From NCBI GenBank assembly GCA_030649735.1, contig JAUSFL010000021.1, positions 1 through 32,769 on the forward strand: a stretch of DNA of 32,769 nucleotides. Direction: 5' to 3'. The position numbers and the translations under genes were made by a program. Positions 1 through 32,769 of this stretch are shown piece by piece. This stretch comes from Candidatus Iainarchaeum sp. (GTDB lineage Archaea; Iainarchaeota; Iainarchaeia; Iainarchaeales; UBA10191). The notes beneath the pieces were generated by a model. That model saw only the letters and a list, made by a program, of their open reading frames with translations. It was not told the DNA's origin and did not search any database. The stretch's first letter is position 1; each line of letters opens with the position of its first letter.

Positions 1-1133
1 TGGACCTTGTCCATCAGTTGTTGCAGATTAAGGTAATAAGATGCAGAACAATTTTGGGAATACATGTCGCTTTCTCCTTGTTGCCAAAAGAAGATTTTAA
101 CAAGCGGAATCAAGCCCTTATCAACCTTCAATTTTTGAATCCCGTTATTGACACGGTCTTTCATTTTTTTAAAATGATTATCACCACCCCATGCAGACCA
201 GTCACTGCAAAGATTTGTGCCGCCAACAGCATACTTTATTACTGCAATTTGCCTTCCAAGCGAGTCAGTGATCTTTTTGGCGGCAGCGGCTTCAGGCCCG
301 ACTCTATAGCCAACTGAAACATTCTCTGTAGGCGGAGCCAATGCAGAAAAAACAGCGGCATCATTATTCAAAAAAAGTGCTTTAGAATTTGCCTGCTGTA
401 ATTCTGCAGGAAGCTCGTTCGCAACAGCATTCCAGCCAACCATATTTGACTGGCCTGCAAAAACAAAGACAGGAATTACACAATCAGCATTGTCCTGCAT
501 TTTTATCAAAGCCGAAGCTTTTGCAGCATCCAAAGCAACAGCATAGTTTGTTTCTCCATTCAAACCCGTGTTTTTGTACACTGCAGCCCTTAAAAAAACC
601 GTGTAGTAATTCTCGAATTCGGCATTACTTTGGTTGGTTCTGCAAGAAGAATAAATCATTGACTGGGCAGTATTCCGAAGCTCGGCATATTTTGCAAAAA
701 AATCAGAGTCAATTGCGGTTTTTGACTGCCCGCCTGCCAAAGTCTGAGAATAAACCGCAGAGTCGTGATCATACAATGTCTGGCGCCCTAAAGATTGGAA
801 ATTAGTTATTGAATTTCGAAGGCCTAGTTCTTGATCCAAGTTAAAGTTTTTCAAAGAAGGGCTAATCCCTAATGAATTGACTAGGCTAGCATAATCACTA
901 TCGCCTGCAATGCAAGAAATCCCAAAATTTAATGCAATTGCCTGCAGGTCTTGAACGTCTGTTTTTCCATCGCCAGTGATGTCAAAAGCAATGTCATTTT
1001 GCTGAATGGCCTTGGCCACTTTCACCAAGTCCAAAACGCTAATTACGCCGTCATTCTTTGCATCGGGGCAGTCTATAGAAATTGCTGGAACAAAAGGCAA
1101 AATCAGAAAAAAAACAAAAAAAATCTTGCGCAT
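1..1133 (-). CDS. Secreted protein: signal peptide + dockerin-like domain + SGNH sialate O-acetylesterase (SASA/CE6-like) domain; 3' end outside window
   Basis: Not in ORF track. Manual translation from ATG at 1133 stays open to the window edge: MRKIFFVFFLILPFVPAISIDCPDAKNDGVISVLDL...FDITGDGKTDVQDL, then VFVFAGQSNMVG, VGPE, IKYAVGGT, FFWQQGESD (SASA/CE6 blocks). Confidence 0.85.
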   Translation of the reverse strand, partial: MRKIFFVFFLILPFVPAISIDCPDAKNDGVISVLDLVKVAKAIQQNDIAFDITGDGKTDVQDLQAIALNFGISCIAGDSDYASLVNSLGISPSLKNFNLDQELGLRNSITNFQSLGRQTLYDHDSAVYSQTLAGGQSKTAIDSDFFAKYAELRNTAQSMIYSSCRTNQSNAEFENYYTVFLRAAVYKNTGLNGETNYAVALDAAKASALIKMQDNADCVIPVFVFAGQSNMVGWNAVANELPAELQQANSKALFLNNDAAVFSALAPPTENVSVGYRVGPEAAAAKKITDSLGRQIAVIKYAVGGTNLCSDWSAWGGDNHFKKMKDRVNNGIQKLKVDKGLIPLVKIFFWQQGESDMYSQNCSASYYLNLQQLMDKV

Positions 1134-1181
1134 GATTAGACAACATTTCTTGGCTTTAAAAACATTGTTTCAGGCTTGCTT

Positions 1182-3839
1182 TTATGCGGGAGTCTTGCAG
1201 AATTGGAAGCTATTCCTGAAATTTTGGTCAAGCCCTGCCATTGCGTCAAGCTGGTTGTAGAGTTTTTGCTCATTCCACCAAAAGTCGGCCATTGCGTTTC
1301 CGTCAGCCTTTAGGCAAATGTATCCTTTTGAGACTCCTTCAAACACTCCGGCCAATGATTCAACATCAACTGAGTTTGTTGCGTCATATTTTGGGGCGTA
1401 ATTAAGGCTTATTTCAGTGTTTCCATTCCTTGAAATTTTCAATTCTGGCATTGCGTAAATTAAATTGTCCTTGTTGTCGCAGCCAGGGTGTATTTTATAG
1501 ATTGAGTCTTTCAAAGTGTAAAACACTGTTTGCGCGTAAACAAAGTTTTTGTCAGAAACTTGCGTCAAGCCAGTCCAAGAAAATCCAAAAATGCCTGAAC
1601 GGTCAGTGTTTGAAGGCGAATTGCAGTTTGAACCGGGGTAGTTTTGCAGGTTTGCGTCAGGCTTGCTGTAAAAGTTTGCTGACAATAATGTCGTGTTAAA
1701 ATCCATGCAAAGGATTCCGCCAACCATGTTTGACGCGATTCCATTCCAGTAAGACATTTTTCCATTGGAGCCGGAAACTTGGATTCCTCCAACATTTCCA
1801 GTAGTCTCATTCTTTTTAATGTAATAGAATGCGTCGGCATTGTTTGAAGGCTGGACTGCGCTGTTTTGCACAACAGTTCCTTGATTTATGCGCATAAGCA
1901 CTGGAGTTGCGTTGCTTAAGTAGCGCGTTATCGAGTATGATTTTGGAGCATTCGTTGCGCTTACCCTTAAAATTCCGCCTCTTTCCTGCTGGTTCATCAT
2001 TGAAAAGTCATTGAAATTTTCTCCAGTGTCAGTGACGTCAATTGCCAGCACTGAATTTTCGGCATTTCCGCCAACTGTCGGAGGATTTCCTTCCGAAACA
2101 ATCAGCAAGTTTTTGTCGCTGCCCGGGCCAATATAGCTGCTTCCATAACCTTGCCTTTCATAAGTTCCTCCGGAAGCGCTTTCAACAAAGCCGATTTTTC
2201 CATCAATTGGCAGGTAATAGAAAATGCTGTCTGGCGCAGGGCTTGTTTTCTTCAGCAAGTAAATGTTAATGTCTGTGTTGATGTTTCCGTTAAGAATGAA
2301 TTTTCTCAATGAATTGTCATCATAAGTGTCCGGGATTTTTATTAAAACTTCATACAATCCGGGGCCTTCAAGAACAGGTTCTGCGGCTCCAGGCAAGTTA
2401 AGCTGCACTGCCTCATCAAGATGGTCCCTGTTTGAAATAAGCAGTATTTTAAAATGGCTTGAGTCTGCAAAGAACTTGAAAAAGTTTCCATCCCCGTCAA
2501 ACCAATTGTTTGTCTGCACGAAAACTCTTGTCCTCAAATGGAAAATCAGGTCATTGATCAAGTCTTGCGAATAGCCGTCTTTGGAAAGGTAGGCTGCAAA
2601 ATTTTTGAGCGATGAAAGCTCTTGCGCTGGATTGCTTGAAGGCTCGCCTAAAGTGTCGTCAGTGTTTATTTTGTCGATTCTTTCAAGCCTTTTCAATAAT
2701 TCCATGCTGAATTGCGCTGCATCGCAGTAATGGTAGTATCCTGAAGGGTCGGAGTTCGTGTCGCATTCTATTCTTGAAGTGCTGGCCCAGTCCCAATTAA
2801 GCCTTACTTTGGGGACTGCTGCAGTTCCGTAATAGCCTGTCTTTAGCTGTCCGTTTTCTATTCCAGTGCAGGAATCGGCCTCTTGGCCTTTGACTTTAAT
2901 GCTGAACTTTTTTTCAGCGACTGGCTTTATTTGCAGCAGTGTCGGCTCTGACCTTTTCTGGAATCTCATCACGCCTTGATTTGCGTCAGTGTAATTTACG
3001 TCAAGGTAAAAGTTGATGTCCCTTGGCAAATATAGAGCGCCAGGGTATTCCAAGTTTATGTCTTGGGTTAAAACTATGAATTTTTTAGAATCTATCCTAA
3101 GGCCCGAGGGATTTACTTTCCAGCCGCATTTCAGCCCGTTCTTTGCGCACTCTGGAGAATTAATGTCAGTAATTCGCATGTCAATTCCTGAAAGATTCTG
3201 GATTGTCCACACTATTTGCGCGCTTGTAGTGCGGCCTTGCTCTAAAGGAAGCAAGGTTATCCTTGAACCGTAAATTACAAGCAATGGCGAAAAAACCAGG
3301 ACATTAAAGTTTGCGTCAGTTTTCCAGTCAGAGTCTGGAATTGCTGGATTTTCAGGATTTATTGCCCATTTTAGCCATTGCACATCGACCTTGTAAACTC
3401 CTTCCACGTTAAAGTCATAAATTTTTGAAGGGCTTACTCCATCGCAGACTGACTGGCTGCTGCAGGCCGGGCAGTCGGGGACTGAACTGCACCAGTAGCC
3501 TTGACCGCAAGAGACTCCAAAATATGCGGTTGCATTAAAGTTACCTGCAGTAAGATTGGATATTTTTGCCCTGTGCGGCGGAATATGAGAGCTGTTGTCT
3601 CCATCTTCGCAATGAACAGTGTAAAGCCCGTTGATTTTTCCAATCATTGTTGAAAAAACCGGCACGACATATCCTTGTGCCATGCTTCCGTAAGAAGTGC
3701 CTAAAGGGGTTTCCCAGTTTATGTCCACTGAAACTGATTTTTCGTCGCCTGGAACCATTGAAATCATGCAGCCAGCGCTTGCAAAAGCTGCAAAAAGCCC
3801 AAAGAAGGCGATTAAAGCAATCAATATTTTATAATTCAT
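1182..3839 (-). CDS. Large secreted surface protein (885 aa), Cys-rich, function unknown
   Basis: N-terminal signal peptide MNYKILIALIAFFGLFAAFASA; many Cys and N-x-S/T sequons; start overlaps the upstream stop by 4 nt. Confidence 0.8.
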   Translation of the reverse strand: MNYKILIALIAFFGLFAAFASAGCMISMVPGDEKSVSVDINWETPLGTSYGSMAQGYVVPVFSTMIGKINGLYTVHCEDGDNSSHIPPHRAKISNLTAGNFNATAYFGVSCGQGYWCSSVPDCPACSSQSVCDGVSPSKIYDFNVEGVYKVDVQWLKWAINPENPAIPDSDWKTDANFNVLVFSPLLVIYGSRITLLPLEQGRTTSAQIVWTIQNLSGIDMRITDINSPECAKNGLKCGWKVNPSGLRIDSKKFIVLTQDINLEYPGALYLPRDINFYLDVNYTDANQGVMRFQKRSEPTLLQIKPVAEKKFSIKVKGQEADSCTGIENGQLKTGYYGTAAVPKVRLNWDWASTSRIECDTNSDPSGYYHYCDAAQFSMELLKRLERIDKINTDDTLGEPSSNPAQELSSLKNFAAYLSKDGYSQDLINDLIFHLRTRVFVQTNNWFDGDGNFFKFFADSSHFKILLISNRDHLDEAVQLNLPGAAEPVLEGPGLYEVLIKIPDTYDDNSLRKFILNGNINTDINIYLLKKTSPAPDSIFYYLPIDGKIGFVESASGGTYERQGYGSSYIGPGSDKNLLIVSEGNPPTVGGNAENSVLAIDVTDTGENFNDFSMMNQQERGGILRVSATNAPKSYSITRYLSNATPVLMRINQGTVVQNSAVQPSNNADAFYYIKKNETTGNVGGIQVSGSNGKMSYWNGIASNMVGGILCMDFNTTLLSANFYSKPDANLQNYPGSNCNSPSNTDRSGIFGFSWTGLTQVSDKNFVYAQTVFYTLKDSIYKIHPGCDNKDNLIYAMPELKISRNGNTEISLNYAPKYDATNSVDVESLAGVFEGVSKGYICLKADGNAMADFWWNEQKLYNQLDAMAGLDQNFRNSFQFCKTPA

Positions 3840-5518
3840 TTTTTCTTCCTTTTTTTCTTTTTCATCAATGTCAATGCGACAAAAATCATGAAAACTCCAA
3901 TGAGCAATACTATTGCTTCAATGATTAAAATAATTGTGCTTCCGCCAAAAAGCCTTTGCTCCGCGGCGCTTTGGCCGCCTGAAACCTGCTGATTTTCAGC
4001 AACAAGGCCTATCGAAATTATTTTCTGGGTTTTTGTGACATAATCAGTGACTGCCAGAACGTATTTTTTGCTTGGGTCAACGCGGATTATTCTTGAAATG
4101 CAGTCTTTGCCTGCAAGGTTTTCCACGCTCACAAAATCCTGCATGCTTTCGCTCAATAATTGGTAGTTTGCATTGATTTCCTGGCCTGAAGGAAGAGTGC
4201 AGAATTTCATTTCAACTTCAGAATTGTCCCTGCTCCTGATTGCAGTTGAATCTAGAGAATAATTAATGATTTTTGAAAACTTGCTTGAGTCGTAAACAAC
4301 GCAATAACTGTCAAAAGTAACGCCCGACTTTTCAATCGCTTCGCAGACTTTATAGTTCAAAATCTCTTTTTGCGGCACAAACTCGAACTTGCTTGCAATG
4401 AAATTTATTTTATAATCAATCAATGGAATTTGCTCTGTCTTTTGCAGGAGAATTTCTCCAGTCTTCAAGTCTTGGACGCTGAATTTTAGCGAAAAATTCC
4501 TGAACTCTGGCCTTAGCCAATGGTCGGCGCCTGGGGAAATTACAGAATAGAACTCAGTGTTTTTTCCAGGCAGCAATTCAACGTTTTGGGAATATAATTT
4601 CCTGATCCTAGCGCTTTCTCCAACAACAACTGCCCTATTCCTGTACAATGAAATCAATTGCCCGTCCGCTTTTTTCACTTCAAGCCTTATTGAGTAAGCG
4701 TCAGGCCTTGAAGGCGCCTGCAGTGTAATGTCCGCTTCTGCGGTTGAGTTTGCATTGATTGAGCCAATTACTGCCTTGCCTTGTGAAAGGAAAGAACTGC
4801 AGAAAGTGTCATCCCAAACGCATAATGAGGCAGTGACTTCAACATTGCTTAATGCCTGGCCTGTAGTGTTTTGGACAAACACTTTTCCATTGATTGCGGC
4901 TCCTGGCTTTGTCGGAGGCCCTATAGGCCCTATTCCTGCCGGTTCTGGATTTCCGGAAGGATTTGGCCCTTCAACAGTCAGAATATTTTCCGAGTCCTTG
5001 AATTCTGTCGTGGCGCGCAGGATTTTTGCTTCGGGAAACCCTTGGCTTTTCGCGGAGTTTTTCACTGTGAACTGCTTGGCTTTTGCGCCGAGGAAAATGT
5101 GGGCCAGTCCAACAATTGCGCTTCTTTCAGTCCTGAAGTATGCGTCAATCCTGTAGTCTCCGGCACTCAAGTTTTCTGGAAGCTTGTATGAAAAATTGAT
5201 TTTTTTGCTTTCTGCGGCGCGCAGGTTTATTCCATCAAAGCTTTGTTCGAAGAAAATATTGTCTGCGCTTAAAGTGCTTGGGTAGTAAGGCTGTCCGCCC
5301 TTTGCCAATTCCACAACGACTTTGGCTTCGGCTATTGGAAAATTTTCCATGCTCAATACAGTAATTTCTGCATTGATGGTTTCTCCAGCAGTGTATTGTG
5401 TTTTTTCAATGCTTAAAATCAGGTCTCCGTTGACTTGCGAAGAGTCTGAAGTTGCAGCAAGCGCAAACGCCGCAAAAAACAGCGCGAAAAAGAAAATCGA
5501 AAATTTTTTGGAATTCAT
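3836..5518 (-). CDS. Type I membrane-anchored surface protein with probable Ig-like beta-sandwich domains
   Basis: Likely start MNSKKFSIFFFALFFAAFALA at 5518 (track start 5542 overlaps the upstream gene); YTAGETINAEITV and LSAGDYRIDA strands; C-terminal TM helix followed by KKKKRKKK. Confidence 0.8.
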   Translation of the reverse strand: MNSKKFSIFFFALFFAAFALAATSDSSQVNGDLILSIEKTQYTAGETINAEITVLSMENFPIAEAKVVVELAKGGQPYYPSTLSADNIFFEQSFDGINLRAAESKKINFSYKLPENLSAGDYRIDAYFRTERSAIVGLAHIFLGAKAKQFTVKNSAKSQGFPEAKILRATTEFKDSENILTVEGPNPSGNPEPAGIGPIGPPTKPGAAINGKVFVQNTTGQALSNVEVTASLCVWDDTFCSSFLSQGKAVIGSINANSTAEADITLQAPSRPDAYSIRLEVKKADGQLISLYRNRAVVVGESARIRKLYSQNVELLPGKNTEFYSVISPGADHWLRPEFRNFSLKFSVQDLKTGEILLQKTEQIPLIDYKINFIASKFEFVPQKEILNYKVCEAIEKSGVTFDSYCVVYDSSKFSKIINYSLDSTAIRSRDNSEVEMKFCTLPSGQEINANYQLLSESMQDFVSVENLAGKDCISRIIRVDPSKKYVLAVTDYVTKTQKIISIGLVAENQQVSGGQSAAEQRLFGGSTIILIIEAIVLLIGVFMIFVALTLMKKKKRKKK

Positions 5519-5528
5519 AAAAGCACCA

Positions 5529-8500
5529 TTAATCCCTTCCATTCCTCTTCAAGACATAATCATCCACTGAAAGCACTGAATATCCTTCCCCAGTCCATGA
5601 GACATTGTGCAGTGTCAAAGGAATTCTCTGCGCCTGGTTTGGCGCAGTGCCTATTATTTGCAGGCTTCTTGCAGCGCCATAATATGAGGCAAAGGCGTAA
5701 AGCTTGTCGCCAGCGTCATTTCCCCTAATCCAAGTGTCAACTTTAGGGTCGCTTGCAATCACTGTGAAATTCACGTCCATTATTGCGCCGCCGGCATAAG
5801 GAGAGCCGGGGAAATTTTTAATGCTTTCAATGCCATAAGCCATTTCACCCAAGGTAGTCTGCAATTGCCTGCCTGGAATTGCCTGCCCTTGAGGAGACCC
5901 ATTTGGGAAGTCAATGCTAAAATGATTCCATTCACTAACATATGAGCCTTGCGCAATAAGCCCGTTAATATCATAATAAACGTAAGAGTCACTGTGAGGA
6001 TTCATTATTTTTGCAGTGATTGTATCGATTGAGTTTTTGTCAAGTGCTGAAAGCCCTGAAAGATCCAAGTCAAAAGAGCCTAACGTACAGCTTCCTGCAA
6101 TAACTTGCCGCCCGTCCGACTGAGTGCAAGGATTTTTAACTTCCTTATCCATCTTGCAGCGAGTCACTGGAGGAATTCCAACTGATTCAGTAATGCAATT
6201 TATTGTTTTTTCAGTTCCATCCTTGAATTTTATCTTGATTGCTGGATCAGTCACCAATGCAATGTTTACATCATCGCTCACGTAAGTTTTGAACTTGATT
6301 TCATTCACTGCAGTTACTCTTTCATAAATGTGCGGGTCTGGATCCGTTGGCAATGGCGCAGTAATATAGTCATCAAAAGTCTCAAAATTGTTTGTCGCTG
6401 ATTCTGCTTTCACGCTGAAATAATATCGTCCAGGGGCAAAAGTTCTTGCAGGAACTTTAGTGTATTCCAGAACATCGGCCCTTATGTGCCAATCGAATGT
6501 TACTGGAATTCCTGCAGCGTCACCCAACGAGCCAATGAACGCAAGGAGTTTCGGGTCTTCGGAAATTGAAAATACGGGAACATTAGGGTCTGTATTGGGG
6601 CTTATATAACAGTAATTGTCAACTGCGTTTTCATCGTCAGTTGCTGTTGAAAGGTCAAAGTCTGTCTTTCCAGCGGCAAAGCAAGTGTTAGGGTATTGCG
6701 GATAATCGGCATAAACGATAAATTCCCTGCCTTGCTTCCAAGCCCCGTTTGCCGCATACTTGATTTCTGGATAGATTGGAAACTGGCCTGAAATTCCGTC
6801 AGGAATTCTTCCATCAAGGCTTACTGTAATTATGCTGCTGCTGGCATCAACAGCAATTGTTCCAACGCTTATTGTGGGATTTGTTGGATTTGCCGCGGGG
6901 GTTATTGAAAGCCTGACTCTCTCGCCATTGCCTGCATCAAACCCGTTCCTTAATTGTAGAATTATGCTTGAAGCGCAATTGTTGTTTTTCACTTTGAAAG
7001 TTCCAGTTTTGCCTGTTTTGGAGTCAAGGCACATTTTTGAGGCGTCAAAAGAGCAAGGGTTTGAATTCTCAATGAATTGCACGCAGGAAAGCTCGTCAGC
7101 CAATAGGCCTGGAACATTAGAGAATTGAATGTTATAGATTGCACTTGCCTCATAGCCTGGCATTTGATCAACTTGAACAACCAAAAACTTGCCAGTATCA
7201 TACCCATTAGACAAAGTTATTGAAGCAACGCCAGTAGAGTCTGTTTTAGGCTGTGGCATGTTTGGGTCATTATCCCCAAAAGAATTCAGTATTGGATTGT
7301 CAGCGACTTTCATTTTAATGGAAGCGTTTTGGACCCTGCTGCCGGTTATGGCGTCTGAAACAATGATTTGAAATTGCTGGTTAGCTGCGCTTGCAGTCAA
7401 AAAAGCAGGCACTGACACTGAATACCTGCTTGCGTTAATGTCAAAGTAAACGAAAGTGTTAGTGTCAGACATTGTTTCATCCAATGGCTTCAAGACAAGC
7501 AAAAGCTTTGTGTTTGTTTTCGAGACGCCTTTGATTTGAACGCTTAATTGCGGGGTTGATGTTTCATTTGCCAGCACTGAAAGGCCGCCCAGACTGTTCG
7601 GCACAATGTTTTCCGCAAAAGTCTTTTCTGGCGGAGTGCCAAAATCCAGTGCCTGGTTGTCTGTTGTAAAGTTTGCGTCAATGTCCGGCGGCGAACTCAA
7701 GTTTCGGCCACTTCGGTTTGTTATCTTGTAAAGAAAATTGTAATTCTGGTTGTAGTTCAGGTCAAACGCGTCATTGCTTTTTGGAGTCAAGTACGCTGTT
7801 GAATCCGGCTCGCAAGTGCCATCGCCGCTAGGCGAAGCCCTGCAGACTGCAAGCTCGTACTCAAACTTCGGGCAGTCTGTCCTGCAAAACAATTCGCCTA
7901 AAGTAAAGTAATCGCTTCTTTCCTGGAGATTCTTTGAGTCCGACTTTGCATTGTAGTAAAAATCAAGCCTTATTTTGGCGGCTGGCTGGCTTGGGTTTTG
8001 AAGCTTTTTGACGCGCACATTAACGCAAATTGAAGTCGAGCCAGTGGCCAAATTGCCTGTTGAAAAATTCACTTGCTTTGCAAAATAAAGTATTCCATCA
8101 ACAGTGCCATTCTGGTCTGGATAGTTTGCTGAAAGGACTGGAAAATAGTTTGGAGGCAGGCCGCTTTTAATGTCCATGTTCAATCCGGTCGCATTTGGAA
8201 TTGAATTAAGGCCGCTCCTGAAATGGGCAGTGACATTGCTTTGGCCTGCTGATTCTGGAACCACAATGTCAAAAATCAGGCCGTAAACTTTTTCCTGGTT
8301 TACTGCAATTTGAGCCGGCTTTGTGTCCCCAGAGACTATGACGCATCCTTCAGGGAATAATTCCCTCCTTAAAGTGATGTTGAATTCTGGATTGTCTGCA
8401 GGATTCTGCAAAACAACATTCACCAGAGTCGGATGCGCAGCATCGCTCCTGTAAAGCCTGCTGACTATTTGAGTGTAAGGCAAAAAATTGCCTTTGGTAA

Positions 8501-10343
8501 CCAAAATCTTGACTTTCTTGTCAACCCTGAAGTATGCTGGAGTCGTGGTCTCTCCGGCAGCATTTGTTCTTGCAGTGAATTTTGCATTAACGTCAAAAGT
8601 GTCAGCGCTTATTGACTCATAAAAGAAAACATTAGCGTCGCTTACTGGAACGCCTGCCTTGTCAACGACCTTGACTTTCAAGTTTGCGATTCCCAGGCTT
8701 AAAGTCACATTCAAGTCCAAAACTTGGCCAAGCTCCAGCCCGTCAGGGCCTGCAAGCCCGTTGGCGTCAACAGACTGGCTGTTTAAAGTGTAAGTTTTTT
8801 CAGCGTACGCAATGTAATCGCCGCTTTCAAAATTCTCGTTCCCAAAATTAGTGAACCCTTTGTCGTCAGTCCTGCTGATCCATGGAACAAACATTCCGCC
8901 ATCTGCTGAAGTGTTGTACAATTTTACCAACGCGTCTGAAACAAGCCCTTGCGTGCCGTTTCTTTCAACCTCGCTTTTAACAAAAACATGGATGTTTCCA
9001 TAATTTCTTGGAGTTTCTGTCGCCTTGAAAAGCAGGACTCTTGTAAAATTCGCGTCAGTAGGGCTTCTTGGCAAAACCTGCAGTGTTTTTGAAACAAAGC
9101 CGGCCAGGCTAATCCGTGCGTAGTATAATTTTCCATTCCTTGCGCCGCCAATAACCACTTTTCCCTCTTCATTTGTTATCATTGGGGAAGCCTGAAATGA
9201 GCCTGCCAGCGAATAATAAACTGAAGCGCCTGAAAGAGGCAATAGATTGTTCGCGTCCAAAACCTGGATTTTCAGGTTTTTTTCATCAGATGGCGGAATT
9301 CTGGAAAGCAAAATAGTGGCTTCCGCGGTTTTTCCGACTTCAACCGCAATCAATGAAGTTTCGTTCGAGTCAAAAGCCCTATTAATGTCGTCAGCAGCTG
9401 AAACAAAGTAGTTTCCCGGAGTTTCTTCAAAAACAAAGCTTCCAGCCTCGTCAGTCCTTCCAGTCTGCTTTGGAGTTGTCCTGTCATTCTTATATAGTGT
9501 GAGCGCAAAATTTCCAAGCAATGCATTGGTTGCCTTGTCCCTTACAAAAACCTTGAGTTTTCCTTTCTGCGGAGGTTCTGGATTCATGTCAAAAAAAGTC
9601 AAGTCATCAACCAGCGGCTTTGTCACTGGCAAATAACCCAGGATTTCAACGCTTGCTTCAATGGCTCCACAGCCATTAAGCTCTGTTGGAGTCACGACAA
9701 TGTCTGTGGTGCTTAAAGCGTCCTTGGTTTTTGAAAGAATGGATTTTCCGCTAGAGCAGGAAAAGCTTGCTTCGATTTTTTGATTGTCAATTCTTGGCTT
9801 TCTTGGAAGCGAGGCATCTCTCACAATGATTTTCTTTTCAGCAAGGGGCAAAATAACCTGTTTTTTTTCAAGCTTTAATATTATAGTGCTTGTGTCAATC
9901 GTGATTTTTTCAGGGCTTGGGCTTTTGTAATCCAAAAAGCCTTCCTTTTTGACAAAAAACGCAAAATTCAGGTTTCCTGAAAGCTTTTCAATAGTGAAAG
10001 TTCCGTCAGGGCCAGTAACTGAATTGCCTGAAAGCATTGCCGCAGCGCCTTCAATGCCATAATTATAATCCACCCTGACTCCAGAAACAGGGTTTTTTGA
10101 GGAAAGCTCCAGCACTTTCACGGTTATTGAATACTGCGGCGATGAAAAGAACAAAAGCCAGAAAATTCCCAAAAACAAAAGCAAAATCACAAGGCAAAAG
10201 ACTGCAAAGCTTGGAATGACTTCATCAATCGGGTCAATTACCTTGTATATTGGAACGCCTTTGGCCTCAATCCAGTCCAAGGCAGAATAATACCTGTCTT
10301 CCAAGGAATAATAAAAGTCCTTCAAAGCCCCGACAAAGTCCAT
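5529..10343 (-). CDS. Giant N-terminally anchored surface protein (1604 aa) with repeated carboxypeptidase-regulatory-like (prealbumin-like) domains
   Basis: TM helix at about aa 46-66; about six repeats of type LKVxVxD...PxSxAxV...TDxxG (e.g. LKIQVLDANNLLPLSGASV..TNEEG, LKVKVVDKAGVPVSDANV..TNAAG); Cys pairs in the C-terminal half. Confidence 0.8.
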   Translation of the reverse strand: MDFVGALKDFYYSLEDRYYSALDWIEAKGVPIYKVIDPIDEVIPSFAVFCLVILLLFLGIFWLLFFSSPQYSITVKVLELSSKNPVSGVRVDYNYGIEGAAAMLSGNSVTGPDGTFTIEKLSGNLNFAFFVKKEGFLDYKSPSPEKITIDTSTIILKLEKKQVILPLAEKKIIVRDASLPRKPRIDNQKIEASFSCSSGKSILSKTKDALSTTDIVVTPTELNGCGAIEASVEILGYLPVTKPLVDDLTFFDMNPEPPQKGKLKVFVRDKATNALLGNFALTLYKNDRTTPKQTGRTDEAGSFVFEETPGNYFVSAADDINRAFDSNETSLIAVEVGKTAEATILLSRIPPSDEKNLKIQVLDANNLLPLSGASVYYSLAGSFQASPMITNEEGKVVIGGARNGKLYYARISLAGFVSKTLQVLPRSPTDANFTRVLLFKATETPRNYGNIHVFVKSEVERNGTQGLVSDALVKLYNTSADGGMFVPWISRTDDKGFTNFGNENFESGDYIAYAEKTYTLNSQSVDANGLAGPDGLELGQVLDLNVTLSLGIANLKVKVVDKAGVPVSDANVFFYESISADTFDVNAKFTARTNAAGETTTPAYFRVDKKVKILVTKGNFLPYTQIVSRLYRSDAAHPTLVNVVLQNPADNPEFNITLRRELFPEGCVIVSGDTKPAQIAVNQEKVYGLIFDIVVPESAGQSNVTAHFRSGLNSIPNATGLNMDIKSGLPPNYFPVLSANYPDQNGTVDGILYFAKQVNFSTGNLATGSTSICVNVRVKKLQNPSQPAAKIRLDFYYNAKSDSKNLQERSDYFTLGELFCRTDCPKFEYELAVCRASPSGDGTCEPDSTAYLTPKSNDAFDLNYNQNYNFLYKITNRSGRNLSSPPDIDANFTTDNQALDFGTPPEKTFAENIVPNSLGGLSVLANETSTPQLSVQIKGVSKTNTKLLLVLKPLDETMSDTNTFVYFDINASRYSVSVPAFLTASAANQQFQIIVSDAITGSRVQNASIKMKVADNPILNSFGDNDPNMPQPKTDSTGVASITLSNGYDTGKFLVVQVDQMPGYEASAIYNIQFSNVPGLLADELSCVQFIENSNPCSFDASKMCLDSKTGKTGTFKVKNNNCASSIILQLRNGFDAGNGERVRLSITPAANPTNPTISVGTIAVDASSSIITVSLDGRIPDGISGQFPIYPEIKYAANGAWKQGREFIVYADYPQYPNTCFAAGKTDFDLSTATDDENAVDNYCYISPNTDPNVPVFSISEDPKLLAFIGSLGDAAGIPVTFDWHIRADVLEYTKVPARTFAPGRYYFSVKAESATNNFETFDDYITAPLPTDPDPHIYERVTAVNEIKFKTYVSDDVNIALVTDPAIKIKFKDGTEKTINCITESVGIPPVTRCKMDKEVKNPCTQSDGRQVIAGSCTLGSFDLDLSGLSALDKNSIDTITAKIMNPHSDSYVYYDINGLIAQGSYVSEWNHFSIDFPNGSPQGQAIPGRQLQTTLGEMAYGIESIKNFPGSPYAGGAIMDVNFTVIASDPKVDTWIRGNDAGDKLYAFASYYGAARSLQIIGTAPNQAQRIPLTLHNVSWTGEGYSVLSVDDYVLKRNGRD

Positions 10344-10398
10344 TCAATTTCAACTCTAAAAAATGCCTGAATATTGCTTTAGAACAAGTATTTCCAGT

Positions 10399-10406
10399 TT
10401 TATAAA
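10399..10406 (-). promoter_or_regulatory. TATA-box candidate for the surface-protein gene cluster
   Basis: TTTATAAA about 55 nt upstream of the ATG at 10343. Confidence 0.5.
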
Positions 10407-10438
10407 CCTTTCGCGGAAACAATGGGCGGAATTAAAGT

Positions 10439-11440
10439 TCACTCGCAGAATTCCTGAATGCTCTTTTGCCCCTTGCCGCACAATGGCGCGGCATTGATTC
10501 CAAGCTTCCTGTTCAAGTGCCTTGCGAACTCTTGCGAAAACCCGTGCATTGTAATCACTTTTTTCGCGCCTGACTCTTCCACGTAATGCATTAACTGCCG
10601 GAAGTCAGCGTGATCGCTTAATGGAAAAGTCTTGTTGAATTTTTTTCCATAAAAGCCCCAGCCAGTTGCAATTCCAGAAACCACTTTTTTTCCAAGCGAA
10701 ATCTGCAGCGCGTTAACCAAGTCCTTGCTTACAAGGCTTGGCGGGATTATTGCGACATTAAAGTCCTTCAAGTTTCCGTTCAATTTTTCAAAATCCCCGA
10801 TTTTGCACCCGTTGCTTTCGTAAATTTTGTTGAATTCAAAGACTTTCTCATGCACTGCAGGAACTTCATTCGAGAACTCGTTCACTATTTTTGAAAGCTC
10901 TTGCGCCTTTCCCAAAGCATAGCCTGAAAGCAGTGAAAACTTTCCAGAACGCGAGTTTTCTTCAACCCATTTTCCAATGTCTTCGTAAACCTCCTGCCTT
11001 TCAGGAAATTGAAAGCTTGGCTTTCCAAAAGTGGATTCAATAATCAAGACATCCGCCTTTTGCACTTCAGCCCTTGGAAGCAATAAAGAATCCTGCAATT
11101 GAAAGTCAGAAGTTACAACAACGCGCTTTTCGCCTTCCAAAACCACTTGCGAGCTTCCTAAAATATGCCCTGAATTCTCCAAGGAAATGTCAAAGCTTTC
11201 AAAAGAATGCTTTTCTGAAAAGCATTTTCCAATCAAGCAGTCCTCATTAAGCCGCCCATTAATCAACGCCTTGGTCTCCGGAGTCGCCAAAACCTTGCCA
11301 GAATACTCTTTTTTTGAAAAAAGGTGGTCTGAATGCGCGTGAGTAATGACTGCAAAATCAGCCTTTGGCGTCCTTGAAGAATCAATAACTATGGAACAGC
11401 CATTTGCAATAACCAGGCCGTTGTCGTCAAAAAATCGCAT
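10439..11440 (-). CDS. Metallo-beta-lactamase/beta-CASP nuclease, short form, with C-terminal PIP-box-like motif
   Basis: Motifs THAHSDH, SGHILGS, TSDF, IESTFG, GYALGKAQE, FPLSDHAD, TMHGF; C-terminus QKSIQEFCE. Confidence 0.85.
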   Translation of the reverse strand: MRFFDDNGLVIANGCSIVIDSSRTPKADFAVITHAHSDHLFSKKEYSGKVLATPETKALINGRLNEDCLIGKCFSEKHSFESFDISLENSGHILGSSQVVLEGEKRVVVTSDFQLQDSLLLPRAEVQKADVLIIESTFGKPSFQFPERQEVYEDIGKWVEENSRSGKFSLLSGYALGKAQELSKIVNEFSNEVPAVHEKVFEFNKIYESNGCKIGDFEKLNGNLKDFNVAIIPPSLVSKDLVNALQISLGKKVVSGIATGWGFYGKKFNKTFPLSDHADFRQLMHYVEESGAKKVITMHGFSQEFARHLNRKLGINAAPLCGKGQKSIQEFCE

Positions 11441-11507
11441 GCTTTTCAGAAGGGAAACGAAAAATATAAATTGGGTGGTTGCCTAAAATGCAGTAAAGAG
11501 TGAAATA

Positions 11508-12620
11508 ATGGCAGTTTTTGAAAGCTTGAATTCAATCTCCTCAAAAATCGAGGACTTTCACAATTCAATGAAGGAAAAAGAGTCATTAAAGCAGTCAAGG
11601 CAGTTCTTGGTCAAGGAACTTGAAGAATTCATTGGAAGAGCCGAAGAAATCCAAAAAATGCTTGCAGTAATTGACGCTAGCGCAAAAGCCGAAGGAAAAG
11701 ACATTAGTGTTGAAAAGCAAGAATTGGAATTCGAAAACCTTTCAGTGTTTTTGAAAAGAAACATGCAGTTCGAGAAAGAAAAGCTCTCGCGCACCAGCGC
11801 TTTTGACCAAATTACCGAAAATTCTGAAATTCCTGAAATTTACAACGCGATAGAGGAAAAAGCGAAAAAAGCGCTTTTGGGGCTGAACTACTTTGTTGAA
11901 AAAAACACTGTGGCATTGCAGACTGAAAAACTCCAGTTTTCCGGAAGCAAGCAAGGCCAGAACGTGCTTGCGCTCTTGAAAACCAAGGACTTGGAGCTTG
12001 AAGAATTGAAAAAAAAATACGGTTCTTTAATGGCCAAGGGCCTTTTGGCAAGGCTTGAGGAAGAAACAAGCGCTGACTTTGAGGAAACATTAAACCAGAC
12101 TGCGCGCAATCTGGAAGTTTCAAGCAGTGAAGTGCAAAAAATTTCCATTGAAAACCGCGGGATTGTCGAAAAAATACAAAAGAACCAGTCAGTGCTAGAG
12201 CAGAAAATCCGCGAGAATGACGAATTGCTTTCAAAATTCATGAGCAAAGGCCTTGAAACAATAACTGTCTTGAAGAAAGAGCGCGACGCAGCAAAAAAAT
12301 TCGCTTTAGACCTGGAGCATGAAACAACGACTTTAAGGCAAACTTACTCCAAAGAGCTTTTGGGGCTGCAAGAGCACAAAATGCAATTGCAAAAGCAATT
12401 GCAGGACGAGTTCGTGAAAAAAAACAAAGGCATTGAATTGGAGTTAAGGCAAAAGAGCGAGTACTTGGAGCATTTCAAAAAGCTCGTTGACGAGAAAGAG
12501 TCAGAGCTTCGCTCTTTGAAGGAAAAATTCGAGCACCACAAGGCAATACTGCAGCATTACACAGTCCATGACAAAATAAAAAAAAGGCAAGCTGGGCATT
12601 CAAGAAAAACAGGCAAGTAA
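11508..12620 (+). CDS. Long coiled-coil protein, function unknown
   Basis: 370 aa, E/K/L/Q-rich with heptad-like pattern and almost no Pro; no TM helix or catalytic motif seen. Confidence 0.75.
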   Translation: MAVFESLNSISSKIEDFHNSMKEKESLKQSRQFLVKELEEFIGRAEEIQKMLAVIDASAKAEGKDISVEKQELEFENLSVFLKRNMQFEKEKLSRTSAFDQITENSEIPEIYNAIEEKAKKALLGLNYFVEKNTVALQTEKLQFSGSKQGQNVLALLKTKDLELEELKKKYGSLMAKGLLARLEEETSADFEETLNQTARNLEVSSSEVQKISIENRGIVEKIQKNQSVLEQKIRENDELLSKFMSKGLETITVLKKERDAAKKFALDLEHETTTLRQTYSKELLGLQEHKMQLQKQLQDEFVKKNKGIELELRQKSEYLEHFKKLVDEKESELRSLKEKFEHHKAILQHYTVHDKIKKRQAGHSRKTGK

Positions 12621-12656
12621 AATTAGCCCGGCTGTTTTTGCAAAAATTATGAGAAA

Positions 12657-13172
12657 CTATTTTCTTGACTTTTTTCTGACCGGCTCTTCTTCCTCTTCAC
12701 CGCTGTCTTCTTCAGAATCGTCTTCGTCAGAGCCTTCGTCGCCTTCGGATTCTTCAGGGCTTGGCCTGAATGCCTCTTGGTCAAAAAGCATTCCAGAAAT
12801 GACTGCCTTCCATTTTTCAACAAACGCGGCCTTGACTGCCTCAATGTCTTCTTCAGTCAACGCGTCCTCCAATCCTAAAGGCTCAACCGCCTTCAAGACC
12901 CTGCATCCCTTGTGTTCAAGCTCAAAGTCCACAAGCTTTTCAAGCAAGAGCTTAATCCTGAAGTCTTTTTCAAAGTCTTCCTCATTGTACAAGTGCATTG
13001 CAAAAATCAAGTCGAATTTTTCAACCTCAAGGCATTTTGCAGGAATGTCAAGCATTGAAGGCACAAAGAATTCCTTGACTTCCAAGTCTTTCATCTCGTC
13101 CTCCAAAGCCGCAGTCAAGTCAGGAAACAAATCCAATTCCTGCTCCGAGTCGGCAATCAAAGCGATTTTCAT
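12657..13172 (-). CDS. Divergent lumazine synthase/archaeal riboflavin synthase-fold protein with acidic tail
   Basis: MKIALIAD...VPSMLDIPAKC...FDLIFAM resembles archaeal RibC (KVGIVD...VPGIKDLPVAC...CDIVMAL); D/E-rich tail ending in RKKSRK. Confidence 0.5.
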   Translation of the reverse strand: MKIALIADSEQELDLFPDLTAALEDEMKDLEVKEFFVPSMLDIPAKCLEVEKFDLIFAMHLYNEEDFEKDFRIKLLLEKLVDFELEHKGCRVLKAVEPLGLEDALTEEDIEAVKAAFVEKWKAVISGMLFDQEAFRPSPEESEGDEGSDEDDSEEDSGEEEEEPVRKKSRK

Positions 13173-13275
13173 AAATTATGAACGCTTCCTCAGAATAAAA
13201 ACATAATGCAGGCATTTCCACTAACATTTTTAAATAACAAAAACCTTCACTAATTAAAAAACGCAAAAGTGACTA

Positions 13276-14778
13276 TTGATGGGTGATTCAGACTTCAACA
13301 AGCCAGTTTACTCTGGAGAAATGTTCGAGGAAAAAAAGCCCTCTCCATTAGAGGCAGTCAAGCCTTATTTTGGAAAAATAATTCTTGCAATAATATTGAT
13401 TGCAATAGCTTACGGCGCTTACTGGTTTTTTGTCGGAAGCTACCAGAACGTGCAAGTCAATATTTCCGGAATGGACAAGCTTGCGGTTTCAGGAATTTCC
13501 GGAAGCATTAGCCAAAACGGGAAGGAAATTCAAAAAATAACAAAAGCCAGCCAGTCATTAAGCCTTAAGGAAGGAACCTACGACATTGAAGTATTTGCAG
13601 ACGGTTTCAAGCAATACTCTGACACTATAATAGTAGATTCAAAAAAACAGCCAGTCAAAATACAGCTTGAGAAAGACATTGACGTCAAAATAGACAGGAT
13701 TGAATTGAAACTCAATGACTCCCAAGGCAAAATTTTTGCAGGAAAAGACAATCTTGCAACAATCTACCTTTCCAACTCGGGAAGCAGCGACATTGATGTT
13801 GAAATAGCGAAAGACTCTCCAGAAGACGCAAAACTCACTGTAATTCCAGACAATGCGCTAATAAGAGTGCCTAAAGGCTCGCAGAATGTTTCTGCCGGAT
13901 TGAAAATAGTTGTTTCAACAGGGTATAAAGTAACTGACAGGACTAATGGCGACTCGATTGAATTAAAGCTCAGGGTTAAAGGCGTGCAGAGCAATCCAGC
14001 AGTCAGGCCACTGTCCATTGTTCCAAAAATGACCATTATAGTAAGCCCCACTACATTAAAGTTTGGCACAGTCAAAGCCAATGGAAGCCCCTCCTCGCCA
14101 GCAAAGGAAATTTCAATCCAAAACCGCGAATCATTCGACCTTCAAGGAAAAATAGAATTTAGCGTAACAATCGAGAATGCCGGCGAAAATCCAAAAAGCG
14201 AAGTTCAAAAATGGTTTGATTTCTATCCGGAGATTACTGAATTGAAGAAAAGCAGCACTGCAAAAGAAAATGTCACAATAACAATTCCGCCGTCAACAGT
14301 GAACTTTCCGACAGGAAGCAAGACTCTTCCAGTGCTTGGAACAATAACACTGGCAAGCGAGTCCTGGAATGAAACAATAAAATTTGACATGATAGTCTCA
14401 CAAATCAACACTTCCATTAAAGTCCCGACAATAAGCCAGTCATCATTCAGCATGGCTGGAGACGACATTAAGACAACATTGCTCACCATTGAAAACAATT
14501 CTGAAGTTCCATTGACTAAAGTAAAAGTCAATGTGCCAGGGTCCTGCCTGAACACTTACTTAACCAGCGAAGACATTCTTGAAATTGATGAACTCTCAAA
14601 CATTGCCCCGCAAAGCAAGAAAATAATAACATTCAAAGTCCATATTCCAGCAGACGCCGCAATAGGCGATCCAAAAAACTGCGTCATTACAGTGAGCTAT
14701 GATGATCCATTGAATCCCGGGGGAGACCAAATACTAATAGACAATATAACGCCGATAAAAATCACAAGGACAAGCTGA
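13276..14778 (+). CDS. Membrane-anchored extracellular protein with PEGA-like and Ig-like domains
   Basis: Single TM (IILAIILIAIAYGAYWFFV); LKEGTYDIEVFADGFKQY (PEGA-like); VSPTTLKFG and other beta-strand-rich repeats. Confidence 0.75.
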   Translation: MMGDSDFNKPVYSGEMFEEKKPSPLEAVKPYFGKIILAIILIAIAYGAYWFFVGSYQNVQVNISGMDKLAVSGISGSISQNGKEIQKITKASQSLSLKEGTYDIEVFADGFKQYSDTIIVDSKKQPVKIQLEKDIDVKIDRIELKLNDSQGKIFAGKDNLATIYLSNSGSSDIDVEIAKDSPEDAKLTVIPDNALIRVPKGSQNVSAGLKIVVSTGYKVTDRTNGDSIELKLRVKGVQSNPAVRPLSIVPKMTIIVSPTTLKFGTVKANGSPSSPAKEISIQNRESFDLQGKIEFSVTIENAGENPKSEVQKWFDFYPEITELKKSSTAKENVTITIPPSTVNFPTGSKTLPVLGTITLASESWNETIKFDMIVSQINTSIKVPTISQSSFSMAGDDIKTTLLTIENNSEVPLTKVKVNVPGSCLNTYLTSEDILEIDELSNIAPQSKKIITFKVHIPADAAIGDPKNCVITVSYDDPLNPGGDQILIDNITPIKITRTS

Positions 14779-14784
14779 ATTTAT

Positions 14785-14834
14785 GCGCTGCTGAAAGCAG
14801 CGCGACGTTCTTTGGCGCTGCCCATGAAAGGGCA
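14785..14834 (+). other. Two GC-rich hairpins with GAAA-containing loops between converging genes
   Basis: GCGCTGC-TGAAA-GCAGCGC (14785-14803) and TGCCC-ATGAAA-GGGCA (14819-14834). Confidence 0.45.
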
Positions 14835-14837
14835 TAG

Positions 14838-14912
14838 CGGGCCCGGAGGGATTTGAACCCTCAACCTCTTCCTTAGGAGGGAAGTGCCATATCCAGGTTA
14901 GGCTACGGACCC
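14838..14912 (-). tRNA. tRNA-Arg (anticodon CCT)
   Basis: Reverse complement GGGTCCG TAGCCTAACCTGGATATGGCA CTTCC CTCCTAA GGAAG AGGTT GAGGG TTCAAAT CCCTC CGGGCCC G folds as a cloverleaf; no intron, no CCA. Confidence 0.95.
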
Positions 14913-14937
14913 TTGTTACAATCAATTAAGGATAATA

Positions 14938-15498
14938 CTACAAAATAATTAAAACCAATCCTGCAGCCAATGGAACAGTGAAATTGTCGTCAAAAGGCAG
15001 GTATTCTGCAAGCATTCCGGCCAAGGCAGCCAAAAACGCAAGCACTGGGTGAAACAAGAAAGCCAGCGGAATTGAAGCGGCAATGATTCCCGCAATTGTT
15101 CCCTCTAAAGTCCGCTTGCCGAAAATTTTGGTTTTGCCGAATTTTTTTCCAACAATTGCGGAAAAAGAATCGCCAAAAACCAGGACAATCAACGCGCCAA
15201 GCACAATAGCCCTTCCTTGAAGCACAAAAACAATGATTGTGACAATTACTGCCAGTACAAAAACCAATGCAGCCTTTCCAGGCATGCTTTGCTCGCTTTC
15301 CCGCTCAACATGCTTTACTGCCTTGTGCAATAAAGGGATTGAAATTCCTTCAGAAATCAAAAGCGACAAAATAACTCCAAAAACCAACAGTGCAATTGCA
15401 GTCATTAAAGAAGCTGCAATTCCAAAAAGCAAAATTTCTGCAATGAAAAAGATTCCAAAAGCCAAATGCATTAATTGCCTTGAAAATTCCTTGTTCAA
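14938..15498 (-). CDS. Polyprenol/dolichol/phytol kinase family membrane protein (SEC59/DGK1/VTE5)
   Basis: Multi-TM; RQLMH, FGDSFSAIVGKKFGK, KRTLEGT, DDNFTVP motifs; TTG start. Confidence 0.85.
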   Translation of the reverse strand: MNKEFSRQLMHLAFGIFFIAEILLFGIAASLMTAIALLVFGVILSLLISEGISIPLLHKAVKHVERESEQSMPGKAALVFVLAVIVTIIVFVLQGRAIVLGALIVLVFGDSFSAIVGKKFGKTKIFGKRTLEGTIAGIIAASIPLAFLFHPVLAFLAALAGMLAEYLPFDDNFTVPLAAGLVLIIL

Positions 15499-15499
15499 T

Positions 15500-16168
15500 T
15501 CAAGCGCCCTTCTTTTTCCTGCACAAAATCAACGCGTGGTCTGTTTCAAAAGGCTCCAGGCGCACTGTCTGCAAAATTTCAAAGTTTTTCTTAAGCTTGC
15601 TTGCTTCACTAGCGAAAATAATTGAAGCCTGCTCTGAAGCGCTAATGCTCCTTGCTTTCACTGAAAGCAATCCAAAACCTTGCTCTTTTAGGAATTGCGC
15701 GTTTTTCAGGAAAATTTCCGCCTGGTTTTTCTGGCTCACGTCCTGGAACAGCACGTCAAAACTCAATTGCCTGATTTCTTCAGGATAATTTTCAACTTGC
15801 AAAGCGTCAGCAAGCAATGGAACAATATTGGCGCGTTTTTCGCACAATTGCACAAACCTTCTCATTGAAACAGCGCTCAAGTCAACGCCGACCAAAAGCC
15901 CTTCGTTTTCAATGATGTCTGAAATGTGCGAGACAGTAGTCCCTTCGGCAGCGCCCAAATACAATACTTTCGAGCCCTTCTTTATTGGAAGTTCTTTCAA
16001 GCCATTCTTAAGGCCTGCTCCGAGCTTTGAGCGAAAAGCGTCCCACCGCCTGAATTCAATCCTGCTTTCAAAAACCAGCTTTTCGCCGTAAACTTTTTCT
16101 CCAGGCAGCAAGTTTTTCGTGTAAATGAATTGCCCGTCAGAGAAAACATTCTCGAAAATTTCCCGCAT
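15500..16168 (-). CDS. flpA: Fibrillarin-like rRNA/tRNA 2'-O-methyltransferase
   Basis: KVYGE, WDAFRSKL, VLYLGAAEGTTVSHISDI, NIVPLLADA, FQDVSQ, VKARSI, LEPFETDH. Confidence 0.97.
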   Translation of the reverse strand: MREIFENVFSDGQFIYTKNLLPGEKVYGEKLVFESRIEFRRWDAFRSKLGAGLKNGLKELPIKKGSKVLYLGAAEGTTVSHISDIIENEGLLVGVDLSAVSMRRFVQLCEKRANIVPLLADALQVENYPEEIRQLSFDVLFQDVSQKNQAEIFLKNAQFLKEQGFGLLSVKARSISASEQASIIFASEASKLKKNFEILQTVRLEPFETDHALILCRKKKGA

Positions 16169-16174
16169 GAAAAA

Positions 16175-16711
16175 TCACTTCTTTCTCTTCCACTCGCTTG
16201 CAAGTATTGAATAAATTTTTTCATCAAAAAACTTGCCGTACTTGCATATACTCTTTCTGGAGATTCCCTCAAATTTTCCCCCAATTTTCTGGATTAATTT
16301 TTCCGAAACTTTGTTTTTTGTGAAAATCTTGTATTCAATCCTATTTAGTTTCAAGCAATTGAACCCAAAATCCAAAATTGCCACGCACAATTCTCTTCCA
16401 AATCCCTCGCGCTGTACTGCCTCTGTAACCCATATTCCAATAGCAGCTCTCCGGAACCTTTCTGAAAAATCATGAAGGTTCACTTGACCCACAAACTCGC
16501 TGTTTTTGGAGAAAGCGAGGAAAGCAAATCCACTTTTCCCGAAAGACTTCATGCTCCTTTCAACAGTTTTTCTGCATTTTTTTAAATCAGTGTAATCAAA
16601 AGGCAAAAAACGGGTTATCTTCGCATTAGTATTTTCAAAAAGAATTTTTTCATCCCCTTTTCTCAAAGGCCTCAAAACAAGCCGTTCAGTCTTCAAAACA
16701 ACTTTTTTCAT
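16175..16711 (-). CDS. GNAT N-acetyltransferase, RimJ/RimL family (copy 2)
   Basis: LKTERLVLRPL, AAIGIWV..QREGFG, GFNCLKLNRI, NKVS..L..KIGGKFEG; likely ATG at 16711 overlapping the upstream TGA (ATGA). Confidence 0.9.
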   Translation of the reverse strand: MKKVVLKTERLVLRPLRKGDEKILFENTNAKITRFLPFDYTDLKKCRKTVERSMKSFGKSGFAFLAFSKNSEFVGQVNLHDFSERFRRAAIGIWVTEAVQREGFGRELCVAILDFGFNCLKLNRIEYKIFTKNKVSEKLIQKIGGKFEGISRKSICKYGKFFDEKIYSILASEWKRKK

Positions 16712-17274
16712 TTTGCTTTCCTCTTTTTCTTTCCAACCCATTCGTTGCGAAGTATTGAATATATTTTGTCGCTGATTTTTTTTCCATTCTTGACAAAGTA
16801 GTCTCTTCTGGTTCCTTCAAGCTTTCCGCCAAGCTTTCTTATCAGGCTTTCAGAAGGCGTGTTTCCCACAAAAGTGCAGTATTCAATCCTGTTGAGTTTT
16901 AATTTCTTGAAGCCAAAATCAATGATTGCGCGCGCAATTTCTTTCCCAAAGCCCTTGCGCCATTTTCCTTCCTGAACCCACAATCCAACTTCAGCGCGCT
17001 TGTACTGGTCATGATAGCAGTGCAAGTCTATAAGCCCGACAAAGTCTTTGGTTTTTTTCTCGAACGCAATGAAATAGAATCCTTTCCTTCCAAAGCGCTT
17101 CTCGCGCTCTGCGACATATTTGGCTTCTTTTTCCAAAGTCACTGGAGTGTCATAAGTCAAAAACTTTGCAATTTTAGGATTGTTTGCAAAAGGAAATATT
17201 GTTTCTTCGTCGCCTTTTTGCAAAGGCCTTAAATTCAACCGCTTGGTTTTCAGGATTATTTTGGATTTTTCCAA
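16708..17274 (-). CDS. GNAT N-acetyltransferase, RimJ/RimL family (copy 1)
   Basis: LKTKRLNLRPL, AEVGLWV..WRKGFG, GFKKLKLNRI, NTPS..L..KLGGKLEG; TTG start. Confidence 0.9.
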   Translation of the reverse strand: MEKSKIILKTKRLNLRPLQKGDEETIFPFANNPKIAKFLTYDTPVTLEKEAKYVAEREKRFGRKGFYFIAFEKKTKDFVGLIDLHCYHDQYKRAEVGLWVQEGKWRKGFGKEIARAIIDFGFKKLKLNRIEYCTFVGNTPSESLIRKLGGKLEGTRRDYFVKNGKKISDKIYSILRNEWVGKKKRKAK

Positions 17275-17280
17275 GAAAAA

Positions 17281-18636
17281 TCACTTTTTGGTTTTCACAA
17301 ACCTTAATTTTCCCGGCTTTTTGAAGGCATTTTTCCTGAAGTCTTTTGACTGCTTTACTTTGCGAAAGTCAACATTTGGCTTGTTGAAGTGCTCCATTTT
17401 AGAAAGGCCTTCCCTTGGCTTGAAAGTTTCCTGCGGCTTGGATTCTTCCCGCGGCTTGAAATCAGTGCGAGGCTTGAATTCAGTTCTTGGATGGAATTCT
17501 CCGCGAGGCTTAAAGTCGCTTCTGGACTTGAAGTCGCCGCGAGGCTTGAAATCTCCTTTTGAATTAAATTCAGTTCTTGGATTTGAATCTCCGCGAGGAT
17601 TGAATTCTCCCCTTGGCTTGAAATCGCCTCTAGGCTGGAATTCTCCCCGGGGCCTGAAATCCCCGCGAGGCCTGAATGGCCTTGCATTGCTGCTGTCGCG
17701 GTCGCGCGGGAGGAATTTGCTGAAAGACTTTCTTTCAAAGCCTTCTCGGGGCAGGAATTTTTTTGGAAGCATTGGGTTTTCGCGAGAATACTTGTCCTTT
17801 AATGCTGGATTTCTCTCTTTCTTTTGTTTTTTCACTAAAAAATCAAACCTTGCCTTTAACTCATCATTCAATCCAGGGCTTGTTTTATCACTGCTTTTGA
17901 AAAAGTCCTTTCTTGCGGCTATGGAAATTTTTCCAGCCAGAGAACGCGCCATTGCGCCTTGCTGCCAAGGCTTCAATTGCTGTATTAAAGAATGCTGGAA
18001 AATCAGGCCGTACTTTGGAGGCAATGCCTTTCCCTTGCTGCGCAAGTGCCTGAACAATGCCTTTTCCGCGCCCAGCAATTGGATTTTGCTTGAAGGCATT
18101 ATTGCAAGCTGCTTTAACGAGCCTGCTTTTGAAATAAGCCTTGCCGCCAAAAGGCCTCCGGCAAGCTCTGAAAAGTTTGGCGCGATTTTTGCAGTGGTTT
18201 CAGAAACAAAAACTTCCAGTTCATTCCTTTGGGCCTTGATTTTTAACGCGTTCACTGCAAGCTCGCTAATTTGCTTCAGGTCTTTTTCTGAAAGCAAGGC
18301 GCCCATTGACTCTCCTGCTGTTTTGGAAATTTCTTTCGCCAACTCATCGTCTTTCAATATTCCAATAATGCTTTCTTCCTCAAAGTTTTCCCTGCTTCCA
18401 AGCTCTGCAATCAATTTCAGCAATACTTCGTTGTCTGTCACGCTTTCCTTTAATTCTGGAAAGTGCGTTGAGTACCATTCAATGCAGTGCTCTGCCATGA
18501 GGTTAAAAATCCTGTCCAAGTCTTCCAGAAGATTCACTGACTTGACTACGTTAATGTCAATGCTTGACAATTCAACGCGGACGCTTTCTTTCGCGCTTTT
18601 TATCAATTGATTTCTCAAAGAATCAAGTTCTGCCAT
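17281..18636 (-). CDS. nop5: C/D box sRNP protein Nop5 (Nop56/58 family) with long repetitive basic C-terminal tail
   Basis: EWYSTHFPEL, IAPNFSELAG..LAARLI..AGSL..LA.MPSSKIQLLGAEKALF, PPKYGLIF, GAMARSLAGKISIAARKD. Confidence 0.95.
   Translation of the reverse strand: MAELDSLRNQLIKSAKESVRVELSSIDINVVKSVNLLEDLDRIFNLMAEHCIEWYSTHFPELKESVTDNEVLLKLIAELGSRENFEEESIIGILKDDELAKEISKTAGESMGALLSEKDLKQISELAVNALKIKAQRNELEVFVSETTAKIAPNFSELAGGLLAARLISKAGSLKQLAIMPSSKIQLLGAEKALFRHLRSKGKALPPKYGLIFQHSLIQQLKPWQQGAMARSLAGKISIAARKDFFKSSDKTSPGLNDELKARFDFLVKKQKKERNPALKDKYSRENPMLPKKFLPREGFERKSFSKFLPRDRDSSNARPFRPRGDFRPRGEFQPRGDFKPRGEFNPRGDSNPRTEFNSKGDFKPRGDFKSRSDFKPRGEFHPRTEFKPRTDFKPREESKPQETFKPREGLSKMEHFNKPNVDFRKVKQSKDFRKNAFKKPGKLRFVKTKK
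17416..17667 (-). repeat. Coding 18-bp tandem repeat, 14 degenerate units of R-G/T-D/E-F-x-P
   Basis: RGDFRP RGEFQP RGDFKP RGEFNP RGDSNP RTEFNS KGDFKP RGDFKS RSDFKP RGEFHP RTEFKP RTDFKP REESKP QETFKP. Confidence 0.9.
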
Positions 18637-18701
18637 TTTTGAAACACTTAATTAAATGGGATAGAAAGTATTTTTAAAGCAAGAAACCAGTTATTTAACA
18701 A

Positions 18702-19652
18702 ATGATTCCAAAACCGGCACGCATGCGAAGGCGGGGGAATGCAAGGACTTTCCAAATCAAGGATTTAAAAGTAGGCTATGTGCCTGATCCTGAAACAATG
18801 AAGCGCCCTTGGATTACGCGCTGGACTGGAAAAGTCACAGCCAGAAAAGAAGAGCTTCCATTCAGGGGATCCCAAGAGCGCGAGAAAACAAACGGAGGCT
18901 TTCAAAGAATCCATAAAATAGTGGTTTCTCGCGGGCCAGAATCTGCAGAACTAGTCGTAAAGCCAAAGCCAGTCTCTTCAGAATTGGAATTCAGGAAAAT
19001 TGAAAGGGCATCGCGCATTCTTCCCGGCACTTTCCCGAAAGCAATAGCATTCAAGGAAAAAATCCCAAACGGGCCTGGAGAAATTCACATGCAAATAGTC
19101 AAGGGAATGCCTTTATCGGCAATTAATTTTGCAAGCCTTCAGGCAGAGGACAAAAACAGGATAATTGAAGAACTTGCGAGAAAAATCAATGAAATGCACT
19201 CTAAAGGAATAACCCATCATGACTTGAAGTTCAAGAACATAATGGTTGACGGCAGGCAGATCAGGTTTGTTGACTTGGAGAAAACAACATTCTCGCAATT
19301 CAAGGCATCCAAAAGAGACAGGTATTTTGACGCATTGACTGTCATTGGAAACGCTGTTTATTCAGGGCTTATCAGCGATGCAAAGCAATTGGAGATTTTT
19401 GCAAGCATGGCGATTGAAGGAAAGAAAAACAGGGGCTATAAGTTCAGCCTAGAAAACCTTATGGAATTGCGAAAACAAAGCAAGCAAAGCTATCGCCTGG
19501 AAAAGCAGCAAACATACTGGGAAGAAAGAAAGCAAACATTGCGCACTCTTGCGGAAATGCTTGAAGAGTCAAAAAACCATGCCAAAAACCCGATAATAAA
19601 AGGCGCGGGCAGGTTTATTCAATCAAGCCTCCAAAAAGGGCTTCAGGCTTAA
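18702..19652 (+). CDS. Protein kinase-like superfamily protein (Bud32/RIO/Kdo-WaaP-like)
   Basis: LVVK, IHMQIVKG, MHSKGITHHDLKFKNIMV (catalytic loop), IRFVDLE. Confidence 0.75.
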   Translation: MIPKPARMRRRGNARTFQIKDLKVGYVPDPETMKRPWITRWTGKVTARKEELPFRGSQEREKTNGGFQRIHKIVVSRGPESAELVVKPKPVSSELEFRKIERASRILPGTFPKAIAFKEKIPNGPGEIHMQIVKGMPLSAINFASLQAEDKNRIIEELARKINEMHSKGITHHDLKFKNIMVDGRQIRFVDLEKTTFSQFKASKRDRYFDALTVIGNAVYSGLISDAKQLEIFASMAIEGKKNRGYKFSLENLMELRKQSKQSYRLEKQQTYWEERKQTLRTLAEMLEESKNHAKNPIIKGAGRFIQSSLQKGLQA

Positions 19653-19680
19653 AAAAACTTTCATTCAAATAAATTATACT

Positions 19681-21177
19681 ATGGCAGATTCTGAAGACAT
19701 TACCAACATTGCGTTGAGAAGAAGCATTTTTTACCCGGCCGCGGAAATTTACTCGAACTCTCCAAGCGGGTTTTGGGAATTCGGGCCAGTCGGCGAGGCA
19801 ATCAGGAGAAAAATAATCGAGTTTTGGAGGAAAGAATTCGTCCAAAAGGAAGGATTTGTTGAAATTTACGGGGCTCAAATACTGCCAGAGGCAGTCTTTA
19901 AGGCCTCGGGCCATTTGACAAACTTTAATGACCCGATAGTGCAGTGCAAAAAATGCAAAGCGCTCCACCGCGCTGACCAATTGATTGCTGAAAAAATCAA
20001 GGAAATTGTCCCTGAAAGCATGAGCATTGAAGAGCTTTCAAAGCTCATAAAGCACCACGAGGTTGAATGCCCAAAATGCAAGTCTAAAGAATTCACTGAA
20101 GTCAGAAAATTCAACATGATGATGAAAGTAGACATTGGAGCGACCGGGGACATTCCGTGCTATTTGCGTCCTGAAACCTGCCAAAGCATTTTTTTGGATT
20201 TTGAAAGAATTTACAAGACTTCGCGCCAAACCCTGCCTTTAGGAATTGCGCAGGCAGGCTGTTCTTTCAGGAATGAAATCGCGCCGCGAAACACTCTGCT
20301 TAGGGCGCGCGAGTTCGGCCAAATGGAATTGGAAATCTTCTTCAACCCTAAAAAAGCAAATGACTTTGAAAAGTTTTCAACAATAGAAAATAATGAAATC
20401 AACCTGATGCTTTCAGAAAAAGCCGGCATTACTCCAATCAAGGCAAAAGACGCTGTTGAGAAAAAACAAGTCAGCTCGAAAATGATTGCTTACTATTTGG
20501 CAAAATGGCAAATGCTTTGGGAAAAGCTCGGGGTTCCAAAAGAAAAAATGCGCTTTCGAAAACTGGCCGATGACGAAAAGGCATTCTATGCTGCCGAAGC
20601 ATTTGACTTTGAGGTTTTGACATCTCTAGGCTGGATTGAATTAACAGCATGCAACAACAGGACAGACTATGACTTGAAAGGCCACGCGAAAGAAAGCAAG
20701 AAAGAATTAAGCGTCAAGGAAGAGGGGGATTCAGAGTCTTTCATTCCGCACATTTTTGAATTATCTGACGGAATTGACAGGCCAGTCTGGGTATTGCTGG
20801 ACCTGGCTTTCAGGAAGGAAAAGCGCGGGCCTGAAGAAAGAATTTATCTTTCACTTGCGCCGCGCATTGCGCCATACTTTGCGGGAATTTTTCCTTTAGT
20901 GAAAAAAGACGGGCTTTTGGAAAAAGGACGGGAAATTTTCAAAGAGCTTGAAAGCCACGGCTTTGACCTGGTGTTTGACGAGAAAGGAAGCATTGGAAAG
21001 CGCTACGCGCGCATTGACGAAATCGGAGTGCCTTACGCGATTACAGTCGATTATGACACAATGAAAGACGGCACTGTGACTTTGCGCGACAGGGATTCCT
21101 TGGAGCAAAAGCGCGTGAAAGCAGAAAAACTGCCGGAACTGCTTTGGAAATTGCAGTTGGGTCTGGAAAAATTCTAA
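19681..21177 (+). CDS. glyS: Glycine--tRNA ligase (alpha2, archaeal/eukaryotic type)
   Basis: FWEFGPVG, VFKASGH..NFNDP, FNMM, YLRPET, FRNEIAPR..LLR.REFGQME, GSIGKRYARIDEIGVPYAITVD anticodon domain. Confidence 0.97.
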   Translation: MADSEDITNIALRRSIFYPAAEIYSNSPSGFWEFGPVGEAIRRKIIEFWRKEFVQKEGFVEIYGAQILPEAVFKASGHLTNFNDPIVQCKKCKALHRADQLIAEKIKEIVPESMSIEELSKLIKHHEVECPKCKSKEFTEVRKFNMMMKVDIGATGDIPCYLRPETCQSIFLDFERIYKTSRQTLPLGIAQAGCSFRNEIAPRNTLLRAREFGQMELEIFFNPKKANDFEKFSTIENNEINLMLSEKAGITPIKAKDAVEKKQVSSKMIAYYLAKWQMLWEKLGVPKEKMRFRKLADDEKAFYAAEAFDFEVLTSLGWIELTACNNRTDYDLKGHAKESKKELSVKEEGDSESFIPHIFELSDGIDRPVWVLLDLAFRKEKRGPEERIYLSLAPRIAPYFAGIFPLVKKDGLLEKGREIFKELESHGFDLVFDEKGSIGKRYARIDEIGVPYAITVDYDTMKDGTVTLRDRDSLEQKRVKAEKLPELLWKLQLGLEKF

Positions 21178-21191
21178 AATTGGCGCTCGCA

Positions 21192-21797
21192 ATGGTAAAA
21201 TACGGAAAACCTTTCAAATTGAAAAAGCCAGTTTACCAAGCCACTGACTTAAACTCTAAGAATGCGCGAATAAGAAAAGCATTATTTTACGGGCTTAAGG
21301 CAAGAAAAAAACTAAAGGAAATTGCGCGGGAATTGCCAGGCAGCTCAGTAGGTTACATGGAAGTCATAAGGGGCAAAATGATTGCTGAAGGAATTCTGGA
21401 AAGAGCCAGGCCATTAAAAAAAAGCAATCAGTCAAAAGAGCCAAGAGCAATCAATAGCGGCATTATTCCAGGAAGCATCGAGCAATCAATAGAGCAAGAG
21501 CTTGACAGGCGCGGCATTAAAGGCAGGAATGAAAGAATCAAAATGTTTGTTGAACTGGCAAGGGAAAGACTGCCTGATTCAAGCCTTCAAAGGGCATTGA
21601 AAACCGCGGAAGTAAAAATCACAAAAGCCACTACCCGGCTTGAAAGCTTGTTGGTTGCAGACAAACAAACGCAAGCTAAAAACCTTGACAAAAAAATTCA
21701 GGAATTAAGAAAATCCATTGCAAGGGCAAGAAACATGGACGCTGAAAGAGCAATGCCTTTTCTCGTCCAAGAAATGAAAAGAATAAACCTCAAATGA
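21192..21797 (+). CDS. Basic helical hypothetical protein
   Basis: Open frame filling the gap between glyS and tRNA-Thr; likely ATG at 21192 (track start overlaps glyS); K/R-rich. Confidence 0.65.
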   Translation: MVKYGKPFKLKKPVYQATDLNSKNARIRKALFYGLKARKKLKEIARELPGSSVGYMEVIRGKMIAEGILERARPLKKSNQSKEPRAINSGIIPGSIEQSIEQELDRRGIKGRNERIKMFVELARERLPDSSLQRALKTAEVKITKATTRLESLLVADKQTQAKNLDKKIQELRKSIARARNMDAERAMPFLVQEMKRINLK

Positions 21798-21850
21798 AGC
21801 AAAAAACCTGATTGTTTTTTTAAAGCCGGCATTCACTAATTCTCTAGCAG

Positions 21851-21922
21851 GCCCCTGTAGCGCAGTGGTAGCGCAGCAGTTTCGTAAACTGTTGGTCGAG
21901 AGTTCAAGTCTCTCCAGGGGCT
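21851..21922 (+). tRNA. tRNA-Thr (anticodon CGT)
   Basis: GCCCCTG TAGCGCAGTGGTAGCGCA GCAGT TTCGTAA ACTGT TGGTC GAGAG TTCAAGT CTCTC CAGGGGC T; cloverleaf, no intron, no CCA; TTTTTAAA about 30 nt upstream. Confidence 0.95.
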
Positions 21923-21928
21923 TTTTTT
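21922..21928 (+). terminator. Oligo-T terminator after tRNA-Thr
   Basis: T7 run directly after the acceptor stem. Confidence 0.55.
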
Positions 21929-21978
21929 GGAAAAACTATTTAAACAATCAACGCATTATTTGAAGAGTGGTCTTGAAA

Positions 21979-22446
21979 ATGCAGAAGAAGAAAAAGCCTT
22001 CAAAAACTAACGCAATTTATTCCTTGGAAATAAAGCCAGTCTCTAAAGGGGAAAGAATCAGCGGAAATTTATTGAAAGACTTGCGCAAGGCGCAAGAGCT
22101 CCCAAGGCATTCTAGAAAGAACGCGTTTATTGCAATCGGCGCAAACATTGTAATTCCTGGGTTAGGAAACTATTACCTGGAAAGAAACAAGGTCGGGCTT
22201 GCCTTGACTGCGTTAAGCGTCCTGCTAATTGTAGTGTTTCTTTCTCCATTGTTTCCTTTGAATTCTGTCGGGGTTTTCATTAACCCGACAAGCCCACAGG
22301 CGACAATCGCGACCGCGCTTCACGCAAGCCAGGATTATGCAGTCAATTTTTACAACCCGCTCTCGGCATACTTTTTAATTCCATTAATTTTGATTGCTTT
22401 CAGCTGGCTGCACTTGATTTTCCTGCTGGTTAAGGGAAAAAAGTAA
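21979..22446 (+). CDS. Membrane protein with TM2-domain-like motif
   Basis: IVIPGLGNYYLERNKVGL motif and about three hydrophobic segments; ATG at 21979 preferred over GTG at 21967. Confidence 0.65.
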   Translation: MQKKKKPSKTNAIYSLEIKPVSKGERISGNLLKDLRKAQELPRHSRKNAFIAIGANIVIPGLGNYYLERNKVGLALTALSVLLIVVFLSPLFPLNSVGVFINPTSPQATIATALHASQDYAVNFYNPLSAYFLIPLILIAFSWLHLIFLLVKGKK

Positions 22447-22459
22447 TTAGGCGAAATCA

Positions 22460-23527
22460 ATGGATTCTAGAATTGAAGAATTGGCTGAAATCGTAGTGAG
22501 CAAGGCCTGCAAGATTGGAAAAAAGGATTACGTGCAGATTGTCGGGGCTCCAGAAAGCCAGGCATTGGTTCTTGCATTGTTTGAAAAAGCAATAAAGAAA
22601 GGCGCTTTTCCTTCAGTGAAAATCGGGCTTGAAAACCAAAGCTACATTTATTACAAGAACGCGAAAGACTTTCAGCTCAAATGGTTCCCAAAGCTCGCTT
22701 ATCAAGAAATGAAGCAGACAAAAGCAATAATTTACATCCAGTCAGACACTAACCGAAAAGAACTTGCGAGAATCCCGACTGAAAGAATCAACATTCGCCA
22801 AAAGGCATTGAAGAGAATTGACGAGTGGAGGGTCAATAAGACAAACTGGTGCATTGTGTCTTTTCCAAGCAGCGGTTTTGCGCAGGACGCGGGCATGTCT
22901 TTGCGCGAATACGAGGATTTGGTTTTTTCCGCAACAAACTTTGACTTTTCAAAACTGAAACCAAAATTCGACAAGCTCATCAAGTTAGAAAATAAGACTG
23001 ACAAGGTAAGGATTGTTGGAAAAGAAACTGACTTGGAGTTTTCAATCAAGGAAAGGAATGCAGTTTCTGATTTGGACAAAATCTGCAATATTCCGTCAGG
23101 CGAAGTCTTCAACTCAGTGGTTGAGAATTCTGCGGAAGGAAAAATCTATTACGAGTTTCCCGCAGTGTACTTGGACAATGAAGTTGATGGAGTTTCCTTG
23201 GAATTCAGCAAGGGAAAAGTGGTTTCAGCAAAGGCTGAAAAAAACCAGAAGTTTTTGGAAAAAGTGCTCAAAAGCGACAAGGGCGCAAAGTTTTTGGGAG
23301 AATTCGGAATTGGACTCAATTACGGCATTAAGGAATTCTCCAAAGACATTTTGTTTGATGAAAAAATCGGCGGAACAATCCACCTTGCGCTTGGGGAAAG
23401 CTACAAGGAATGCAAGGGAAAAAACAAGAGCATTGTGCACTGGGACATGATCAAGAACTTGCGCAAGAACGGCCGCGTGTATTTTGACAAAAAGCTTGTT
23501 GAAAAGAACGGAAAAGTTTTGATTTAA
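22460..23527 (+). CDS. Aminopeptidase, peptidase family M29 (AmpS/AmpT type)
   Basis: NIPSGEVF, LGEFGIGLN, ILFDEKIGGTIHLALG, SIVHWDM. Confidence 0.93.
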   Translation: MDSRIEELAEIVVSKACKIGKKDYVQIVGAPESQALVLALFEKAIKKGAFPSVKIGLENQSYIYYKNAKDFQLKWFPKLAYQEMKQTKAIIYIQSDTNRKELARIPTERINIRQKALKRIDEWRVNKTNWCIVSFPSSGFAQDAGMSLREYEDLVFSATNFDFSKLKPKFDKLIKLENKTDKVRIVGKETDLEFSIKERNAVSDLDKICNIPSGEVFNSVVENSAEGKIYYEFPAVYLDNEVDGVSLEFSKGKVVSAKAEKNQKFLEKVLKSDKGAKFLGEFGIGLNYGIKEFSKDILFDEKIGGTIHLALGESYKECKGKNKSIVHWDMIKNLRKNGRVYFDKKLVEKNGKVLI

Positions 23528-23545
23528 GACCGCGGGGTTTTTGTA

Positions 23546-24061
23546 ATGCAATTGCAAAGGCTTTCAGGACTGCTTGGAATTTTAGGAATTATTGCTTTCT
23601 TGGCTTTCACTGCAATTGCCGTGTTGAATTTTCCAAACTATGATTTTGCAGGCCAGTTTTTAAGCGAGCTTGGCATTGGAGCCGCAAGTGCTTTCTGGTT
23701 TAATTCCGGCCTGGTGATTGCGGGCATTTGCTTTGCAGTGTTTTTTGCGAGATTTTGGAAAGAGCAAAAAGCAATTGCAATTGCGGGAATTTTGGCTTCT
23801 TTGGCGCTTGCTGGAATTGGAATTTTTCCAATGAACCAAGAGCCAATGCATAATATTGCTGCAGGGCTGTTCTTTTTCCTTGCAGGAATTGCCGCCTTGT
23901 TTTTTTCAAAGCAAAACAGGAAAGACAGGCTTTTGTTTGCAGTCAGCTTTCTTGCATTGATTGCGGACATTGCGTACTTGGGCGTTCAAAGCCCGATTTT
24001 GCAAAAAATAAGTGTTGCTTTATTCCTAGCTTGGGTGCTTTTTGTTTCTCTTAAAAAATAA
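23546..24061 (+). CDS. DUF998-like integral membrane protein
   Basis: PNYDFAGQFLSELG, FNSGL, GIGIFP, MHNIAA..FF pattern; 5-6 TM helices. Confidence 0.75.
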   Translation: MQLQRLSGLLGILGIIAFLAFTAIAVLNFPNYDFAGQFLSELGIGAASAFWFNSGLVIAGICFAVFFARFWKEQKAIAIAGILASLALAGIGIFPMNQEPMHNIAAGLFFFLAGIAALFFSKQNRKDRLLFAVSFLALIADIAYLGVQSPILQKISVALFLAWVLFVSLKK

Positions 24062-24165
24062 GGCCAAAAAGACTGTCGAAAATCGTCAAGGGCACTTAAG
24101 GCAGTTGTCGAAAGGTTTTTATTTGGGTTTTGCCTGAAATACTTCTGATTCTTGAAGTGTTTTTT

Positions 24166-24876
24166 ATGGTTGAAAAGCTAGACACTATAATTGCCGGCGA
24201 AATCTGCATGAGCAAAGAGCCAGGCAGTTCGATGAAAAAATGGCGTGAAATTTTTGGAATTTCGCAAACAGAGCTTGCGGACTTTTTGAAAGTTTCTTCC
24301 TCGACAATTTCAGACTATGAAGGCGGCCGAAGGAAATCTCCTGGAATTGGCGTTGTAAGCAGGCTTGTTGAAAACCTGATTGAAATTGACAAAAAGCACG
24401 GCGGCAAAATAGTCAAGCAATTAGAGCGCGACTTCAAGCCAAAGGAAGAATTGTTCAACACTCACGAGTTTTTCGCTTCAATGCCCGCAAAAGAGTTCGC
24501 GCAAAAAATCGAAGCAGAATGCATTGCAAACCCCGCAAAAATAAAGGAAATGCAAATTTTTGGCTATACAATAATTGATTCCTTGAAAGCAATTCTTGAC
24601 GTGCCAGTCAATGACTACATTCAATTATTCGGAAAAACTCCAGAACGCGCCTTAATTTTCACAAAAGTCGAAAGCGGGCGCAGTCCAATGATTGCAGTAA
24701 AGGTCGGAAGGTTTTCCACTGAAATGCGGCCAAGCGTTGTAGTATTGCACGGGCCCGAAGCAAACAAAGTCGACCACTTGGCAGTGAAGATTGCGGAAGC
24801 GGAAAAAATTCCATTACTGGTTACGCAAAAGCCATTGGAAGAAATAATCAAAGTCTTGAAAGAGTTCGAAAGCTGA
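24166..24876 (+). CDS. Archaeal XRE-HTH transcriptional regulator (COG1709-like)
   Basis: IAGEI.MS..PG..MKKWREIFGISQTELA..L.VSSSTISDYEGGRRKSPG; ERALIFTKVESGRSPMIA; likely ATG at 24166. Confidence 0.88.
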   Translation: MVEKLDTIIAGEICMSKEPGSSMKKWREIFGISQTELADFLKVSSSTISDYEGGRRKSPGIGVVSRLVENLIEIDKKHGGKIVKQLERDFKPKEELFNTHEFFASMPAKEFAQKIEAECIANPAKIKEMQIFGYTIIDSLKAILDVPVNDYIQLFGKTPERALIFTKVESGRSPMIAVKVGRFSTEMRPSVVVLHGPEANKVDHLAVKIAEAEKIPLLVTQKPLEEIIKVLKEFES

Positions 24877-24880
24877 ATTT

Positions 24881-25582
24881 TCAAAGCCTGACGCAATAAG
24901 TGAAGCGGCTCCAGTTATGCCCGTTCCTGTCAATTCCGGCAAGCGTTGTTGAAACAATCACTTTTTGCCCTGTTTTTTTTGCCAAATGCTCGGCGAGCTT
25001 TTTTGCCGCAGTCCTGCTTCCGACAACAAAGTCAGCGCCGTTCTTTAAAGTAACTATTTTCGCGATTTGCGCTAGAGAATCTGTTTTTTTCAGCTTTGCC
25101 ATGAACTCGTCAGACTCTTTAATCAAGCCGTCAATTTCCTGCTGGCTTAGCTTTTTGGAATAGCGGGCCTGAATTGTTGCCTCGAAATAATTGCTGCTTA
25201 TTTTCATGCACGGGTCGCAAAGAACAGTCTTTTGCTTGAGCAAGGACTCGAAAGAATTATTGATTTTAATGCCTTGAACTTTGCCTTCAACTTTTAATGC
25301 TGCCTTGAAGCCTTCAGGCTTTTCAAACAAGTCAAGCTTGGTTTTAAAATCCGGCCCGAAAAGCCTGTTCTTGAAATTTTGCAAGACAATTTCCTGCAAG
25401 ACTTCCGAACTTTCCTCTACCCAGCGGGTTTTAGACTTTATTTTACTGCAGTGCTTGCATTTTTCGAAAGCAATTTCTTTAGGAAGCTCTCCAAGAACTT
25501 GCTTTTCCAAAAAGCAGTCCTTGCACAATGCATTAATCAGCTTGTCAGCGTCTTTGCCGCAATGCGGGCAGAATTTTTTCAT
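24881..25582 (-). CDS. nmd3: NMD3 family ribosome biogenesis protein
   Basis: Four CxxC motifs (CPHC, CKDC, CKHC, CDPC), YFEATIQAR, C-terminal RFTYCVRL. Confidence 0.9.
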   Translation of the reverse strand: MKKFCPHCGKDADKLINALCKDCFLEKQVLGELPKEIAFEKCKHCSKIKSKTRWVEESSEVLQEIVLQNFKNRLFGPDFKTKLDLFEKPEGFKAALKVEGKVQGIKINNSFESLLKQKTVLCDPCMKISSNYFEATIQARYSKKLSQQEIDGLIKESDEFMAKLKKTDSLAQIAKIVTLKNGADFVVGSRTAAKKLAEHLAKKTGQKVIVSTTLAGIDRNGHNWSRFTYCVRL

Positions 25583-25605
25583 AAAGAGTTTAGGAAAAAA
25601 CAGAA

Positions 25606-26880
25606 TTATAAGGTTAATTCTTCGCCGGTCCTTGGCGCTACAACATCAAAGCCTTTGCCATGCAGTTCTTGCTTGAAAACATCAATTACTTGAGAGTCTC
25701 CGTGAACTAAAACAATCTTTTCCGGAGAAAGCTTGTCCACAGCGTACATTAACGAGTCATGGTCTGAATGCGCTGAAAAATCGTATTTTTCAACCTTCAT
25801 TTTCACGTCCACTAAAGAGCCGTCAATGTCGATTTTTCCAGTGTCCATCAAGATTCTTCCAGGAGTTTTTTCAACCTGGAATCCTGTTAGGAAAATTTTT
25901 GAGTCAGAATCATCGTAAAGTTTTTTAATGTAGTATTGTATTGGGCCGCCTTGCAGCATTCCGGAAGTTGTCACAATGACGCAAGGCTCTTTCAAGGCTT
26001 TTTTTCTCATTTGCTCGCCTTTCACCCAATGGGCTTTCATTAAGGCGCGCTTGAGGAATTTTGGGTTCTTGAAGTATGACGGGTTGTTAAGCATTATTTT
26101 CGCTGCCTTTTGGCCCATGCCATCCAAGTATACTGGCACATTAAGCTTGTACTCTTCCAAGACATCAATCAATTCTTGCGAACGCCCAACCGCAAAAGCG
26201 CTCACCAAGGCATGGCCTCCGCGATCTAAAGTGTCAATGACTGATTCTGCAAAGGCCTTTTCAGTCTCTTTTCTTGGCGGGTGGTTTCTATCGCCGTAAG
26301 TGCTTTCCATAATCAAGTAATCCACTTTGCCGCACTTCAAGTCTGCCTTGTGGTGCAATCTTGTTTCAGCGGCATTAAAGTCCCCGGTGTAAAGCAGTGT
26401 TTTTCCATTTGGAAGGTAAAGTTTTGTCAAGGCGCTTCCGACAATGTGGCCGGCGTCATAAAATTCCATCGCGGTTTTTTCAGTGATGTTCACGTGCTTT
26501 TTGTAGCCTAGTTCAAAAGCAAATCTTTCAGTCTTTTGGATTTCAGGCTTTGAATACCCGGAGTCAAATCCTTCAAGGCCTGCAATTTTCAGGCTGTCAA
26601 ACCACAAAAGCTTTGAAATTTCCAAAGTCGGCGAAGTCATGAAAGAAAGCGCGTGATTGTCCAAAAAAAGCGATGGAAGGTTTCCTGAATGGTCCAAATG
26701 CGCATGGCTTATCACCACGGCATCCAAGTTTGTTTCAGGCTTTAAGGGATATTCAACCCCTTCGGGAGTCAATTTTACTCCGTCATCAAGCAATACCCTG
26801 TCGCCAAAGTCCAAAAGCAAAGAGCTTCTTCCAACCTCTCTTCCGGCGCCAAGGCACTTGAACTTCAAATCCTGCTTCAA
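25606..26880 (-). CDS. beta-CASP ribonuclease, CPSF73-like without KH domains (COG1236)
   Basis: LGAGREVGRS, ISHAHLDHSG, AGHIVGS, YTGDF, MESTYG, FAVGRSQE, TSGMLQGG, FSAHSD, LVHGD; TTG start. Confidence 0.93.
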   Translation of the reverse strand: MKQDLKFKCLGAGREVGRSSLLLDFGDRVLLDDGVKLTPEGVEYPLKPETNLDAVVISHAHLDHSGNLPSLFLDNHALSFMTSPTLEISKLLWFDSLKIAGLEGFDSGYSKPEIQKTERFAFELGYKKHVNITEKTAMEFYDAGHIVGSALTKLYLPNGKTLLYTGDFNAAETRLHHKADLKCGKVDYLIMESTYGDRNHPPRKETEKAFAESVIDTLDRGGHALVSAFAVGRSQELIDVLEEYKLNVPVYLDGMGQKAAKIMLNNPSYFKNPKFLKRALMKAHWVKGEQMRKKALKEPCVIVTTSGMLQGGPIQYYIKKLYDDSDSKIFLTGFQVEKTPGRILMDTGKIDIDGSLVDVKMKVEKYDFSAHSDHDSLMYAVDKLSPEKIVLVHGDSQVIDVFKQELHGKGFDVVAPRTGEELTL

Positions 26881-27010
26881 TTAAAACAACCTTTTTTTCA
26901 AAAATTAGGTAATAGATTAAACTGCAACAAATTTATTAAAGCAATTCGTGAATAATCCAGCTTTTTTCTCAATAATGCACTAGCATCAACTCAAAATGCA
27001 CCAAAAAGGC

Positions 27011-27018
27011 TTTATAAA
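27011..27018. promoter_or_regulatory. TATA-box candidate in the largest intergenic region
   Basis: TTTATAAA preceded by purine-rich AAAAAGG (BRE-like). Confidence 0.5.
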
Positions 27019-27085
27019 CCCAAAGAGAAGAGTATTTCGAACATTGAAAAATGCTCACCAAAACTCCTTTTAGTACTCCAAAAAA

Positions 27086-27113
27086 AAGGCAGGCCCTTTC
27101 AAGGGCTTGTCTT
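27086..27113 (+). other. 12-bp stem-loop with two G-U pairs
   Basis: AAGGCAGGCCCT-TTCA-AGGGCTTGTCTT. Confidence 0.5.
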
Positions 27114-27254
27114 CCCTCACAAACCAAAAAAATCAATAAAGCAAAAAAATTGCCTTTCCAGAATCATTCTTGAAAAAAACAAGGCTTTTTAATGAAGGTT
27201 TTAAAACCCCAAATTACCTGATTTTTAAAGCGCTTTACTAAGGAGGCTTTTGCT

Positions 27255-27686
27255 TTGAAGGATAAGAAAATCTGCACGCCAAACAATGCATTCTGCATTA
27301 GCGAAAAAAAAATAATCCTGGCTGTTTTTGCGGCAATCGCGATAATTGCCATTGGAGTGAGCTATTTTGCAATTATTGAAAAAACATCTTCAGACTATAA
27401 TTCGGGGGCCATTAAAATTCTCCTGCAGTCAGTGGACAAATTCACTATATCAATTGCCCTAATTGTAGGATTGGTAATAGTGTCAATTTCAGTACTGGCC
27501 TTCAGGAAAAACCAGTCCGCAAAATTTCTGCTGATAACACTGGCTTTTGGAATTCTGGTCCTAGAATGGGCATTAAAGCTCATTGACCGCTATTACATTC
27601 CTGGACAATTGCTTTACGACCCCATTGAAAACCTGCTTGAATTGACAGTCCTTGTATTCATTGCATGGGGCCTTTTCAGGAAATGA
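27255..27686 (+). CDS. Small four-TM membrane protein coupled to the downstream winged-HTH gene
   Basis: AGGAGG RBS before TTG start; four hydrophobic segments; LAFRKNQSAKFLLITLAF. Confidence 0.75.
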   Translation: MKDKKICTPNNAFCISEKKIILAVFAAIAIIAIGVSYFAIIEKTSSDYNSGAIKILLQSVDKFTISIALIVGLVIVSISVLAFRKNQSAKFLLITLAFGILVLEWALKLIDRYYIPGQLLYDPIENLLELTVLVFIAWGLFRK

Positions 27687-28234
27687 GGTGTTTTAAAATA
27701 GCCGAAGAACACGAAGCATTACAGCTTGACACCAGAAGCAGGCTTTACAATGAAATCCGCAAAAGCCCCGGCCTGCACTTTCGAGAGCTTCAAAGGCGCG
27801 TGAACATGGCCACTGGAGCCCTCCAGTACCACTTGGATTATTTGGGAAAAAAATCACTCATTAAAAGCGAACGCGTTGAAAACACTAAAAGATTTTTTGT
27901 AATGCAGTCAAAGCGCATTGAAGGCGAAGAGCAAATAATGCCTTTCTTAAGGCAGGAAAAAACCCGCCACATCCTAATGGCAATGCTTTCCGGAAGAAAA
28001 AACACCATTCAAAGCCTTGCGCGAAAAACCCAAACCCCTTACAGCACTACGTCCAGGCTGCTTGACAAAATAGTCAGGGCAGGAGTTTCGCAAAAAACGC
28101 GCAAAAGCAAGCAAATACACTATATTCTTGAAAAGCCGGAAAACATTACTGAAATGCTCATAACTTACAGGAAAAGCTTCCTTGACGACTTGGTTGACGA
28201 GTTTGTCGCGACAGTGCAAGAATTAAAAACCTGA
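27683..28234 (+). CDS. Double winged helix-turn-helix transcriptional regulator (ArsR/HTH_24-like)
   Basis: RSRLYNEIRKSPGLHFRELQRR..MATGALQYHLDYL; second HTH around LARKTQTPYSTTSRLL; start uncertain (ATG 27683 or ATA 27698). Confidence 0.85.
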   Translation: MRCFKIAEEHEALQLDTRSRLYNEIRKSPGLHFRELQRRVNMATGALQYHLDYLGKKSLIKSERVENTKRFFVMQSKRIEGEEQIMPFLRQEKTRHILMAMLSGRKNTIQSLARKTQTPYSTTSRLLDKIVRAGVSQKTRKSKQIHYILEKPENITEMLITYRKSFLDDLVDEFVATVQELKT

Positions 28235-28257
28235 ACTGCGTCAAATTTAATGATTTT

Positions 28258-28896
28258 ATGATAATGGACATTGAGCAAAGCCTGAAAACATGCAAAAAGC
28301 ACAGGCTGCCTGTGGCAGAGTTTGCAATTGCAAAAACACCAAAGCAGGCAGTGGATGCTGGAAAAAAGCTTGGCTATCCGCTTGTTTTGAAGATCATAAG
28401 CCAGCAAATACTTCACAAGACTGAAGCAGGCTGCGTCAAGGTTGGAGTTAGTGGAGAAAAAGAAGTTTCCAAGGCATTTGAAGAAATTGAAGAAAACGCC
28501 AAAAAATTCGATAAAAAAGCCAAAATTGAAGGCGTGCTTTTGCAAAAAATGAGCAAGGGAATTGAATTGATTGTTGGCGGAAAAAAAGACGAGCAATTCG
28601 GGCACGCAGTAATTCTAGGAATTGGCGGAACCGCAGTTGAAGTCTACAAGGACTATTCAATGAGAATCTGCCCAATAACCGAGCAAGACTTTGAAGAAAT
28701 GCTTTCAGAAATCAAGGGCAAAAAACTCCTTGAAGGCTTTCGGGGAAGCAAGCCAATAAACAAGGAAATTTTGAAAGCCATTGTTTTGAAGACTTCAGAA
28801 ATGCTTGTTTCAGAACGCATCAAAGAGCTTGACTTGAACCCGGTAATGTGCAATGACAAGGAATGCACGATTGTTGACGCAAGAATCATCAAATAA
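28258..28896 (+). CDS. acdB: Acetate--CoA ligase (ADP-forming) beta subunit, ATP-grasp
   Basis: LGYPLVLKIISQQILHKTEAGCV, GVLLQKM..GIELIVG..D.QFG, IKELDLNP, IVDARI. Confidence 0.9.
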   Translation: MIMDIEQSLKTCKKHRLPVAEFAIAKTPKQAVDAGKKLGYPLVLKIISQQILHKTEAGCVKVGVSGEKEVSKAFEEIEENAKKFDKKAKIEGVLLQKMSKGIELIVGGKKDEQFGHAVILGIGGTAVEVYKDYSMRICPITEQDFEEMLSEIKGKKLLEGFRGSKPINKEILKAIVLKTSEMLVSERIKELDLNPVMCNDKECTIVDARIIK

Positions 28897-28908
28897 CGCG
28901 CGATTTTA

Positions 28909-29322
28909 ATGATTAGAAAAAAACCAGCCCTGTTTTTAATCAAAAAGAAAATTGAAAGCCAAAGACTGCTCAAACCCATTGTGAATCGGAAACTGCTTCG
29001 CGAAAGAATGGAAAGGCAGCAAAAAATTAATGAAACACTCTCTTTCGCACTAAAGCTTAAAGCAGGAGATTTTCAGGCCAGAAAGCCAAAGCCTTGGGAA
29101 CTAAAAAACGGCGCTTGGATTGTCTGCGACTTTTCAAGAGACGGCAAAAGCAAGGCAATTGGATTAATTACTGACTCTTTCCAAAGAGACAGAAGAAAAT
29201 TCCTGATGGTAAAGGCGGTTTTTGTCACTGACTTAACGCAGGAAAAAAGCTTCAGGAAAATAAAAGGAGAATCCCACCTTTCAGTGCTTGCAGAAAACGT
29301 GTTATTGGTTGAAAGCAACTAA
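28909..29322 (+). CDS. Basic hypothetical protein
   Basis: Open frame 12 nt after acdB; K/R-rich N-terminus and beta-rich C-terminal half. Confidence 0.6.
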   Translation: MIRKKPALFLIKKKIESQRLLKPIVNRKLLRERMERQQKINETLSFALKLKAGDFQARKPKPWELKNGAWIVCDFSRDGKSKAIGLITDSFQRDRRKFLMVKAVFVTDLTQEKSFRKIKGESHLSVLAENVLLVESN

Positions 29323-29365
29323 TAGTTTTAAAAAACAGCAAATATTCCATGCAATAAGCCAGCTT

Positions 29366-30118
29366 TCAAACCGGCTTTGCTCTTTCCCACTCTTGAAGGT
29401 AGAATTTCCTGTAATGCTCGAAAAGGCCGTCGCTTGAAATGACCACTGCAGTCTTTGACTCTGAAATAAAATCAAGAATTATTATTTTTTTGGCAAACAA
29501 GACTGTTGTTGCTGGAAAAATGATTTTTGAAAACCTGACGAACTTCCTGATGTCCTTCCACCTGTCCTTGTAAATTCCAGTATAAATTTGCATTGATTTC
29601 ACATTATCCATGAGCTTCACGCCGAGCTTCTTGTAATACCTCAATGTGCCGATCTTGTTCCAGAATTCTATGACTTCTTCAAACTTGTTTTCTTCGGCAA
29701 TTGAAAAGCCAAGCCATTCGTCGCCTTCTTTTGAATTCTCTATCAAATTGACAAAAAGGCTCTTTATGGAATTCATTCCTTCATACACTTCCACAGCCTG
29801 GCGGTTTTCCGAAAAAACCATTATCTGCCTCATTTTAGGCACTGCTTCCTCAATTTCCCTTTGCTTGTCCTTGATTGCCGAAAGCAGCATTTGAGGGTCT
29901 GAAGCCTGAAAATATTTGGTTTTTCCTTTAATCACATAATTGGCAAACCCTTTTGCCCTCAAGGAGTCAAGGACAACATAAATTTTTGATTGCGGAACTC
30001 CACACTTTTTCACTAGGGGGCCTGTTGTAGTGCTGCCAAGGTGCAGCAGCGCAACATACACTCTAGACTCCCAATTGTTAAGCCCGGCATCCGAAAGTAT
30101 TTTGTCAAACTCCAACAA
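29366..30118 (-). CDS. TrmB-family transcriptional regulator
   Basis: GLNNWESRVYVALL..G.TT......GVPQSKIY.VL.SL..KG; VEVYEG link to C-terminal sensor domain; TTG start (30118 or 30115). Confidence 0.9.
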   Translation of the reverse strand: MLEFDKILSDAGLNNWESRVYVALLHLGSTTTGPLVKKCGVPQSKIYVVLDSLRAKGFANYVIKGKTKYFQASDPQMLLSAIKDKQREIEEAVPKMRQIMVFSENRQAVEVYEGMNSIKSLFVNLIENSKEGDEWLGFSIAEENKFEEVIEFWNKIGTLRYYKKLGVKLMDNVKSMQIYTGIYKDRWKDIRKFVRFSKIIFPATTVLFAKKIIILDFISESKTAVVISSDGLFEHYRKFYLQEWERAKPV

Positions 30119-30127
30119 ACCACCAAC

Positions 30128-30160
30128 TACTACCTACAATAGGAGTAAATAATTTATAAA
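30128..30160. promoter_or_regulatory. Divergent promoter: palindromic TATA box plus imperfect inverted repeat (operator candidate)
   Basis: TTTATAAA at 30153-30160; TACTACCTA-CAA-TAGGAGTA at 30128-30147. Confidence 0.5.
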
Positions 30161-30196
30161 TATATGGCCTGCGGAAAATAAGTAAGGTGTGAACAA

Positions 30197-31564
30197 ATGA
30201 AAAAGAAAGCAAAACAGCCTTTGGAGAAAGTAAAAGCGCTAAGCAACTGGATAAGCAGGGCACCGGCAATATTCAGCTATCCTGTGCTTTACACAGAGTT
30301 CCTGGCAAGCCAAGATGAAAACTCGCAAAAAATCAAAAAAATGCTAAGCGCGGGAATTGTAGAACGCTTTGGAAAATGCCATAGTTTCAACGACGAACCG
30401 CGTTTTGAGCAGTATTACGCGCAACACGGGTTTGATGCTAACGAGAACCTGCACGGCAGCTCAGTTGACCTGGATGCAGAAAGAGCCAAAATCAAGGCAA
30501 TCGGAGAATGCTTCGAAAGGCTTTCGCTAATAATGCCAAGAACTGCCAAAACAATAAATGCCAGTTTTGAAGAGCTTTCCCAGCTCAAAAAGCAAGCCAT
30601 TAATCCTGCAGAATGCCTGAACTTTCCAGACAAGTACTTGCCAGTTCCGAGAAAAGAATACGAGGAAGTCTTGAGAAAAGACAGGATGAAATGGGTTTTG
30701 GGAAAAAACATTCTTGACAACAGCCCGGCATTCCTGCCATACCAGCTTGTTTTCCTGCCGACCACGAAGGAATTCGGGTCAGACCCATTGATCAGGAACC
30801 CAATAACCACTGGAACAGCTTGCGGCGACAGCTTTGAAGACGCAGCATACCGAGGATTGATGGAATGCGTTGAAAGAGATTCCAACATGCTTTCATGGCT
30901 TGCAAAAAGAGAAGTTCCAAGAATCATTCTAGACACTAAATTCTTTGCAGAAATAGAAAAATATCTTGCAAGATACTCGCTAAAGCTATTCGTGTGGGAT
31001 TTCACCACAGACATCGGAATTCCATCAATAATGGCAGTAATAACAGACGATTCAGGCCTGGGGCCCGCGGTTTCTGCAGGAACAAAAGCAGACTTAAACC
31101 CATCAAAAGCAGTTACAGGCGCAATTTATGAAGCACTCCACAGCAGGTTCTGGATAAGAAGCATTTACTACACAAGAAAGACAAGAATAACAAGGCCGAG
31201 CCAAATAATAGACCTGCAAGACAGGGGACTATACTGGTTTGACAGAAAAATGCTGAAAAACATCGACTTCTTGATTTACGCAAAAAAAAGCGTGAAACTT
31301 TCAAAAATGAACGACCTGTCAACACAGGAAAATTCAAAGCTTGCCCTTGCCGCAAAAATGCTCAAGCAAAAAAACATTGAATCATACCTGATTGACATAA
31401 CTCTTCCAGCAGTCAAAAATGCAGGATTTCACGTGGTAAGGACAATAGCGCCAGAACTGCATCCAATGCACTTGAACGAAAACAACCCATACCATTACAG
31501 CAAAAGACTGGAAGAATTGCTTAAAGGCTGGAAAGTCAATGAAATTCCCGCGCCATTCCTGTGA
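30197..31564 (+). CDS. ycaO: YcaO-family cyclodehydratase, stand-alone
   Basis: AKIKAIGECFER, TTGTACG, AAYRGLMECVERD ATP-binding motifs; DFTTDIGIP; Pro-rich C-terminus IPAPFL; AAGGTG RBS. Confidence 0.92.
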   Translation: MKKKAKQPLEKVKALSNWISRAPAIFSYPVLYTEFLASQDENSQKIKKMLSAGIVERFGKCHSFNDEPRFEQYYAQHGFDANENLHGSSVDLDAERAKIKAIGECFERLSLIMPRTAKTINASFEELSQLKKQAINPAECLNFPDKYLPVPRKEYEEVLRKDRMKWVLGKNILDNSPAFLPYQLVFLPTTKEFGSDPLIRNPITTGTACGDSFEDAAYRGLMECVERDSNMLSWLAKREVPRIILDTKFFAEIEKYLARYSLKLFVWDFTTDIGIPSIMAVITDDSGLGPAVSAGTKADLNPSKAVTGAIYEALHSRFWIRSIYYTRKTRITRPSQIIDLQDRGLYWFDRKMLKNIDFLIYAKKSVKLSKMNDLSTQENSKLALAAKMLKQKNIESYLIDITLPAVKNAGFHVVRTIAPELHPMHLNENNPYHYSKRLEELLKGWKVNEIPAPFL

Positions 31565-31573
31565 GGTGAAAAA

Positions 31574-32344
31574 ATGCTACAAGCGTCAAAAGAATACCTG
31601 AAAAAAGCAGTTCCAATACTGGACGTTCCATTAGCCAACACTACAGTGGACAAGCTTCCGGAATCATGGCTGAAAATATTCTACAAAGAATACCCGCGCT
31701 TCAAAAGCTTGCAGTTGCAAACAAACAGCGGAAAAACAAGCCTGGACTTGCTATTGCTCAAAAGAGAAAGCGCGAGAAAATTCTCCAAAAAGCCAATAAG
31801 CTTCAAGGCAATTTCAGACATCATTTACTGGTCTTGCGCAGAAAAGCCAAAACTGAAAAACACTTCATTCCCGAGAAGAATGTATCCTTCAGGCGGCGGA
31901 AGATACCCAATTGAAGCATACCTGTTGGCATTCAACATTGAAGGCTTGAACAAAGGAATATACCATTATAACGTAAAAGAAAACAGGCTTGAGCTCTTGC
32001 TTGAAGAAGACACCTCAAAAGAGACCAATAAAATAATGTTCAACCAGCTTGAAAACCCCGCGGGAGTCATTGTTCTTTCACCAACAATGAGCCGAATCGA
32101 AGTCAAGTACGGAACAATCGCGCTAATGATAGCACTCTTGGAAACAGGCCACATTGGCCAAAACATATGCCTTAAAGCAACAGAACAAGGAATTGGCTCT
32201 TGCGCAATAACTGGCTTTGAAAGGAACGCAATGGCCTGCCTTTTGGACCTTGATGCAGAAGAAGAGATTCCAGTATACTGCATAGCATTAGGAATTACCC
32301 ACAAAGGGAGTAAACAATCATTTAATACTTCAAAAAAGAAATAG
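31574..32344 (+). CDS. SagB/ThcOx-family FMN-dependent azoline dehydrogenase
   Basis: KRESARKF, RRMYPSGGGRYP, GIYHY, VKYG (Lys-Tyr motif), LETGHIGQN; GAGGTGA RBS. Confidence 0.92.
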   Translation: MLQASKEYLKKAVPILDVPLANTTVDKLPESWLKIFYKEYPRFKSLQLQTNSGKTSLDLLLLKRESARKFSKKPISFKAISDIIYWSCAEKPKLKNTSFPRRMYPSGGGRYPIEAYLLAFNIEGLNKGIYHYNVKENRLELLLEEDTSKETNKIMFNQLENPAGVIVLSPTMSRIEVKYGTIALMIALLETGHIGQNICLKATEQGIGSCAITGFERNAMACLLDLDAEEEIPVYCIALGITHKGSKQSFNTSKKK

Positions 32345-32361
32345 GTTTAGGAGGCGAGAAA

Positions 32362-32559
32362 ATGAATGCAATAAAACTAACACCGCAAATGATACTCGGG
32401 TTTTCCGGAGAGTCAAGCTGCAGTTGCAGCGAAATAATGGCAAAAGAGCTCTTGCGCAAAATCAGGGAAAAAAGCAAGGCAATAAAATACAGCACACAGC
32501 CATCAGCAGCAAGACTTGGCGAACTCCTGGGGCACATAAAAGAAATTGAAGAAGTATAA
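32362..32559 (+). CDS. 65-aa peptide, candidate RiPP precursor
   Basis: GGAGG RBS at 32350-32354, 17 nt gap after the dehydrogenase gene; GFSGESSCSCSE tract at aa 13-24. Confidence 0.6.
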   Translation: MNAIKLTPQMILGFSGESSCSCSEIMAKELLRKIREKSKAIKYSTQPSAARLGELLGHIKEIEEV

Positions 32560-32623
32560 AATTCAAAATATTAAACTGCTGCAGTTTGCACTCGCTTAGC
32601 CATGCGCAAAAAATAAAAAACAA

Positions 32624-32630
32624 TTATAAA
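32624..32630 (+). promoter_or_regulatory. TATA-box candidate for the aminotransferase gene
   Basis: TTATAAA after an A-rich BRE-like tract, ending about 21 nt before ATG 32652 (leaderless geometry). Confidence 0.5.
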
Positions 32631-32651
32631 CCCAAAAGCGCTAATTTTAGC

Positions 32652-32769
32652 ATGGCATTCAGCGGCTTAAGCAAGAGGATTCGCGAGCTTCCGAAAAGCA
32701 ATTTTCCCGCAATCATTAAAATGGCTGAAGAAGACAAGAGCATTATTTCCTTAGGCATTGGAGAGCCTG
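32652..32769 (+). CDS. PLP-dependent aminotransferase class I/II, N-terminus only (runs off window)
   Basis: Not in ORF track. Manual translation MAFSGLSKRIRELPKSNFPAIIKMAEEDKSIISLGIGEP matches the ISLGIGEPD N-terminal motif. Confidence 0.8.
   Translation, partial: MAFSGLSKRIRELPKSNFPAIIKMAEEDKSIISLGIGEP

Follow-up and report, generated by a model that had tools for sequence, protein, structure and literature searches.

A putative azol(in)e-type peptide-modification cassette on an accessory island in a groundwater archaeon with a small genome

The stretch of DNA that we analysed (32,769 nucleotides, hereafter the window) is the entire contig C31 of a groundwater archaeon, whose genome comprises 1.28 Mb at 92.7% completeness. 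The window also holds archaeal Nop, NMD3 and beta-CASP genes and ends 210 nt past pep65, a small gene close to its right-hand end. Portions of the stretch were without coverage in runs X2 and X4. The locus under study comprises the following features:

28897-32651, no strand: accessory island of ~3.75 kb, from the ATP-grasp stop to the aminotransferase start, delimited by gene order in the relatives G001-G003
28909-29322, plus strand: orf137, 137 aa, left end of the island, from ORF calling
29366-30118, minus strand: gene for a TrmB-like winged-helix regulator of 250 aa, divergent from ycaO (PF01978)
30119-30196, no strand: divergent intergenic region of 78 nt, from reading the sequence, with a presumed promoter role
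30197-31564, plus strand: ycaO, encoding a stand-alone SagD-type YcaO cyclodehydratase of 455 aa (TIGR03604, PF02624)
31574-32344, plus strand: sagB, encoding a SagB-type FMN dehydrogenase of the azoline oxidase type, 256 aa (TIGR03605, PF00881)
32362-32559, plus strand: pep65, encoding a candidate substrate peptide of 65 aa, from homologues, dN/dS and a predicted YcaO complex
32652-32769, plus strand: 5' end of a class I/II aminotransferase gene, right flank, outside the island, with the rest on contig C23

Only 9 nt (31565-31573) separate ycaO from sagB and 17 nt (32345-32361) separate sagB from pep65, and each of these genes is preceded by a purine-rich box resembling a ribosome-binding site (RBS), namely AAGGTG at 30184-30189 for ycaO, GAGGTGA at 31563-31569 for sagB and GGAGG at 32350-32354 for pep65. 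Gene order, orientation, the two gaps and the RBS before each plus-strand gene were all as described in the original prediction, which had been made from this DNA. Reading of the sequence further revealed an AT-rich TATA-like box at 30153-30164 upstream of ycaO, and a AATTATAA box is located at 32622-32629 upstream of the aminotransferase start. This start is most likely the ATG at 32652 and not the listed TTG at 32586, as the identical gene on contig C23 suggests.

Comparison of gene order with relatives marks the ~3.75-kb island as an accessory insertion. In G001, from the same genus, and in two members of the same family, G002 and G003, no gene separates the ATP-grasp gene from the aminotransferase gene (the gap in G001 measures 19 nt), and the island genes were not found at the syntenic site in any of these three nearest relatives. 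A search for flanking repeats or a target-site duplication yielded only short matches of 14-27 nt of chance quality. While the locus had originally been called minimal, this description proved too narrow: the island also brings orf137 and, in another, commoner haplotype represented by contigs from three sequencing studies, a second peptide gene, a tandem paralogue of pep65. The orf137 product had no match in Pfam, NCBIfam or PHROG and was not found in G001-G003; its single-sequence AF2 model (mean pLDDT 48) was unusable, and the ESM Atlas gave leads below 0.9 only, with S24/S26 peptidase-like clusters among the structural rows below the bar. The TrmB-like regulator matched PF01978 with 52 bits over its N-terminal residues 8-75 only. 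It belongs to a multi-copy family of 250-aa proteins with 1-7 matches per relative genome (best identity 32%), and none of these relatives had an orthologue.

On the right flank, the aminotransferase start recurs at position 392 of contig C23, which carries the full gene (PF00155, 227.5 bits; G001 orthologue 76% identical) and then, ~1.2 kb further on, an ABC-2 transporter set made up of one ATPase gene and two permease genes. The earlier suggestion that no transporter is adjacent and that the product may hence be intracellular rested on the end of the contig, beyond which, on C23, an ABC-2 set follows that may belong to the system. The ABC-2 permease, used as query, had no match in G001-G003 in a search run without a positive control, and no transporter is conserved beside the YcaO-SagB pairs of the related loci L006, L008 and L009.

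Both enzymes exceeded NCBIfam curated cut-offs for azole-forming families, confirming the identities first given to them: YcaO scored 248.5 bits against TIGR03604 (SagD family; cut-off 219.25) and 192.6 bits against Pfam PF02624, and SagB scored 122 bits against TIGR03605 (cut-off 78.4) in addition to matching PF00881. In YcaO, residues E104, E107, R108, E223, E226, R227 and D228 are invariant in 8/8 clade members, and we take these acidic-motif residues to be the published ATP/Mg-binding residues. Azoline-forming YcaOs carry a C-terminal proline-rich PxPxP motif. At the C-terminus of the clade, P451-x-P453-F454 is invariant in eight members, the window protein ending in P451-A-P453-F-L, and the YcaOs of the distant members L008 and L009 end in P-x-P-H-P-F-M. 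Sequence and fold matches of YcaO in the PDB were LynD, TruD, MusD, Methanocaldococcus jannaschii YcaO and McbD; the AF2 model itself was weak (mean pLDDT 62.5), with residues 1-96 below 50 and no confident fold there. SagB had CyaGox and McbC among its PDB sequence matches, and its K178-Y179 aligns with the K-Y of the BmdC oxidase and of the SagB-type dehydrogenase structure 8pz5, a pair described as catalytic for McbC (PMC8442711). YcaO and SagB remain neighbours in L004, L008, L009 and L006/L007, relatives whose YcaOs are 28-35% identical.

These assignments bear on the chemistry of the pair. It seems quite unlikely that YcaO performs another amide activation, for instance by forming amidines or macroamidines, by thioamidation or by cleaving peptides at the expense of ATP, with SagB in another redox role. 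Such a reading could draw on the stand-alone bottromycin YcaOs, which form amidines (PMC8442711), on MusD (7u58), an ATP-dependent peptidase of the YcaO type that turned up in the fold as well as the sequence matches, and on the partner usually needed for canonical azoline formation (PMC4603692). However, the window YcaO lies above the SagD cut-off and reached only 91.9 bits against the thioamidation equivalog TIGR03266 (cut-off 365); TfuA (PF07812) had no match in the genome in a search in which the M. acetivorans positive control matched; and SagB, with its azoline-oxidase K-Y motif, is translationally coupled to YcaO.

Two source databases name homologues of YcaO 'ribosomal protein S12 methylthiotransferase accessory factor', and McrA is a target of some archaeal YcaOs (PMC5589413), as would suit a YcaO-SagB pair that modifies a housekeeping protein (a ribosomal protein or an enzyme) in the manner of E. 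coli YcaO or methanogen YcaO-TfuA, the small ORF being incidental. Nevertheless, we regard this as improbable: the S12 name is a transferred label, and the E. coli-type equivalog NF040716 is absent from the three NCBIfam matches of the window YcaO. A housekeeping role also fits poorly with the absence of the island from 3/3 nearest relatives and of a SagD-type YcaO, by the family cut-off, from 214/215 genomes of the phylum, where it is above cut-off in 1/215, and the peptide is found together with the YcaO clade. No second YcaO was found in the archaeon's own genome (92.7% complete).

pep65 and its relatives lack a family match in Pfam, NCBIfam and PHROGs, and the ESM Atlas provided a low-confidence model of pep65 and no usable feature match, its structural rows (DnaJ-like helices) being below TM 0.5 or under the bar. 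That pep65 is on these grounds a chance open frame, leaving an enzyme pair only, is nonetheless so improbable that we consider it refuted as far as sequence evidence reaches. Homologues are 39-65% identical, equal in length and share an invariant motif; the comparison with the tandem paralogue gave a dN/dS of 0.27 with a surplus of third-position differences (16/17/32 at codon positions 1/2/3); and the GGAGG box lies 7 nt upstream. Conservation across other assemblies and lineages, together with purifying selection, makes pep65 more than a chance ORF. The 65-aa ORF of the original prediction thereby emerges as a real gene, with a tandem paralogue and with relatives in two further lineages. When 1.84 billion proteins were searched with a profile, seven matched, among them three true small homologues (P0006, P0011 and P0012); the other four (4/7) were long repetitive proteins and were judged spurious.

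The pep65 family has 13 invariant columns, 11/13 of which fall into the motif T-x-Q-M-x-L-G-x-S-G-E-S-S-x-S at residues 7-21. S15, S18, S19 and S21 are invariant, whereas Cys occurs in 3/4 peptide lineages and is absent from the lineage of P0012, P0014 and P0015, so that only the less reactive Ser would be available there. The peptide had been introduced as a Ser/Cys peptide; the Ser-rich N-terminal motif bears out the first half of that label, and the second half does not hold for the family as a whole. The C-terminal half of pep65, at about residues 26-63, is helical.

Conservation, co-occurrence and a predicted complex support a tie between pep65 and the enzymes. Peptide P0011 and YcaO P0005 are both found on 2 contigs with a longest contig of 9740, and peptide P0014 and YcaO P0002 are both found on 2 contigs with a longest contig of 196245. 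The original prediction had staked its peptide on the closest ycaO-sagB homologues having a comparable one; so far as contig statistics can show, the result is in its favour, with 2/4 closest YcaO clusters sharing contig number and longest contig with a peptide-family member. Distant YcaO-SagB loci have other, Cys-rich small ORFs, located upstream of ycaO. The Cys-rich peptides that L008 and L009 encode were rejected as homologues of the window-type peptides (hhalign probability 0.25%, E 0.24).

The predicted pep65-YcaO complex scored 0.73 (runs 0.72-0.74) versus 0.00 for the best of three controls; the mark for this score was reached by 58/80 solved complexes and 2/110 mismatched pairs, a calibration that is only rough here, the alignments being shallow (8 and 7 rows). 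Partner pLDDT was 65-67 and contact agreement at least 57%. The predicted interface covers pep65 residues 22-63, with confident contacts beginning at residue 22, and the N-terminal motif is without confident placement. The pep65 product might instead be a small accessory subunit that takes the place of a C protein on YcaO, the true substrate being encoded elsewhere; the complex prediction fits binding and cannot separate subunit from substrate; moreover, the helical half of pep65 looks folded, the putative core is invariant rather than variable, and one peptide lineage is without Cys. Such a subunit role still appears unlikely to us. Like typical precursor genes, pep65 is duplicated in tandem, with diverged copies and a polymorphic copy number, the invariant Ser run immediately precedes the docking helices, and tblastn of the genome detected no further Ser/Cys-rich candidate or pep65 paralogue besides the contig C23 copies.

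What sets the locus apart most from canonical systems is the missing C-protein/RRE partner, a point on which the original prediction is silent. No C protein or RRE (E1-like or Ocin-ThiF) was matched among the island proteins in Pfam and NCBIfam, and the own genome had no match to TIGR03603 or TIGR03882, nor to TIGR03693 in a search without a positive control. The 61 residues before the nitroreductase domain of SagB leave too little room for an RRE, and in YcaO residues 1-96, where the AF2 model has pLDDT below 50, one may or may not be present. In canonical azoline-forming YcaOs, the C protein boosts activity by orders of magnitude (PMC4603692).

On sequence grounds, we regard the locus as a genuine azol(in)e-type RiPP-like cassette with putative chemistry, and the self-contained YcaO/SagB/peptide unit originally proposed for a small-genome archaeon is supported by the genome of 1.28 Mb and the archaeal genes in the window. 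The explanation we favour, and hold to be probable, is that the 3.75-kb accessory island carries a compact cassette for peptide modification of the azol(in)e type, for which we infer pep65 as the substrate, the modified residues, follower recognition, TrmB regulation and the fate of the product. The TrmB-family regulator would be transcribed divergently from an operon of three or four genes (ycaO, sagB and one or two peptide genes). YcaO, without an E1-like/Ocin-ThiF partner or recognisable RRE, would recognise the peptide directly, the helical half of pep65 (about 26-63) docking in a follower-like manner on the YcaO domain at residues about 118-162 and 187-202. Docking would bring S15, S18, S19 and S21, along with Cys20/Cys22 in the peptides that have them, to the ATP-dependent active site, where cyclodehydration would yield azolines, which the SagB flavoenzyme would oxidise to azoles. 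The product may be exported via the nearby ABC-2 transporter or retained in the cell. Counting against this favoured explanation, canonical YcaOs depend on a C protein and none was found here, and conservation in the peptide peaks in the presumed core, whereas leaders are usually conserved and cores variable. If follower-type docking is true, azoles would be installed through a minimal recognition mode that needs no RRE, useful for mechanism and engineering, and a 1.3-Mb genome would be shown to keep a horizontally acquired peptide-modification system. The cassette, three genes and a regulator, is small enough for synthesis and testing in E. coli.

Among known systems, LAP/TOMM clusters (streptolysin S SagBCD, microcin B17 McbBCD) share with the cassette a SagD-type YcaO above cut-off, a SagB with K-Y, a small peptide with a Ser/Cys tract encoded alongside, more than one precursor copy and a nearby ABC-2 type transporter; the ABC-2 set near the cassette presumably resembles SagGHI. 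In contrast to LAP/TOMM clusters, no C protein or RRE was found in the locus or genome, the Ser/Cys tract is N-terminal and invariant and is followed by a long helical tail with no leader peptidase seen, and a conserved housekeeping-type aminotransferase gene separates the transporter from the cassette. Bottromycin-type YcaOs, which act on a peptide with a follower, work without a partner protein (PMC8442711 and PMC4603692); in the cassette, by prediction from the complex, the modified segment would be N-terminal and the recognition part C-terminal. The island differs from the bottromycin type in being without radical SAM methyltransferases, a second YcaO and a P450, in having SagB and an archaeal host, and in a candidate core that begins at about residue 13-15 and not right after Met.

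To our knowledge, no YcaO-derived peptide product has been characterised from any archaeon. Clusters of the YcaO type have been reported from genome mining across the archaeal superphyla, among them DPANN (PMC12144867). In a survey of archaeal TOMMs (PMC4603692), the YcaO clusters of the haloazolisins and thermoacidophisins likewise contain a B protein, regulators and ABC transporters, haloazolisin precursors are mostly Ser-rich in their cores, and horizontal transfer across the archaeal-bacterial divide is proposed. These families have fused or discrete C proteins, of which the present clade has none, and the clade may overlap a group left without a name in that survey. Only four protein clusters, out of 5.8 billion covered by a word-based search, are close relatives of YcaO. 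An 8-row YcaO profile detected six proteins at E <= 1e-20 among 8000 candidates scored and missed the L008-type protein, so the small size of the family is partly a limit of the tool. Trifolitoxin/tiarin-type clusters, reported in two archaeal phyla, similarly encode SagB-like FMN dehydrogenases and a small precursor beside a YcaO-like enzyme that has no C protein (bioRxiv 10.64898/2025.12.02.691738 and PMC4603692). Tiarins, however, are defined by an RRE-bearing TfxB-TfxC dehydrogenase pair (bioRxiv 10.64898/2025.12.02.691738), where the cassette has one SagB of 256 aa, and no aaRS or GNAT immunity gene lies within the island.

A more far-reaching reading, possible but on balance doubtful, is an azole synthetase that needs no partner, recognises a folded follower at the peptide C-terminus in place of a leader and RRE, and acts on an invariant Ser-rich motif, the product being a conserved functional molecule and the system being mobile among ultra-small groundwater archaea. 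Under this reading the modified segment is conserved and not hypervariable, so that the product would be no arms-race toxin; it might be a small protein bearing oxazoles or thiazoles, or a cofactor-, metal-binding- or signal-like peptide, with possible relevance to the host-dependent life of ultra-small archaea.

All four open reading frames of the original prediction were confirmed at the following coordinates, together with gaps of 9 and 17 nt between ycaO, the SagB-type gene and the 65-codon ORF (pep65):

29366-30118, minus strand: ORF of the TrmB-like gene; PF01978, N-terminal domain only, 52 bits
30197-31564, plus strand: ORF of ycaO; PF02624 192.6 bits, TIGR03604 (SagD family) 248.5 bits
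31574-32344, plus strand: ORF of the SagB-type gene; TIGR03605 122 bits
32362-32559, plus strand: 65-codon ORF; no family match

The claim of a ribosome-binding site for each plus-strand gene also held, with purine-rich boxes (AAGGTG, GAGGTGA and GGAGG) 4-7 nt before the starts, and the 78-nt divergent spacer, as read from the sequence, contains an AT-rich TATA-like box at 30153-30164. Scores of YcaO and SagB exceed the curated NCBIfam cut-offs (219.25 bits for TIGR03604, 78.4 bits for TIGR03605). With a genome of 1.28 Mb (51 contigs, 92.7% completeness), the host, a groundwater organism, was fairly described as a reduced-genome archaeon, and the genes around the cassette have an archaeal character (Nop domain, NMD3, beta-CASP, type of prolyl-tRNA synthetase). 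Elsewhere in the window, the minus strand carries a run of three large ORFs (885, 568 and 1604 aa) at 1182-10343.

The ATP-grasp gene, whose end lies at 28896 in the window, has the aminotransferase gene as its immediate downstream neighbour in the same-genus relative G001 (gap of 19 nt) and in the same-family relatives G002 and G003, and the upstream HTH and beta-CASP genes are likewise syntenic. This adjacency therefore identifies 28897-32651 as an insertion, which carries the TrmB-like gene, ycaO, sagB and one or two peptide genes as well as orf137 (a 137-aa protein). No orf137 was detected in the three relatives, and the TrmB-like protein has paralogue-level matches only (best 32% identity, 1-7 per genome). 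Composition does not mark the island (GC 0.39-0.44 versus 0.40-0.45 elsewhere), and no flanking repeats were found. The YcaO protein query matched 2 of the 61 genomes of the order, its own included, the other being a weak match to a 748-aa protein; at E <= 1e-10, TIGR03604 matched in 4 of the phylum's 215 genomes, none but the own one exceeding the cut-off. Within its lineage the cassette is rare; it is a genuine, compact YcaO-SagB-peptide unit, probably acquired by horizontal transfer, with putative azole chemistry.

Several observations concern the surroundings of the island. Two genes at 27665-28896 keep their synteny with the aminotransferase in relatives: an HTH gene with two winged helices (HVO_0163-type) and the gene of a 212-aa stand-alone ATP-grasp_5 protein that resembles the beta portion of ADP-forming acyl-CoA ligases. 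In this lineage, TrmB-like regulators with a length of about 250 aa are a multi-copy family (5 matches in G001, 7 in G003, 1 in G002), and their C-terminal domain has no Pfam match. Downstream of the aminotransferase, contig C23 of the same genome (L011, 1771-5354) encodes in one direction an ABC ATPase, two ABC-2 permeases (PF06182), MazG and a CYTH gene. A search of G001-G003, run without a positive control, did not recover the permease, and the transporter therefore also appears lineage-specific; one conserved gene, the aminotransferase, sets it apart from the island. Further along C23 (7607-9822, minus strand), a radical SAM/SPASM gene adjoins a group-1 glycosyltransferase.

Contig C23 begins inside a 98%-identical copy of the pep65 gene, followed after 8 nt by a second peptide gene of 63-65% identity and then by the same aminotransferase gene that the end of the window cuts off after 118 nt. 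The assembly break coincides with a strain polymorphism (C23:1-334 versus window 32362-32769): one haplotype, that of the window, has one peptide gene and the other has two in tandem, and the haplotypes also differ in sequence upstream of the aminotransferase gene. In public contigs of three sequencing studies, the probable source sample (X1) contains both forms at similar depths of 8.4 (single-peptide) and 9.4 (tandem), the second study (X2, 95-99% likeness) has a loose end at 32555 that marks the tandem junction, and the third (X3, 90-95% likeness) covers 28104-32504 with aminotransferase upstream sequence of the tandem type; the window is therefore the rarer, single-copy haplotype. Differences between the paralogues fall at 16, 17 and 32 sites of codon positions 1, 2 and 3 (dN/dS 0.27). 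Judged from these sequence comparisons, the 65-aa ORF is a gene occurring in one or two copies, and a chance ORF, to which its missing family match might point, is hardly credible beside such a substitution pattern.

A word-based search returned two 65-aa relatives of pep65, at 98% and 63-65% identity, and a HMMER scan of 1.84 billion representatives with a three-row profile gave seven matches, three of which were accepted as true small homologues (P0006, P0011 with 81 aa and P0012 with 65 aa). The remaining matches, P0008, P0009, P0010 and P0013, were long, internally repetitive and of low complexity, and were dropped. Thirteen peptide columns are invariant (T7, Q9, M10, L12, G13, S15, G16, E17, S18, S19, S21, A27 and P47). 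The earlier description as a Ser/Cys peptide needs amending: the Ser-rich N-terminal motif is invariant, but cysteine is not, and the P0012/P0014/P0015 lineage has none. The conserved feature is therefore the Ser-rich N-terminal motif, which is followed by a variable, helix-prone tail.

A word-based search across 5.8 billion proteins gave only four clusters of closest YcaO homologues (46-56% identity, 450-457 aa). By cluster look-up, peptide P0011 and YcaO P0005 each occur on 2 contigs, the longest of 9740 bases, and peptide P0014 and YcaO P0002 each on 2 contigs, the longest of 196245 bases, so that two of the four clusters have a matching peptide by contig figures, which is suggestive but indirect. 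Prediction of the YcaO-peptide complex from an 8-row YcaO and a 7-row peptide alignment scored 0.73 (runs 0.72, 0.73 and 0.74) against 0.00 for the best control, with a partner pLDDT of 65-67 and at least 57% of contacts common to runs. Of 80 solved complexes, 58 reach the same mark, as do 2 of 110 pairs that were mismatched, a calibration that is rough for the alignments used here. The confident predicted interface involves peptide residues 22-63 and YcaO residues 118-132, 147-162, 168, 177, 187-202, 338-339 and 426-430, and the N-terminal motif of the peptide is left unplaced. Among the predicted contacts are peptide residues 34, 37, 38, 52, 55 and 59 and YcaO residues 126, 130, 150, 155 and 158. 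The model supports binding of the peptide to YcaO, an interaction that stands as a prediction. That the enzymes instead target a housekeeping protein is improbable.

Family memberships and motifs are established for the enzymes. In an alignment of eight clade members (27-56% identity to the window protein), the invariant YcaO columns are E104, E107 and R108; E223, E226, R227 and D228; and the C-terminal P451-x-P453-F454. Among solved structures, both sequence and fold place YcaO nearest to LynD and TruD (cyanobactin heterocyclases), MusD, M. jannaschii YcaO and McbD; the AF2 model is weak (mean pLDDT 62.5, residues 1-96 below 50). SagB matches structures of a putative nitroreductase, the NRPS azoline oxidase BmdC, the cyanobactin oxidase CyaGox and McbC, and in alignment its K178-Y179 coincides with the K-Y pair present in BmdC and in the structure of a SagB-type dehydrogenase; McbC has a catalytic K-Y (PMC8442711). 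In the own genome (92.7% complete), we found no second YcaO, no TfuA (the positive control worked) and no match to the C-protein families TIGR03603 and TIGR03882 or, without a positive control, to TIGR03693. We therefore regard YcaO as a stand-alone D protein, with SagB as its coupled B protein.

Compared with linear azol(in)e peptide (TOMM) clusters, the system has the D protein, the B protein and an adjacent peptide, but no C protein with its RRE was found, and the cassette was therefore filed as a TOMM variant and not among the canonical clusters. D proteins that work alone have precedents in bottromycin and trifolitoxin (PMC4603692, PMC8442711, bioRxiv 10.64898/2025.12.02.691738), whose clusters differ from the cassette in accessory enzymes and precursor layout. 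The archaeal haloazolisins and thermoacidophisins, catalogued in 2015, have C proteins (PMC4603692). A 2025 mining study reports RiPP clusters, including YcaO types, across Asgard, TACK and DPANN archaea, and states that only a few lanthipeptides have been functionally characterised (PMC12144867). In literature on YcaO with DPANN or on YcaO/SagB/Nanoarchaeota, the clade and the peptide family were absent from titles and abstract openings; supplementary tables may differ.

We propose that the operon yields a partner-less YcaO that would bind directly to the C-terminal, helical half of pep65 and, consuming ATP, would cyclodehydrate Ser, plus Cys where present, in the invariant tract of residues 15-22; SagB would oxidise the azolines to azoles, and the TrmB-like protein would control the divergent promoter. 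Taken as a whole, this scheme is moderately probable; we infer the peptide's role as substrate, the positions modified in it, how the genes are regulated and what becomes of the product. The absent C protein, which normally boosts activity by orders of magnitude (PMC4603692), counts against the proposal, and a YcaO carrying out another chemistry is quite unlikely next to a SagB partner with the K-Y pair. An invariant presumed core, which is an unusual pattern, and the peptide lineage without Cys also count against it. A peptide serving as an accessory subunit rather than a substrate is unlikely. The boldest reading, a follower-guided, RRE-free azole synthetase making a conserved functional peptide or small protein, is a tentative idea of low probability.

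YcaO-SagB adjacency is kept at 28-35% YcaO identity in L004, L008, L009 and L006/L007, and each of these locus types has its own different small Cys-rich ORF. It lies upstream of ycaO in L008 (a Pacearchaeota record) and L009 (a Planctomycetota record), which share an invariant Cys/Gly-rich block, and is a divergently oriented 127-aa ORF with a Cys/Gly-rich tail in L006. We found no homology of these L006/L008/L009-type peptides to the window family. The L008 region 5750-8581, identical in L004 and L005, encodes a 79-aa peptide with the Cys-rich block upstream of ycaO-sagB and, directly downstream, a 201-aa protein without family match whose H-E-x-x-H motif suggests that it may be a peptidase. 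On the bacterial contig L006, the 127-aa ORF (1780-2163, minus strand; hydrophobic N-terminus, Cys/Gly/Ser-rich tail, divergent from ycaO-sagB) could be spurious given the GC-rich DNA, and a 567-aa gene (4438-6141, plus strand) follows sagB. Three genomes of family f27 of the same phylum (L012, L013 and L014) encode a different YcaO, an open frame of 732-748 aa with a long N-terminal extension. In L013 (364-3722), the one of the three that was examined, a radical SAM/SPASM gene resembling peptide maturases comes immediately after it, and the long-YcaO locus looks like a separate RiPP-like locus type.
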